From positions 1 through 60,011 of the forward strand of contig CALCEX010000282.1 in NCBI GenBank assembly GCA_937900325.1: a stretch of DNA of 60,011 nucleotides, read 5' to 3'. The notes beneath the pieces were generated by a model. That model was given only the letters and a program-made list of their open reading frames with translations. It was not told the origin of the DNA and did not search any database. Origin of the DNA: an uncultured Clostridia bacterium. GTDB lineage: Bacteria; Bacillota; Clostridia; Christensenellales; CAG-138. Position numbers and translations under genes: made by a program. Below, piece after piece: positions 1 to 60,011 of this stretch. Position 1 is the first letter of the stretch; every line of letters begins with the position of its first letter.

Positions 1-116
1 AAGGGCGGGGGCCGCCCGCAGGCGGTCAGTTCCGGCGCGTCTCCCGCGGCGGAACCTCCTCTGTGGTCGATACTAAGAAAATTCCTCCCTTCGGTTGACA
101 CCGAAAGGAGGAATGG
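1..116. repeat. GC-rich structured ~117-bp module, copy a (cut by window edge)
   Basis: Near-identical to 427-543 and similar to 542-650. Contains hairpins CCGCC-cgca-GGCGG (12-25) and GTTCCG...CGGAAC (29-55), plus a 14-bp hairpin at 81-114. Confidence 0.8.
75..114 (-). terminator. Intrinsic terminator of peptide mRNA 1
   Basis: On the minus strand: ATTCCTCCTTTCGG-tgtcaa-CCGAAGGGAGGAAT followed by TTTTCTT. The single C/A mismatch on the plus strand becomes a G-U pair on the minus strand. Confidence 0.7.
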
Positions 117-123
117 GTATAAT
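95..123 (+). promoter_or_regulatory. Sigma-A type promoter of sRNA 1
   Basis: TTGACA (95-100), 17-nt spacer, TATAAT (118-123). The -35 box lies in the loop of hairpin 81-114. Confidence 0.7.
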
Positions 124-129
124 ACCAGT

Positions 130-221
130 AGGGTAAGACCGAATCGGTCAGCCGATACTTAAGTTTTATTCCTAACTAATAGGAACTACCGCTCTGGTGT
201 CAGCAGGGCGGTTATTTTTTT
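130..221 (+). ncRNA. Candidate cis-antisense sRNA 1 (putative type I antitoxin)
   Basis: Starts about 7 nt after the TATAAT. Has a 5' hairpin GACCGaatCGGTC, an internal hairpin TTCCTAactaaTAGGAA, and a terminator stem 188-196/204-212 followed by TTATTTTTTT. It overlaps the stop codon of the minus-strand peptide ORF and lies within that mRNA's 3' UTR. Confidence 0.6.
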
Positions 222-292
222 CTGACCGTTATGGTTATCGATTTTATGTCACGCTTCAGCGCAACAAAAAGCATGATAATCAATTCAATCAT
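212..292 (-). CDS. 26-aa peptide MIELIIMLFVALKRDIKSITITVRKK (putative type I toxin 1)
   Basis: Hand translation; too short for the ORF track. GGAGG lies 8 nt upstream of the ATG. Hydrophobic N-terminus, basic C-terminus. Paralog at 739-822 with synonymous and conservative differences. Confidence 0.55.
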   Translation of the reverse strand: MIELIIMLFVALKRDIKSITITVRKK

Positions 293-296
293 ACTT

Positions 297-319
297 CACA
301 CCTCCCTTCGGAGAGTGTG
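297..319 (-). promoter_or_regulatory. SD-sequestering hairpin in the peptide-1 5' UTR
   Basis: Minus strand CACACtCTCC-gaag-GGAGGTGTG. The GGAGG Shine-Dalgarno is fully paired. Confidence 0.6.
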
Positions 320-356
320 CTGACCGCCGCTTGCCCTGTGTATTATACTTGAAATC

Positions 357-385
357 ATTATAGCGCTTATGTAGAAATTTGTCTA
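357..385 (-). promoter_or_regulatory. Sigma-A type promoter of peptide mRNA 1
   Basis: Minus strand TAGACA (385-380), 17-nt spacer, TATAAT (362-357). Confidence 0.65.
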
Positions 386-426
386 TATTGAACGACGCCC
401 TTATACCCACTAAGAAAATAGGAAAT

Positions 427-543
427 GAAGGGCGGGGGCCGCCCGCAGGCGGTCAGTTCCGGCGCGTCTCCCGCGGCGGAACTTCCTCTGTGGTCGAAAT
501 TAAGAAAATTCCCCCAATCCGTTGACACGGAAAGGGGGAATGG
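427..543. repeat. GC-rich structured module, copy b (orphan, no sRNA or peptide attached)
   Basis: Same GC part as copy a. Hairpin 508-541 has the stem changed CTCC/GGAG to CCCC/GGGG, with the TTGACA loop conserved. No -10 box follows. Confidence 0.8.
502..541 (-). terminator. Orphan terminator-like hairpin (copy b)
   Basis: Minus strand ATTCCCCCtttCCG-tgtcaa-CGGattGGGGGAAT followed by TTTTCTT. Confidence 0.5.
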
Positions 544-650
544 GGCCCGCCGCAGCGGGTCAGTTCCGGCGCGTCTCCCGCGGCGGAACCTCCTCTGTGG
601 TCGATACTAAGAAAATTCCTCCCTTCGGTTGACACCGAAAGGAGGAATGG
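542..650. repeat. GC-rich structured module, copy c
   Basis: Directly abuts copy b. The first hairpin is CCCGC-cgca-GCGGG (546-559), a double compensatory variant of copy a. Confidence 0.8.
609..648 (-). terminator. Intrinsic terminator of peptide mRNA 2
   Basis: Same hairpin sequence as 81-114 (here 615-648), followed by TTTTCTT on the minus strand. Confidence 0.7.
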
Positions 651-657
651 GTATAAT
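629..657 (+). promoter_or_regulatory. Sigma-A type promoter of sRNA 2
   Basis: TTGACA (629-634), 17-nt spacer, TATAAT (652-657). Confidence 0.7.
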
Positions 658-663
658 ACCAGT

Positions 664-747
664 AGGGTAAGACCGTAACGGTCAGCCAGTCAAGAAAAAG
701 TTATTATTTGAAATAACCGTCCTGTTCCAGCAGGGCGGTTATTTATG
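664..747 (+). ncRNA. Candidate cis-antisense sRNA 2 (putative type I antitoxin)
   Basis: Conserved 5' part GTAGGGTAAGACCGtaaCGGTCAGCC. The divergent middle keeps a hairpin (GTTATTatttgaAATAAC). Terminator stem 716-724/731-739 followed by TATTTATGT. Confidence 0.55.
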
Positions 748-822
748 TCGGAACTTTATGATCGTTATCGTCTCTACTTCATGCTTAAGCGCAAGAATGA
801 GCGCAATAATCAATTCCAGCAT
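739..822 (-). CDS. 27-aa peptide MLELIIALILALKHEVETITIIKFRHK (putative type I toxin 2)
   Basis: Hand translation. GGAGG lies 8 nt upstream of the ATG. Paralog of 212-292. Confidence 0.55.
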   Translation of the reverse strand: MLELIIALILALKHEVETITIIKFRHK

Positions 823-826
823 TCTA

Positions 827-849
827 CACACCTCCCTTCGGAGAGTGTG
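827..849 (-). promoter_or_regulatory. SD-sequestering hairpin in the peptide-2 5' UTR
   Basis: Identical sequence to 297-319. Confidence 0.6.
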
Positions 850-886
850 CTGACCGCCGCTTGCCCTGTGTATTATACTTGAAATC

Positions 887-915
887 ATTATAGCGCTTAT
901 GTAGAAATTTGTCTA
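887..915 (-). promoter_or_regulatory. Sigma-A type promoter of peptide mRNA 2
   Basis: Identical to 357-385: TAGACA, 17-nt spacer, TATAAT on the minus strand. Confidence 0.65.
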
Positions 916-959
916 TATATAAGGCTTTTCCTCAATACAGACAAATTCATGCAGCTGCG

Positions 960-1703
960 CTATTCATAATCGAAGGACTGAAGAAACGTCTTTGCGCGGC
1001 CGGTTTCCGGGCCGTTGAAAAAGCGCTTCGGGTCGCCGGATTGCTCTACGATGACGCCGTTCTCTATAAACACGATCCGGTCGGCAATGGCGCGGGCAAA
1101 GTTCATCTCATGGGTGACGATGACCATGGTGCTGCCCGCCCTGGCAAGAGACAGAACTACCTCCAGCACCTCCCGCACCATTTCCGGGTCGAGCGCCGCG
1201 GTGATCTCATCGAGCAGCAGTATCTCCGGGTGCATACACATCGCCCGGACAATGGCTACCCGCTGCTTCTGCCCGCCGGACAGCTGCCGCGGATAGTCGT
1301 CCTTCCGATCGGCAAGCCCGACCCGCTCCAGCAGCTCCAGCGCCTCCTGCTCCGCCTCCGCGCGGGGGCGCTTCTGTACCTTCATCGGCGCGAGCAGGAT
1401 GTTTTCCAGAATGGTCATATGAGGAAAAAGATCATAGCTCTGGAATACCATGCCGATCTTCTGCCGCATCCGGGTGATGGACCTGCTCTCCCGCTGAACC
1501 GGCTCCCCATCCAGCAGTATCTCGCCGCCCTGAATCGGCTCCAGGCCGTTCAGGCAGCGCAGCAGCGTGCTTTTCCCGCAGCCGGATGGGCCGATGATCA
1601 CGACCACCTCGCCCTTGTGGACGTCCAGGTCAAAATCCTCAAAAATAACATGATCTCCGAAATCCTTATGCAGATGCCGGACGCTTAACAAAACATTTTC
1701 CAC
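960..1703 (-). CDS. Polar amino-acid ABC transporter ATP-binding protein
   Basis: C-terminal part of ORF 960..2315. Walker A GPSGCGKST, signature LSGGQKQR, Walker B ILLLDE, H-loop VTHEM. GTG start at 1703 preceded by AGGTGG; alternative GTG at 1715. Confidence 0.9.
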   Translation of the reverse strand: MENVLLSVRHLHKDFGDHVIFEDFDLDVHKGEVVVIIGPSGCGKSTLLRCLNGLEPIQGGEILLDGEPVQRESRSITRMRQKIGMVFQSYDLFPHMTILENILLAPMKVQKRPRAEAEQEALELLERVGLADRKDDYPRQLSGGQKQRVAIVRAMCMHPEILLLDEITAALDPEMVREVLEVVLSLARAGSTMVIVTHEMNFARAIADRIVFIENGVIVEQSGDPKRFFNGPETGRAKTFLQSFDYE

Positions 1704-1705
1704 AG

Positions 1706-2380
1706 CTATGACCACCTTTTTTCCAAATACCCCGCCAAACGGCCGACCGGCCAGCAAATAAGAAAATACAGCAAAAATACCGCCCCAAAGACGCCGAACG
1801 CGGCGTTGGGGGATGCGCGCCGGTTCGCCTCGATGATCTGCTGGGCAACCTTCAGCACCTCCACAATGCCTATCATCATCACAAGGCTGGTGGTTTTTAC
1901 CATCCGGGTGATGAGGTTGATGGACAGCGGGATCAGCCGCCGTATTGTCTGGGGCAGAATGACCAGGCTGTAAACCTGAGCCGGCTCCATGCCAAGCGCC
2001 TGCGCGCTCTGCCATTGAATGGCGGGTATGCTCTGCAATGCGCCCCGCACCAGGTCGCCCATTTCCGCCGTGCCCCAGAAGCTGAACACGATGACGGCAG
2101 AGGTCTCCGCCTCCAGGTTCCAGCCGAATACTCTGGTCGTACCGAAATAAACTATAAACAAAAGCACCATCTGGGGCATTATCCGGACGGTTTCCAGATA
2201 TATACGGAAAACCGCCTTCAAAACGCGGCTTCTTGAGGTCATGAGAACCCCCATCCCAACGCCCAGCACGATGCTGACGGCGACGGAGATCAGGCTGATG
2301 CGCAGCGCCACCCACAGGCCGCCCAGCAGCCGCAGAAAATTCGTCCCCTTGAACAGAACGTCAATCCCCAAACTCTGCAT
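1706..2380 (-). CDS. Amino-acid ABC transporter permease (His/Glu/Gln/Arg/opine family)
   Basis: ORF 1706..2380. Multi-TM protein with an EAA-type loop, SAQALGMEPAQVYSLVILPQ. Confidence 0.9.
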   Translation of the reverse strand: MQSLGIDVLFKGTNFLRLLGGLWVALRISLISVAVSIVLGVGMGVLMTSRSRVLKAVFRIYLETVRIMPQMVLLFIVYFGTTRVFGWNLEAETSAVIVFSFWGTAEMGDLVRGALQSIPAIQWQSAQALGMEPAQVYSLVILPQTIRRLIPLSINLITRMVKTTSLVMMIGIVEVLKVAQQIIEANRRASPNAAFGVFGAVFLLYFLICWPVGRLAGYLEKRWS

Positions 2381-3020
2381 AGCGCAGCCTCCTTTCCAGC
2401 CAGCTGCCCAGAACGGATACGGGGAGCAGCATGATCAGATAGAAGATCACCAGCAGCGTCAGGCACTCGATGGTCTTGGCGTACATCCCGATCAGATCCT
2501 TTGCCGTGAACATCAGGTCCATCAGGCTGACCGTGGAAAACACGCTGGTCTCCTTGAGCAAAAAAATCACATTTGCCAAAAGCCCGGGAACGCTGGACGC
2601 GACCGCCTGCGGCAGGATCACATAGCCAAACACCTGCGCCGGGCGCATTCCAAGGCTCTGGGCGCTCTCCGTCTGAATAAGAGGGATGCTTTCCAGCCCG
2701 CTGCGGAAGGTCTCCGCCATGTATGCGCCGCCCAGCAGGCCCAGCCCAAGCTTGCCGCAGGTCTCCGCGCTGATGCGGACGCCGATCTTCGGCAGCGCGA
2801 AATACAGGAAGAACAGCTGCACCAGCAAGGGCGTATTGCGAAACAGCCCGATGTACCCGCCGGCGATCTGCCGCAGCACGGGAATTTTCCAATGCACTGC
2901 CGCCGCGCAGGCGACGCCCAGCGCCAGCGCCAGCGCAACTCCCTGCCAGCCTATCCGAAGCGTCAGCAGCAGCGCGTCCCAAAACCTCGGCAGGTATGCG
3001 GTTATAACATCAATATCCAT
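2361..3020 (-). CDS. Amino-acid ABC transporter permease (second subunit)
   Basis: ORF 2361..3020. Paralogous to the previous permease; motif SAQSLGMRPAQVFGYVILPQ. Confidence 0.9.
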   Translation of the reverse strand: MDIDVITAYLPRFWDALLLTLRIGWQGVALALALGVACAAAVHWKIPVLRQIAGGYIGLFRNTPLLVQLFFLYFALPKIGVRISAETCGKLGLGLLGGAYMAETFRSGLESIPLIQTESAQSLGMRPAQVFGYVILPQAVASSVPGLLANVIFLLKETSVFSTVSLMDLMFTAKDLIGMYAKTIECLTLLVIFYLIMLLPVSVLGSWLERRLRYAEFGD

Positions 3021-3107
3021 AAGCGCCCTCTGTTTTACTTTGGTTTCTTAAGGCCGGTCATCCGCGCCGGAAGGGGGATAACGGCGCGGATTACCTGTCT
3101 GCTTCTG

Positions 3108-4016
3108 TTACTGCTTTGCCGAGGTATCCGCAGCGCCTTCCGCGCCGCCGCCCTCCACGACCAGCGTGTCCTCGTATTCCTTGCCGTAGGTGTCCAGCAG
3201 CGTCGCCTCATAGTCTGCGTGGAAGAAGTTCTCTTCGCCCAGCGCCCTGATCTCCTCGTTCAGCCAGTCCAGCAGCGTGGCGTTGCCCTTGGCGACAGCG
3301 GGGGCGATGGTATCCGCGCTGCCCAGAGAGGGGATGCCGACCACATAGCCGGGATTTTCGATGGCGAAAGCGATAACTTCGGTATTGTCGTTTGCCCAGG
3401 CCACGCCGTTGCCGTTTTCAAAAGCGGTCTTGGCCTCGGCGTAGGCGTCGTACTTTTGCAGCTTGATCTCGGGATTGTTCTTTTCCAGATAGGTCTCGGC
3501 AGTGGTGCCGGAGATCACGATGACCTGATCGTCAGCACCGATCTCGTCCAGGGATGTGATCGGCGCGGATTCGGGAGAAACAACGCCCAGCGCTACGTTC
3601 ATATACGGAAGGGCAAAATCCACCTCCTGCGCCCGCTCGGGAGTGACGGTAAAGTTGGCAAGTATGATGTCTACCTTTCCGGTCTGCAAATACTCTATAC
3701 GGTTGGCAGCCTCGGTAGAGACATAATTGATTTTCACGCCCAGATCTTCGCCGATGCGGTTGGCAAAGTACACGTCGTAGCCCTGATACTCGCCGTTCTC
3801 GTCCACATAGCCGAAGGGGCTCTTGTCGGAAAATACGCCAATGTTGACGGTGCCGCTGGACTTGATCTCCTCCAGTGTGCGGAAAGCGCCCGCGGCATCG
3901 GCCGCGTCGGCTCCCTCGGCGGTTTTTGCCGTCTCCGCTCCGCAGCCTGCAAGCAGGGCGGCGGCAATAGTCAGGCTCAGGAACACAATTCCGAATTTCT
4001 TGATAAATTTCTTCAT
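3108..4016 (-). CDS. Amino-acid ABC transporter substrate-binding lipoprotein
   Basis: ORF 3108..4016. Signal peptide with lipobox LLAGC; family-3 solute-binding protein features. Confidence 0.88.
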   Translation of the reverse strand: MKKFIKKFGIVFLSLTIAAALLAGCGAETAKTAEGADAADAAGAFRTLEEIKSSGTVNIGVFSDKSPFGYVDENGEYQGYDVYFANRIGEDLGVKINYVSTEAANRIEYLQTGKVDIILANFTVTPERAQEVDFALPYMNVALGVVSPESAPITSLDEIGADDQVIVISGTTAETYLEKNNPEIKLQKYDAYAEAKTAFENGNGVAWANDNTEVIAFAIENPGYVVGIPSLGSADTIAPAVAKGNATLLDWLNEEIRALGEENFFHADYEATLLDTYGKEYEDTLVVEGGGAEGAADTSAKQ

Positions 4017-4069
4017 GGAAAAATCCTCACTTTTCTATAAATTCAATAAATTTCAGGGAATCTAAGCGC

Positions 4070-4098
4070 AAAAAAACAGGAACTCAAGTAGAAGCTCC
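4070..4098 (-). terminator. Possible leader attenuator upstream of the ABC operon
   Basis: Minus strand GGAGCTT-ctactt-GAGTTCC (includes G-U pairs) followed by TGTTTTTTT, about 55 nt before the ATG at 4016. Confidence 0.35.
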
Positions 4099-4289
4099 CG
4101 GGTAAATGGCGTTATGATATCCCTTTGGGAAAAATCATGTTTCAGATGCAAAGATCGTATGCGAATGCACCCTGCCATACGGATATGCCCAGGAGGTATA
4201 CATTCGACAACAGCACTGCGCCGCATAAGCGTTGACCTCAAACACCGTGATCCGCTCCTTTCATAAATCTGCTTAGATTCAATGACTGC

Positions 4290-4318
4290 ATTATATTCCT
4301 ACTTTCCTACTATGTCAA
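4290..4318 (-). promoter_or_regulatory. Sigma-A type promoter of the amino-acid ABC operon
   Basis: Minus strand TTGACA (4318-4313), 17-nt spacer, TATAAT (4295-4290). Implies a leader of about 265 nt. Confidence 0.65.
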
Positions 4319-4797
4319 TAGGTTTTTTAAAAATTTCTGTTTATTTCACCATGCAGGGCGTGGGCGCCACCATAACCAGTAATCGGCTTGTTGAGAATCT
4401 GAATCCAAACGGGAAGCTGCTATATTATAAGCTGCTGAGCCAATACAGCAAAAGGAACGCCTATATGTATTACAGTAAAGGACGCTATGTTACGGCCGCC
4501 GTACCGGATCAGATCAAACGGTATCCAGGCATCCGAACTTCCGCCTGTACCGTCAGGTAAGGCCGTAGTCACGATCCCCCGGCAGGGCGGGCATTTGTGA
4601 TAGCAGCCCTATTGCCTCAGGAAGCGAACGGCGGGCCTCCGCCCGATATGTTAATATATTGTCCGTATGGTTAATATAATATCGTGGGTTTCCTTTGACT
4701 TTACGCGCATTTTACGTTATCATGAAATAGTGGAACTTATTTATATCGCCAGTGTTTTATCATTTCCCAAAAACTGAAAAGGAGCGACGTCTTACCT

Positions 4798-5646
4798 ATG
4801 TACCGTATAGTTAGAAAAGAACGCCTTCACGACACGGTGTCTTTGATAGAGGTCGAAGCGCCCTATGTCGCAAGAAAGGCTCTTCCCGGGCAGTTTATCA
4901 TCCTTCGCATTGACGAGCAGGGCGAGCGCATCCCTCTCACCATTGCGGATTACGACCGGGAAAGGGGCACGGCAACCGTTATATTCCAGAAGGTCGGCGC
5001 GACCACGAAGCGGCTGGACCTCCTCGAAGAGGGCGATTACCTCATGGACTTTGCGGGCCCCCTCGGCAAGGCCAGCGAGTTTGAGCACCTCAAGGGCAAA
5101 AGGGCCGCCGTTGTGGCGGGCGGCCTCGGCGTCGCCATAGCCTACCCCCAGGCGAAGGCATTGAGCGCCGTGGGCGCAAAGGTGGACGCCTTCATAGGCT
5201 TCCGCAGCACCAGCCTGTATATCCTCACGGAGGAATTCAAAAACGCCTGCGATAACCTCTATATAATGACCGACGACGGCTCCAACGGCCATAAGGGCTT
5301 CGTTACCGACGCCCTTGCGGAGCAGCTCAAGGCCGGCGCAAGGTATGACGAGGTGTTCGTCCTCGGGCCCATGCCCATGATGCGCGCCGTATGCAGCCTT
5401 ACCAGGGAATACGGCATAAAGACCACCGTCTCCATGAATACCATAATGATAGACGGCACCGGAATGTGCGGCGGCTGCCGCCTTACAGTAAACGGCGAAA
5501 CAAAGTTCGCCTGCGTGGACGGGCCGGACTTTGACGGCCACCTTGTGGATTTTGACGAGGCCATCATGCGCAGCCGCATGTACCGCGCCGAGGAGAAGCT
5601 TTCCGATGAAAAGCACTTCTGCCATCTTACAGGAGGGGAGAGATAA
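4798..5646 (+). CDS. nfnA: Ferredoxin-NADP+ oxidoreductase subunit alpha-like protein (NfnA / sulfide dehydrogenase-like FAD/NAD-binding protein)
   Basis: ORF 4798..5646. FNR-like fold with C-terminal Cys motif CGGCRLTVNGETKFACVDGP. Adjacent to the GltD-like subunit. Confidence 0.8.
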   Translation: MYRIVRKERLHDTVSLIEVEAPYVARKALPGQFIILRIDEQGERIPLTIADYDRERGTATVIFQKVGATTKRLDLLEEGDYLMDFAGPLGKASEFEHLKGKRAAVVAGGLGVAIAYPQAKALSAVGAKVDAFIGFRSTSLYILTEEFKNACDNLYIMTDDGSNGHKGFVTDALAEQLKAGARYDEVFVLGPMPMMRAVCSLTREYGIKTTVSMNTIMIDGTGMCGGCRLTVNGETKFACVDGPDFDGHLVDFDEAIMRSRMYRAEEKLSDEKHFCHLTGGER

Positions 5647-5647
5647 T

Positions 5648-7042
5648 ATGCCTAACATGACCTTGCAGAAAACCCCTGCCCGTGAGCAGGAACCCGATAT
5701 CCGCAACAAAAATTTCAATGAAGTTTCCCAGGGCTACGATGAGGAGCTGGCGCTCAACGAGGCCGCCCGCTGCCTGAACTGCAAAAATATGCCCTGCGTT
5801 TCCGGCTGCCCGGTAAATGTGCGCATTCCGGAGTTCATAGCAAAGATCGCCGCCCATGACTACGAGGGCGCCTACGCCATAATAAAGACCACCAACAGCC
5901 TTCCCGCCATCTGCGGCCGGGTATGCCCCCAGGAAAACCAGTGCGAGAGCAAGTGCGTCCGCGGCATAAAGGGCGAGCCGGTAGGCATAGGCCGGCTGGA
6001 GCGCTTCGCGGCGGACCGCGCCATGGCGAAGGGCTCCGCCCCCGCCGCCCTGCCCGCCCCAAACGGCAAAAGGGTAGCCGTCATAGGCTCCGGCCCCGCG
6101 GGCCTTACCTGCGCGGGCGACCTTGCAAAGCTGGGCTATGAGGTGCATATATTCGAGGCGCTGCATACCCCCGGCGGCGTGCTGGTATACGGCATTCCGG
6201 AGTTCCGTCTCCCCAAGGCGCTGGTTCGTGAGGAGATAAGGAACGTGGAGGCTCTGGGCGTAAAGATAGAGACCAACGTGGTCGTCGGCCGCTCCATAAG
6301 CCTTGATGAGCTGATGGAGGAGGAGGGCTTTGACGCTGTGTTTGTAGGCAGCGGCGCGGGATTGCCAAACTTCCAGAAGATACCCGGCGAGAACCTCTGC
6401 GGCGTATACTCCGCAAATGAGTTCCTCACCCGCATAAACCTCATGAAGGCATATAAGTTCCCCGAGACGGATACTCCTATCCGCGTCGGCAGAAACGCCG
6501 CGGTAATAGGCGGCGGCAACGTGGCCATGGACGCCGCCCGCTGCGCAAAGCGCCTGGGCGCGGAGAACGTATACATCGTGTACCGCAGGAGCGAGGCCGA
6601 GATGCCCGCCCGCCGGGAAGAAGTACACCACGCCAAGGAGGAGGGCATCATCTTCAAGGTGCTCAACAACCCCATCCGCATAAACGGCGATGAGAACGGC
6701 TATGTCACCTCAATGGAGTGCATAGAGATGGAGCTGGGCGAGCCCGACGCTTCCGGCCGCCGCAGGCCCATAGCAAAAGAGGGCAGCGAGTTCACCCTGG
6801 ATGTGGATACCGTCATCGTGGCCATAGGCAACAGCCCCAACCCCCTCATCAAGAACACCACCCCCGGCCTCGCTGTGGGCCGCAAGGGCGAGATAACCGC
6901 AGACCCCGAGACCGGCGCCACCTCCAAGCCCGGCGTGTTCGCGGGCGGCGACGCCGTTACCGGCGCGGCTACCGTAATACTGGCCATGGGCGCAGGCAAG
7001 AAGGCCGCCGCCGCCATTGACGAGTACCTCAAGAACAAATAA
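5648..7042 (+). CDS. nfnB: NADPH-dependent glutamate synthase beta-chain-like oxidoreductase (NfnB-type)
   Basis: In-frame ATG at 5648 after AGGAGGGGAG. Motifs CLNCKNMPCVSGCP, VAVIGSGPAGLTCA and AVIGGGNVAMDAAR. Confidence 0.85.
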   Translation: MPNMTLQKTPAREQEPDIRNKNFNEVSQGYDEELALNEAARCLNCKNMPCVSGCPVNVRIPEFIAKIAAHDYEGAYAIIKTTNSLPAICGRVCPQENQCESKCVRGIKGEPVGIGRLERFAADRAMAKGSAPAALPAPNGKRVAVIGSGPAGLTCAGDLAKLGYEVHIFEALHTPGGVLVYGIPEFRLPKALVREEIRNVEALGVKIETNVVVGRSISLDELMEEEGFDAVFVGSGAGLPNFQKIPGENLCGVYSANEFLTRINLMKAYKFPETDTPIRVGRNAAVIGGGNVAMDAARCAKRLGAENVYIVYRRSEAEMPARREEVHHAKEEGIIFKVLNNPIRINGDENGYVTSMECIEMELGEPDASGRRRPIAKEGSEFTLDVDTVIVAIGNSPNPLIKNTTPGLAVGRKGEITADPETGATSKPGVFAGGDAVTGAATVILAMGAGKKAAAAIDEYLKNK

Positions 7043-7060
7043 AGCGTAAAGCAGCTTTAA

Positions 7061-7103
7061 GCCCTGCCGTACACGATAAGGCAGGGCCTTTCTTATATTT
7101 TTT
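7061..7103 (+). terminator. Intrinsic terminator after nfnB
   Basis: GCCCTGCC...GGCAGGGC stem followed by a T-rich tract. Confidence 0.7.
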
Positions 7104-7197
7104 AATAATTCTATTTTTCGTCTGCTCTTCTTTTCTCTTTGCTTCTTTCTCCTTTTCTTTTCTCATGAAAAGAAAAGAGAAAAAAGATGCGGCTGTA

Positions 7198-8655
7198 TCA
7201 TCCCATAAACGCCACGCGCTCGCCGCCCTGCAATACCTCGGGCAGGTCGTTCATGCGCAGCAGGTTGGCCCGGCTGGTGTTGTATTCCCGGGCTATGGAG
7301 TAGAGCGTATCCCCGGCGCTGGCGAAATATACGGTTATGCCCTGATGGGCGGGCCTTTGGGGGCACTCCTCAATACCCGTCACCGCCTCAAAGCCGCCCG
7401 TGCAGCACAGGTCCGCAGCGAGTATGAGCGTGCAGTTCAGCTCCACGCTTCTGCCGCCCCCCGCCGCAGAGGCCGCCGCAACCGCGTATATCATGGCGTC
7501 CGTGGCGTCCTGGGCTTCCATGCCCACGCTGAAGGGTATATCCTCATTGAAGGCGAATATGCGGCCGCTTTCGGCGGTATACAATATGCGGGTGAACAGC
7601 AGCCCCTCGGCGGTCAGCACCCCGTTTTCAATGCCGTATGACGTTACCATGGGCCGCGCGGTCGCGTATACCACCCTTGCCGCCTCGGGCATTCCCCCGG
7701 GTATCATTACGTTCTCGATCACGGACTGCCGCTGCGTGCTCGATCCGCAATATGACGAGGTGCGTATAAGCCCATGGGTGCATTCAAACGGCACGGTGGG
7801 GGAAAAGGTATCCGTCACGGCGTCAAAGCGGCCGCCGGCGCGGCCCCATGCGCGGTATGTAAGCTCCACATCCGCTATGACCACGCCAAAATCCTCCGCC
7901 CCCCGCACCTGGCAGCCGGATACCCTTACCTCGCCCCACATGGGGGCCAGCGCCTCGCCCTCCACGGTCTGGGTAAAGGGTATGGCCTGGCTCAGCTGGC
8001 TCATCGCGCCGGTGCGGCTCTGTACCAGCGCCGATATGTACAGCGTACCCTCGAGGCATATCCCGTCCTTGCCGGGCGATACGTCCCTGAGCGCCCCATG
8101 TACCTCGCTGTACAGCACCTCTGCGGCGAAGGGCGCCTCTATCTCCTCCCGCAGGCGGAAGCTGCCCCGGCTTTCCCCCGCCCGCTCATAGAGCGCCAGC
8201 TCCCGCCGCTGCTGCTCGCAGTCCTCTATGCCCCTTATGCCGTCCAGTACCTTCGCCCCGCCCGAGGCTGCCGCCATCGCGTTGATATCCGCCACCGCGT
8301 TAAGGGCGATCCCGCCCTCTCCAGCGCTTATTTCCAGGGATTGCAGCGCAGGGCGCACCTCTGCCCTCATACCCTCATGCACGCCCTCCGCAGCTATGCG
8401 GTGGGTGAAAGGGGCGCTGGAGGTAAAGGCAAACACCCTGTCGTCCATGCAGATGAGGTCTATCCTCACAACTCCCTCTATGGCTATTTCCCCCTCCCGG
8501 GCGCTGGCTGAGGAGACGGCTATTTCCCCCGTATACGATAGTATCTCCTTTGCGCTGCGGCCCTCCGGCAGCGGTATGCCGCCCTCGATGGTTCCCTGGG
8601 ATACTCCTGTATATATTATCCGCTCCCCCGGGAGCTCCTTCCAGATCAGTTCCAT
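7198..8655 (-). CDS. DUF3794-type protein with C-terminal LysM domain (SipL/SafA-like sporulation candidate)
   Basis: ORF 7198..8655. The C-terminus GDTLYSIAREYNTSRANLLRMNDL is a typical LysM motif. Located next to spo0A. Confidence 0.7.
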   Translation of the reverse strand: MELIWKELPGERIIYTGVSQGTIEGGIPLPEGRSAKEILSYTGEIAVSSASAREGEIAIEGVVRIDLICMDDRVFAFTSSAPFTHRIAAEGVHEGMRAEVRPALQSLEISAGEGGIALNAVADINAMAAASGGAKVLDGIRGIEDCEQQRRELALYERAGESRGSFRLREEIEAPFAAEVLYSEVHGALRDVSPGKDGICLEGTLYISALVQSRTGAMSQLSQAIPFTQTVEGEALAPMWGEVRVSGCQVRGAEDFGVVIADVELTYRAWGRAGGRFDAVTDTFSPTVPFECTHGLIRTSSYCGSSTQRQSVIENVMIPGGMPEAARVVYATARPMVTSYGIENGVLTAEGLLFTRILYTAESGRIFAFNEDIPFSVGMEAQDATDAMIYAVAAASAAGGGRSVELNCTLILAADLCCTGGFEAVTGIEECPQRPAHQGITVYFASAGDTLYSIAREYNTSRANLLRMNDLPEVLQGGERVAFMG

Positions 8656-8716
8656 ATTCCCGCTCCTCTCGCACAGATTATCGTTATATAATCATACGAG
8701 GGGAGTATGCCGATTA

Positions 8717-8742
8717 TGCAAAAGGGCCGCTTATGCGGCCCC
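8717..8742 (-). terminator. Intrinsic terminator ending a long spo0A 3' region
   Basis: Minus strand GGGGCCGC-ataa-GCGGCCC(T) followed by TTTTGC. Confidence 0.6.
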
Positions 8743-9017
8743 TTTGCCCATAAACAAAGGTAAAAAGCGCAGAAATGATAATATTTAATGTTTATTGTCC
8801 CGGCCGCCTGTACGAGGGCCATGCATAAAAGAGCGGGTATTCGCAAGCGTTAATAACATGAGTTACTAACATTATCAACATAGTTATCCACATTCCCATG
8901 CGTTTAAGCCGGTTTAAGTGTTAGCAACAAGTTCAGAATAAACCCTTGACGTATATTTATTATTGCTCTCATCCTTGCCGCAGCCGGTAAAAAGATATTA
9001 TTTTACACATACCGCGC

Positions 9018-9824
9018 TTATATCACATTCTGTATCTCGCTTCTTCCGCTTTTCTCCCGGGCAGCCTCCATAATGAGCTTATCGGCAACCAGGGCGATGA
9101 ACTCGCCATTGGTGGGCTTATCGTTTTTATTGTAGATATTGTAGCCGAATATCTGGTTGATATTCTCGATCTTTCCCCGGGTCCAGGCCACCTCTATGGC
9201 GTGGCGTATGGCGCGCTCTACCTTGGAGGCGGAGGTCTGGAACCTCCTGGCGATCCCGGGGTAGAGCTCCTTGGTTATGCGCCCGCAGAGGGCGGGCTCA
9301 AAGTATACCATGCGCACCGCCTCCCGAAGATAATGATAGCCCTTTATGTGCGCCGGTATGCCTATCATGAGGAATACCGAAGCGATCTTCTCGTCCAGAG
9401 TCTGGGGCTTGGGACTTATGGCGCATACCTGGGAGCGCTGTGCATAGGTGCTCTCCAGCATATCCATTATGCGCTTGTACAGCGTATCGGGATCGACGGG
9501 CTTGACCATGTAATACTTTGCGCCGAGCGCGCAGGCCTGCCGCACCATCTCCTCCTGGCGCAGGGCGCTTATCACTATGACGGCGGGCGCGTCCTTCACG
9601 AGGCCGCTGTTCAGCCGCTCAAGCAGCTCAAAGCCGTCCATGCCCGGCATGACGAGATCGCACAGGAGCGCATCGTAGCGGTTGTTGTTCATTGCATCCA
9701 GGGCGGACTGGCCGTCGCTCACAGCGTCCACCCGCTCTATTCCCTCCTGGACCGTAAGGTAATCCCTGATCGCAGCCTGGAACTGATTGTTGCTGTCTGC
9801 CAAAAGTATGCGGTATTTAGCCAT
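9018..9824 (-). CDS. spo0A: Sporulation master regulator Spo0A
   Basis: ORF 9018..9824. Receiver domain ([12 protein letters not shown]) plus the Spo0A-specific C-terminal motifs [15 protein letters not shown] and [15 protein letters not shown]. Confidence 0.95.
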
Positions 9825-10082
9825 ATAGTGCCTCCGTAATAATGTAATTTTTTGGTTATCCTGCGGTATATGCGGTTTTCTGTATGCTGTGATTTTAGCA
9901 CCGCCATTTTCGCGGCGATAGGGAATAAATTTGGCTGTTTTTGAGGGCGTTTGCCTCCTCGGGCAAAATTATTGTCCGGTTTTGTCCGTGGGTCAAAAAA
10001 GGTGCGCCGTTATTTGCTTTTATGGCGCTTCCGTGATATGCTATAATTGATTTTATCAAGAATTTGCTGGAGGGTTTGTCAT

Positions 10083-10652
10083 ATGGACGACAGCAGGCTT
10101 TTTGAAAGGACGGTCTCCTCCGCCATACAGTATTCGGGCCCGGTATTCGACGTGTACAGCGATACTGTGGAGCTATGCAATAAAAAGATCGCCCGAAGGG
10201 ATTATCTCAAGCACCGGGGCGCGGTAGCCGTGGTGCCGCTCACGGATAAGGGCGGCGTGATAATGGAGCGCCAGTTCCGCTACCCTCAGCAGAGGGTGAT
10301 GACCGAGATACCCGCAGGCAAGCTGGAGGCTTTTGACACGGACCCTCTCGAGGCCGCAAAGCGCGAGCTTAAAGAAGAAACAGGCGTGACCGCCAAGGAG
10401 TTTATACCCCTTGGCATATACATACCCTCCCCCGCCATACTTTCGGAGCGGATATACGTTTACCTTGCCAGAGGCCTGAGCTTCGGCGATACCCACCCGG
10501 ATGAGGATGAATTTCTGGATTACCGGGAAGCGCCGCTGGGCCGGCTTATAGATATGATAATGAACGACCAGATCTCCGACGGCAAAACGGTATTCGGCCT
10601 GTTCAAGGCGGCGGAGTACCTGCGGCGTGAGGAGCTTGAAGCCAATGGATAA
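10083..10652 (+). CDS. NUDIX hydrolase (ADP-ribose pyrophosphatase-like)
   Basis: ATG at 10083 after GGAGGG. Nudix box GKLEAFDTDPLEAAKRELKEETG. Confidence 0.85.
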   Translation: MDDSRLFERTVSSAIQYSGPVFDVYSDTVELCNKKIARRDYLKHRGAVAVVPLTDKGGVIMERQFRYPQQRVMTEIPAGKLEAFDTDPLEAAKRELKEETGVTAKEFIPLGIYIPSPAILSERIYVYLARGLSFGDTHPDEDEFLDYREAPLGRLIDMIMNDQISDGKTVFGLFKAAEYLRREELEANG

Positions 10653-11304
10653 GGGCGCGGCATTCAAAAACCTTCTGTTCGATCTGGACGGGACGCTCAC
10701 CGACCCCGCGCTGGGCATAACCTCCGCCGCGCAGTACGCCCTCGGCAGGATGGGCATAGAGATCGCGGACAGATCGACGCTTACATGGCTGATAGGGCCG
10801 CCTCTCATCGGCTCCTTTGAGGAGGGCTTCGGCCTGACTCACCTTCAGGCGCTGGAGGCGCTCGGATACTATCGGGAGTATTTTTCCGAAAAGGGCATAT
10901 TTGAAAACCGGATATATCCCGGCATACCCGAGCTTCTGAGCGACCTCAGGGCCGCGGGCAGGCGGATGATGGTAGCCACCTCAAAGCCTGAGGAATTCAC
11001 CCACAGGATACTGGAGCACTTCGGTATAGCGCGGTATTTCGACTTTGTGGGCGGCAATACCATGGACGAGAGCAGGCCCACAAAGGCGGATGTAGTATCC
11101 CATGTGCTGCGCTCCCGTTCCGATGCGGCGCCGGAAAACACCCTGATGATAGGGGACCGGAAATACGACGTTGAGGGGGCGAGGGCCTTCGGCCTGGACT
11201 GCGCCGGCGTGCTATACGGCTACGGCAGCCGGGAGGAGCTGGAGCAGGCGAAGGCCAGATACATAGTCGAAAGCGTGGCGGCGCTCCGCGATCTGCTGCT
11301 TTAG
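10645..11304 (+). CDS. HAD-family hydrolase (phosphoglycolate phosphatase-like)
   Basis: ATG at 10645. Motif I LLFDLDGTL; motif GDRKYDVEGA. Confidence 0.85.
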   Translation: MDKGAAFKNLLFDLDGTLTDPALGITSAAQYALGRMGIEIADRSTLTWLIGPPLIGSFEEGFGLTHLQALEALGYYREYFSEKGIFENRIYPGIPELLSDLRAAGRRMMVATSKPEEFTHRILEHFGIARYFDFVGGNTMDESRPTKADVVSHVLRSRSDAAPENTLMIGDRKYDVEGARAFGLDCAGVLYGYGSREELEQAKARYIVESVAALRDLLL

Positions 11305-11338
11305 CCTATAAATAAAAAAAATATAAGGAGAAACGGAA

Positions 11339-12436
11339 ATGTCAAAGGTCTATTTTACGGATATGCGCACGTCCTTCAGGGAGAACCTGCCAAAGAAGCT
11401 GACCCGCCTTATAGACAGGGCCGGCCTTGGCACCATAGACTTCGACCATAAGTTTGTCGCCATCAAGATACACTTCGGCGAGCTTGGCAACATGGCCTAC
11501 CTGAGGCCGCAGTACGCCAGGGCCCTTGCGGCCTATATAAAAGAAAGGGGCGGCATACCCTTCCTTACAGACTGCAACACGCTCTACGTAGGCTCCCGCA
11601 AGAACGCGCCGGAGCACATAGAGACCGCGTACATAAACGGCTACACCCCCTACGCCACCGGCTGCCAGGTGATAATAGCAGACGGCATAAAGGGCGCCGA
11701 TGAAGCCTATATACCCATAGACTGCGAGGAGGTCAAGACCGCGAAGATAGGCCGCGCCATAGCGGACGCGGATATAATAATAAGCCTCAGCCACTTTAAG
11801 GGCCACGAGGAGGCGGGCTTCGGCGGCGCGCTGAAAAACCTCGGCATGGGCTCCGGCTCAAGGGCGGGCAAGATGGAGATGCACTACGACGGCAAGCCGG
11901 TGGTGGATCACGACCGCTGCCGCGGCTGCCATATGTGCGCAAGCATATGCGCCAACAACGGCATACATTACGAAAACGGCAAGGCCGTAATAGACCACTC
12001 ACACTGCGTGGGCTGCGGCCGCTGCATAGCCATATGCAACTTTGACGCCATACGGCCCGACAACAGCTCCAGCGAAGCCAGCCTGAACAGGCGCATCGCG
12101 GAATACGCCTATGCAGTGGTCAAGGATAAGCCGAATTTCCACATAAACATCGCTGTGGATATTTCCCCGAACTGCGACTGCCACTCCGAAAACGACGCGG
12201 CGATCATTCCCAATATCGGTATGTTCGCCTCCTTTGATCCCGTGGCGGTAGACCTGGCCGCGGCGGACGCGGCAAACGCCATGCCCGCCAACCCAAGGAG
12301 CGCGCTGGGCGAAGCGGAATGCCGCTGCCATGACCACTTCACCAACGTCCACCCCAACACCAACTGGCGGGTGCAGATAGAGCACGGCGAAAAGATAGGC
12401 CTGGGCAGCAGCAAATACGAGCTCATACGCATATAA
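11339..12436 (+). CDS. DUF362 domain protein with 4Fe-4S dicluster
   Basis: ORF 11339..12436. Cluster motifs CRGCHMCASIC and CVGCGRCIAIC. Confidence 0.8.
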   Translation: MSKVYFTDMRTSFRENLPKKLTRLIDRAGLGTIDFDHKFVAIKIHFGELGNMAYLRPQYARALAAYIKERGGIPFLTDCNTLYVGSRKNAPEHIETAYINGYTPYATGCQVIIADGIKGADEAYIPIDCEEVKTAKIGRAIADADIIISLSHFKGHEEAGFGGALKNLGMGSGSRAGKMEMHYDGKPVVDHDRCRGCHMCASICANNGIHYENGKAVIDHSHCVGCGRCIAICNFDAIRPDNSSSEASLNRRIAEYAYAVVKDKPNFHINIAVDISPNCDCHSENDAAIIPNIGMFASFDPVAVDLAAADAANAMPANPRSALGEAECRCHDHFTNVHPNTNWRVQIEHGEKIGLGSSKYELIRI

Positions 12437-12465
12437 CCATACTTGACGGAAAGGCATTCTGACTT

Positions 12466-13254
12466 TTGCTTGAAAGGTACACTGCGGTAGACGTTGAGAC
12501 CCCGAACCGCAACAACGACTCCATCTGCTCCATAGGCATAGTGCACATGGAATACGGCGCTCCCGTCTACCGGCGGGAGTTCCTTGTGAACCCCCGGGAG
12601 CACTTTGACGACTACAACATAAAAATACACGGCATAACCCCCCGCATGGTGGAAAACGCCCCCTTATTCCCGGAGATATGGCCGGAGATAGAGCCCTTTT
12701 TCCATGGAATAATGGCTGCCCACAGCGCCGCCTTCGACCTTGGGGTCATATGCAAATCCCTTATAGTATACGGCCTGCCCATACCCGAGATCACCTACAT
12801 CTGCTCACTGCAGAAGGCCAAAAAGCACATACCGAAGGAGCTTTACGGCAGCCACAGGCTCAACGACCTCTGCGCCGGGCTCAAGCTGCCCCTCGAGCAT
12901 CACCATGATTCTCTGGACGACGCGCTGGGCTGCGCCCTTATAATCGAAAATCTGGTGGATCGCTTCGGCGTAGGGCCGGAGGATATCAAAAAGTACCAGT
13001 ACAAGGGGATACAGCCCGCCGTATCGGAGAAGGAGCGCAATCTGGCAATACAGGCCCTGTGGAACACCATGGAAAAATACGGGAGGCGCGGCGTACTGTT
13101 TGCGGAGTATCATGAGGCGCTGGAGGACTGGGTGCGAAAATACGACAAGTACCTCCGGGACCCGGATGTGCGCGCCTGCCGCGATTTTATCCAGGGGGCG
13201 CTGCAAAGGGGCTGCATAACCCCGGAAGAATACCAGATCATAATGGGGCTTTGA
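12466..13254 (+). CDS. DEDDh 3'-5' exonuclease (DnaQ/PolC-exo-like) with extra C-terminal domain
   Basis: TTG start at 12466. Exo motifs AVDVET, HSAAFD and HHDSLDD. Confidence 0.8.
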   Translation: MLERYTAVDVETPNRNNDSICSIGIVHMEYGAPVYRREFLVNPREHFDDYNIKIHGITPRMVENAPLFPEIWPEIEPFFHGIMAAHSAAFDLGVICKSLIVYGLPIPEITYICSLQKAKKHIPKELYGSHRLNDLCAGLKLPLEHHHDSLDDALGCALIIENLVDRFGVGPEDIKKYQYKGIQPAVSEKERNLAIQALWNTMEKYGRRGVLFAEYHEALEDWVRKYDKYLRDPDVRACRDFIQGALQRGCITPEEYQIIMGL

Positions 13255-13255
13255 T

Positions 13256-14017
13256 ATGTTGACGGAGCAGGGCATAAAGCGTTATATCACATCGGATATA
13301 GACGTGATATTCTTTGAGGAATCCCCCTCCACCAATCTGGAGGCGAAGAGGATGGCGGAAACCGCAAGGGAAGGCGCCGTCATATTCGCGAGGCGGCAGC
13401 TTTCCGGCCGAGGCCGTATCGGAAGGAGCTTCGAAAGCCCCGAGGGGGGCATATACATGACCATGCTGGTGCGCCCGAAAGACCCCGTTTGCCTGACCAT
13501 GGCGGCGGCGGTAGCCGTGCGCAGGGCCATGGTCCGCAAGCTGGAGCTCCGCCCCGCCATAAAGTGGGTAAACGACATATACTGGAACGGCAAAAAGGTC
13601 TGCGGAATACTTGCAGAGGGCGTGATCTGCAAAAACGAGCTGAAGTACGCGGCAGTGGGAGTCGGGCTGAACTACCAGAGCCCCGGGTTTACCGGCGGCC
13701 TTTCCCAAAAGGCAGGAAGCCTGTATCCCGACTCCGAGCCCCCCGTTTCCATAAACGAGATGGCGGCAGCCATGGCGGATGAGCTGTATTCGGCTCTCAC
13801 AGACCCATCCGACCCCTCCATATACCGCGAATACCGCCAAAGCAGCATGCTTACCGGGAAACGCATAGTGCTCATGCGGGAGGGCGAGCCGGAGGCGACA
13901 GCCATGGACGTTACCCCTGAGGGACACCTTATCGTCCGCTTTGACGATGGGCATACCGAGGAGCTTTGCAGCGGCGAGGTGAGCGTCAAGGCCGCAGAAG
14001 CTCCGCATTTCGTATAA
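13256..14017 (+). CDS. birA: Biotin--[acetyl-CoA-carboxylase] ligase (no HTH domain)
   Basis: ORF 13256..14017. Motifs GRGRIGRSFESPEGG and KWVNDIY. Confidence 0.88.
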   Translation: MLTEQGIKRYITSDIDVIFFEESPSTNLEAKRMAETAREGAVIFARRQLSGRGRIGRSFESPEGGIYMTMLVRPKDPVCLTMAAAVAVRRAMVRKLELRPAIKWVNDIYWNGKKVCGILAEGVICKNELKYAAVGVGLNYQSPGFTGGLSQKAGSLYPDSEPPVSINEMAAAMADELYSALTDPSDPSIYREYRQSSMLTGKRIVLMREGEPEATAMDVTPEGHLIVRFDDGHTEELCSGEVSVKAAEAPHFV

Positions 14018-14122
14018 AACGCAATACCGGCAGCAGCAATTGCAATACTGAATGCTGTTTTTCGGTGATAACATGTCATAAAGACTGTTGTCGCCGATTT
14101 TTTTGATAAAAGGAGAAATAAT

Positions 14123-15388
14123 ATGGAATTGAAAAAGTCTACCGTATGGAAAAGCTACCGCTTCCCGCTCATACTTCTCGGCTCCATAATACTTGGCTGC
14201 ATCGCAGGCGCGCTGCTGGGCAAAAAGGCGGGCGTGCTTGCTCCCCTGGGCAATATATTCGTAAACGCCATGTTCACGGTAGTGGTGCCGATGGTGTTCA
14301 TCTCTATAGCCTCCGCCGTCGGCAATATGTCCAACATGAAGCGGCTCGGCAAAATACTGGGCTCCACCCTCATCACCTTCATCGTCACCGGCATAATCGC
14401 CGGCGTCATAATGATAGCCGCCGTAAAGCTGTTTCCTCCCGTGCTTACCCCCTTTGAGGTAGCCGCAGAGGAGGTCGGCGAGCCCAAGACCGTAGGCGAG
14501 CTTATCGTAAGCTTCCTCACTGTGAGCGACTTCCCGCAGCTCTTCAGCCGCAGCAATATGCTGCCCCTTATAGTGGCCTCGATAATATTCGGCTTTGGCG
14601 TCTCCCTCTGCGGCGGCTCGGAATGCGCCGTTGGAAAGCTGCTCAATAACCTTTCGGATATCATAATGAAGATCGTGAGCATACTGATGTATTATGCTCC
14701 CATAGGCCTCTTCGCCTTCTTCGCCTCCCTCATCGGCGAGTTCGGGCCGACGCTCATAGGCAACTTCGGCCGGGCCATGCTGCTGTACTATCCTCTGTGC
14801 GTCCTGTATTTCTTCATAGCCTTCCCGCTGTATGCCCGCTTCGCAGGCGGCAAGGGCGCGGCAAAGAAGCTCTTCCAGCACATACTCAAGCCCGCCGTCA
14901 CCTCCCTTGGTACCTGCAGCTCCATAGCAACCATTCCCGCGAATATGGAAGCCGCGGAAGAGATAGGCATCCCCCGGGACGTGAGCGACATAGTTCTGCC
15001 CCTTGGCGCGACCATGCATATGGACGGCTCTGTATTCTCCGCGATACTCAAGATAAGCTTCCTCTTCGGCTTCTTCGGGATGCCCTTTGAGGGCATAGGC
15101 ACCTATGTGACCGCCCTGATGATAGCCATATTCTCCGGCGTAGCCATGTCCGGCGTGGCCGGCGGCGGCTTCGTAGGCGAGATGGTCATAGTATCCCTGT
15201 TCTTCCCCGAGCAGATGGGCATCGCCTTCCCCGTGATCGCCACCATAGGCGCGCTGGTCGATCCTCCCGCGACCTGCATAAATGCCTCCGGCGATACCGT
15301 GGCCTCCATGATAGTCGCCCGCTTCGTCGAGGGCAGGGACTGGTTCCAGAAAAAGCAGGCCGAAAAGGCCGAAAAAGTAGAGGCATAA
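14123..15388 (+). CDS. Dicarboxylate/amino acid:cation symporter (DAACS family)
   Basis: ORF 14123..15388. Polytopic membrane protein with family-typical segments. Confidence 0.85.
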   Translation: MELKKSTVWKSYRFPLILLGSIILGCIAGALLGKKAGVLAPLGNIFVNAMFTVVVPMVFISIASAVGNMSNMKRLGKILGSTLITFIVTGIIAGVIMIAAVKLFPPVLTPFEVAAEEVGEPKTVGELIVSFLTVSDFPQLFSRSNMLPLIVASIIFGFGVSLCGGSECAVGKLLNNLSDIIMKIVSILMYYAPIGLFAFFASLIGEFGPTLIGNFGRAMLLYYPLCVLYFFIAFPLYARFAGGKGAAKKLFQHILKPAVTSLGTCSSIATIPANMEAAEEIGIPRDVSDIVLPLGATMHMDGSVFSAILKISFLFGFFGMPFEGIGTYVTALMIAIFSGVAMSGVAGGGFVGEMVIVSLFFPEQMGIAFPVIATIGALVDPPATCINASGDTVASMIVARFVEGRDWFQKKQAEKAEKVEA

Positions 15389-15446
15389 GGCCCGCTTTGA
15401 AGCCCATGCCCCGCGCGGCAAACGCCGAATGTGAAATCACGGTCAA

Positions 15447-15479
15447 AAGCCCGAAATGCTATGCTTATCGGGCTTTTTT
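15447..15479 (+). terminator. Intrinsic terminator
   Basis: AAGCCCGA...TCGGGCTT followed by TTTT. Confidence 0.7.
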
Positions 15480-15536
15480 GTGGTATAATGGTCACGTGTG
15501 AAGTTTTTGAATTTTATTTTTGGAGGTATAATAAAA

Positions 15537-16784
15537 ATGTCACAGCTTAAAGGCGCATGCATAATAGGCCAGTCCGGCGGCCCCACTTCCGTAATAAACG
15601 CCAGCGCTTACGGCGTTATCCGCACGGCGCTGGATTCCGGCTGCATTACCAGGGTATACGGCGCGGCGCACGGCATAAAGGGCGTATTGGACGACGTGCT
15701 CTACGATATGGGTCAGGAGGACGCAAAGGAGCTTGAATACCTGCTCTACACCCCATCCTCCGCCCTGGGCTCCTGCCGCTACAAGCTCAAGGACAGCGCC
15801 GAGGACGACGCCGATTACAGGCGCATTCTGGAGATATTCAAGAAGTACGACGTTCGCTACTTCTTCTACAACGGCGGCAACGACTCCATGGACACCTGCA
15901 ACAAGATATCCAAGTATATGCAGTCCGTAGGCTATGAGTGCCGCATAATGGGCGTACCCAAGACCATAGACAACGACCTGTTCGGCACCGATCACTGCCC
16001 CGGCTATGCTTCCGCCGCCAAGTATGTCGCCACCACCTGCATGGAGATATACAGGGACGCCCGCGTTTACGATACCGGCATGGTATGCGTTATCGAGATA
16101 ATGGGCCGCCACGCAGGCTGGCTCACCGCGGCCTCCTCCCTTGCCAACATAAGCGGCGAGGGCCCCGATCTCATCTACCTGCCCGAGCGCGACTTTGACC
16201 TTGATAAGTTCGTTTCGGACGTAAAGGCCGTATACGCAAAGAGCGGCAAGTGCATAGTGGCCGTATCAGAGGGTATACACGATTCCACCGGCAAGCTCAT
16301 CGCCGAATACGGCGCGGAGAACGCGCCCGTGGACGCCTTCGGCCATAAGCAGCTTGGCGGATTGGCCTCCTACCTCGCCAATTACATCAAGGGCGTCGTG
16401 GGCTGCAAGGTCCGCGGAATAGAGTTCTCCCTTATGCAGCGCTGCGCCGCGCACCTGGCCTCCCTGACCGATATACAGGAATCCTTCCTCTCCGGCAAGA
16501 CCGCCGTATTGGAGGCAATATCCGGCACCACCGACAAGATGATAGGCTTTGAGCGCAAATACGATGAGAACGGAGGCTATGTCTGCGGCATAAAGCTCAT
16601 GGACCTTACCGATGTGGCCAATACCGAAAAGAAGGTCCCCCTGGAATGGATAAACAGCGAAGGCAACAACGTTAAGAAGGAATTCGTCGATTACGCCCTG
16701 CCCCTCATTCAGGGAACCCCCGACCGGCCGCTGGAAAACGGCCTGCCCCGCTTTGCAAGGCTGAAAAAGATACAGGCGAAATAA
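15537..16784 (+). CDS. pfp: 6-phosphofructokinase, PPi-dependent type
   Basis: ATG at 15537 after GGAGG. An extended -10 TGgTATAAT lies upstream. Motifs GQSGGPTSVINAS, PKTIDND and MGRHAGWL. Confidence 0.88.
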   Translation: MSQLKGACIIGQSGGPTSVINASAYGVIRTALDSGCITRVYGAAHGIKGVLDDVLYDMGQEDAKELEYLLYTPSSALGSCRYKLKDSAEDDADYRRILEIFKKYDVRYFFYNGGNDSMDTCNKISKYMQSVGYECRIMGVPKTIDNDLFGTDHCPGYASAAKYVATTCMEIYRDARVYDTGMVCVIEIMGRHAGWLTAASSLANISGEGPDLIYLPERDFDLDKFVSDVKAVYAKSGKCIVAVSEGIHDSTGKLIAEYGAENAPVDAFGHKQLGGLASYLANYIKGVVGCKVRGIEFSLMQRCAAHLASLTDIQESFLSGKTAVLEAISGTTDKMIGFERKYDENGGYVCGIKLMDLTDVANTEKKVPLEWINSEGNNVKKEFVDYALPLIQGTPDRPLENGLPRFARLKKIQAK

Positions 16785-16799
16785 CCAAGCGGATAAAAT

Positions 16800-16830
16800 A
16801 CGGCGCACTCAGGAGAGTGCGCCGTTTGTT
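16800..16830. terminator. Hairpin terminator between convergent genes
   Basis: CGGCGCACT...AGTGCGCCG followed by TTTGTT. Confidence 0.6.
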
Positions 16831-16842
16831 GCTTCAGCCGTA

Positions 16843-18051
16843 TTATTCTTCCGCCTCGTCAGTCTTGTCGCCTTCCAGCATCTCGGGGAAGGGCCATCCC
16901 TTTATGCCGCCTTCAATGATATAGAAGCGGGTCTGGTCGATCTTTTTCTCGTTTACATAGTAGCTTATGGCGTTCTTCGCGCCCCCCTCGCCCTTCATGC
17001 ACATCACATATATGGGCAGGTCGTTCTCGGTAAGCTTATCCGTTACCTTATCCAGCCTCTTGCGCAGCTCCTCGGTATTGGCGGGATACGCCCTGGTCTC
17101 TATGGAGCCGGGCAGATGTCCGTCCTCCTTGTAGCTCTCTTTGGTCTGCACGGAGAGCAGCAGCATATCCTCCTTGGCCTCGATCTTGGTCTTGAGCTCC
17201 TCAGGGGTTATATACTGGTAATTGGGAGTCACCTCCAGCATATCCGCATAGGGCCAGTTGGTGCCGCCGCCTTCAAGTATGTAGAACTTGCGCGGGTCTA
17301 TGCCCTTGGTAGCCCAGTGGCTTATGGCGTTATACGCGCCGTTGGTGCCGCTCATGCAGATGATCACTATGGGGTCGAGGGTCTCCTCTATCTGCTCGTT
17401 CAGCTTATCCAGAGCGTCCCACTGTTCCTTGTTCGTATTGGGGAAGGAATAGGTGGGTATGGAGCCGGGCAGATGTCCTGCGTCATAATATTCCTTCTGG
17501 CGTATGTCTATGAGCATGACGTTCTGGTTTTCGTCAAGCAGCTTTACCAGGTCGTCGGGAGCGATGTAGAGGTAATCTATGTTGTACCACTTCAGCTCAT
17601 CATAGGGCCAGCTCATCTGGCCGCCCTCGAGTATCTTCAGCCTGCTCTCGTCAACGCCCTTTTGCACATAGTAGTCGTAGGCGTTTTCCGCGCCGGTCTT
17701 GCCGCCCAGGCCAACTATAATGACAGGGCCTTCCTTCTCGTCTATCTTTTCGAGGGCGGTATCCAGCTTGGCCTTGAGCTCGTCCGTATCCGCAGGATAT
17801 GCGTAGGTGGCGATGGCGGTAGGCAGATGGCCCTGGGCGTAATACTCCTCGGGCTGTATATCGACTATGACCTTGTCATCGCCGTTCTCTATCATCGTCT
17901 TTACTTCTTCGGCGGTGATATAGTGATATTCCTTGGCGGGAGCTTCCGCTGCATCATCGCCGGGATCCTGCGCGGCGCTCTCCTGCTGTGCGCAGCCCGC
18001 GAACAGGCTTATTGCCATCAGCGCAGCCATTATCAGGGACAACTTCTTCAT
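16843..18051 (-). CDS. Lipoprotein with three tandem rhodanese-like domains
   Basis: ORF 16843..18051. Lipobox LFAGC. Three repeats carry HLP(T/G)(A/S)I. Loops CMSGTNGA and CMKGEGGA are in repeats 2 and 3; repeat 1 has no Cys. Confidence 0.8.
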   Translation of the reverse strand: MKKLSLIMAALMAISLFAGCAQQESAAQDPGDDAAEAPAKEYHYITAEEVKTMIENGDDKVIVDIQPEEYYAQGHLPTAIATYAYPADTDELKAKLDTALEKIDEKEGPVIIVGLGGKTGAENAYDYYVQKGVDESRLKILEGGQMSWPYDELKWYNIDYLYIAPDDLVKLLDENQNVMLIDIRQKEYYDAGHLPGSIPTYSFPNTNKEQWDALDKLNEQIEETLDPIVIICMSGTNGAYNAISHWATKGIDPRKFYILEGGGTNWPYADMLEVTPNYQYITPEELKTKIEAKEDMLLLSVQTKESYKEDGHLPGSIETRAYPANTEELRKRLDKVTDKLTENDLPIYVMCMKGEGGAKNAISYYVNEKKIDQTRFYIIEGGIKGWPFPEMLEGDKTDEAEE

Positions 18052-18155
18052 GGTATCTTCTCCTTATATGTTGCTTTCTTTATATGTTTCCTTGGTTTCC
18101 TCTTTTTGCGTTGCTCGATACTGCACAGCCGAACCGGCTGTCAAGGTTAGCCCCC

Positions 18156-18914
18156 TCACCCAACGGGGCAGGGCGTCACTACCGGCTGAGGTATCACTAT
18201 CTCCGGTATCTTGGTCCTGCTGGGCCTTGAGGTAGCCTTCGGGGTAGGCGTGGGCAGTGGGCTCGGCTCCGGCGTGGGCGTGGGCGCGGGGCCCATGCTT
18301 ATGTATACCGTCACCTTTTCATCGCTGCCGATCTCCTGCCCGGCGCTTACGCTTTGCAGCGCGACCAGGCCCTTTGGCACCTTCTCGGAGGAGACGAAGA
18401 GTATTTCGGCGTCTATACCCTTATCCTCAAGTATGTCCTGTGCTACGTCGGCAGACTCATAAACGAGGTCTGGCATCTCGATGCTCCGGATCTCCTCAGC
18501 CTGCTCCTGCTGCTGCCTTGCGCCCTGCATGAAGTTAGTATAATAGTACCATCCGCTGCCTGCTATAAGGGCCGCCGCGGCTATTATGCCTATGACAAGG
18601 CCGGCCCTGCCCTTCTTTTTGGGCTGACCGTCCCCGTCCGCTTCGTTTGTTTCCCCGGCTTCGTTCTCCGCCCTGGCCTCGCTCAGCTCCTCCTCGGCCC
18701 TTGCGATATCCTCCTCGGCATGAGCAAGACCGGCCTCCGCCTCTTCAAAGGCCTGCTCCGCCGCGGATATCACGCTTTCCGCCGCGTCCATATCCCTTAC
18801 GGTCCTGAGGGTGCTTTGGGCCTTCTCCACAGCCTCCTGAGCCTTGCCGGCCTTCGCCTGGCTCTGATGGAGCTTTTCCTCCAGCTCGTTTATCCGTTCC
18901 TCATCCTTATTCAT
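18156..18914 (-). CDS. Membrane protein with coiled-coil N-terminus, one TM segment and a PASTA-like domain
   Basis: ORF 18156..18914. TM segment LVIGIIAAAALIAGSGWYY, PASTA-like segment, Pro/Thr-rich tail. Confidence 0.65.
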   Translation of the reverse strand: MNKDEERINELEEKLHQSQAKAGKAQEAVEKAQSTLRTVRDMDAAESVISAAEQAFEEAEAGLAHAEEDIARAEEELSEARAENEAGETNEADGDGQPKKKGRAGLVIGIIAAAALIAGSGWYYYTNFMQGARQQQEQAEEIRSIEMPDLVYESADVAQDILEDKGIDAEILFVSSEKVPKGLVALQSVSAGQEIGSDEKVTVYISMGPAPTPTPEPSPLPTPTPKATSRPSRTKIPEIVIPQPVVTPCPVG

Positions 18915-19032
18915 ACTTTTTACCTATCAATCCCATATGTTGATTCATACATTTTGCGTCATGATCGGAGCTTTGTCAACAACCGGCCCATCATGATTTT
19001 ATTAACAAATTATGAATTTGCGTATTTTTTTA

Positions 19033-19587
19033 TTATTCGTAATATTCCGGCTTCAGCACCCCCACATAGGGCAGGTTGCGGTAGAAGTTGTTGAAGTCCA
19101 GCCCGTAGCCCAGTACGAATTCGTTGGGTATGACGAAGCCGGTATAGTCCGGGGTGATGTCGCATTCCCTGCGTGAAGGCTTATCCAGCAGGCAGCATAT
19201 TTTAAGCGACGCAGGCTCCCTCGCCTCAAGTACCTTTTTAAGGTGCTTAAGGGTATGGCCGCTGTCCATTATATCCTCGATTATGAGCACATGGCGGCCG
19301 GTTATGCTGGTATCCATATCCTTGGCTATGCGCACTATGCCGGAGGTCCTCTTGCCGTTCCCGTAGCTGGATATGGACATGAAGTCCAGCTCGGTCATGC
19401 AGGTCATATGCCGCACAAGGTCTGAAAAGAAATGAACGGCCCCCCTGAGTATGCAGACGCATATCACATCCTTGCCCTCGTAATCCTCAGAAAGCTGTGC
19501 GCCCATCTCGGCTATGCGCTCCTGCAGCTTCTCCTCGCTTATCAGCACCTTATCCACTACCTTATTGAGATCGGTCTTTTCCGACAT
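19033..19587 (-). CDS. hpt: Hypoxanthine phosphoribosyltransferase
   Basis: ORF 19033..19587. PRPP motif VLIIEDIMDSGHTL. Confidence 0.92.
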   Translation of the reverse strand: MSEKTDLNKVVDKVLISEEKLQERIAEMGAQLSEDYEGKDVICVCILRGAVHFFSDLVRHMTCMTELDFMSISSYGNGKRTSGIVRIAKDMDTSITGRHVLIIEDIMDSGHTLKHLKKVLEAREPASLKICCLLDKPSRRECDITPDYTGFVIPNEFVLGYGLDFNNFYRNLPYVGVLKPEYYE

Positions 19588-19618
19588 ATTGAACCCCCGG
19601 TCATATAAAATTTTTTGT

Positions 19619-20974
19619 TTACTTTTCCGCAGAATACGTCACGCGAAGCACCCGGCTGGTGCTTTCATCCACCTTTACCTTATCGGAAATACCGTAGCCC
19701 GGTATGAAAAGGGCGTCGCTTCCCGAAAAGAGTATGGGCATATTCCGTTGCTCCCTCGGCACTTTTTTATCTATGAAAAAGTCCTTGAGCTTCTTTCCGC
19801 CGCCCGAGCCTATGAGCTGGAACCTGTCTCCTTCCCTCCTGCTGCGCACCCTGAGGCCGCACGGCAGCTTGTCCATATCCATATAGGCGACGGTATTGTC
19901 CTTTATTATACCACCTTCGACAGCTTCTGCAAAGAAAAAACCTCCCGCGAACCGGGTTTTTCCATCCATATTGAAGGGTACGTCCACTTTACCGGCGCTT
20001 TGCCGTATTCCAAAGCATATGCTGCCATAGCTGACCCATACGCTTATGTGAGGTATATCCGCATTGGCGCCTGTTTTTGCCGTAAGCATATCCGTTATGC
20101 GCTCTATGTGGCAGCGTTCCACATCCGCCGTGGCTCCCGCCTCAAACGCCGCAATGCGTATGGCCCGGCTCCTTACGGGTGGCGGCAGCGCGGCAAGCCT
20201 GGCCCTGTCGTAGCCTTCCCGGGTCCTTGCGGCCCTCAGCGCGTCGCGGGCCAGCCCGTATAGATATTCCTCATCCTGCCCAAGCAGCTCGCCCATGGAG
20301 CAAAGCCTCTCCGCAAAGCAGGGGTTCAGGTTGTCCTGAATGTATGGGATAATATCGAGGCGTATCCTGTTCCTGCTGGCGTCCCGCTCAAGGTTGGTGC
20401 TGTCGCTGCAGTATTCCAAGCCGTTTTCCGCCGCGTATTGCTCTATTTCCCGCCTCCTTACCCAGAGCAGCGGGCGTATTATATTGCCGCGGGCAGGCTC
20501 CATGCCGACCAGGCCCTTCGTTCCGCTGCCCCGTATAAGGTGAAGCATTATGCTCTCCGCCTGATCGTCCATATGATGGGCGACAGCTATTTTATCCGCG
20601 CCAAGCTCCCCGGCGGCCCTATTGAAGAATTCATAGCGCTTCTCCCTCGCCGCCTGCTCCAGCGTCTTGCTCTCCGCCCTGGCTATGCCGGGTATATCCA
20701 GCTCCTCAAAGGCGAGCGGCACCCCCAGCCCCTTGCACAGCTCCTGTACGAAGCGCTGGTCCCTGTACGCCTCCGCCCCTCTTATGCCGTGGTTAAGGTG
20801 CGCTGCGCAAAGGCCGAAGCCCCGTTCAGGCGCTATTTTGAGCAGCACGTACAATAGCGTAACCGAATCCGCGCCGCCGCTCAGGCCCACCAGTACCCTC
20901 TCGTTTTTATTTATGAGGCCGTATTTGTCTATGGCGCTTTTTACTTTGCTTTCGAGTTTTTCCGTATAAACCAT
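19619..20974 (-). CDS. tilS: tRNA(Ile)-lysidine synthetase
   Basis: ORF 19619..21010, trimmed to the ATG at 20974. PP-loop GLSGGADS. Conserved tilS-hpt gene order. Confidence 0.9.
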   Translation of the reverse strand: MVYTEKLESKVKSAIDKYGLINKNERVLVGLSGGADSVTLLYVLLKIAPERGFGLCAAHLNHGIRGAEAYRDQRFVQELCKGLGVPLAFEELDIPGIARAESKTLEQAAREKRYEFFNRAAGELGADKIAVAHHMDDQAESIMLHLIRGSGTKGLVGMEPARGNIIRPLLWVRRREIEQYAAENGLEYCSDSTNLERDASRNRIRLDIIPYIQDNLNPCFAERLCSMGELLGQDEEYLYGLARDALRAARTREGYDRARLAALPPPVRSRAIRIAAFEAGATADVERCHIERITDMLTAKTGANADIPHISVWVSYGSICFGIRQSAGKVDVPFNMDGKTRFAGGFFFAEAVEGGIIKDNTVAYMDMDKLPCGLRVRSRREGDRFQLIGSGGGKKLKDFFIDKKVPREQRNMPILFSGSDALFIPGYGISDKVKVDESTSRVLRVTYSAEK

Positions 20975-21097
20975 ATAAATAAGTATATCCCCCCCGCATC
21001 GGTTTGACAAGGCGCAGCGGGGAACATATAATTATTAAGTACCGGCAGGTACATGACCTTATAAATACCAATTTACCGTCGGGAAAGGACAGAACAT

Positions 21098-22186
21098 ATG
21101 AAGCTCGGAGTAGTAGGACTTCCTAACGTAGGCAAAAGCACCCTTTTCAATGCCATAACCCAGGCGGGGGCGCAGGCCGCCAATTACCCCTTCTGTACCA
21201 TAGAGCCCAATGTGGGCGTGGTGGCGGTGCCGGACAGCCGTCTTGACGTGCTGGCCGAAATGTACCACCCCGAAAAATATACCCCTACCTCGATAGAGTT
21301 CGTTGACATAGCGGGCCTTGTCCGCGGCGCATACAGGGGCGAGGGCCTCGGCAACAAGTTCCTTTCCCATATCCGGGAGGTAGACGCCATAGTCCATGTG
21401 GTGCGCTGCTTTGAGGATGAAAACATAGTCCATGTGGACGGCTCGGTAGACCCGGTGCGGGATATGGAGACCATAAATATAGAGCTGATCTTCGCCGATA
21501 TGGATACCATGGACAAGCGCATAGAGAAGGCCGAAAAAAACAGCAAGTCCGGCGACAAGAAGCTTCTTGCCGAGGTGGAGTTCCTCAGGCGCATAAAGTC
21601 CCATCTGGAATCCGGCAGGCCGGTGCGCAGCATGGAGCTGACGGAGGACGAGAGGAAGTATGTGGAAGGCTTGTTCCTGCTAACCTCAAAGCCCGTCATA
21701 TATGTGGCCAACATATCCGAGGATGACATAGTCAGCGAGCTGCCCCAGGTGGACGCGCTGTACAGGGCGGCTGCCGCGGAGCAAGCGGGCGCCCTGACCA
21801 TATGCGCCAAGATAGAGGAGGAGATATCCGAGCTTTCCCCCGAGGAAAAGAAGGATTTCCTCAGGGAAATGGGCATAGGCGAAAGCGGCCTGGACAAGCT
21901 GATAAAGGAGTGCTACTCCCTGCTGGGCCTCATAAGCTTCCTCACCGCCGGCCCCAAGGAGGTAAGGGCGTGGACGATAGTCAGGGGCACCAAGGCTCCC
22001 CAGGCGGCAGGCAAGATACATACCGACTTTGAAAAGGGCTTCATAAGGGCGGAGGTAGTGAACTTCGACACTCTGGTGGAGCACGGCACAATGGCGGCCT
22101 GCAAGGAGAAGGGCCTTATCCGCAGCGAGGGAAAGGACTATGTAATGCAGGACGGCGACATCGTAGTTTTCCGGTTTAACGTGTGA
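21098..22186 (+). CDS. ychF: Redox-regulated ATPase YchF
   Basis: ORF 21098..22186. P-loop GLPNVGKST and the conserved C-terminal domain. Confidence 0.93.
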   Translation: MKLGVVGLPNVGKSTLFNAITQAGAQAANYPFCTIEPNVGVVAVPDSRLDVLAEMYHPEKYTPTSIEFVDIAGLVRGAYRGEGLGNKFLSHIREVDAIVHVVRCFEDENIVHVDGSVDPVRDMETINIELIFADMDTMDKRIEKAEKNSKSGDKKLLAEVEFLRRIKSHLESGRPVRSMELTEDERKYVEGLFLLTSKPVIYVANISEDDIVSELPQVDALYRAAAAEQAGALTICAKIEEEISELSPEEKKDFLREMGIGESGLDKLIKECYSLLGLISFLTAGPKEVRAWTIVRGTKAPQAAGKIHTDFEKGFIRAEVVNFDTLVEHGTMAACKEKGLIRSEGKDYVMQDGDIVVFRFNV

Positions 22187-22203
22187 TAAGCAGGCATAAA
22201 GCA

Positions 22204-22240
22204 AGGAACGGCGAACCGCCGTTCCTTTATTTTTTTCTTT
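22204..22240 (+). terminator. Intrinsic terminator after ychF
   Basis: 10-bp stem AGGAACGGCG/CGCCGTTCCT followed by a T-run. Confidence 0.75.
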
Positions 22241-22246
22241 TTGCTT

Positions 22247-23728
22247 TTACTTATGATAAAGCTTCTTTGTCTGGTACTTCGGCTCGCAGGTCACGTTTAT
22301 GCCCAGCTTGCGGAAGGTGCTGCTGTCCACGCCGGAAAGTATGACTGTCGAGTGCGCCTCGCAGCCCCTGAGCTTGTCCAGCTGCCGCATGGCGGCCTCG
22401 GCGGTGGGGTTGGTGGCGGCGGATATGGAAAGGGCTATGAGCACCTCGTCCATATGCAGCCGTGGATTATGGTTGCCGAGATGATTCACCTTGAGATCCT
22501 GTATCGGCTCTATCACTATGGGGGATATGAGGTGCATATCCTTTTGTATACCCCCAAGGCGCTTGAGCGCATTGAGCAGCACGGCAGCCGAGGCGCCCAG
22601 GAGCTTGGTGGTCTTGCCGGTGACTATCTCGCCGCCGGGAAGCTGCATTGCCGCTGCGGGCTCCCCCGTCCGCTCCGCGCGGCTCACCGCCGCGTCTATT
22701 ACCGGCCTGTCCTTTACGGTTATGCCGAGCTGGTTTATGAGCAGCTTTATCTTTTCCGCCGGCCTGCTGTCGCTCATTCCCTGGCGGGCGGTGCACATTG
22801 CCGCATAGTAGCGGCGTATTATCTCCTGCCTGGACGCCTCGCGGCACGCCTCGTCGTCCGTTATGCAGTTGCCCGCCATGTTCACGCCCATGTCCGTGGG
22901 GGACTTGTAGGGGGACTCGCCGTATATCTGCCTGAACATGGCGCTGAGCACCGGGAATATTTCCACGTCCCGGTTGTAGTTTACGGTGGTCACGCCGTAG
23001 TTTTCAAGATGGAAGGGGTCTATCATATTCACATCGTCCAGATCCGCCGTGGCCGCCTCGTAGGCGACGTTTACCGGATGCTTGAGCGGCAGGTTCCATA
23101 TGGGGAAGGTCTCGAACTTGGCATAGCCCGCGCGGACGCCCCTCTTGTTTTCATGGTAAAGCTGGGAAAGGCAGGTGGCCATCTTGCCGCTTCCCGGGCC
23201 GGGGGCGGTCACCACCACCAGTGAACGGGTGGTCTCGATATACTCGTTGAGCCCGTAGCCCTCGTCGCTGACTATGGTATCTATATCGTTGGGATAGCCG
23301 GGGATGGGATAGTGGCGGTATACCTTTATGCCGAGCTGCTCCAGCCGGCGCTGGAATACGCCGGCGGCGCTCTGCCCGCGGTACTGGGTGATCACGACGC
23401 TGCCAACATACAGGCCTATGCTCCGGAACGCGTCTATGAGCCTGAGCACGTCCAGGTCGTAGGTTATGCCAAGGTCGCCCCGCACCTTGTTTTTCTCGAT
23501 ATCTGCGGCGTTTATGGCAATGACTATCTCAGCCTGTTCCTTCAGCTGGAGCAGCATACGCACCTTGCTGTCAGGCTCAAAGCCCGGCAGCACGCGGGAA
23601 GCGTGAAAGTCGTCGAAGAGCTTGCCGCCAAACTCAAGATACAGCTTGCCGCCGAACCGGGCAAGCCTGTCCATAATGTGCTCTGACTGCATGGAAAGGT
23701 ATTTCTGGTTGTCAAAGCCTGTCCTCAT
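22247..23728 (-). CDS. DUF1846 (UPF0371) family protein
   Basis: ORF 22247..23755, trimmed to the ATG at 23728 ([11 protein letters not shown]...), the typical family N-terminus. Confidence 0.85.
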
Positions 23729-23925
23729 TCCCTGTTTTCCCCCTCGTTTTATCAAAAAAATATGTAAATATTCAGTTTTTACCTGATTTGACTATTATAT
23801 AACCTTGCGCGGCCCTTTTACAATCGCCCTTTACCATAAGATTTGAATATATCAATAAAAAAACCGCCCGCAACAAAAAACGCGAAGGAGACAAAAGCTC
23901 CGCCGCGTTTGGGTTTTATTTATCT

Positions 23926-24501
23926 TCATATCCAGCGCGCATGTGAGAAGGGCGTCATTACGGCGCGCACCCTGCCCTTGACCTGACAGTAGGGTATAAA
24001 GCCCACATGGCGGCTGTCCCCGCTGTGGTTGCGGTTGTCGCCCACCACGAAGAGGCTCTTTTCCGGAACCGTGACCTCCGGCATATCCCCTTCTATATAG
24101 CCGCTCCAATAGGCGCTCTCGTCCAGCTTTTCGCCGTTAAGGTAGATCGCCCCGTCGTATATGCTTATCCTGTCCCCCGGAGTGGCAATGACGCGCTTGA
24201 CGCATTTTTCCGTATGGTAGGGGTAGCGGCAGATTATTATATCGCCGTGCTGCGGCGCGGATACCGTATATGTGAGTTTTTCGGTGAACATCCCCTCCCC
24301 GTCCATCAGGGTAGGATACATGGAATCGCCTATGCACTGCACCGGCTCGAATATGAAGGTGCGTATGCATATCGCCACGGCCATAAGCGTCAGCAGGTAT
24401 ATTATGAAGTCGCTGTTTGCCGCCTTTTTGTATGGTTCGTCCTTTTTATGCAGCTCGTCGCGGGCTTCCCTGAATTTTCCGAGTTCCTTTTTGCTTAGCA
24501 T
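23926..24501 (-). CDS. lepB: Signal peptidase I
   Basis: ORF 23926..24678. Probable start is the ATG at 24501. Motifs GDSMYPTL, KRVIATPGD and GDNRNHSGDSR. Confidence 0.88.
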   Translation of the reverse strand: MLSKKELGKFREARDELHKKDEPYKKAANSDFIIYLLTLMAVAICIRTFIFEPVQCIGDSMYPTLMDGEGMFTEKLTYTVSAPQHGDIIICRYPYHTEKCVKRVIATPGDRISIYDGAIYLNGEKLDESAYWSGYIEGDMPEVTVPEKSLFVVGDNRNHSGDSRHVGFIPYCQVKGRVRAVMTPFSHARWI

Positions 24502-24646
24502 ACGCGGCCTTTGCCTTCCTTGTTTTTTTCTTTCCACATGGTAACACTCAAAGCCCCCCTTGTCAAATAAGGCTCTTTCTTTTCTCCCATAATTCATCAA
24601 TAATTCACTATTACCATATAGCGCTCCGCGTGTTAAAATCACTTTT

Positions 24647-25681
24647 ATGAAACGATATATCAAGCTTATATGCGGCATTGCCGCCTTGATTGCTGCGCTG
24701 GCGCTCCAGGGCTGCGCAAGTCCCGCCGTATCCCCGGTCCCCGCCCCCGGAGCCTCCCCCGCGCCCGCCGTCTCTCCCTCGCCCGCCCCGGAGCAGGAGC
24801 GCCGCTATACCATCGCATGGATAAGCGACACCCAGCACTACTCCAACAGGTTCCCGGATACCTTCTGCGCCATGACCGCCTATCTGCGCGACGCAAAGGA
24901 GGAGCTGAACCTCAAATACATCGTCCACACGGGCGACCTTGTCAACAGCTACAAAAGCGAGCGCCAATGGGAAAACGCCGTGCGCGCCATGGCCTCCGTT
25001 GCCGATATACCCGCTGGGGTATGCGCCGGCAACCACGACGTAAAGCACGACGACGCGCTGTACGATAATTTCAGCCGCTATTTCGGCGAAGATCAGGTAA
25101 ACTACCGAAAGTGCTACGGCGGGAGCTTTCAGGACAACCGCGGCCATTACGACCTGATCGACGCGGGCAGCACGAGTTATATTTTCATATATATGGGCTA
25201 CCATATCCGGCAGGACGGCATAGAATGGATAAAGGGCGTGCTGGAGCAGTACCCCGACAGAGCGGCGATACTCTGCACCCACGCCTACTTTGACACCGAC
25301 CTGACGCTGCTTGAGGATGGGCGGCTGCTGAAGGATGAGGTGGTTTCAAAGTATCCCAACGTATACATGGTGCTTTCCGGCCACCGCTACAACATAGCCT
25401 GCGTGCCGGAGGATTTCGACGACGACGGCGACGGGGCGCCGGACCGCAGGGTATACCAGATGATATGCAACTATCAGGCGGCGGACGACCGGGGCGGCAG
25501 CGGCTACATGATGTTCTTTGACGTGGACGAGGAAAAAGGCGTGATAAACTGCTACACCTATTCCCCCGTGCTTGACGACAGGGTCCGCTTCGACGATATT
25601 TCAAAGAAAAAGGGCCGTTACGGCAACGCCCCGCAGGATGAGCTTATGACGCTGGATATACCCTGGGAGCTGACAAATTAA
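24647..25681 (+). CDS. Metallophosphoesterase lipoprotein
   Basis: ORF 24647..25681. Lipobox LQGC. Motifs ISDTQ, HTGDLV and GNHD. Confidence 0.82.
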   Translation: MKRYIKLICGIAALIAALALQGCASPAVSPVPAPGASPAPAVSPSPAPEQERRYTIAWISDTQHYSNRFPDTFCAMTAYLRDAKEELNLKYIVHTGDLVNSYKSERQWENAVRAMASVADIPAGVCAGNHDVKHDDALYDNFSRYFGEDQVNYRKCYGGSFQDNRGHYDLIDAGSTSYIFIYMGYHIRQDGIEWIKGVLEQYPDRAAILCTHAYFDTDLTLLEDGRLLKDEVVSKYPNVYMVLSGHRYNIACVPEDFDDDGDGAPDRRVYQMICNYQAADDRGGSGYMMFFDVDEEKGVINCYTYSPVLDDRVRFDDISKKKGRYGNAPQDELMTLDIPWELTN

Positions 25682-25706
25682 AGCGCAGATCAAAGCATAT
25701 ACAAAA

Positions 25707-25741
25707 GCAGGAGCGGAAAATTTCCGCTCCTGCCGTTTATT
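25707..25741. terminator. Bidirectional terminator
   Basis: GCAGGAGCGGA...TCCGCTCCTGC, with T-tracts on both strands. Confidence 0.7.
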
Positions 25742-25759
25742 GCGCCCGTTTACCGGGGC

Positions 25760-27094
25760 TTAATCGCTTATGCTCCTGCATTCCAGATAGTAGCGCTTTT
25801 CGTTGGCCTCGCCCATTGAGAAGGTCTTGCGGGGCAGCGCGCCGTCGAATATCACGGTACGGAAGAAGGCGTTCTTGTCCATGGGCGGCAGCAGGAAGCC
25901 CATGTTGCCATCCTTTGCGCCAAGATCCATGACCACGTCCGCGCCGTGTATGTAATCTATGGTGGCGCCGGCGGTTTCCCTGATGAGTATATCGAGAGCG
26001 TTCTGGAGGGTGCCTACCTCGAGCTGGGCCGCGGGATGCTCCACATGGAAGCAGCCTACCCCCTTGCTGCTCACGAAGGGGATAACATGGCCGGCCTTGC
26101 CGTCCATTGCCTTATGCAGCTCGTCCATGCTCGCAAAGCGCTTTACCTCGCAGCTTCCGTTCTGCTCGGTCAGCTTGTCCCTGATCCAATCGGCCGCCTT
26201 ATCGCCTGCGTTGAATATGACCCTGTGTATGGGCTCGAACACTATGCCGTCGTCATGTACGTTTTCAAGCTCTACCAGGCAGTAGCGGGCGGGATGCTCG
26301 TCCTTTGCGGTAAGGCCCTTCTCGGCCTTTATCCGCTCCCAGTTGGCCTTTGCGGTTGCGAAGGAGTGGTTGCCGTCGCCCATGGCAAAGAGCAGCGGCG
26401 CCTGATCGGTGTTGTACTTTTCAGCGTATGCTTTCCTGTCGATAAGCGCCTCAAGAGCGTCTATCGCGCCCTTTATCTGGCCCTCGTCCTTTACAAGATA
26501 GCCCTTTATATGGCCGCCCCTCTGCATGAGCTCAAAATCATACAGCTTTTCCGTCTTGTCCAGCTCTTCTCCTATGGGCTCTATCACGGTGCGCCCGGGA
26601 TCGTCTATGAGCACGAGTATATGGGGCATCTCCAAGGGAGCGTCCTTCCTTATCCTGAGGCGGGGAGGTATTCTCTCAACTATGGTGCCCTCGGTTGCGC
26701 GTATGAGGGTGGTGGAGCCCTTGGTGTAGTCGTAATTTTCAAGATCCAGCGCGACCATCAGGCCCTTGCGGGTCTTGCCGTCCACCGAGCGGACGACGTA
26801 GGCCAGGCCCTCGCCCTTGTTTTCCAGCACGCCCTTTTCGACATACTCCTTCATGTGGGCGTTTATGGAAGCTATGCGCTCCGCCTCGTCCGGCTTGTCC
26901 AGGTACAGCTCGGGCAGCATTATGCGCAGCGTAGAGGGCGCATCGCCGACTATCCTCTCGGTCTCGTTCCAGTAATCCGGCTGGGAGGTGAACTGGTCGC
27001 AGGCTACTACGGCCCACCTGGTCATATCCACGTCCTTATTGGGGAGCAGCAGCTCAGGCACCTTTACGCCTATGTTATTTGCATACTTTGTCAT
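25760..27094 (-). CDS. DUF1015 family protein
   Basis: ORF 25760..27094. Length and sequence are typical of DUF1015. Confidence 0.8.
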   Translation of the reverse strand: MTKYANNIGVKVPELLLPNKDVDMTRWAVVACDQFTSQPDYWNETERIVGDAPSTLRIMLPELYLDKPDEAERIASINAHMKEYVEKGVLENKGEGLAYVVRSVDGKTRKGLMVALDLENYDYTKGSTTLIRATEGTIVERIPPRLRIRKDAPLEMPHILVLIDDPGRTVIEPIGEELDKTEKLYDFELMQRGGHIKGYLVKDEGQIKGAIDALEALIDRKAYAEKYNTDQAPLLFAMGDGNHSFATAKANWERIKAEKGLTAKDEHPARYCLVELENVHDDGIVFEPIHRVIFNAGDKAADWIRDKLTEQNGSCEVKRFASMDELHKAMDGKAGHVIPFVSSKGVGCFHVEHPAAQLEVGTLQNALDILIRETAGATIDYIHGADVVMDLGAKDGNMGFLLPPMDKNAFFRTVIFDGALPRKTFSMGEANEKRYYLECRSISD

Positions 27095-27309
27095 CCGAAA
27101 GCCTCCGTAAGTGTTTTTTTAAAAAGAGAAACTGCAAAGATTTTCTGGTCATATAACTGTTTTTTCTATCATACATCACCCCGGGCCCTCCGGTCAATCA
27201 AAAGCGGCGTATTATGTTCTGATTTTTATTTCTCTTTTCAGCACTTTAAATAATTAAAGCGCCGTGGTATAATTTTTTTATAATGAAAAAAGTGGGAGGC
27301 AACGAGGCA

Positions 27310-27600
27310 ATGTACCGTAACAAGCTTACCAGCCCCGAAACGGAGTGGTTTTTCAAGGCTATTCTTTCCCTTGATACGCAGGAGGACTGCGCCCGCTTCT
27401 TTGAAGACGTGGCTACGATAGGCGAGGTGCAGGCCATGGCCCAGCGGCTGCAGGTGGCAAGGCTGCTTAACGAAGGCCGCAAATACTCGGACGTGGCCGA
27501 GGCCACCGGCGCCTCCACCGCCACCATATCCCGCGTGAGCCGCTGCCTTACCTACGGTGCGGACGGGTATAAGCTGGTGCTCGACAGGCTGGAAAAGTGA
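27310..27600 (+). CDS. YerC/YecD family TrpR-related protein
   Basis: ORF 27283..27600, trimmed to the ATG at 27310. Motifs FKAILSL, QRLQVARLL and STATISRVSRCLTYG. Confidence 0.85.
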   Translation: MYRNKLTSPETEWFFKAILSLDTQEDCARFFEDVATIGEVQAMAQRLQVARLLNEGRKYSDVAEATGASTATISRVSRCLTYGADGYKLVLDRLEK

Positions 27601-27640
27601 CGGCGTCTCCCTCCGTTCGCATATTTTTTGTAAAAAACAC

Positions 27641-27669
27641 TTGCATTATATCCGGGGATTGGTTATAAT
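27641..27669 (+). promoter_or_regulatory. Promoter of tRNA-Thr
   Basis: TTGCAT, 17-nt spacer, TATAAT. Confidence 0.65.
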
Positions 27670-27693
27670 ACATATCGTTCGCAAGTAACGTGT

Positions 27694-27769
27694 GCTGATA
27701 TAGCTCAGCTGGTAGAGCGCGTCATTGGTAATGACGAGGTCCCCGGTCCGAATCCGGGTATCAGCTCCA
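27694..27769 (+). tRNA. tRNA-Thr (anticodon GGT), CCA encoded
   Basis: Acceptor stem GCTGATA/TATCAGC. D-arm AGCTCAGCTGGTAGAGC. Anticodon stem-loop CGTCA-TTGGTAA-TGACG. T-arm CCGGTCCGAATCCGG. Confidence 0.92.
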
Positions 27770-27770
27770 C

Positions 27771-27806
27771 GCCTCCCTTCGGTTTTGCCGGAGGGAGGCT
27801 TTTTTT
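27771..27806 (+). terminator. Intrinsic terminator after the tRNA
   Basis: GCCTCCCT...AGGGAGGC followed by TTTTTTT. Confidence 0.8.
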
Positions 27807-27820
27807 GCTTTGCTTAGCCT

Positions 27821-28435
27821 TTATTGATGCTCGTACCAGTAGGTCTCGGCGTCGTCGATATTGTCGAAGGCGTCCCAGTTGGCGTCATAAAAGTCCTCCG
27901 GGCCAACGAAGTCCGCCGCGTTGTATGGGTCGTAGTCGCCGCACCCGCTCTCAGATGGGGTCACCGGAAAGAAATCCGGCGTGGGGGAAGGTACAGGCGT
28001 ACAGTGCGCCGCCCTGTATTGCGCCGCGCCGCGCTCGTAGCCGGCCTGCGCCCGCTTCCGCAGCTCGCGTATCCGGGCTGCATACGGCCCTGAGTAATCC
28101 TCGGGTACGTACCTGAGGCGTAATACCGCATCGATATAGTAGCTATGGGAGGTCTTGCCCTTCTCATACAGCTCCAGCGCCTCTATATAGCTGGCGAGCT
28201 CGTATTTATCCTTGTATCCGAAGGGCAGCTCATCCAGCAGCTTTAGCGCCTCGTCCATCCTCCCCTCGTCCATGAGCGCTGTCGCCTCATCATATTCCTC
28301 CGCGTAAGCCGCCTGCGCCCTGCGCTCCGCCCGCGATGAAAGCGCCCTCGCGGCGAACGCCAGCCCCGCTGTAAGCAGCAGCGCGGCGGCAAGCAGCATC
28401 AGCTTTTTCCCGTTTTCGGATATAGCGTTCTTCAT
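27821..28435 (-). CDS. Hypothetical membrane-anchored protein (TPR-like helical segment, acidic aromatic C-terminus)
   Basis: ORF 27821..28435. N-terminal TM segment LMLLAAALLLTAGLAFAA. No family recognised. Confidence 0.6.
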   Translation of the reverse strand: MKNAISENGKKLMLLAAALLLTAGLAFAARALSSRAERRAQAAYAEEYDEATALMDEGRMDEALKLLDELPFGYKDKYELASYIEALELYEKGKTSHSYYIDAVLRLRYVPEDYSGPYAARIRELRKRAQAGYERGAAQYRAAHCTPVPSPTPDFFPVTPSESGCGDYDPYNAADFVGPEDFYDANWDAFDNIDDAETYWYEHQ

Positions 28436-28502
28436 TACAGCTCCCCTTTCATTATTTCCGTGCTTTAAGGGTCATCTCGCATCGCCTGCATGGCTGCTTT
28501 TT

Positions 28503-28533
28503 ATAGTACCATCTGTTGACAAGGGCACACAAG
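28503..28533 (-). promoter_or_regulatory. Conserved 26-nt box with extended -10 promoter (locus A)
   Basis: Minus strand TTGTGT, 18-nt spacer, TGgTACTAT. Box 28508-28533 matches 36127-36152 and 36376-36401. Confidence 0.5.
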
Positions 28534-28559
28534 TATGCGGGAATTATTTTTGTAGGTCA

Positions 28560-28597
28560 ACGGCCGGCGGCTGCGTATGCGCCGGGCCGTTTTTTTA
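28560..28597 (+). terminator. Orphan strong terminator-like hairpin
   Basis: ACGGCCGGCG...CGCCGGGCCGT followed by TTTTTTT. No plus-strand gene lies upstream. Confidence 0.5.
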
Positions 28598-28734
28598 TTT
28601 CTTCCGGTTTTTCAGCGCAGCCCCTTCACCGCCCGCTGTGAAATCGGTATAACCGATAAAGGCGGCGGTAATATCTGAAATCCGTTTTGACAGGCAGGCC
28701 GGCGCTTATGCATAATAGGAGGCGCTGAAATGCT

Positions 28735-29841
28735 ATGAACTATGAAAGCGAATGTGATTATATGCTCCAAGATCTCCGGGTAAATTCGGAAAACGCCGCA
28801 AGGCCTGCCCAGCTATCCAACCTTACGCGCCGCCAGCTTAAGGAGCTGGAGGAAAAGGAAAAGACCCCCGCGCAAAAGCTGAAGGAAACCGTCGTCATGC
28901 TCCTTCCGCTGCTGTGCGGCTGCGCTGCGCTGTTGGAATACCTGATCCTGCCTAACAACAGCAGGAACTCAAGGCCCTGGAGCTACGTCTGGGCGCTGGG
29001 CGCAGCCATGTGCGCTTATCTGTTGTGCCTGCTCCTCTCGCTGCTGAAGAAGCGCAAGGGCGAAAAGCGGTTATATGGAAAGCTTCACTATAAGGCGCCC
29101 CACTTTTCGGCGCTGTTCCTTTTTCTCGCCCTGTACGACTATCTAACTCTTAAAACAGGCATTCTGACGCAGCCCTTCGTGCCCTGCATGAATTACATAA
29201 TAAACGCCTTTCTGGCGGACTACAAGCTGCTGGCGGACTGCACGCTGAATACGCTCAAGCTGCTGTTCCTCGGCTATTTTACAGGCGTATCGCTGGGCCT
29301 CATAACGGGCATTGCCTGCGGCTATTCCAATCGGGCGCGCTACTGGCTGGATCCCATCATCAAATTCCTGGGCCCCATCCCCACCTCCACATGGATACCC
29401 ATAATCATGGTAGTGGCGAGCTCCCTCTTCGGCGGCGCGGTGTTCATAATCGCCCTCGGCTCCTGGTTTGCCGTGACCGTCGCCTCTCTTACGGGCATTT
29501 CGAATGTGGGCAAGGAATACTTTGAGGCGGCGAGGACGCTGGGCGCTACCAACCGCCAGCTGGTGTTCCGGGTGGCGATCCCCCATGCCATGCCCTCCAT
29601 CCTGCAGGGCTGCACACAGGCTATGAGCTCCTCCTGCGTGGCTATAATGATAGCCGAAATGCTGGGCGTAAAGTCCGGCCTCGGCTGGTACATGACATGG
29701 CAGACCGGCTGGGCAAGCTATGATAAATCCTTTGCCGCACTATTTGTGATCTGCCTGATATTCACGCTGGTCACAAACGGGCTGGAGCGGATAAAGCGCT
29801 ATCTGCTCAGATGGCAGAACGGAGCGGATAACAATGTCTGA
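28735..29841 (+). CDS. ABC transporter permease (nitrate/sulfonate/taurine family) with a ~100-aa N-terminal extension
   Basis: ORF 28735..29841. A TTGACA, 18-nt spacer, CATAAT promoter lies upstream. Permease core carries an EAA-type loop (EAARTLGATNRQLVFRVAIP). Confidence 0.82.
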   Translation: MNYESECDYMLQDLRVNSENAARPAQLSNLTRRQLKELEEKEKTPAQKLKETVVMLLPLLCGCAALLEYLILPNNSRNSRPWSYVWALGAAMCAYLLCLLLSLLKKRKGEKRLYGKLHYKAPHFSALFLFLALYDYLTLKTGILTQPFVPCMNYIINAFLADYKLLADCTLNTLKLLFLGYFTGVSLGLITGIACGYSNRARYWLDPIIKFLGPIPTSTWIPIIMVVASSLFGGAVFIIALGSWFAVTVASLTGISNVGKEYFEAARTLGATNRQLVFRVAIPHAMPSILQGCTQAMSSSCVAIMIAEMLGVKSGLGWYMTWQTGWASYDKSFAALFVICLIFTLVTNGLERIKRYLLRWQNGADNNV

Positions 29842-30613
29842 AGAAAAGAACAATGTTCGCCTGAAAATCGAAAATGTCAGCAAGGTTTTCGCAAAGGTAG
29901 AGAGCGATCAGGTCACCCATGCGCTGCATGACGTGAGCGTGGAGATGTCCGGCGGGGAATTCGTCTCGCTGGTGGGGCCCTCCGGCTGCGGTAAATCCAC
30001 GATCCTTCGCCTTGTGGCGGGGCTTATCCCGCCCACCCTGGGCCGCGTAACGGTCAGCGGCGAGGAGATAAGCGGCCCCTCCCCCAGCAGAGGGCTGGTG
30101 TTCCAGAATCCCACGCTTTTCCCGTGGCTGACTGCGGAGAAGAATATTTCCTTCAGCCTGGATCTGCGGGGCGACGACAGGGGAAAGGCGGAAAAGGTGG
30201 AGCATATGCTGGAGATAACCGGACTGGAGCAATTCCGGCATGATTATCCGGCGCAGCTTTCCGGCGGCATGGCCCAGCGGGTCGCCCTGGTCCGCACCCT
30301 TATCAACGAGCCGGAGATACTGCTTCTGGACGAGCCCCTTGGCGCGCTGGACGAGTTCACGCGAATGAGCATGCAGGACGAGATACTGAATATCTGGATG
30401 CAGAAAAAGCAGCTTGCCCTTATGGTGACCCACAGCATCGACGAGGCCGTCTATATGGGTACCCGCGTGCTGGTGATGGAGGCAAATCCGGGGCGGATAG
30501 TCGCGGACATCCGCATAGACGGGGATTTCCCCCGGGACCGTTCCTCCGCAAGCTTTGTGGAGTACCGCAACGAGATACTGAACAGGCTGCATTTCGGCGG
30601 AAAACGCCGATGA
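29834..30613 (+). CDS. ABC transporter ATP-binding protein (SsuB/TauB-like)
   Basis: ORF 29834..30613. Motifs GPSGCGKST, LSGGMAQR and ILLLDEP. Confidence 0.9.
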   Translation: MSEEKNNVRLKIENVSKVFAKVESDQVTHALHDVSVEMSGGEFVSLVGPSGCGKSTILRLVAGLIPPTLGRVTVSGEEISGPSPSRGLVFQNPTLFPWLTAEKNISFSLDLRGDDRGKAEKVEHMLEITGLEQFRHDYPAQLSGGMAQRVALVRTLINEPEILLLDEPLGALDEFTRMSMQDEILNIWMQKKQLALMVTHSIDEAVYMGTRVLVMEANPGRIVADIRIDGDFPRDRSSASFVEYRNEILNRLHFGGKRR

Positions 30614-30678
30614 CGGATACGCCTCTACCGGGCGGCGCTGCCGCCTTGTAAATAAACAATAAACAAGAGGAGAAAGAA

Positions 30679-31896
30679 ATGAACGCAAAGAAATTTGTAG
30701 CCCTGGGACTGGCATTGGTCCTGGCGCTGTCCATGTGCGCCTGCGCAGGCGTGGAAACCAGCGGCGACGCCGAGGGCGACGCTGCCGCCTCTACCGTTAT
30801 AGCCGATTCCAACAACGACGGCCAGATCGAGGTCGGCACCGTTGAGGACGTCGAAGTAAACGAAGCAAGCGAGCATCTCGACGCTGCCGAGGCCTCCGCC
30901 TCCGGCAAGTGGGAGGCGCTGTTCGTTCCCATCGATATCGAAGGCCGCGCTATCGATATGGCCAATTTTAACCTGACCCCCACCGCAGAAGAGCTTGAGG
31001 CCATGAAGAAGGAGCCCGCTTACGGCCGCGCTATCCATTACTTCATGTCTGACGGCTGCACCTCCGGCCCCACCATGGCGGATCATCTCGGCTATTACAA
31101 GGAAGCCGGCCTGACTGCCGAGGGCGTTAAGGGCAGCAGCGATGTAGAAGCGCTCGGCACCGGTCAGGTAGACGTTGCCGCCGGCATGATGGCAAAGCTG
31201 CTTGTCCCCATAACCAACGGCGTGGACATCACCTTCGTAGGCGGCACCCACATCGGCTGCAAGTCCCTGTATGTCCTCGCGGACAGCAGCTACAACACCA
31301 CCGCCGACCTCAAGGGCCAGAAGATCTCCGCCCCCAACGGCATCGGCAAATCCGACTACAATATCGTAGCGCTTCTGCTTGACGCCGATGGGATCAATTA
31401 CTCCACCGATGTTGAGGTCGTGCAGGTCTCTGCCGACGCCTGCGTCACCGCTATGGAAAACGGCGAGATAGCCGCCGCGCTCCTCAGCGATACCTTTGCC
31501 TACTCCATGGTCAAGGATGGCAAGCTCAAGTGCATCCGCTCCCAGCTGGACAGCGACTTTGCAAACCGCACCTGCTGCGTAATGGCAATGAACGGCACCT
31601 TTGTAAAGGAAAATCCCACCATCGCCAAGAAGGTCGAGCAGGCCGTTCAGAAGGCCCACAGCTGGATGCGCGACAACTCCGAGGAAGCCACCAAGGTGCT
31701 TATGGACATGGGCTGGAACGGCGGCAACTATGAGATGAACATCATGATCAACAATTCGCTGCAGTTCGGCCTTTCCGATGAGTTTACCGGCAACACGCTC
31801 AAGGACTTCATTGAGCGCTATATCCGCCTCGGCCTCATCACCTCCATGGATAACGCCGACGAGGTGCTGAAGCTGGCATGGAACCCGGTACTCTAA
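30679..31896 (+). CDS. ABC transporter substrate-binding lipoprotein (NMT1/THI5-like)
   Basis: ORF 30679..31896. Signal peptide with Cys (LSMCAC). Confidence 0.8.
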   Translation: MNAKKFVALGLALVLALSMCACAGVETSGDAEGDAAASTVIADSNNDGQIEVGTVEDVEVNEASEHLDAAEASASGKWEALFVPIDIEGRAIDMANFNLTPTAEELEAMKKEPAYGRAIHYFMSDGCTSGPTMADHLGYYKEAGLTAEGVKGSSDVEALGTGQVDVAAGMMAKLLVPITNGVDITFVGGTHIGCKSLYVLADSSYNTTADLKGQKISAPNGIGKSDYNIVALLLDADGINYSTDVEVVQVSADACVTAMENGEIAAALLSDTFAYSMVKDGKLKCIRSQLDSDFANRTCCVMAMNGTFVKENPTIAKKVEQAVQKAHSWMRDNSEEATKVLMDMGWNGGNYEMNIMINNSLQFGLSDEFTGNTLKDFIERYIRLGLITSMDNADEVLKLAWNPVL

Positions 31897-31972
31897 ACCT
31901 CTCTTAAAACGTCAACTCAAGGCCGTCGGCTAAAAACCGGCGGTTTTTTTATTAAAATTTTGCCAAAACCTA

Positions 31973-32001
31973 TTGACAGGAGCGGCCGGAAAAAGTATAA
32001 T
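31973..32001 (+). promoter_or_regulatory. Promoter of cysK
   Basis: TTGACA, 17-nt spacer, TATAAT. Preceded by a terminator at about 31922-31950. Confidence 0.7.
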
Positions 32002-32063
32002 ACTACCAACCTACCTGATTGGTGGTATTTAAAGTGAATTTATTTTTAAGGAGATACTGTACC

Positions 32064-32996
32064 ATGTCAAGGATCTTTACCTCAGCCGATCAGCTTATCG
32101 GCCATACTCCCCTCATGGAGCTTACCCACATAGAAAAGAATAACGGCCTCAAGGCAAAGCTGCTTGCAAAGCTGGAATACTTCAACCCGGCGGGCAGCGT
32201 AAAGGACAGGATCGCCAAGGCCATGATAGACGACGCGGAGGCAAAGGGCCTCCTGAAGCCGGGTTCCGTCATAATAGAGCCCACCTCCGGCAATACCGGC
32301 ATAGGCCTGGCCTCCGTTGCCGCAGCCCGCGGCTATCGGATAATCATAGTAATGCCTGAGACGATGAGCGTTGAACGCAGGCAGCTGATGAAGGCCTACG
32401 GCGCGGAGCTGGTGCTTACCGAGGGAGCGAAGGGCATGAAGGGCGCGATTGCCAAGGCCGATGAGCTTTCCAAAGAGATCCCGAACAGCTTCGTTCCCGG
32501 CCAGTTTGTCAACCCCGCCAACCCCAGGGCCCACTTTGAGACTACCGGCCCCGAGATATTCGAGGATACCGACGGCAAGGTCGATATATTCGTAGCCGGC
32601 GTAGGCACCGGCGGCACCATAACCGGCGTAGGCCAGTATCTCAAGTCCAAAAACCCTGGGGTTAAGATAGTCGCGGTAGAGCCTGAAAGCTCCCCGGTGC
32701 TCTCCACCGGCGTTGCGGGCCCCCACAAGATACAGGGCATAGGCGCGGGCTTCGTGCCGGACGTACTGGATACGAAGGTATACGACGAGATAATCCCCGT
32801 AACCAACGAGGACGCATTCGCCACCGGCCGCGAGATAGGCAGGAGCGAGGGCGTACTGGTAGGCATTTCCTCCGGCGCCGCGCTGTGGGCGGGAATAGAG
32901 CTCGCAAAGCGGCCCGAGAACGCCGGCAAGACCATTGTGGTGCTGCTGCCGGATACCGGCGACAGGTATCTGTCAACTCCCCTGTTTGCAGACTGA
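32064..32996 (+). CDS. cysK: Cysteine synthase A (O-acetylserine sulfhydrylase)
   Basis: ATG at 32064 after AAGGAGA. Motifs SVKDR, TSGNTG and [10 protein letters not shown]. Confidence 0.93.
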
Positions 32997-33015
32997 TAAA
33001 TTTACTGTATAATAA

Positions 33016-33045
33016 AGTGTCACGGCAGCGCCGTGGCACTTTTTT
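33016..33045 (+). terminator. Intrinsic terminator after cysK
   Basis: AGTGTCACGGC-agc-GCCGTGGCACT followed by TTTTT. Confidence 0.8.
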
Positions 33046-33064
33046 GAAAGGAATCGGACTTCCA

Positions 33065-34210
33065 ATGGAGATCACCGTTCAAGAGCTTGCCGCTCTCGAC
33101 CCTGATGGATATGTGCTGCTGGATATTCGCGGCAGCGAGGCACGGGAATATGGGTCCATACCCGGCTCCGCCGGAGTTTCGGCGGAGGAGCTTTCCGGTT
33201 ATGACGGCGACAGGGGCAAAAAGGTCATAATATACTGCGCCCGGGGACAGTTCAGCCTTGACGCGGCGATAGAGCTCCGGGAGAGGGGCTATGACGCATA
33301 CAGCCTTTCCGGCGGCTATCTTTCATGGCTGCATGATGAGATGGAAAAGCAGGAGGCGGAGGCGCTGTGCCGCCAGGTCGAGGAAAGCATACGCAAGCGC
33401 TTCCACAGCAGGATCTGGTGCTGCTTCACCCGTGCCATACGGGAGTATGAGCTTGTAAAGGAGGGGGACAGGATCGCGGTATGCATATCCGGTGGCAAGG
33501 ATTCCATGCTCATGGCAAAGCTCTTTCAGGAATTAAAGCTGCATAACAAATTCCCCTTCGAGGTGGAGTTTTTAGTGATGGACCCGGGGTACAGCCCGGA
33601 GAACCGCCGCGTAATAGAGGAAAACGCCGGAAAGCTCAACATACCCATACGCATATTCGAATCAGACATATTCGAGTCGGTCTATCATGTTCAAAAGTCC
33701 CCCTGCTATCTCTGCGCGAGGATGCGCAGGGGATACCTCTACCGCTACGCAAAGGAGCTGGGCTGCAACAAAATAGCGCTGGGACACCACTATGACGACG
33801 TTATAGAGACCATACTGATGGGTATGCTGTGGGGGGCTCAGGTGCAGACCATGATGCCCAAGCTCCACAGCACGAATTTCGAGGGCATGGAGCTTATACG
33901 CCCGCTTTACTATGTCCGGGAGGACGCCATAAAGGCATGGCGGGACTGCAACGGCCTGCACTTCATACAATGCGCCTGCAAATTCACGGATACCTGCACC
34001 ACCTGCACGAATAACGAGACAAGGTCCAAGCGCATGGAGGTGAAAAACCTCATACGAGAGATGAAAAAAACGAACCCCGGCGTAGAGGCGCATATATTCA
34101 GAAGCATGGAAAACGTCAGCCTGGACGCCGTAATAGCCTACAAGACAAAGGGACGGAAGGTCCATTTTCTGGATAACTACGACAGCGCCGGCGGAGACGG
34201 CGAGGTATAA
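33065..34210 (+). CDS. Rhodanese domain fused to a TtcA-family PP-loop tRNA thiolation ATPase
   Basis: ATG at 33065 within ORF 32885..34210. N-terminal rhodanese domain with the YCARGQFS loop. PP-loop CISGGKDS. Cys motifs CYLCARMRRG and CACKFTDTCTTC. Confidence 0.82.
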   Translation: MEITVQELAALDPDGYVLLDIRGSEAREYGSIPGSAGVSAEELSGYDGDRGKKVIIYCARGQFSLDAAIELRERGYDAYSLSGGYLSWLHDEMEKQEAEALCRQVEESIRKRFHSRIWCCFTRAIREYELVKEGDRIAVCISGGKDSMLMAKLFQELKLHNKFPFEVEFLVMDPGYSPENRRVIEENAGKLNIPIRIFESDIFESVYHVQKSPCYLCARMRRGYLYRYAKELGCNKIALGHHYDDVIETILMGMLWGAQVQTMMPKLHSTNFEGMELIRPLYYVREDAIKAWRDCNGLHFIQCACKFTDTCTTCTNNETRSKRMEVKNLIREMKKTNPGVEAHIFRSMENVSLDAVIAYKTKGRKVHFLDNYDSAGGDGEV

Positions 34211-34255
34211 AAGATGCGCGGCACGCATTCAGCGGGCCGCGCATTTATATCGAGC

Positions 34256-34681
34256 TTATATCACATAATTGTCCGCCGTCGGAGTCTTCATTATATCCGC
34301 CAGGGTTATATCCGAAAAGTACTTTTTCGTCAGGTCGTAATAGCCCTGCCATACCGGCAGCGTCCTGCACTCCGCAGCCATTTTGCAGGGGGCCGCCCCG
34401 CTCTGAAGGCAGGCCACCGGCGCAAGATCCCCCTCGGCCACGCTCAGTATGTCCCAAAGGGTATACCTGTCCGGATCACGGGCAAGGCGGTATCCTCCGC
34501 CTATCCCGTGGGAGCTTTCTATAAAGCCTGCGGCCTTCAATGGCGGCATTATCCGTTCTATGTATTTAAGCGATATATTCTGCCGGGCGGCCACGTCCTT
34601 TATGGGGATATACGCCCCGGTGTTATGCTCCGCCAGATCCAAAAGTATGCGTATGGAATACCTTCCCCGGGTAGATATCAT
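34256..34681 (-). CDS. Rrf2 family transcriptional regulator (IscR/CymR-like, three-Cys cluster motif)
   Basis: C-terminal 141 aa of ORF 34256..35848, starting MISTRGRYSIRILLDLA. Cys pattern C-x7-C-x5-C (CLQSGAAPCKMAAEC). Confidence 0.88.
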   Translation of the reverse strand: MISTRGRYSIRILLDLAEHNTGAYIPIKDVAARQNISLKYIERIMPPLKAAGFIESSHGIGGGYRLARDPDRYTLWDILSVAEGDLAPVACLQSGAAPCKMAAECRTLPVWQGYYDLTKKYFSDITLADIMKTPTADNYVI

Positions 34682-34834
34682 GGTTCGTTTCTCCTTTATA
34701 TATAAATGGATTATACTACCTGTATGCGGGTTTGGGCAATGGTTTTGTAGCGTTCCCCCGCGGGGCGCGTTTTCATCAGGCCGGTTATGTGGTAAAATAA
34801 CTTTTATCTTTTGCAAAAGAGAGGGAGGCGCTGT

Positions 34835-35449
34835 ATGACGGCGGCAAAATGCGGCATAATATCCGGCGGAGAGCGGGATACCCTGAACGGCATAGAGGAG
34901 TGCGATTTCATCATCGCCTGCGACAGGGGCTACCAATACGCGAGGGAGGCGGGCGTGCGCCCCGATCTGCTCATCGGCGATTTCGACTCGTATAACGGCC
35001 CCCTGCCCGAGGATATCCCGCGCCTGAGCCTGCCCGCCGAAAAAGACGATACGGACACCATGGCGGCGGTGCGCTGCGCCATAGCGCAGGGCTTTTGCGA
35101 GCTGAGGCTGTACTGCGCCCTTGGCGGCAGGACGGATCACCTGCTGGGCAACATACAGGCCCTTTCCTTCTGCGCGGAGCGGGGCGTGCGCGCCGCGATC
35201 ATAGGCGGCGGCTGCCGCATAGACGTGATAAGGGATTCGGATATTTCCCTTGAAAAACAAAATGGATATTTTTCCGTGATATCCCTGAGCGACGTCAGCA
35301 CCGTCACCATAGAGAACGCAAAGTACGAGCTCTCCGGCGCTCTCCTTACCAACTCCTTCCCGATAGGGGTGAGCAACCGCTGGAAAAACGGCGCGGCGCG
35401 GGTAAGGGTCAGGAACGGGACCGCGGCGGTCATCAGGATAAAGGAATAG
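34835..35449 (+). CDS. thiN: Thiamine diphosphokinase
   Basis: ATG at 34835 after GAGGGAGG. Motifs LLIGDFDS and EKDDTD. Confidence 0.85.
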   Translation: MTAAKCGIISGGERDTLNGIEECDFIIACDRGYQYAREAGVRPDLLIGDFDSYNGPLPEDIPRLSLPAEKDDTDTMAAVRCAIAQGFCELRLYCALGGRTDHLLGNIQALSFCAERGVRAAIIGGGCRIDVIRDSDISLEKQNGYFSVISLSDVSTVTIENAKYELSGALLTNSFPIGVSNRWKNGAARVRVRNGTAAVIRIKE

Positions 35450-35540
35450 CCTTTGTATATCTTTCCTGTCTTTCGTCCATACTATCCTCAAAAGCCCCAT
35501 ATGCGGGCAAATAAGCAAAATATCAAGGAGGAAACTCAGT

Positions 35541-36017
35541 ATGATGAAGAAGACAGCGGCGATGATGCTGGCAATTGCGCTGATAACTGCGTTTGCAGGC
35601 TGCGCGCCCCAGGACACGCCTTCCCCAAGCCCCAGCCCGGCGGCGGCAGCTACCCCTGCGGCCTCCCCCGCGGTTTCGCCCCAGGTCACCAATAACGCTG
35701 GCCCCAACACCCAGGGCAATGCCGAGGGCGTTATAGAGGGCTTCAGGGAGGGCGAAGTAGTGGATACGGACAAGCTTCCCGAAAAGGTAAAGACCGCCGT
35801 AAAGGAGAAATACCCCGAGGCGGCCATAAAGACCGTCACCTTCGCCACCTATGAGAATCAGCAGCTCTATAAGGTACTGCTGCAAAAGACCGAAAACGAT
35901 ACCACCGAGGAGGTGTATGTCACCGCCAACGGCGTCATAATACCCGCGAAGGCCACCGCCGCGGCAACTCCCGGCGCATCTCCCGCAGGCACAAAGGCTC
36001 CCGAAAAGAAAAAATAA
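35541..36017 (+). CDS. PepSY-like lipoprotein
   Basis: ORF 35541..36017. Lipobox FAGC, Pro/Ala-rich linker, PepSY-like beta-rich domain. Confidence 0.65.
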   Translation: MMKKTAAMMLAIALITAFAGCAPQDTPSPSPSPAAAATPAASPAVSPQVTNNAGPNTQGNAEGVIEGFREGEVVDTDKLPEKVKTAVKEKYPEAAIKTVTFATYENQQLYKVLLQKTENDTTEEVYVTANGVIIPAKATAAATPGASPAGTKAPEKKK

Positions 36018-36028
36018 CGCCATACGGA

Positions 36029-36055
36029 AAGCGGCCTCGCGCCGCTTATTTTTTT
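36029..36055 (+). terminator. Intrinsic terminator
   Basis: AAGCGGC-ctcgc-GCCGCTT followed by a T-run. Confidence 0.75.
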
Positions 36056-36126
36056 CAATTTGGTACAAATTGCAAAAAATACATAAAAAAAAGAGAGCCT
36101 GTGGGAAATTCCCCGTAAACTCTGGC

Positions 36127-36401
36127 ACCATCAGTTGACAAGGACACACAAGGTTTTAGGAGCCAAATAGCACGGCATAGCCGCGTCGTCCTCATTTGAA
36201 ATACAACCAGTATTTCTGCACTCGTCCTCCTTGCCCTGCCATACTCTTTGGCTTCTAAAACTCAAAGACCCTAAAGAGCTTGTTTTGAGGGCGATCCAAG
36301 GCCGAGGAGTGCAGTACTACTGGATGTAATACAAGCGACGAGAACGCAGGAGCGTCCCAAAGCAAGCCTTTAGGGCTTGTGTGCTCTTGCCAACTGATGG
36401 T
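36127..36401. repeat. ~275-bp quasi-palindrome with 26-nt terminal inverted repeats
   Basis: ACCATCAGTTGACAAGGACACACAAG (36127-36152) versus the reverse complement of 36376-36401 (23/26 identical). The arms stay partially similar inward, e.g. CCAGTAtttCTGCACTC versus CCAGTAgtaCTGCACTC. Confidence 0.8.
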
Positions 36402-36406
36402 AGAAT
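36377..36406 (+). promoter_or_regulatory. Extended -10 promoter of the Zn-metallopeptidase gene
   Basis: TTGTGT, 18-nt spacer, TGgTAGAAT. The -35 and spacer lie inside the right terminal repeat. Confidence 0.5.
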
Positions 36407-36437
36407 AAACAAAAACGCAACTGGGAGGTCTTGTAAT

Positions 36438-37133
36438 ATGTACGGATATTACGGCTACGACACGCTGTTCCTTGCGGTAATAGTCGTGTTCATACTGGGC
36501 ATATGGGCTCAGGTAAGGGTAAAAAACATATATAAGAAATATTCGCAGGAGCACGCCTCCTCGGGCGTTACCGCAGCCGGTATGGCGGAGCGTATGCTTG
36601 CGGAGCACGGGAGCTCCGTTCAGGTGACCATGATATCCGGCAGCCTTACGGACAACTACAACCCCCGGACGGGGATGGTCAGCCTGTCTGAGAGCACCTA
36701 CGGCAGCACGAGCGTAGCGGCCCTCGCCGTCGCCGCCCATGAAATAGGCCACGTCATGCAGCATCAGGAGGGGTATCTGCCCATAAAAATACGCAACGCC
36801 ATACTTCCCGCCGCCTCCATAGGCTCCACCGCGGCCCCGTATATAGTCATACTGGGCGCGATAATGGGCTCCTATAACCTTGCAATGATAGGCGTGTATC
36901 TTTTCCTCGCCATGCTGATATTCCAGGTAGTGACGCTGCCGGTGGAGCTCAACGCATCAGGCCGCGGCCTTGAGATGCTGGAGTCCGGCGGCTATATCTC
37001 CTATGAGCAGCGCAGCGGCGCGAGGGCGGTGCTGAGGGCCGCCGCCATGACGTATGTTATAGCCGCCATATCCACCCTCGTATCCTTCCTGAGGCTGCTC
37101 ATGATAGCCAGCAACAGCAGGCGAAGGAACTGA
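36438..37133 (+). CDS. Membrane zinc metallopeptidase (YugP-like)
   Basis: ATG at 36438 after GGGAGG. HExxH motif AAHEIGHVMQH. N- and C-terminal TM segments. Confidence 0.85.
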   Translation: MYGYYGYDTLFLAVIVVFILGIWAQVRVKNIYKKYSQEHASSGVTAAGMAERMLAEHGSSVQVTMISGSLTDNYNPRTGMVSLSESTYGSTSVAALAVAAHEIGHVMQHQEGYLPIKIRNAILPAASIGSTAAPYIVILGAIMGSYNLAMIGVYLFLAMLIFQVVTLPVELNASGRGLEMLESGGYISYEQRSGARAVLRAAAMTYVIAAISTLVSFLRLLMIASNSRRRN

Positions 37134-37171
37134 ACGCTTCGGGCAGGGAGCCGCGCCCCCTGCCCGTTTTT

Positions 37172-37933
37172 TTATCCGCGTTTTATCTTTATGTCGAACC
37201 TTATCGCCTTATCCGCGCCGAACATATAGCCGGTGGGGGCTTCAAGCTGCCCGAAGGACGTCTCCGTAAGAAGCAGCGTATCGCCATATAGCCGCACGCG
37301 ATACTCCGCAGGCGCGCCGTACTCTGGCGCTCCCGGCTCCTTGAGCATATCGCCGTCCTCTGCGACAAGGGGCAGCGGGCATATGAGATCCATATCCTTG
37401 CCGTAGCCCTTTGTAAGGTCTATGGAGAATTTTATGTATATCCGGCAGCTCTGGCCGGGATCCAGCTCGTTTAAAAGGGGCAGCGTAAGCGCCGCTCCGT
37501 CCAGAGTATAGTAGGCCGTTTCCCCGTTGAGCGCCACGCCGGTCACCTCCATGCATCCGGCGGCCACGGCGTTCGGATAAAGGCCGATATCAAGAGAATA
37601 TACCGTCTCCGCCCGCCTGCTCACATAATCTATGAGCACCTGTCCCTCCGCCCTTTTTTCCTTTGTGTCTATATACAGAGAGGCGATGTACAGGCTGCCG
37701 TCGCGGCTACGCTGCGCTGCGGCGGGGGGCGAGGCGGAGGGCGCGGGCGTAATGTCGGGTATTACCGGCGTCGCCCCGGCGGAGGCGTCCTCCTCCCCGT
37801 TCTCCTGCGGCATGGCTCCCAGTTTCGTCCATACCAGACAGCACGCCGCAAGGAAGGCCGCTACCCCCGCCGCTATGAGAATGCCGCGCCTCAGCGCGCG
37901 CTTTTTTCTTTTTCGCTTTGCCGTGTTTTCCAT
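37172..37933 (-). CDS. Hypothetical membrane-anchored protein
   Basis: ORF 37172..37933. Basic N-terminus followed by a TM segment. No family recognised. Confidence 0.6.
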   Translation of the reverse strand: MENTAKRKRKKRALRRGILIAAGVAAFLAACCLVWTKLGAMPQENGEEDASAGATPVIPDITPAPSASPPAAAQRSRDGSLYIASLYIDTKEKRAEGQVLIDYVSRRAETVYSLDIGLYPNAVAAGCMEVTGVALNGETAYYTLDGAALTLPLLNELDPGQSCRIYIKFSIDLTKGYGKDMDLICPLPLVAEDGDMLKEPGAPEYGAPAEYRVRLYGDTLLLTETSFGQLEAPTGYMFGADKAIRFDIKIKRG

Positions 37934-37991
37934 GCGTCCTATTATATCACATATCGCCGCAAAATTGTTTGAACAATGGCGGATATTGCCG

Positions 37992-40900
37992 CTATTGCAC
38001 CAATACGCTCTCCCCGGTGGAAAGAAGGTGTATCCAGCACTCCTTTACGGGTATGCCTGTAAGCTCCTCAAGGGCCCTTTTATACAGCCTCAGCTGCTTT
38101 GCGTGGCTCATCGCCGCCTCCCTTGCCCCGCCCTTTGGAACATAGTCCGTCTTGTAGTCTATGAGCACCCATTCGCCGCCCTCAATGAAGCAGCAGTCGA
38201 TTATGCCCTGCAAAAGCAGCGTCTCCTCCGTATCCGCATCGAATACGGAATTTGCCTTTACCCTGTGGTTGAAGGCAAGCTCCCGCTCTACCCTCGGCGA
38301 AGCGAGCATACGGCTGCCCAGCCCCTTTGAAAAGAAGTCCGCTATGCTTTTCACATATATGCCCTCCGCCTCCTTTTCTGTGAGTATGCCCCTGTCCGTA
38401 AGCTCCTTCAGGCAGGCGTTCACTGAGGCAAAGGTATGCTTCGCTATGGGCAGATGCTCCATCAGTTTGTGGACGGCGGCGCCCCGGCTGACCGCCCTCT
38501 CCGCCATCTTATCGCGCATAAAGTCCGGGTACTGCCCCAGCTCGGGCAGGTTGCCTATAAGCTGCGATACGCTTATTTTAGAGGGCAGCTCCGTATCCGC
38601 CCCATAAGGATAGCGCCAGGCGAACAGCTCCGCGTATTCCCCGGGACCGTCCTCTATCGCCTGCCTTGTAAACGCCATGTATTCCTCCCGGGGCAGCGCC
38701 GCGCCCAGCGCGGACGCCCGAAGCGCCGGGTGTACGGCGCAGAGTATGGGCTTATTCCCGCTCAATGGCGGTATGCCAAGGTATTCCCTCAAAGGATTGC
38801 CCGAGGGGGAGGAAAACAGCACCGGCAGTATCCAGTCGGCGAAGCGCTCCGCCCCGGCGCAGGTGTTTGGGGTAACGGGGATGCGTCCCGCCGCGAGGCC
38901 CTTTTCCACATCCCTGAAGGAGCACAGCATTATGAGCTTTTCCGAGGCGCGGGTCATGGCCACATACAAAAGGCGCATCCGCTCGGATACCTCCCTGCGC
39001 CATATGCGCTCCGCTATTGCGGAATGGTAAAGGTTCAGCTCACGGCTGTTCCCTCTTGCGGCCTTTAAGCCTATGCCGAGGGCAGCGTCCAGCGCCAGAA
39101 CGCTCGAGCGGCTCTTTTTGTTGAAGTTCACCGAAATGCCGCCCAGTATCACCGCCGGGAACTCAAGTCCCTTGCTTTTGTGTATGGATATGAGCCTGAC
39201 GACGTTAGCGGAGGCTATCTGCGCGGCGCCCAATGAGTCGCCTGAGCGGGCCTTTTCCATAAACCGCAGAAAGCCCCGTATGCCATGGCCGGAGTTTGAA
39301 TATATGCCGGCGTTCTTTATGAGCGCCTCAAGGTTGGCGCGCCGGGATTGGCCGCCGGGCAGCGCGGATACGTAATTTTCAAAGCCGGTATCCTCCAGCA
39401 GCATGGCTATGAGCTCGGTAATGTCGTAAAGCTCGCCCTGTGCGCGCCATCTTTGCAGCCTTTCCATAAAGCCGCCCGCCTTATGCCCGAGCGGCGTATC
39501 CTTATCCGCCCCCGCCCTGAGCGCCTCGTAAAACAGCCCCTCCCTGCAATCTGAGCGGAGGGCTATGAGTTCCTCCGTGGAAAAGCCGCCTATGGGGCTC
39601 CTCAATACGCTTATCAGGGGTATGTCCTGCAGGGGATTGTCTATCACGGACAGCAGATTCAGGAATATCTGCACCTCTATGGCGTCGAAATAGCCGCCGG
39701 TCAGCTCAGCGTATACCGGTATGCCCTCCCGGTGCAGCGTGCGCACCCAGGCTTCCGCCACATTTTTCGGGGAGGAGTGCAGTATCACTATGTCGCTGTA
39801 TTTATACCTCCGGGTATTTCCCTTCCTGTCCGTAAAGCTCTCGCATAGCAGTTCCCGTATCCGGCCCGCGGCGAAAAGGGCCTCCGCCTCGGCCGCAAGA
39901 AGCTGCTCCTCCCCGCTTTCGTCCGCCGCATCCCCCTCGTCTATGGGCGCGCTCCGGGATATTACGTGGAGCTCCATGCCTCCCGCGGAGGCGTCGCCGC
40001 GCCCGTGTATGAGGCGGGCGTTCTCGTCGTAATCCACGCCGCCCGTCTCCTTGGTCATTATTTTGGAGAATATGCTGTTCACTCCCTCTATGACCTCATT
40101 GGAGCTCCTGAAATTGGCGCTAAGGCTCAGCGCCGCGCCCCGCGCCGCGAATTCGTCTATGCGCTCGGTAAACAGCCCCGGCTCCGCCATGCGGAAACCG
40201 TATATGGACTGCTTCACGTCCCCCACTATAAAGAGGTTATCGGGGCGGGCAAGGGCGGAAAAAAGGGCGTTTTGCAGCGGGCTGCAATCCTGATACTCGT
40301 CTATGGACACAAAGCTGAACCTGTCGCGGTACTCCCTTGCCACGGCGGGCAGCTTCAGGAGCCGCAGGGCCATGTGCTCCATATCCGCATAGTCTATTAT
40401 GCCTGCCTGCTCCTTCTTTTCGGAATACAGGGCGATAAAATCGCCGGTAAAGGAGTAAAGCGTTTTCAGCAGCGGCTTTATACCGGCGATGAGCTTCGCC
40501 TGCCGTTCCATGGGCTTGCCGGAAAGGGCGATGTGCTTCTTTACCTCCTTCTTCATGTCGTCCCTGGGCTTTTTGACGTACTCGCTGTAAGCTTTTTCCG
40601 CCCCCCTCATGCTGAAGGTGGCAAACTCGCAGGAAGAAAGCTGGTTGGCGTAGCCCTTCAGGCTCTTTTGCAGCAGCGCGGCGCCGAGCTGCGTCAGGTC
40701 GCCGTCCAGTATTGCGGCGGTTTTGGGGTAGTCCTCCGCGATCTCGTCCCGCCGGGCGCGCAGTATGTCCATGCACGCCCCAAGCCGTACCTTCAGCCCC
40801 TTCAGGTATTCCTCCGCCGCAGGGCAAAGGGACAGCGCGTCCCCGGCAATGCCGTATTTGTCTATGGCTCCCCTCAGCCACTCCATGGGCTCGGGCTGCG

Positions 40901-41429
40901 CCATTATAAAATCGTACAGCCTGAGGAACTGGGCGGAAAACTCCGCCTCCTCGCCGAAGGCGTCCACAAGGTCCGAAAAGCCCCCTTGCGCGTAGTACCG
41001 CTCCATGAGCTCATCAAGGGCCTCCTGCCTCAGGGCAAGGTTTTCCGCCTCCTCGCCTGCGCGGAAGGCGGGGTCGAGTCCGGCTATGTCGAAATGCCTT
41101 CTCAGCACATGGGAGCAGAAGCCGTCTATTGTGGATATGTTGGCTCTGCCTATGCTCTCCGCCGCCCCGTAAAGCCGTGCGGCCTCATCGCCCTGCCGCT
41201 GGGCCGCAAGGGCGGAAAGCCTGTCCTGTATCCGCTTTTTCATCTCGGCCGCGGCCGCGCGGGTAAAGGTCACCACCAGCAGGTCTTCAGGGTCCGCGCC
41301 CTCTGATATGTGCCTCGCGATGCGCTCCGTGAGCACGGCGGTCTTGCCGCTGCCCGCCGCCGCGGAAACTATAAGGCTGCCGGGGGTCTCAATGGCCCGC
41401 CGCTGCTCCGCCGTCCAGTTAGTCGCCAT
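37992..41429 (-). CDS. addA: ATP-dependent helicase/nuclease subunit A
   Basis: ORF 37992..41429. UvrD-type Walker A AAAGSGKT. C-terminal RecB-type nuclease segment (IIDCCF...LIDYKTD). Confidence 0.93.
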   Translation of the reverse strand: MATNWTAEQRRAIETPGSLIVSAAAGSGKTAVLTERIARHISEGADPEDLLVVTFTRAAAAEMKKRIQDRLSALAAQRQGDEAARLYGAAESIGRANISTIDGFCSHVLRRHFDIAGLDPAFRAGEEAENLALRQEALDELMERYYAQGGFSDLVDAFGEEAEFSAQFLRLYDFIMAQPEPMEWLRGAIDKYGIAGDALSLCPAAEEYLKGLKVRLGACMDILRARRDEIAEDYPKTAAILDGDLTQLGAALLQKSLKGYANQLSSCEFATFSMRGAEKAYSEYVKKPRDDMKKEVKKHIALSGKPMERQAKLIAGIKPLLKTLYSFTGDFIALYSEKKEQAGIIDYADMEHMALRLLKLPAVAREYRDRFSFVSIDEYQDCSPLQNALFSALARPDNLFIVGDVKQSIYGFRMAEPGLFTERIDEFAARGAALSLSANFRSSNEVIEGVNSIFSKIMTKETGGVDYDENARLIHGRGDASAGGMELHVISRSAPIDEGDAADESGEEQLLAAEAEALFAAGRIRELLCESFTDRKGNTRRYKYSDIVILHSSPKNVAEAWVRTLHREGIPVYAELTGGYFDAIEVQIFLNLLSVIDNPLQDIPLISVLRSPIGGFSTEELIALRSDCREGLFYEALRAGADKDTPLGHKAGGFMERLQRWRAQGELYDITELIAMLLEDTGFENYVSALPGGQSRRANLEALIKNAGIYSNSGHGIRGFLRFMEKARSGDSLGAAQIASANVVRLISIHKSKGLEFPAVILGGISVNFNKKSRSSVLALDAALGIGLKAARGNSRELNLYHSAIAERIWRREVSERMRLLYVAMTRASEKLIMLCSFRDVEKGLAAGRIPVTPNTCAGAERFADWILPVLFSSPSGNPLREYLGIPPLSGNKPILCAVHPALRASALGAALPREEYMAFTRQAIEDGPGEYAELFAWRYPYGADTELPSKISVSQLIGNLPELGQYPDFMRDKMAERAVSRGAAVHKLMEHLPIAKHTFASVNACLKELTDRGILTEKEAEGIYVKSIADFFSKGLGSRMLASPRVERELAFNHRVKANSVFDADTEETLLLQGIIDCCFIEGGEWVLIDYKTDYVPKGGAREAAMSHAKQLRLYKRALEELTGIPVKECWIHLLSTGESVLVQ

Positions 41430-44400
41430 TGCCGTCCTCCTTGCCGCCGTTCTCCTTCATAGCGCCTATCCGCTCAAAAAACGCCTTGTCGCTCAGCGTG
41501 CCGAGATTGCGCTTTTTGCAGCCCGGCAGCCTTTCGTCAAAGCCGCATACGCTGCGGTTTGCGCAGGTTTTGCAGCGGTCGGCGCCGCTTTTGAGCTTTG
41601 CCGGGGATACCGCCGCCCTTCCCTCGAATATTTCCGCCAGGGTATCGGTGGACTTTTTCAGCGCGTAGCCTATGAGTCCCTCCATCTGATCCCCGGGTAT
41701 CACGGTCCTTGCCCCTGTGGATATTACGGGGCAGCCGTCGCCCGCAGCGGCCCTTACCACTACCGGGTCGCTGAGCGTAAGGCCGGAAAGCCGGAAGCTC
41801 TCCATCACCTTTTTCTTTATCGTATCCTCGTCCGCGGCAGCGTCATTGGATTCGCTCACCACGGGGGAATCCACCTTCATATAGTACATTCCGGCGGCCC
41901 TCCGGGTCTTTTCCACCGCCCCTATCGCCGCGGCGTAAAGGGGCAATTGCAGGCTCAGGCCGTAGTATAGCCTGGTGTAGCTGAAGTCGCTGCTGCCGGT
42001 CTTGTAGTCTATTATCCTGTAATAATCCTGCCCCGCTATGGTGCAGCCGTCTATCCGGTCTATCCGCCCGCCTATATAGAACCTTTCCCCGGTAGGCAGC
42101 TCGAGCGTCAGCGCGGGCAGGCCGCCCATGCCAAAGGACACCTCGGTCTGCTCCGGCACAAAGTCGCCGGACTGCACCTGGCGGACTATCGCCCGCGCCG
42201 TGGCCTTTACCTTGCGGATAAGCCTTGCGCAAAGCGCCATGTTCCGGGCGCTGGAAAGCAGCACCCCATTGTTGTGTGAAGCCATAAGGGGCGGCATTAT
42301 GCCGTCTATTATCTCATCGCACTGCGCGCCGTCAAGCGTTTTCATATCCCGCCTCAGCGCCTCCTTTACGAAGGAATCCAGCGCGCTGTGGCAGAAGGTG
42401 CCCTCATCCAGCGGCCTCTCCCTGAATTCGCGCCGCTCTGTGGCCCTTAAGCCGTATGTCACGAAGTGGTCAAAGGGGCAGGCGTTGTAGCGTTCGAGGC
42501 GCGTGGCGGAGCCGAACAGGGAATCCCCGTATAATTTAAGCGAAAGCTCATGGCCGAAGGGTTCCGGCGAGCAGCGGTAGTACAGCGCGTCCTCAAGGCC
42601 CTCCAGCGTTTTTCGGTATTCGGGCTTCCCGGCGTACCATGCGTAAAGCTGCCCCAGCCCCTCCCAGGGGATAAGGTCGTCGCCATAGGCGCGCAGCTCC
42701 TTGGCAAGGCGGGCGACTCCGCCCTCGGGGCTCACCGGGGGCAGCGGCTCAAGGTCGGTATCCGATCTTACTCCCGGAAATATCTCCCGTATCCTGTCCA
42801 GTATGGGAGCGGGCAGGGCGGCGTCCGTCCCCGCGCTCATGGTATAGGATATGTATAAAAGCTCCCTCGGGGCGGCCAGGGCGCAGTAAATGTCCATAAG
42901 CTCGCCCTCCGCCTTTTCCGCGCTGCGGCCCCATGTCCTTGCGCCCATGGCGTCGAGCCGGTCCAGCTCCCTGTCGCTTATCATGCCGTCGTCGTTGAAG
43001 CTGTGGGGGAAGCTGCCCTCGTTCGCGCCCAATATGAACATGGCCCGGGGGCTTTTTGCCATGGTCCTGCCCAGCGCGCCAAGGAGGAGCTGATCCGCCG
43101 TGGCGGGTATGGCGCTTATTTCGTATGAATCGAAGCCCTCCTCCAGTATGGCGGCGAAGCGCCTTGCGGATACCGTCCCTTCTCCCATTATGGCGTGGAG
43201 CTGATCCAGCACCGTAAGCATCAGCCGGTAAACCTGGGCGTTTTCCTCCGCAAGCTGGTAGCGGCCCTCGTCCCTTAGCCGCAGCGCAAGGCCGTTTATG
43301 CTGTCGTAAAGCCCCATGCTCTCCATAAAGGCGAAGAGCGCCTCCGCCTTGCCGCGCGCGGTGGGCGCGTTTACGAAGGCGGTGTGGAAATCCTCTATTT
43401 TGGGTATTATGAAGCTCCTTACGCTTTCGGGCGTTTCCTCATCGAAGGGCTTTTTGAAGCCCGTGCCGCCTATGCCGCGGCGCAGGGCGTAGTTTTCGAA
43501 CAGATCGACGTCCCCGGCCTCTGTCCCCGTGAGGCCGGTGCGGAGCATGTCCATTATATAGTTGAGATTATATCCTCTGTTTACGCACTTAAGGGCGGAT
43601 AATACCAGCCGCGGCGCGCCGTAGGCTGAGAGCTTATGCGTCCCGTCGCTGAAGCAGGGTATGCCCCGGCGCTGCATTGAGCGCAGAAGCTGCAGCTCAT
43701 ATGCCGGCTCGGTGGCTATTACCGCCATATCGCGATAGCGCATACCGCCCTGGGCGCATCTTAATACCGCCTCCGCCGCCATCTCGCATTCCGCGCTTAT
43801 CGATGTGGCGGCGGCTATGCGTATGGACGGGGCTTCCCCGCCGTATATCTTATAGGGATACGCGAACACCTCGGATTCCAGATGGGCAAGGGCGGGGTCG
43901 GTCTGCCGCTTCGAGTTGCCCTCGGGCAGCCGTATGACGCTTATCTCGCAGCCGTTTTCCCGTGCCGCATCGTAAAGGCGGGCATAAGCCCTGCGCTTTG
44001 GCGCGAAAAGCCTGGCGTCCCTCCCCTCCTCCGGGTCCATGCGCAATGATATGTACATGCTCTCCGCGTGCCGCGCCATCGCAGCCATGAGGTGATAGAG
44101 CTGATCGGTAAGCAGGTCAAAGTCGTCTATTACTACCTCCGCCCCCGCTATGGGCGAAGAAGGCAGATTTTGTATCAGCGCCGCGAACATATCCTCGCTG
44201 TCCATATAGCGGCCTGAAATGTAGTTTTCCGTCTCGCCGTAGAGCAGCGCGAGCTCCGTGAGCTTGCGGGCGAGAAGGCTGTCCCCCCCGGCCTTTTCCG
44301 CCCCCTCGAGCAGGTCGGCAGGCGTCACCTCATACCGCTTGCAGGCGGTAAACAGCTCGCAGAGCCGCTCCGAAAAGCCGGGGCGATCCTTTACCCGCGC

Positions 44401-44712
44401 AAATACGCCGAGCCTGCCTCCCTGCTCGGCTATGGTCCTGCGTATGGCCATACGCCGCCCCTGGCGGGAAAGGAAGCCCAGATAGCTCCCCTCCAGCGTT
44501 TTTTCCGCAAGCGACGAGAAGGAGTATACCTCTATATCCATAAGGCCGCCCAGCTCCGAGGCGAGCTGCCGCTCCGTCTCGAAGGTGAACTGCTCCGGCA
44601 CTATTACCACCACACGGCGCCCGTTATGAAGGGCCTCCTTTATGCAGCGGTGCAGCCGCCTCGTCTTGCCGGAGCCGGAGCGGCCCAGCAGGAACGTCAC
44701 CCGGGCCGGCAT
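41419..44712 (-). CDS. addB: ATP-dependent helicase/deoxyribonuclease subunit B
   Basis: ORF 41419..44712. Motif GRSGSGKT. C-terminal nuclease with Cys cluster (CKTCANRSVCGF). Overlaps the addA start. Confidence 0.92.
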   Translation of the reverse strand: MPARVTFLLGRSGSGKTRRLHRCIKEALHNGRRVVVIVPEQFTFETERQLASELGGLMDIEVYSFSSLAEKTLEGSYLGFLSRQGRRMAIRRTIAEQGGRLGVFARVKDRPGFSERLCELFTACKRYEVTPADLLEGAEKAGGDSLLARKLTELALLYGETENYISGRYMDSEDMFAALIQNLPSSPIAGAEVVIDDFDLLTDQLYHLMAAMARHAESMYISLRMDPEEGRDARLFAPKRRAYARLYDAARENGCEISVIRLPEGNSKRQTDPALAHLESEVFAYPYKIYGGEAPSIRIAAATSISAECEMAAEAVLRCAQGGMRYRDMAVIATEPAYELQLLRSMQRRGIPCFSDGTHKLSAYGAPRLVLSALKCVNRGYNLNYIMDMLRTGLTGTEAGDVDLFENYALRRGIGGTGFKKPFDEETPESVRSFIIPKIEDFHTAFVNAPTARGKAEALFAFMESMGLYDSINGLALRLRDEGRYQLAEENAQVYRLMLTVLDQLHAIMGEGTVSARRFAAILEEGFDSYEISAIPATADQLLLGALGRTMAKSPRAMFILGANEGSFPHSFNDDGMISDRELDRLDAMGARTWGRSAEKAEGELMDIYCALAAPRELLYISYTMSAGTDAALPAPILDRIREIFPGVRSDTDLEPLPPVSPEGGVARLAKELRAYGDDLIPWEGLGQLYAWYAGKPEYRKTLEGLEDALYYRCSPEPFGHELSLKLYGDSLFGSATRLERYNACPFDHFVTYGLRATERREFRERPLDEGTFCHSALDSFVKEALRRDMKTLDGAQCDEIIDGIMPPLMASHNNGVLLSSARNMALCARLIRKVKATARAIVRQVQSGDFVPEQTEVSFGMGGLPALTLELPTGERFYIGGRIDRIDGCTIAGQDYYRIIDYKTGSSDFSYTRLYYGLSLQLPLYAAAIGAVEKTRRAAGMYYMKVDSPVVSESNDAAADEDTIKKKVMESFRLSGLTLSDPVVVRAAAGDGCPVISTGARTVIPGDQMEGLIGYALKKSTDTLAEIFEGRAAVSPAKLKSGADRCKTCANRSVCGFDERLPGCKKRNLGTLSDKAFFERIGAMKENGGKEDGNGD

Positions 44713-45251
44713 TATAATTTCTCCCTGTGAAGGGGTATGTATACCATTTCTCCCTTTTCGCGGCGGCTTTCAAACAGGGTTATGGCCTGCACGGTAAGGG
44801 AGGCGTTGGCTCTTATGCTGTTTTTAAGCTCCAGGGCGGTAAGGTCGTCCTGCTCAACGCTGCGGCCAAGGGTGATATGCGGCACAAACCTCTTGCGCTC
44901 CCGGGAGAAGCCCCTGTCGTACAGGGCGGACTCAAGGGATTCGTGCATGGCGGTGAGCTCGTCGAGCTCGCCCAGCACCTCCATTACGGCGGTGCGGCCG
45001 CGGCCGCCCTTTTCAAAGCCCGTATATCTGCCGAGGTGCAGCGTGAAGGGGCGTATGCCCCTCACCGCCTCGTGCATGGCGGCGGCGGCGCCCGCTATAT
45101 CGTCGCTTTCGCCTATAAAATGCAGCGTTATGTGGAAATTATCCTGCGGCACGAACCTGCCGCCGCAGGACATCCCCTTCACTTCCTTCTGTATCCTCAT
45201 GAGCTCCTCCTTAAAGGAGCGGGGCAGGTCTATTGCTATGAAAAGGCGCAT
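44712..45251 (-). CDS. thpR: RNA 2',3'-cyclic phosphodiesterase (2H phosphoesterase, ThpR/LigT-like)
   Basis: ORF 44712..45251. Two HxTx motifs, HITLHF and HITLGR. Confidence 0.85.
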   Translation of the reverse strand: MRLFIAIDLPRSFKEELMRIQKEVKGMSCGGRFVPQDNFHITLHFIGESDDIAGAAAAMHEAVRGIRPFTLHLGRYTGFEKGGRGRTAVMEVLGELDELTAMHESLESALYDRGFSRERKRFVPHITLGRSVEQDDLTALELKNSIRANASLTVQAITLFESRREKGEMVYIPLHREKL

Positions 45252-45348
45252 GGCATATATCCTCCGTGTGTTTTTCAGCTTAATGATACCATATTTGACG
45301 CACTAAAAAAAGGACGGCCAAAAGGCCGCCCTCCGTTTTTGTTATTAT

Positions 45349-46227
45349 TTATACCTTATGTATGAAGTTGCCGTTTATGTATACATTGCTGGTGGCGATT
45401 ATGAAGGCCTTGGGGTCTATGCCCTTTACTATGCGCTCAAGCTGCTCCAGCTCATAGCGGTTTATGCAGGTGCAGAGCACGGCTGTGGGCTCGTTGGTGT
45501 ATGCGCCGTAGCCGTCCCAGCGGGTAACGCCGCGGCCGGTCTCCTGCATTATGCGCTGGGGAATGGCGTTGTCCCGGTATTTGGTGAATATGAGGGCCTG
45601 TATGTTGATGCCCTGCTGATGCATCCTGTCCAGTATAAGGCTGGAAAACACCATGTACAGAACGCTGTACACCACCACAGATACATCATAGCGGAAGAAG
45701 CACATCACGAACAGCAGTATGTTGACGAGTATTGTGAACTTGCCCACCTGAAGGCCGGTCTTTTTCGTTATATGCACAGCCAGCATGTCCAGGCCGCCCA
45801 CGGTACAGCCGCAGGTTATTATCATTCCATCGCCCACGCCAACGCAAACGCTGCCTATCAGCACGCAGGTCAGCCTGTCGTCTATAATGGGAGCGGAGGG
45901 AACGGGTATGAAGGCGGTGGTCAGGGAGAATACCGCGGTAAATACCAGCGTGCGCAGGAAGAAGCTGCGGCCAAGGCTCTTGTAGGTGATTATGAATATG
46001 GGGATGCTGGATATATAGTAAAGAGCACCCGCAAGGTCTATATGGTTGAACGTTATATTGAAATCCTCAGCCAGCACCGACCGGACAAACTGGGAATAGC
46101 CCATAAGGCCGGTGGTGTAGAAGTTCCAGGGGGTAGTGAATACGTTTATGCCTATGGACATTATGACGCAGCCCAGCGTGGCTATGATCATACGCCCGGC
46201 AAATGTGCGCATGGTATTGTTATACAT
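45349..46227 (-). CDS. YitT family membrane protein (DUF2179)
   Basis: ORF 45349..46227. Polytopic N-terminal part with a soluble C-terminal domain. Confidence 0.8.
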   Translation of the reverse strand: MYNNTMRTFAGRMIIATLGCVIMSIGINVFTTPWNFYTTGLMGYSQFVRSVLAEDFNITFNHIDLAGALYYISSIPIFIITYKSLGRSFFLRTLVFTAVFSLTTAFIPVPSAPIIDDRLTCVLIGSVCVGVGDGMIITCGCTVGGLDMLAVHITKKTGLQVGKFTILVNILLFVMCFFRYDVSVVVYSVLYMVFSSLILDRMHQQGINIQALIFTKYRDNAIPQRIMQETGRGVTRWDGYGAYTNEPTAVLCTCINRYELEQLERIVKGIDPKAFIIATSNVYINGNFIHKV

Positions 46228-46464
46228 AAGGGATATCCTCCAGGCTTCGGGCTTTTTTTCGGGGCGCGCCCGAATGAACAGGGTACATTATAAACCCTTG
46301 CGGCAGGAGATTTCAATAGAAAAGAGGCTCTTTTTACCTGTTTTTTTCACAGTGCCCCCGCGCCGCGCCGCGCTGACAATTTTGCGCCGTTCATGGTATA
46401 ATAAAAATGCGCGGGCGCCAGCGCAGAGCGCGCGCCGGCCTATAAAAAGAAAAGGAAATATCAT

Positions 46465-47124
46465 ATGTGCAATACGGAATTACTTTCCCTCCTCGGGCGG
46501 GATAAGCTCATAGCCATATGCCGCGGCGCGGAGGGGGAGACGCTTTTGCGCCTTGCCGCGGCGATACGCGACGGCGGCATACGCTTTATTGAGGTGACCT
46601 TCCAGCAGGAGCGGGAGGACTGCGCCGGGCTGGCCCAAAGAAATATAAAGGCCCTCTGCGGCCTGCCGGGCATTATCCCCGGGGCGGGAACGGTGCTCAG
46701 CGCCGCCCAGGTACGGGCCGCATACGAGGCGGGGGCAAAATATATCGTTTCCCCCAACACCGACCCCGCCGTCATTGCCGAGGCCAGGCGGCTGGGGCTT
46801 ATATCCATACCCGGCGCGCTCACCCCAAGCGAGATAATGGCGGCCCACAACGCCGGGGCGGATCTTGTAAAGCTGTTCCCCGCAGCCGCAATGGGGTTGA
46901 AGTACTTCAAGGACCTCCGCGCGCCTCTTTCCCATATAGGCCTTGTGGTCACGGCGGGCGTCACGCTGGATAACCTGGGGGACTACCTGAAGGCCGGGGC
47001 CTTTGCCGCGGGCATAAGCAGCCCATTGTGCAACAAGGAGCTTATCGCGGCGGGAGGCTTTGACGAAATAACCCGCCGGGCAAGGGCGTTCTGCCGCATT
47101 GCCAGCCCCTCCGTAAGTGCCTGA
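46465..47124 (+). CDS. eda: KDPG / 4-hydroxy-2-oxoglutarate aldolase
   Basis: ORF 46465..47124. Motifs IEVTF, GAGTV and VKLFPA. Confidence 0.85.
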   Translation: MCNTELLSLLGRDKLIAICRGAEGETLLRLAAAIRDGGIRFIEVTFQQEREDCAGLAQRNIKALCGLPGIIPGAGTVLSAAQVRAAYEAGAKYIVSPNTDPAVIAEARRLGLISIPGALTPSEIMAAHNAGADLVKLFPAAAMGLKYFKDLRAPLSHIGLVVTAGVTLDNLGDYLKAGAFAAGISSPLCNKELIAAGGFDEITRRARAFCRIASPSVSA

Positions 47125-47155
47125 GCGTACCCGGATACCAGAAGGTGGAAAAAAT

Positions 47156-49285
47156 ATGCAGACCATAGCCGAGATACTTTCAAAGGAACTGAACGAAACG
47201 CTTCCGCACGTTCAGAACGTCATAGAGCTTTTGGACGGGGGCAATACGGTGCCCTTCATAGCCCGCTACCGCAAGGAGCTGCACGGCAGCATGGACGACC
47301 AGCAGATACGAAGGCTGGCGGACAGGCTTGCTTATCTCAGGAATCTCGACGCGAGGCGCGGCGAGATAAAGCAGAGCATCGCATCGCAGGAAAAGCTCAC
47401 CGGCGAGCTTTCATCGAAGCTGGACAGCGCCGCCACATTGGCGGAGCTTGAGGATCTATACAGGCCCTATAAGCCAAAACGCACCACAAGGGCGTCCATA
47501 GCCAAAGAAAAAGGCCTTATGCCCCTCGCCGCGAAGCTTCTCATGCAGGAGCCCGCCGCAGACCCCGTAAGCCTCGCGGAAAAATACGTAAACCCCGGCA
47601 GGGGCGTGAATACCGCCGGCGAAGCCCTGTCCGGCGCGCGCGATATAATCGCCGAGCGGCTGTCGGATTCCGCCGATATCCGCCGCCATATAAAGGAGCT
47701 CGCCCGCAGCTCGGGGACCATATCCGCCGCGAAGGCGGCGGACGCGCCGGAGGACAACGGAGTATACGATATGTACTCCGACTTTTCCGAGAGCCTCTCC
47801 ACCATACCCGGATACAGGGTGCTGGCCATAAACCGGGGCGAAAAGGAGGGCTTCCTTAAGGTTTCGGTAAGCATTCCGGAGGAAGGCGCCCTCCGCATAG
47901 TGGCAGGCAGCGTCGTAAAGGGGAGCTGCCCCTGCTCAGGGCAGGTAGAGGCCGCGGCAAAGGACGCCTGGAGCAGGCTGATATATCCCTCCGTTTCCCG
48001 GGAGCTGCGCTCCATGCTGACCGACGCCGCCAGCGAACAGGCCATAGCCACCTTTGCCGTGAACCTGAAGCCGCTGCTGATGCAGCCCCCCGTAAAGGGC
48101 ATGGTGACCATGGGGCTGGACCCGGGCTACCGCACCGGCTGTAAGGTGGCGGTAGTGGACGAGACGGGCAAGGTGCTGGATACCGCGGTCATATACCCCG
48201 CGCCGCCCCACAATAAAATAGCCGAGGCGGAGCGCATCGTAACGGCGCTTATAAAAAAGCACAACGTCGGGGTCATATCCATAGGCAACGGCACCGCCGG
48301 GCGCGAAACGGAAAAATTCGCCGCGGACGTCGTAAAGGGTACGGAGGTAAAATACGTTATAGTCAGCGAGGCGGGGGCGTCGGTGTATTCCGCCAGCAGG
48401 CTGGGCGCGGAGGAATTCCCGGATTACGACGTGTCGCTCCGGAGCGCAGTTTCCATCGCCAGAAGGCTGCAGGACCCGTTGGCGGAGCTTGTAAAGATAG
48501 ACCCGAAGAGCATAGGCGTGGGCCAGTACCAGCACGATATGCCCCAGAAGCGGCTGGATGAAACGCTGGAGGGCGTGGTGGAGGACTGCGTGAACAGCGT
48601 CGGCGTGGACCTGAACACCGCGTCGGCGTCCCTCCTTTCCCACGTTTCCGGCATAAACTCAGCCGTGGCGAAGAACATCGTAGCCTACCGCGAGGCCGAA
48701 GGGGCCTTCAGGAGCCGCAGGGAGCTTCTCAGGGTACCCAAGCTCGGCGCAAAGGCATACGAGCAGTGCGCGGGCTTTTTAAGGGTGCCGGAAAGCGCCG
48801 AGCTGCTCGACAACACCGCCGTCCACCCGGAGAGCTACAAGGCGGCAAGGTCGCTGCTCCTGCTCTGCGGCGGCGATATATCAAGGCTGCCCGGCGAGCT
48901 TGAAAGGATAGGCATGGACAGGGCCGCCGGGGAATGCGGCATAGGCGTGCCCACGCTAAGGGATATACTCGCCGAGCTGCAAAAGCCGGGCCGCGACCCC
49001 CGGGACGAGCTGCCAAAGCCTCTGCTGCGCAGCGACGTGATGGAGATGAGCGACCTTATGCCGGGCATGGAGCTTACCGGCACCGTGCGCAACATAGTGG
49101 ATTTCGGGGCGTTCGTGGATATAGGCGTGCATCAGGACGGCCTCCTGCACATATCGAGGATATGCGACAGATTCATACGCCACCCCAGCGAGGTGCTAAA
49201 GCCCGGGGACATAGTGACCGTATGGGTGCTCGAGGTGGATCAGAAGAAAAAGCGCATAAGCCTGACGATGAAAAAACCGCAGTAA
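47156..49285 (+). CDS. tex: Tex-like transcription accessory protein with S1 RNA-binding domain
   Basis: ATG at 47156. N-terminal motif VPFIARYRKE, YqgF-like core, C-terminal S1 domain. Confidence 0.92.
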   Translation: MQTIAEILSKELNETLPHVQNVIELLDGGNTVPFIARYRKELHGSMDDQQIRRLADRLAYLRNLDARRGEIKQSIASQEKLTGELSSKLDSAATLAELEDLYRPYKPKRTTRASIAKEKGLMPLAAKLLMQEPAADPVSLAEKYVNPGRGVNTAGEALSGARDIIAERLSDSADIRRHIKELARSSGTISAAKAADAPEDNGVYDMYSDFSESLSTIPGYRVLAINRGEKEGFLKVSVSIPEEGALRIVAGSVVKGSCPCSGQVEAAAKDAWSRLIYPSVSRELRSMLTDAASEQAIATFAVNLKPLLMQPPVKGMVTMGLDPGYRTGCKVAVVDETGKVLDTAVIYPAPPHNKIAEAERIVTALIKKHNVGVISIGNGTAGRETEKFAADVVKGTEVKYVIVSEAGASVYSASRLGAEEFPDYDVSLRSAVSIARRLQDPLAELVKIDPKSIGVGQYQHDMPQKRLDETLEGVVEDCVNSVGVDLNTASASLLSHVSGINSAVAKNIVAYREAEGAFRSRRELLRVPKLGAKAYEQCAGFLRVPESAELLDNTAVHPESYKAARSLLLLCGGDISRLPGELERIGMDRAAGECGIGVPTLRDILAELQKPGRDPRDELPKPLLRSDVMEMSDLMPGMELTGTVRNIVDFGAFVDIGVHQDGLLHISRICDRFIRHPSEVLKPGDIVTVWVLEVDQKKKRISLTMKKPQ

Positions 49286-49293
49286 TAAATAAA

Positions 49294-49331
49294 AAGGAAC
49301 GGCAAAAATCCGTTCCTTTTGAATTTTGTAT
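49294..49331. terminator. Bidirectional terminator between tex and gltX
   Basis: AAGGAACGG...CCGTTCCTT with flanking A and T tracts. Confidence 0.75.
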
Positions 49332-49338
49332 TATTTTA

Positions 49339-50784
49339 TTATTGAAGCTTTTCCAGTCCCAGCTTCAGCCTTCTCAGCGTCTCCTCCCTGCCCAGCAGCA
49401 CGCCTATCTCTATTGCGCCGCCGGGGGTGACGGCCTTGCCCGCCATGGCTATGCGCACGGGCCAGAGCAGCGTGCCGTTCTTCATTCCCTTTTCGGCGGC
49501 CATGCCCATGAGGGTATCGTGGAGCAGCTGCTCGTTCCAGCCGGGCAGCGCCTCCAGCACGGGAATGACCATTTCAAGCACTTCTTTTGCTACGGTGCTG
49601 TCCGTCTTGCTCTTCTTGTTGGTGAAAAGGGCCGTGTCGTAGCCCTCGTCAAGCTCAGTCAGGAAATCCACCATACCGGGTATCTCGTTGAATACCCGCA
49701 CCCGCTGCTGGAGTATCCTGCAAAGTATATCCGTATCCATATGGGCTATGCCCGCCTTCTCGTACCACGGCATGGCGTGCCTTGTGAATTCCTCTTTTGA
49801 AAGGGCCATTATGTACTGGGCATTCATCCAGGTCAGCTTTTCCGGGTCGAATATTGCCGGGGACTTGCTCATGCCGGAAACGTCGAAGGCCTCGCACAGC
49901 TCCGGAAGGGAGAATATCTCCCTGTCGTCCCCGGGGTTCCAGCCAAGGAGCGCCACATAGTTCACCAGCGCCTCTTTAAGGTAGCCCTTATCTACAAAAT
50001 CCGCATAGGAGGCGTCGCCGTCCCGCTTTGAAAGCTTGTGCTGCGCGTCCCTCATTATGGGAGTCATGTGGATATAGTGAGGTATCTCCCAGCCGAAGGC
50101 CTCGTAAAGAAGGTTGTATTTCGGCGTGGAGGAGAGATACTCCATTCCCCGCATTACATGGGATATCTTCATGAGGTGGTCGTCCACCACGTTTGCGAAG
50201 TTGTATGTAGGCATTCCGTCCGCCTTGATGAGTATGCTGTCGTCAAGGTCGGAATTGTTCACCGTGATGGTGCCGAACACCATGTCGGTAAAGCTGGTCG
50301 TACCCTCCAGCGGCACGTTCTGGCGGATAACATAAGGTACGCCCGCATCCAGCTTCGCCTTTATCTCTTCCTTTGAAAGATGCAGGCAGTGCTTATCGTA
50401 CTTGAAGGTCTCGCCCCTCGCGGCAGCCGCCGCGCGCCGCTCCTCCAGCTCTTCCCTGGTGCAGAAGCAGCGGTAGGCGTGGCCGCTGTTTATAAGCTGC
50501 TCCGCAAAAGGCAGATATATGCTCTTTCTCTCGCTCTGAACGTAGGGGCCGTATTCCCCGCCGATGTCGGGGCCCTCGTCCCAGTTCATGCCCACGTCCT
50601 TGAGGGTGCGGTATATGAGTTCGGTCGCGCCCTCCACATATCTTTCCTGGTCCGTATCCTCTATGCGCAGCAGGAACCTGCCATGGTTATGGCGGGCAAA
50701 AAGATAGGCATAAAGGCCGCTGCGAAGATTTCCTATGTGCATATATCCCGTAGGCGACGGGGCAAAGCGTGTGCGTACTTCCAT
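49339..50784 (-). CDS. gltX: Glutamate--tRNA ligase
   Basis: ORF 49339..50784. N-terminal PSPTGYMHIGN; KMSKS-like KLSKR. Confidence 0.94.
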   Translation of the reverse strand: MEVRTRFAPSPTGYMHIGNLRSGLYAYLFARHNHGRFLLRIEDTDQERYVEGATELIYRTLKDVGMNWDEGPDIGGEYGPYVQSERKSIYLPFAEQLINSGHAYRCFCTREELEERRAAAAARGETFKYDKHCLHLSKEEIKAKLDAGVPYVIRQNVPLEGTTSFTDMVFGTITVNNSDLDDSILIKADGMPTYNFANVVDDHLMKISHVMRGMEYLSSTPKYNLLYEAFGWEIPHYIHMTPIMRDAQHKLSKRDGDASYADFVDKGYLKEALVNYVALLGWNPGDDREIFSLPELCEAFDVSGMSKSPAIFDPEKLTWMNAQYIMALSKEEFTRHAMPWYEKAGIAHMDTDILCRILQQRVRVFNEIPGMVDFLTELDEGYDTALFTNKKSKTDSTVAKEVLEMVIPVLEALPGWNEQLLHDTLMGMAAEKGMKNGTLLWPVRIAMAGKAVTPGGAIEIGVLLGREETLRRLKLGLEKLQ

Positions 50785-50807
50785 AAATGTTCCCCTTCCT
50801 GTTCCTC

Positions 50808-52448
50808 TTATGCCTTAAAGCTGTCCTTAAGGCCTACTATCCTGTTGAATACCGGATGCTCCGCCGTATAGTCGGGGTCGGCGCAGAAGTAGCCGGTGCG
50901 CATGAACTGGCAGCGGTAGCCTGGCTCCTTTTGCGCAAGCTCGGGCTCTATCAGGGCGTTGACCACCGTAAGCGAATTCGGATTGAGCCGCTCGGTAAAG
51001 TCCTTTTCCTCGCCCTCCGCCTCGGGCAGCAGCAGGTCCTCATAAAGGCGTACCTCGGCGGGCCTTGCGTCATTGGCGTTGAGCCAGTGTATCGTTCCCT
51101 TTATCTTGCGCTCGCACTCGCCGCCCTTTGTCTCCGGGTCGTAGGTGCAGTACACGGCGGTGACTCTGCCGTTTTCATCCGTATCCCAGCGGGAGCATTT
51201 GACGACATATGCGCCCTTGAGGCGCACCTCCCCGCCGGGCTTGAGGCGGAAATATTTCTTTGGCGCGTCGCAGTTGAAGTCCTCCCGCTCTATGTAAAGC
51301 TCCCGTCCGAAGCTGACCCTGCGCCTGCCCGTGGAGCAATCCGGCAGGTATTCCACCTCCGCCTCCTCGGTCTTGCCCTCCGGCCAGTTCTCAACGATAA
51401 GCTTGAGGGGATCCAGTATGGCCATCATGCGGGGGGCGTGGGCGTTAAGGTCCTCCCTTACGCAGTGCTCCAGCATGGCCGTTTCGACCACGGAATCCGC
51501 CTTGGCGACGCCTACCCTGCCCATGAAGTCCCGTATGGAGGCGGGGGTGTAGCCCCTGCGCCTGAGCCCGCACAGCGTCGGCATACGGGGATCGTCCCAG
51601 CCGGAAACGTATTTTTCCTCCACCAGCCTGCGGAGATACCGCTTGCTCATTATGGTATTGGTTATGTTCAGCCGGGCGAACTCTATCTGCCTCGGCTTGT
51701 TCTGGAAGCCGCAGTTGTCTATTACCCAGTTGTAAAGCGGCCTGTGCGCCTCGAACTCCAGCGAACACAGGGAATGGGTCACGCCCTCTATGGCGTCCTG
51801 TATTGGATGGGCAAAGTCGTACATGGGGTATATGCACCACTTATCCCCCTGCCTGTGGTGGCGCATATGCAGTATGCGGTACATGGCGGGATCCCGCATA
51901 TTGAGGTTTGGGGAGGCCATGTCTATCTTGGCGCGCAGCGTCCTGCTGCCGTCCGGGAATTCGCCCTTCTTCATGCGCTCAAAGAGATCGAGGTTCTCCT
52001 CGACGCTCCTGTTCCGCCAGGGGGAATTCCTGCCCGGCTCGGTGAGCGTGCCGCGGTATTCCCGCATCTCGTCCTTGTTGAGATCGCACACATAGGCCTT
52101 GCCGTCCTTTATGAGCTTTACCGCAAGCTCATAGCAGGTGTCGAAATAGTCGGAGCCGTAGCATATCCTGGCCCAATGGAAGCCCAGCCAGGATATATCC
52201 TTCTCTATGGCGTCCACAAATTCCTCGTCCTCCTTGGTGGGATTGGTGTCGTCAAAGCGGAGGTTGCAGTCCCCGCCGAACTCCTCCGCCATGGAAAAGT
52301 CTATGGTCAGCGCCTTGACGTGGCCTATGTGCAGATAGCCGTTCGGCTCGGGCGGGAAGCGGGTACGTATGTGGGTAAGGCCCTTTTCCCTTATGTCCTC
52401 TTCGATGAATTCCTCGATAAAGTTCTTTGGCGTGCGCATTTCTTCCAT
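50808..52448 (-). CDS. glnS: Glutamine--tRNA ligase
   Basis: ORF 50808..52448. Motifs [11 protein letters not shown] and IMSKR, plus the GlnRS-type C-terminal anticodon-binding region. Confidence 0.93.
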
Positions 52449-52589
52449 GGTTATACAAAAGCCCTTTCAGTAAGCATTAAATAATCGGCATTATCTACGT
52501 ATCATAATATTATCCTTCAATATGGGGGTGATGTCAATAAAAAACGGCGGAAAAGCCTTACTTCCCGCCGCATCCGGGTCTGCCGCGCC

Positions 52590-52844
52590 CTATGCGTTTT
52601 TCTTCATGGCGTCCTTCAGCAGCCGGGCAAGCTGATCCGAGCAGGAGGTAGCCTTGCAGCCGCAGGTTATGCCGCTAAGGCGGCGTATGACCTCATTGGC
52701 GTCGGCGCCCTCGCACATCGCCCCCAGAGCTTTAAGGTTTCCGTTGCAGCCGCCGGTATATTTCAGGTTGTGTATCTTTCCGTCCGTTACGTCCAGGTCT
52801 ATCCGGGTAGAGCATACTCCCTTCGGGTAAAGCGTGTAATGCAT
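52590..52844 (-). CDS. TSCPD-domain small protein (TIGR03905-like)
   Basis: ORF 52590..52844. 84 aa with motifs GGCNGNLKA and CGCKATSCSDQLA. Confidence 0.8.
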   Translation of the reverse strand: MHYTLYPKGVCSTRIDLDVTDGKIHNLKYTGGCNGNLKALGAMCEGADANEVIRRLSGITCGCKATSCSDQLARLLKDAMKKNA

Positions 52845-53081
52845 TTTAAAATGTCCTTTCTCTTCCGTATATTTTCCTTTGTTTTATCAGCCTGCCAAAA
52901 ACTTGAGGTTGTTAAGGGGCCGCAGCCCCTTAAGCTTTTTCCGGCTTTGACGACATGTGCGTCAAAACGGATAAAAACCGAAGGTTTTTCTTCTCTGCGG
53001 GTTTTGCCGCCCGGGAACGAATGTGAGAGGCAAAACCCGAAAGAAGCTCGCAAAAGTGGTCTTGCCACTTTTGCGAAATGA

Positions 53082-53900
53082 TTATATGCTGCCTTCGAAT
53101 ACTTCCTCCGCAGGGCCGGTCATATAAATATGCCCGTTTTCCGCCCATTCTATCAAAAGCTCGCCAAGGGCAAGGCGCACCCTGACCCTGCGCCCCGCAA
53201 GGCCCGCCAAACTTGCGCATACCGCGGCGGCGCAGCTTCCGGTGCCGCAGGCCAGCGTCCTGCCGCAGCCCCTTTCCCATGTGCGTACAGAGAGGCTGCC
53301 GTCCGGCTCCGCCTTTACGAAATTCACGTTCACCCCGGCGGGGAAAAGCGGGTGCCTTTCAAGCGCCGGGCCGTATCTGAGTATTTCCTCCTCTGTGGCC
53401 TCCCCGAACACCGCTATGTGCGGCACGCCGGTGTTGACGGCGGAGACGGTGAAGCTCCTGCCCCGCGCATCTATGGTTTCGAGGCGGCATATCCCCTCGC
53501 CCTCCATGGGTATATCCTTCTTTTCAAGCAGCGGCTCCCCCATATCCACCCTTACGGCGGCGACGGCGCCGCCCTCCCGTATCAGCTCCGCCAGCCTTAT
53601 GCCCGCCGGCGTTTCTATTTTTATCGGGTTTGACCTGGCCAGGCCCCGCTCATACGCGAACTTCGCGAAGCAGCGTATGCCGTTTCCGCACATCTCGGCG
53701 ACGCTGCCGTCGCTGTTGAGAAGGCGCATTTGCAGATCCGCCCTTTGAGAGGGCATTACCATCAGCAGCCCGTCCGCCCCTATGCCGGCGCGCCTGTCGC
53801 AGAGGCGGCGCGCATCGTCCGGTGTAGGGAAATATCCGCCCCCGGTGGCGTCCGTCACTATGAAGTCGTTGCCCAGCCCATGCATCTTGGTAAATATCAC
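53082..53900 (-). CDS. dapF: Diaminopimelate epimerase
   Basis: ORF 53082..53900. N-terminal motif HGLGNDF. Catalytic Cys motifs MCGNGIRC and ACGTGSCA. Confidence 0.93.
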   Translation of the reverse strand: MIFTKMHGLGNDFIVTDATGGGYFPTPDDARRLCDRRAGIGADGLLMVMPSQRADLQMRLLNSDGSVAEMCGNGIRCFAKFAYERGLARSNPIKIETPAGIRLAELIREGGAVAAVRVDMGEPLLEKKDIPMEGEGICRLETIDARGRSFTVSAVNTGVPHIAVFGEATEEEILRYGPALERHPLFPAGVNVNFVKAEPDGSLSVRTWERGCGRTLACGTGSCAAAVCASLAGLAGRRVRVRLALGELLIEWAENGHIYMTGPAEEVFEGSI

Positions 53901-54095
53901 GGCTCGCCCTCCTCTGCCGAAAACAGCCTGCGTATTTTATTTATTATACCCGCAGCGCCGCCCTCTGGCAATGCCTCCATGGAGGGGCGAATTGTGAATA
54001 AACCGGGGCTTTAACGGATAATTCACAGGGTATGTATGTACAATTCGGGCATTTTGGATTATTATTTAATGTGGATTATTAAAATGGAGATGTAT

Positions 54096-55007
54096 ATGGA
54101 CAAATTGCATTTTATAGTAAACCCTGTTGCGGGCGGTACCAGCGCAATAGATAAGTTCGGCACCGTCAAAGGTATGCTGGACGATATGAAGGTCCCTTAT
54201 ACCTATGAGTTTACCCAATGCAAGGGCCACGGCAGGGAGCTTGCCAGGTCTGCCGTGGAGCATGGTGAAAAGTATATAATAGCCGTGGGCGGCGACGGCA
54301 CGGTGAACGAAGTGGCTTCCGCCCTTGCGGGTACCGGTTCGGTGATGGGCATACTGCCCTTCGGCACGGGAAACGACATGGTAAAGGTGCTGGGGATACC
54401 CACCGAGCCACGCGAGGCGTTAAACGTCATATTGGCGGACAGGCCGAGGGCAATGGACGCGGGATACGTAAACGACAAATTTTTCGTGAACGTGTCGGGC
54501 TTCGGGTTTGACGTGGACGTGCTGCTCAAGCACGAAAAATATAAAAAACGCTTCAGGGGGATGCTGCCTTACCTTTTCGGCATAGTCGATGCCCTAACCC
54601 ATCTTCGTACCCTGCACCTGACGCTGCACGACGGCGAGCGGACATGGAAGAAGGACGCGCTGATAGTATCGGTAGGCAACGGCGCGTACATAGGCGGCGG
54701 CATGAAGGCGACGCCCTTCGCCGATCCCTTCGACGGGCTTTTTGAGGTGAGCGTGATAAGCAGCATAAGCAGGGCAAAGTTCTTAAGGCTGCTCCCCTCC
54801 TTCATAAAGGGCAGGCATACCGGGCTTCCCGAGGTGGAATACTTCCGCACAAAGGAGCTTTATGTGGAATGCCCCGAGGAATGCCTGATAAACTACGACG
54901 GCGAGCTGGGCTCCGGAATGCCCGCGAGGTACAGGATAGTGCCCGGCGCAGTAAATATGCTGGTACCGCAGGATACGGCAAAGGCAAATACAGAAGAAAA
55001 GAAGTAA
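54096..55007 (+). CDS. Diacylglycerol kinase-family lipid kinase (YegS/DagK-like), paralog 1
   Basis: ATG at 54096 after GGAGA. Motifs NPVAGG, GGDGTVNEV and LPFGTGND. Confidence 0.85.
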   Translation: MDKLHFIVNPVAGGTSAIDKFGTVKGMLDDMKVPYTYEFTQCKGHGRELARSAVEHGEKYIIAVGGDGTVNEVASALAGTGSVMGILPFGTGNDMVKVLGIPTEPREALNVILADRPRAMDAGYVNDKFFVNVSGFGFDVDVLLKHEKYKKRFRGMLPYLFGIVDALTHLRTLHLTLHDGERTWKKDALIVSVGNGAYIGGGMKATPFADPFDGLFEVSVISSISRAKFLRLLPSFIKGRHTGLPEVEYFRTKELYVECPEECLINYDGELGSGMPARYRIVPGAVNMLVPQDTAKANTEEKK

Positions 55008-55017
55008 AGACCTTACA

Positions 55018-55911
55018 ATGTGCGATCGTTTTTTCGTAGTGAACCCGGCGTCCGGCTCCGGCAGGGCAAGGAAGCTTTTTGAGGGGCTGCTTCCGCAGAT
55101 AGAAAAAAGCGGCTTGAGCTTCGAGTGGCGGTATACCACCGGCAAGGGCCATGCGAAAGAGCTGGCGGAGGAGGCCGCAAAAAGAGGCTGCCGGCGGGTG
55201 ATATCCGTTGGCGGCGACGGCACCGCCAACGAGGTAGCCGGGGCGCTTATAGGCTCGGATACCGAGATGGGGATACTCCCCTTCGGCACGGGCAACGACT
55301 TCGCAAAGGCCGTGGGCCTGCCCGCCGATCCCGGCGCGGCGCTGAGGACGGCGCTTTATGGAGAGACGCAGTCAGTAGACGCCGCGACGGCAAACGACAG
55401 GCCCTTCATAAATGTCGGCGGCACCGGCTTCGATGTGGACGTGATACTCAACACCGAGAAATTCAAAAAGAGGTTCAACGGAATGCTGCCCTATATGCTT
55501 GGCATATTCCAGAGCCTTATGCACCTTAAGCCCGTCACCTTCCGGATAACGGCGGACGGGGAAAGCTTTACCGAGCGGGCGCTGCTCTTCAACGCCTGCA
55601 ACGGCACCCATTTCGCCGGGGGGATGCACGTTGCGCCCATGGCAAGCCCAAAGGACGGGCTGCTTGACGTATGCATACTCCGGGCAATAAGCGTACCGCA
55701 GTTTCTATTGCTTCTGCCCCGCTATACAAGGGGCGCGCACACGGCCTCAAGGCACATCCGCTACTTCAAGGCAAAGGAAATAACGGTAAGGTGCGACAGC
55801 GAAAACATAATCAACCTCGACGGGGAGCTGGATTCCTCCACCCCCGCAACATTCAGAGTATTGCCCGGGGCGATAAAGCTTGCGCTTCCGGGAGAAAAAG
55901 GGAACAGATGA
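55018..55911 (+). CDS. Diacylglycerol kinase-family lipid kinase, paralog 2
   Basis: ORF 55018..55911. Motifs NPASGSG, GGDGTANEV and LPFGTGND. Confidence 0.85.
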   Translation: MCDRFFVVNPASGSGRARKLFEGLLPQIEKSGLSFEWRYTTGKGHAKELAEEAAKRGCRRVISVGGDGTANEVAGALIGSDTEMGILPFGTGNDFAKAVGLPADPGAALRTALYGETQSVDAATANDRPFINVGGTGFDVDVILNTEKFKKRFNGMLPYMLGIFQSLMHLKPVTFRITADGESFTERALLFNACNGTHFAGGMHVAPMASPKDGLLDVCILRAISVPQFLLLLPRYTRGAHTASRHIRYFKAKEITVRCDSENIINLDGELDSSTPATFRVLPGAIKLALPGEKGNR

Positions 55912-57017
55912 GAAAGAAACGCTATGTTGTAAAGCAGCGCAGCCGCATGATACTGCGCATAGGCATACTGGCGCTGGGGGCGCTGCTGATATCAGGGCTG
56001 GTTTTCGGCCTCATACACCTGCTCAAAAGCACCAGGAAGGGCGCGAAGGAGCTTACGGAGCTTCCCTTTGCGGATACCGCCAACTACACCTATACCGGCT
56101 CCGGCTTTCTTTACTTTCAGGATGGCAGGCTTTGCTATAATGATATAGCGGACAGCCGCAAGGATACCTCATACAAGATAAACACCGACGAGCTGAAGCT
56201 CACAGCCTCCGACAGCATATCGGTGCTGTACCATGATACGGCGGTGCAGATAGTGGGCTCGGACGCCCCCATAGCCATCTCCGGAAAGGTGCTTGGCGTA
56301 AAGTGCTCCCAGGCCCATGTAGCGGTTCTTAGTGAGGACAGCGCGGGCAAGACCGCCATAGTGATATACGACAGCACGGGGACGCAGACCGACCAGATGG
56401 ACTTTGACGCGGCCGACCTTATAGATTTCGGCTTTTCCGACAGGCAGGACGAAACATTATGGACGCTTGAGCTGGAGCTTTCCGCCTCCACGCCGGTATG
56501 CGCCGTTACCACCTACAACCTTGCCACCAAGCGCACCACCGGCGTAATAAACGTACAGGGCCAGCTGGTCGGAGACGTAATATTCACGGATAAAAGCCTG
56601 TTCCTTTCCTGCACGAGCGACCTTATACGCTATACGCTCTCGGGCAGCAGCGAGGCCTATCGCATATCCGTATACGGCTGGAAGCTGGCGGACAGCAGCA
56701 TAGGAGAATCCCCCATACTGCTTTATAAGCAGCGGGGAGGCAGCGACAGCATACTCAGGCTGTATACCGTACCCGAGGGTGACGTGGGCAGCGCCGCCAT
56801 AGGCACCGTACACCCGCCGGAGGGGGCTCTTGCGGAGTTTCTCATAAAGGGCAATCTCATGATATATACCCCTACCGCCGCATACACCTACTCCGCCGCC
56901 GGAAAGCTGCTCTCCACCGAGGAGCTGCCCATAGAGATAGACGGGGCGAAAAAGCTTTCCGATAACCACATAATGCTCAGCAGCGAAGGCAAGCTGTATG
57001 TCAGCGTGACCAAGTAG
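55908..57017 (+). CDS. Hypothetical membrane-anchored protein
   Basis: ATG at 55908 (ATGA overlap with the previous stop), within ORF 55671..57017. N-terminal TM segment ILRIGILALGALLISGLVFGLI. Confidence 0.65.
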   Translation: MRKKRYVVKQRSRMILRIGILALGALLISGLVFGLIHLLKSTRKGAKELTELPFADTANYTYTGSGFLYFQDGRLCYNDIADSRKDTSYKINTDELKLTASDSISVLYHDTAVQIVGSDAPIAISGKVLGVKCSQAHVAVLSEDSAGKTAIVIYDSTGTQTDQMDFDAADLIDFGFSDRQDETLWTLELELSASTPVCAVTTYNLATKRTTGVINVQGQLVGDVIFTDKSLFLSCTSDLIRYTLSGSSEAYRISVYGWKLADSSIGESPILLYKQRGGSDSILRLYTVPEGDVGSAAIGTVHPPEGALAEFLIKGNLMIYTPTAAYTYSAAGKLLSTEELPIEIDGAKKLSDNHIMLSSEGKLYVSVTK

Positions 57018-57080
57018 CATAAGGCCGTAAACGGCGCCGGGCTCTTTGCGGGGCAGGCCGATATAAAAGGAGGGAAAGCA

Positions 57081-57782
57081 TTGAACGTCATAGACGCGGT
57101 ATCCATATGTATATTGGTGCTGTTCGTACTCTCAGGCATATATAAGGGGTTTATTTCCACGCTGCTGAGCATAGGCGCGTACTTTGTTTCGGCAGCGCTG
57201 GGCTTCCTGCTCAAGCCCCTCGGGGCGAGCCTTATAAAGCACAGCGACAGCCTGTTCAATATGATGCTCTACTACACCGAGGGCAGCGAGTTTATCGCCA
57301 ACCCGGAATACGTCCGCATGGAAATATCCTCCCTCTCCACGGCGGAGATAAACGACATAATCGCCTCCTCCAATCTGCCCTTTCCAATGGGCAGGGAAAT
57401 CGCAAAAAACATCGCGCGGGAGGCCTTCGCGGATCAGGGCATAGTGACGCTTGGGGACTACTTCAACCAGACCATAGTGGGCGTATTCATAAACATACTG
57501 GTATTTCTGGCGTGCTTCATTACAATACGCGCGATACTCGCGCTGGTGATAAACGGGGCGGACTATGCCGATCCCTTCCCGATGCTCAGGAGCCACGACG
57601 GCATACTGGGCGGCGCGCTGGGCCTTTTGCGCGGAATGCTGGCGCTGCTGCTGATATTCATGCTGGTACCCATAGCGCTTACGGTGCTGGGGCAGTTTGA
57701 TCTTATAACCAGCATGGTGGACGACTCAGTGCTGGCCAGGGTGTTTTACCGGCTGAATCTGCTCATAAGCCTGGCGGCATAA
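57081..57782 (+). CDS. CvpA family membrane protein
   Basis: TTG start at 57081 after AAAGGAGGG. Four TM segments typical of CvpA. Confidence 0.75.
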   Translation: MNVIDAVSICILVLFVLSGIYKGFISTLLSIGAYFVSAALGFLLKPLGASLIKHSDSLFNMMLYYTEGSEFIANPEYVRMEISSLSTAEINDIIASSNLPFPMGREIAKNIAREAFADQGIVTLGDYFNQTIVGVFINILVFLACFITIRAILALVINGADYADPFPMLRSHDGILGGALGLLRGMLALLLIFMLVPIALTVLGQFDLITSMVDDSVLARVFYRLNLLISLAA

Positions 57783-57807
57783 AATAATTTACTCACCGGA
57801 GGAAACC

Positions 57808-58656
57808 ATGTACCTTGCCTCGAACTGGAAGGATTACGAAATAATCGACGCGGGCGGCGGCAACAAGCACGAGCGCTGGGCCGACGTCACCCTGCTTCGG
57901 CCGGACCCCCAGGCCGTTTGGCCAATGAAGGAGCCGAGAAGCGTACACGCGAGATATATCCGCAGCTCCTCCGGCGGCGGCCACTGGGAATACGGCAAGG
58001 CGCTGCCGGAAAGCTGGAAAATACGCTACCGGGACCTTACCTTTATCGTCCGCCCGACCGGCTTCAAGCATACCGGCCTTTTCCCGGAGCAGGCGGTGAA
58101 CTGGGACTGGATGCGGGGCATAGTCGAAAGGAGCGGCAAGCCCTTCCGCGCGCTGAACCTTTTCGCCTACACCGGCGGCGCGACGGCGGCGCTCGCGGCC
58201 AGCGGGGCGGAGGTTGTGCATGTGGACGCGGCGAAGGGCATGGTGGCCTGGGCGAAGGACAACCTTGCGGCGAGCGGCCTTTCCTCCGCGCCGGTGCGCT
58301 TCATAGTGGACGACGTTATGAAGTTCGTATTGCGGGAGCAGCGCCGGGGAAGGACCTATCACGGCATACTCATGGACCCGCCGAGCTACGGGCGCGGCCC
58401 GAACGGCGAAATGTGGAAGATCGAGGACGACCTTTACCCGCTGGTGGAGGAATGCGTAAAGCTGCTGGACCAGGACGCCCGCTTCTTCCTCATAAATTCC
58501 TACACGACCGGCCTCGCGCCGAGCGTGCTCTCAAACGTGCTAAGGTGCGCCCTGGGCGGGCGGGGCGGCAGCATAGCCTCAGACGAGGTGGGCCTGCCCA
58601 TAACCCGCGGCGGCATGGTGCTGCCCTGCGGCGCTTCCGGCAGGTGGGAAGCATGA
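57808..58656 (+). CDS. Class I SAM-dependent methyltransferase (RlmI/RlmK-like catalytic domain)
   Basis: ORF 57808..58656. Motif I LNLFAYTGGATAA; motif GILMDPPSYG. Confidence 0.82.
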   Translation: MYLASNWKDYEIIDAGGGNKHERWADVTLLRPDPQAVWPMKEPRSVHARYIRSSSGGGHWEYGKALPESWKIRYRDLTFIVRPTGFKHTGLFPEQAVNWDWMRGIVERSGKPFRALNLFAYTGGATAALAASGAEVVHVDAAKGMVAWAKDNLAASGLSSAPVRFIVDDVMKFVLREQRRGRTYHGILMDPPSYGRGPNGEMWKIEDDLYPLVEECVKLLDQDARFFLINSYTTGLAPSVLSNVLRCALGGRGGSIASDEVGLPITRGGMVLPCGASGRWEA

Positions 58657-59963
58657 TACCCGTATTATATGAGGACAACCACCTTCTGGCGGTGGAAAAG
58701 CCGGCCAATATGCCGGTGCAGGGAGATTCCTCCGGCGACGAGGATCTTCTGACGCTGCTCAAGGGCTATATAAAGGAAAAATACCATAAGCCCGGCGAGG
58801 TATATCTCGGGCTGGTGCACCGGCTGGACAGGCCGGTTGGCGGGGTAATGGTATTCGCCCGCACCTCAAAGGCGGCGTCGCGCCTTTCCGCCCAGTTCAG
58901 CTCACACGGCGCGGTCAAGACCTACCTTGCCGTGGCCGAGGGCAGCGCCCCCGGGGGGGAGCTGGAGGGCTTCATATTGAAGGACGAGGCCACCGGCTCA
59001 TCAGCGCTCGTGCCGGAAAACATCCCCGGCGCGAAGGCCGCGAGGCTTTCCTACGCCCCCATCGCATACAGAAGGGGCAGGACGCTAATCCGCGTTATAC
59101 TCCATACCGGCAGGCACCATCAGATACGGGTGCAGCTATCCGGCGCTGGGCATCCCCTATGGGGCGATCAGCGCTACAACAAAAACGCCCGCCCGGGGCA
59201 GCAGATAGCCCTCTGGGCCTGCTCCCTCGAAATAGAGCACCCGACGCTGCATACCCGGCTGCGCTTTACCTCCGCCCCCTCCGGCGGCGTATGGAAGGAC
59301 TTTTCGGATATACTCCCCGCAGCGGCGCAGGGCATAGACATAGCGTATATCGACCATAACATAATAGCCGCCGTAAAGCCCCGGGGGCTTCAGACCGCTG
59401 CGGCGGACGGCGAGGGGGATTCGCTGGAGGCGCGGCTTTCAGCCGCCTATGGCGAGGCTTATCCCGCCCACCGGCTGGACGTCAACACCGAGGGGCTGGT
59501 GCTCTTCGCCCGCAGCCGGGAGGCCCTTTCCGCCCTTACGGACGCGATCGAGCGGCGAACAATAAGAAAGTTCTACCGCTGCACCGTAAAGGGCTGCCCC
59601 GAAAAAAAGGAGGCTACCCTCACCGCATACTGCGTGAAGGATGAGGATAATTCATATGTGCGGGTGTACGACCATCCGGTCCGGGGCGGCAGGGAGATGA
59701 TAACGGGCTACCGCGTAATAAGCAGCAGGGGGGACAAGAGCGTGCTGGAGGCGGAGCTTATCACGGGCCGCACCCACCAGATACGCGCCCACCTCGCCCA
59801 TATAGGCTGCCCCATACTCGGCGACGACAAATACGGCGACCGCGAATTCAACCGGGCGAACAAAAAATACGCCCAGGCGCTCCGCGCGGTGCGCGTAGAG
59901 CTGCACTTCCCAAAGGGGAGCATGCTCGATTATCTCGAGGGGAAGGTCATAGAAGCACAATAA
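58653..59963 (+). CDS. Pseudouridine synthase with two tandem RluA-type catalytic domains
   Basis: ATG at 58653 (ATGA overlap), within ORF 57918..59963. Domain 1 has HRLDRPVGG...TGRHHQIRVQL...GHPLWGD. Domain 2 has HRLDVNTEG...TGRTHQIRAHL...GCPILGD. Confidence 0.82.
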   Translation: MIPVLYEDNHLLAVEKPANMPVQGDSSGDEDLLTLLKGYIKEKYHKPGEVYLGLVHRLDRPVGGVMVFARTSKAASRLSAQFSSHGAVKTYLAVAEGSAPGGELEGFILKDEATGSSALVPENIPGAKAARLSYAPIAYRRGRTLIRVILHTGRHHQIRVQLSGAGHPLWGDQRYNKNARPGQQIALWACSLEIEHPTLHTRLRFTSAPSGGVWKDFSDILPAAAQGIDIAYIDHNIIAAVKPRGLQTAAADGEGDSLEARLSAAYGEAYPAHRLDVNTEGLVLFARSREALSALTDAIERRTIRKFYRCTVKGCPEKKEATLTAYCVKDEDNSYVRVYDHPVRGGREMITGYRVISSRGDKSVLEAELITGRTHQIRAHLAHIGCPILGDDKYGDREFNRANKKYAQALRAVRVELHFPKGSMLDYLEGKVIEAQ

Positions 59964-60011
59964 AAAAATTTGCTTTTTTTGAAAATATATTTTATGCTTA
60001 TAATAGCACTA

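Follow-up and report, generated by a model that had tools for sequence, protein, structure and literature searches.

Two copies of one module, predicted from the sequence at positions 75-388 and 609-918, lie at one end of a 60,011-nucleotide stretch of DNA (the window) from an uncultured Clostridia bacterium. On the minus strand, each module comprises a near-consensus promoter, a 58-nt leader, an open reading frame (ORF) of 26 or 27 codons, a 3′ UTR of ~137 nt and an intrinsic terminator. Nested within it on the plus strand is a predicted small RNA (sRNA) of ~90 nt with its own promoter and terminator. All of these elements had been listed in a preliminary description of the locus, and each was found in place; the reported identity of promoter and 5′ UTR between the copies was also borne out. 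Promoter-like sites number 6, compared with 1.3 ± 1.1 in shuffles, and terminator-like sites number 7, compared with 1.2 ± 1.3. While the description counted two tandem modules, and two copies are indeed intact, the locus also holds a third, decayed module. What remains of it is an orphan terminator hairpin lacking a −10 box, sRNA and ORF, a terminator of the kind found at the end of the allele-C module in other strains. The module array begins at the window edge and probably extends past position 1. Also absent from that description is a GC-rich element of ~70 nt, element R, with three copies (8-75, 435-500 and 542-605; slightly wider limits in Table 1), one after each terminator.

Table 1. 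Features of the module array and the adjoining operon; transcripts, folds and regulatory sites are predicted
Feature	Position	Strand	Details
Element R, copy 1	1-75 (cut by window edge)	-	11-bp hairpin and second terminator-like hairpin; hairpin covaries among loci
Module 1 mRNA terminator	74-114	-	15-bp stem 114-81; loop with TGTCAA (sRNA -35 on opposite strand), then TTTCTT
Module 1 sRNA promoter	95-123	+	TTGACA-17-TATAAT; 12/12 match
Module 1 3′ UTR segment, 3′ arm of 5′-3′ helix	117-153	-	complement of sRNA -10 box and 5′ hairpin
Module 1 sRNA, ~92 nt	130-221	+	5′ hairpin GACCGAATCGGTC, middle hairpin TTCCTA/TAGGAA, terminator
Module 1 ORF	212-292	-	26 aa + stop, MIELIIMLFVALKRDIKSITITVRKK; purifying selection across alleles
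Module 1 5′ UTR, ~58 nt	293-350	-	long-range helix 5′ arm 348-320; Shine–Dalgarno hairpin 319-297; GGAGG 305-301
Module 1 mRNA promoter	385-357	-	TAGACA (385-380), 17-nt spacer, TATAAT (362-357); 11/12 match; predicted start near 350
Element R, copy 2	427-500	-	ends GGGCGGCCCCCGCCC + T-rich tail; scored terminator-like on minus strand
Third-module remnant, orphan terminator hairpin	497-540	-	ATTCCCCCTTTCCGTGTCAACGGATTGGGGGAAT + TTTCTT; identical to terminator of related loci L007 and L013
Element R, copy 3	541-605	-	GC-rich, ~70-nt element
Module 2 mRNA terminator	608-648	-	15-pair stem 648-615, then TTTCTT
Module 2 sRNA promoter	629-657	+	TTGACA-17-TATAAT; 12/12 match
Module 2 sRNA, ~87 nt	664-750	+	5′ hairpin, unstructured variable middle, 15-bp terminator hairpin 711-744
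Module 2 ORF	739-822	-	27 aa + stop, MLELIIALILALKHEVETITIIKFRHK
Module 2 5′ UTR	823-880	-	same sequence as module 1; Shine–Dalgarno hairpin 849-827; long-range helix 5′ arm 878-850
Module 2 mRNA promoter	915-887	-	TAGACA-17-TATAAT; 11/12 match
ABC transporter operon	960-4016	-	SBP_bac_3 binding protein, two BPD_transp_1 permeases, one ATPase

From related metagenome contigs, we recovered 18 distinct modules. The loci were found with a concatenated three-peptide protein query, which recovers only abnormally long called ORFs, and decayed alleles are therefore over-sampled. Array composition differs between strains, and we conclude that recombination at the conserved flanks reshuffles the types of ORF and of sRNA body. 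Because tandem homologous recombination suffices to explain the arrays, a reading as integron cassettes is not needed; element R was considered as an integron cassette or attC site and rejected, as it has no core sites and is absent at some module junctions. The neighbours of the arrays include LytR-CpsA-Psr genes and a sortase-anchored surface-protein gene. Judged by neighbouring-gene matches, the nearest named relatives are Faecousia and 'Eubacteriales bacterium'. Synteny followed via the neighbouring ABC ATPase returned homologues of 88–91% identity in other gene contexts without modules, but these are maybe paralogous loci and therefore uninformative on presence or absence at the orthologous site. 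A blastn search of window positions 1-960 against phage and plasmid collections gave no match.

The peptide and its messenger RNA

ORFs of the related modules span 24–27 codons. The two copies in the window had been taken to show coding selection; compared on their own they give a non-significant result (pN/pS 0.67, p = 0.19), whereas further alleles show the selection to be real. The best allele pair has 15 synonymous and 4 non-synonymous differences (pN/pS 0.07, p = 7e-8), and most cross-class allele pairs give pN/pS values of 0.25–0.45. Diversity at the three codon positions is 0.33/0.12/0.45, and indels come in multiples of 3 in the ORF, not in the UTRs. By the measure of this variation, the ORF is truly coding and under purifying selection. 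That standard annotation would miss the peptide proved correct: public gene calls for the related contigs contain nothing, or spurious antisense or extended ORFs. For the 51-aa antisense ORF, no existing record turned up.

The uncharged run between charged residues of the peptide is only 9–10 residues long, in agreement with an earlier caveat about its short hydrophobic stretch, and the Kyte–Doolittle 19-residue maxima of 1.4–2.1 are borderline for a membrane span. The C terminus is charged (R/K-K-K), and the motif [ST]-[IV]-T-I-T-x-[RK]-K-K is strongly conserved. Scans of three peptides against Pfam, NCBIfam and PHROGs found no family at E <= 10, a tblastn search with peptide A found no match at E <= 10 among 50,697 phage and 72,556 plasmid records, and a literature search with the peptide strings found no relevant paper.

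The predicted peptide mRNA is ~276 nt long and is preceded by a T[AC]GACA-17-TATAAT promoter in 15 of the 18 related modules; two lack the promoter and one carries a 10-nt spacer deletion. The Shine–Dalgarno (SD) sequence sits in a hairpin, CACACTCTCCGAAGGGAGGTGTG, that occurs exactly twice, at the two minus-strand sites in Table 1 (0 expected by chance). Its predicted energy is −12.9 kcal/mol in the window modules and −10 to −13 kcal/mol across 18/18 modules. The hairpin is retained in all 18 alleles, with G·U changes that pair on the minus strand only, and GGAGG lies 8 nt 5′ of the ATG in 17 of them. Exact 19- to 21-mers of the hairpin had no match in viral contigs; four genome and three metagenome matches were all due to chance, in unrelated contexts.

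A long 5′–3′ helix had gone unnoticed in the preliminary description: the first ~30 nt of the mRNA can form a duplex with ~35 nt in the 3′ UTR of the same molecule, closing it just 5′ of the terminator. In module 1, this 5′–3′ duplex has a predicted energy of −27.4 kcal/mol (z = −3.9), reached by 0/300 shuffles, and a leader/3′ UTR duplex of −25 to −32 kcal/mol (z = −3.2 to −5.5) is predicted in 16/16 promoter-bearing alleles. Predicted folding energies of the two complete mRNAs are −109 and −107 kcal/mol (z = −9.0 and −7.8), and the helix is present in the minimum-free-energy fold of both. Variation in the helix consists of conserved pairs or one-sided (G·U) changes, double compensation being absent, and its conservation is confounded because the 3′ arm is also constrained as the promoter and 5′ end of the sRNA. 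At the mRNA terminator, 8 of 15 pairs carry compensatory changes on both sides, with a covariation score reached by 0/500 shuffles. This TTGACA-loop hairpin favours the mRNA sense by 5.8 kcal/mol in 18/18 modules; the post-stop hairpin that forms the sRNA terminator is 5.2 kcal/mol stabler in the sRNA sense, likewise in 18/18 (G·U versus C·A on the opposite strand). An asymmetry of ~5–6 kcal/mol throughout suggests that each terminator functions on the proposed strand only.

The antisense RNA

Every one of the 18 related modules has a perfect sRNA promoter. The module 1 sRNA has a predicted fold of −29.3 kcal/mol (z = −2.8), and its terminator, at 188-212 on the plus strand, is followed by TATTTTTTT (U7). 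The module 2 sRNA folds at −31.3 kcal/mol (z = −6.6). Each sRNA had been credited with its own terminator, which stands for module 1, but the terminator hairpin of module 2 has a poor U tail (TTATTTATGT). Because the predicted transcripts overlap, the sRNA is, as described earlier, perfectly complementary to the mRNA 3′ UTR and to the stop codon; in module 1 the overlap also takes in the last two to three codons. Two further proposals lack support in the form in which they were made. The supposedly compensatory hairpin GTTATT/AATAAC of module 2 shares sequence with the terminator stem and is missing from the minimum-free-energy fold. The modules had also been read as two orthogonal pairs; each sRNA, however, has perfect 17-, 12- and 9-nt complementarity to the non-cognate mRNA, and the predicted cross duplex is −87 kcal/mol versus −167 and −178 for the cognate sRNA–mRNA pairs.

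The stop codon of the peptide gene has been lost in at least 4 alleles, by A-run slippage or by a change of TAA to TAC. Decay of the peptide gene beside an intact sRNA promoter would be the asymmetry expected of a toxin and its antidote.

Comparison with known type I systems

Type I systems are defined by an mRNA of 150–400 nt and a protein of 20–60 aa (T1TAdb / Fozo 2010, via PMC8594479), ranges that include the predicted mRNA and ORFs of the modules. Type I loci feature an anti-SD element, a 5′–3′ interaction and, in Gram-positives, a 3′ overlap, and the peptides are defined as hydrophobic, with a potential transmembrane domain and a charged C terminus (PMC8594479). In the predicted folds of the modules, the SD is masked by the hairpin in 18/18 and by the 5′–3′ duplex in 16/16.

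The assignment of the layout to the 3′-overlapping type I class was upheld and can be narrowed to the bsrG/SR4 layout of the Bacillus subtilis SPbeta prophage, with its closing helix, SD stem-loop, terminator after the helix, and antisense RNA covering the 3′ UTR and stop codon. In the bsrG mRNA, whose structure has been probed, nt 1–35 pair with nt 232–262 (helix P1), the SD lies in the SL1 stem, the terminator begins one nucleotide after P1, SR4 binding frees nt 1–33, and of the two promoters that of the antitoxin is the stronger (PMC3834814). The predicted folds reproduce this architecture: a long, interrupted helix joins the 5′ end to the 3′ UTR, the SD occupies the next stem-loop and the terminator directly follows the helix, in an mRNA of ~276 nt compared with ~294 nt. 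The predicted antisense RNA likewise converges on the mRNA, its complementarity to the 3′ end takes in the last part of the ORF, its promoter is again the stronger one, and the peptide has a lysine-rich tail. Differences are the length of the sRNA (~90 nt compared with ~180 nt) and the position of its −35 box in the mRNA terminator loop.

The Rfam model RF01412 (BsrG) scored 12.9–24.7 bits in the same register in 11 modules (best E-value 0.001 in a 331-nt search), and its gathering score of 55 bits was not reached by any module. BsrG was the sole recurrent sense-strand match. The peptides themselves differ: BsrG has 38 aa and a long hydrophobic core, whereas the peptide here has 24–27 aa with 9–10 uncharged residues. 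No homology to TxpA/BsrG or BsrE/BsrH toxins was found at E <= 10 in Pfam, NCBIfam or PHROGs, and, in contrast to bsrG/SR4 and the BsrE-G-H/as-Bsr group, the modules lie in chromosomal arrays with no recognisable prophage.

The txpA/RatA pair acts through duplex decay via RNase III, and TxpA has 59 aa. This pair, from the B. subtilis skin element, resembles the modules in its convergent transcripts with 3′-end overlap (PMC3531473); Rfam searches of the modules gave no match to RatA. In Clostridioides difficile, type I toxins have 30–59 aa and a predicted transmembrane domain, and are located in prophages or adjoin CRISPR arrays (PMC6563280). CD2517.1/RCd8, CD2907.1/RCd9, CD0956.2/RCd10 and their prophage homologues share with the modules an origin in Clostridia, convergent overlapping genes, a hydrophobic N terminus, a lysine-rich charged C terminus, several copies per genome and absence from annotation (PMC6563280); the tblastn search of the phage and plasmid collections with peptide A gave no match at E <= 10 that would place it in this family.

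In hok/Sok and aapA/IsoA, too, a long-distance 5′–3′ interaction holds the primary toxin transcript inert and an anti-SD element masks the SD (PMC8594479; PMC6733600). In those systems, however, the overlap of the antisense RNA is with the 5′ region or the ORF, and the transcript is activated by 3′ trimming, whereas in the modules it is the 3′ arm of the fold-back that the antisense RNA covers. Fst/RNAII (par) and SprA1 have an Fst-type peptide and an RNA interaction outside the overlap region (PMC8594479), unlike the modules, where the overlap itself is the interaction region; none of the three peptides scanned had a Pfam match.

A candidate toxin–antitoxin family

On the strength of these sequence and folding comparisons, we consider it probable (roughly 60%) that each module is a type I toxin–antitoxin-like pair on the bsrG/SR4 plan, belonging to a new family carried in recombining arrays. 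The convergent ~90-nt sRNA would be transcribed from a perfect sigma-A-type promoter, with the −35 box in the mRNA terminator loop, and would end at its own terminator, overlapping the stop codon; its perfect complementarity to the 3′ UTR extends over the 3′ arm of the closing helix. If bsrG/SR4 and txpA/RatA are a guide, the full-length mRNA in its folded state would be stable and poorly translated. Abundant sRNA would pair with the 3′ UTR, opening the closing helix and forming a long duplex, and RNase III may then cleave this duplex so that the mRNA is degraded with its SD still sequestered. A drop in sRNA would allow the basic, partly hydrophobic peptide to be made and to harm the cell, with the membrane as the most likely site. 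The SD hairpin is predicted to be equally strong with and without the sRNA, which counts against the type I reading.

Less probable, but deserving weight, is that the peptide is non-toxic, membrane-associated or regulatory, with a physiological role, for example in the cell envelope, and that a cis-antisense RNA tunes its mRNA, in an identical architecture but with no toxin–antitoxin relationship. The short hydrophobic stretch and the conserved C-terminal motif resemble a specific interaction surface more than a generic membrane helix, the arrays are always found at the same envelope-related locus, and purifying selection would be shown by any functional peptide. Several divergent copies per genome, copy numbers that vary between strains and repeated inactivation of the peptide gene beside a perfect antisense promoter speak against it: such behaviour is that of an addiction or defence module, not of a housekeeping peptide. 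In addition, a double translation lock, SD hairpin plus closing helix, is typical where the product normally must stay unmade.

It is highly improbable that the modules are a structured non-coding RNA or a REP/MITE-type intergenic repeat in which the ORF, promoters and terminators are incidental. In favour of this reading, the region is repeated and hairpin-rich and disrupts metagenome assemblies, and element R together with nearby inverted repeats of 100–120 nt marks the locus as recombinogenic. It is contradicted by the low pN/pS, the third-position-dominated variation and the in-frame indels, and further by the fixed distance of GGAGG from the ATG, by a promoter geometry that is exactly conserved amid varying neighbouring sequence, and by the other 59 kb of the window, in which no additional module copies were found. 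The least probable explanation, an exported signal or bacteriocin-like peptide handled by the ABC transporter whose operon adjoins the array, was rejected: the transporter is of the amino-acid importer type, LytR genes rather than the transporter lie beside the array in related genomes, the peptide has no leader, double-glycine motif or cysteines, and modification and immunity genes are absent nearby.

A bolder version of the toxin–antitoxin reading, which we consider rather unlikely, combines two features. The effector would be very short and new, with 9–10 hydrophobic residues followed by the near-invariant, strand-like [ST]-[IV]-T-I-T-x-[RK]-K-K and perhaps no classical pore-forming helix, and the array would be one of cassettes whose peptide types recombine at the conserved flanks independently of the sRNA recognition regions. 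If the cassette reading were true, the modules would form, across a population, a repertoire of addiction or defence modules that are partly orthogonal, physically tied to a surface-protein gene flanked by inverted repeats that they might stabilise or rearrange.

To our knowledge, type I systems in Clostridia are known mainly from C. difficile, and the locus would add a type I family from uncultured gut Clostridia, with a peptide that is unusually short and weakly hydrophobic for a type I toxin. Natural variation here supplies, without the usual experiments, the coding status of a 24–27-aa ORF, the strand of both terminators and a predicted bsrG-like closing helix. In addition, the naturally reshuffled combinations of putative toxin, 3′ UTR and sRNA at the locus lend themselves to studying the evolution of antisense specificity.

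Modules, element R and the trace of a third unit

Reading positions 1-1500 of the window on both strands, together with mechanical scans for promoters, terminators and repeats, confirmed every part that the preliminary description had assigned to module 1 and module 2, two units that each pair a peptide mRNA with a convergent antisense sRNA. Its module coordinates hold, but it overlooked that the window begins inside the array, and its count of two left out a third, decayed module and three copies of a unit termed element R.

Features of the module array at the start of the window
Feature	Position	Strand	Remarks
Module 1	75-388		mRNA parts on minus strand, sRNA parts on plus
Module 2	609-918		mRNA parts on minus strand, sRNA parts on plus
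mRNA promoter	385-357 (module 1); 915-887 (module 2)	minus	TAGACA-17-TATAAT
Shine-Dalgarno hairpin of the ~58-nt mRNA leader	319-297; 849-827	minus	GGAGG within hairpin CACAC-T-CTCC/GAAG/GGAG-GTGTG
ORF	292-212 (module 1); 822-739 (module 2)	minus	26 or 27 codons
mRNA terminator	114-81 (module 1); 648-615 (module 2)	minus	15 bp, then TTTCTT
sRNA promoter	95-123 (module 1); 629-657 (module 2)	plus	perfect TTGACA-17-TATAAT
sRNA terminator hairpin	188-212, then U7 (module 1); 711-744, weak tail (module 2)	plus	overlaps stop codon
Element R	8-75; 435-500; 542-605	minus-strand sense	three copies, each 3' of a terminator
Orphan terminator hairpin	497-540		between two R copies

In both window modules the ATG lies 8 nt 3' of GGAGG, the mRNA 3' UTR spans ~137 nt, and the sRNA -35 box sits inside the loop of the mRNA terminator of the opposite strand, with predicted plus-strand sRNA starts near 130 (module 1) and 664 (module 2). 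Promoter-like sites (6 observed versus 1.3 +/- 1.1 in shuffles) and terminator-like sites (7 versus 1.2 +/- 1.3) are enriched, and the 23-mer of the Shine-Dalgarno hairpin occurs exactly twice in 60 kb against 0 expected. The modules have ~42% G+C, compared with about 58-60% for the genome. An imperfect 29-nt inverted repeat (76%; 890-918 / 935-963, AATTTGTCT ... AGACAAATT) connects the ABC ATPase gene, at its 3' end, with the module 2 promoter region, -35 box included, and could mark where the ABC operon ends or serve as an operator. The sole Rfam match above gathering score within the window is one tRNA gene (27694-27766, plus strand, 68.7 bits).

Element R is GC-rich, ~70 nt long and found downstream of most module terminators, also in the related contigs L029, L034, L035, L036 and L038; some junctions lack it (L036 1850-1880). 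Its central 11-bp hairpin covaries among loci (GTTCCGCCCCG/CGGGGCGGAAC, GTTCCTCCCCG/CGGGGAGGAAC, GTTCCGGCGCG/CGCGCCGGAAC), it terminates in a second terminator-like hairpin, and it may act as an insulator between modules. The orphan terminator, all that is left of the deleted third module, has exactly the sequence that closes allele-C modules of other strains (L007, L013).

Peptide genes and strand-specific hairpins

Our alignment of 18 distinct modules (A3) contains at least six peptide classes (A, MIELIIMLFVALKRDIKSITITVRKK; B, MLELIIALILALKHEVETITIIKFRHK; C, MMKLLAFIIAWLSDIKSVTITIRKK; D, MMKLLVILFALLREVKSVTITIRKK; E, MLRLLVLLIELLRDVKTITITLKK; F, MLRLLVLLFALLGEIKSVTITIRKK). The peptides are 24-27 aa long, with a net charge of +1 to +5, and carry 9-10 uncharged residues following a charged third residue, then the motif [DE]-x-[KE]-[ST]-[IV]-T-I-T-x-[RK]-K-K. 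Kyte-Doolittle 19-residue maxima of 1.4-2.1 are borderline for a membrane span. The peptides matched no family in Pfam, NCBIfam or PHROGs, and a literature search for the peptide strings found no paper containing them.

Substitution patterns show that the ORF is coding. By the Nei-Gojobori method, pN/pS is 0.07 between the L013 and L036b modules (15 synonymous and 4 non-synonymous differences, p = 7e-8) and 0.25-0.45 in most cross-class pairs; pairwise diversity averages 0.33/0.12/0.45 at the three codon positions, and gaps are multiples of three in the ORF versus 1, 7 and 8 nt in the UTRs. An earlier codon argument from the two window copies had the right direction but was insufficient (pN/pS 0.67, p = 0.19). 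As that account had expected of standard annotation, the real 26-27-aa ORFs are uncalled in public gene calls. Spurious calls (window 745-882, plus, and 739-888, minus; L009 6793-6930) are a 45-aa ORF on the strand opposite the peptide gene, together with ORFs that take in the 5' UTR before continuing into the peptide.

Two hairpins distinguish the strands, and each module is predicted to hold two convergent transcription units. In the post-stop hairpin, one position always reads as a G.U pair on the sRNA strand and as a C.A mismatch on the other; in 18/18 modules stability favours the sRNA sense (by 5.2 kcal/mol on average), in which a U-rich tail follows the hairpin. The TTGACA-loop hairpin shows the reverse asymmetry, 5.8 kcal/mol favouring the mRNA strand in all 18, again with a U tail. 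The mRNA terminator has two-sided compensatory changes at 8/15 pairs, the whole-structure covariation was reached by 0/500 shuffles, and the real structure is 90.8% paired versus about 40-48% in slid controls. Every module retains the Shine-Dalgarno hairpin, whose changes (C to U, A to G, shifted bulge) keep pairing on the mRNA strand only. Weak recurrent matches to Rfam RefA9, an Enterococcus antisense sRNA, cover the ORF end and post-stop hairpin (window 713-779, minus; L037 191-262; L034 686-753; 23-28.5 bits versus gathering score 49, E about 1) and are probably driven by the common terminator-like hairpin.

The predicted closing helix and sRNA pairing

Predicted folding energies of the full-length mRNAs are -109.2 and -106.6 kcal/mol (z = -9.0 and -7.8), and the minimum-free-energy structure pairs leader nt 3-31 with 3' UTR nt 199-234 in an interrupted helix that stops 2 nt short of the terminator. 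This predicted layout is that of the probed bsrG mRNA of Bacillus subtilis, in which helix P1 joins nt 1-35 to nt 232-262, SL1 contains the Shine-Dalgarno sequence, the terminator follows one nucleotide after P1, and binding of the antitoxin RNA SR4 turns nt 1-33 single-stranded (PMC3834814). Taken alone, the leader/3' UTR duplex reaches -25 to -32 kcal/mol (z = -3.2 to -5.5) in 16/16 alleles that retain the mRNA promoter. The sRNA -10 box and 5' hairpin are complementary to the 3' arm of this duplex; the mRNA leader in effect mimics the 5' end of the sRNA. The helix remains a prediction, with invariant pairs or one-sided changes only and a conservation confounded with promoter constraint. Among Rfam families, only BsrG (RF01412) matches repeatedly in sense orientation and the same register (11 modules, 12.9-24.7 bits, best E = 0.001 in a 331-nt search). 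Because all scores fall far below the gathering score of 55, we regard the module as predicted to be bsrG-like in how it works but outside the BsrG family.

The promoter plus leader, the 5' 26 nt of the sRNA and both terminators are conserved among modules, whereas the ORF and sRNA middle vary in cassette-like fashion. A given type of sRNA body can accompany different peptide classes, and a given peptide class different sRNA bodies; recombination at the conserved post-stop hairpin therefore shuffles them. Within one genome the bodies differ, save identical duplicates in L029. The two window pairs had been proposed to be orthogonal, which is not supported as stated: stretches of 17, 12 and 9 nt in each sRNA are perfectly complementary to the mRNA of the other module, and the predicted cross duplex reaches -87 kcal/mol versus -167 and -178 kcal/mol for cognates, so orthogonality is only possible. 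One idea is that, with the conserved target segment locked in the closing helix, the variable loops would have to provide the first contact.

Distribution, decay and classification

Exact-pattern scans of viral, genome and metagenome collections returned chance matches only, and BLAST against phages and plasmids gave no match. Same-species ENA contigs were recovered by exact look-up of the adjoining permease and ATPase; most break off within the array, which marks it as a repeat that breaks assemblies. One contig, L029 (146 kb), spans it, with three modules followed by a leader region and then a 323-aa secreted-protein gene. A protein search with three concatenated peptides retrieved called ORFs in which the peptide is fused to translated UTR or read-through sequence. 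Their contigs (L034-L038) hold 12 further modules in both orientations, adjoining the same surface-protein gene as well as LytR-CpsA-Psr genes. With 20 such ORFs recovered from 1.84 billion representatives by an exhaustive profile search, the family appears narrow. The flanking ATPase has its named relatives in 'Faecousia sp.' and 'Eubacteriales bacterium', and nearby Spo0A and SipL genes indicate a spore-forming member of Clostridia.

Downstream of the array there is always a variable gene whose product (319, 323 or 533 aa) has a signal peptide (L029 4825-5744; L036 2631-3590; L035 5349-6950). The gene has no Pfam match; its partial product in L029 carries an IPKTG sortase-like motif. The hairpin-rich leader of ~300 nt includes a weak Rfam 'IMPDH RNA' match (L029 4549-4666, 27.5 bits versus gathering score 95). 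Inverted repeats 100-120 nt long with 88-93% identity bracket the 319-aa secreted-protein gene in L036 (2310-2429 / 3718-3837); in L038, copies of this sequence enclose one lone module (3-103 / 556-656). The modules on the two sides have opposite orientations, suggesting that DNA at this locus undergoes inversion.

All 18 modules keep a perfect sRNA promoter (12/12), including two in which element R is joined directly to the Shine-Dalgarno hairpin (L034 267-330; L035 7613-7560, minus strand; junction GGCGG(G)CCC|TCAGCACACC), so that the mRNA promoter is lost together with ~30 nt at the start of the leader. Another module has a 10-nt deletion in the mRNA promoter spacer, and in one allele GGAGG is replaced by GGGGG. 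The stop codon is gone from at least four alleles (L036 2015-2035; L035 5075-5085; proteins P0121, P0125, P0141 and P0142) through TAA to TAC or through +1 or -1 slippage, possibly homopolymer assembly error, in the terminal A-run that is also the sRNA terminator U-tract; the products are 38-43 aa with non-conserved tails. Such decay beside a perfect sRNA promoter fits a toxin and its antidote, the asymmetry being inflated because relatives were found via unusually long called ORFs.

Anatomy, coding and RNA structure support well the type I reading already proposed, and we put the probability that the anatomy is that of a 3'-overlapping type I toxin-antitoxin-like module at roughly 85%. That the pairs function as toxin and antitoxin we infer with less assurance, though we lean towards it. 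The modules are best filed as a new family in uncultured gut Clostridia, with a mechanism closest to bsrG/SR4.
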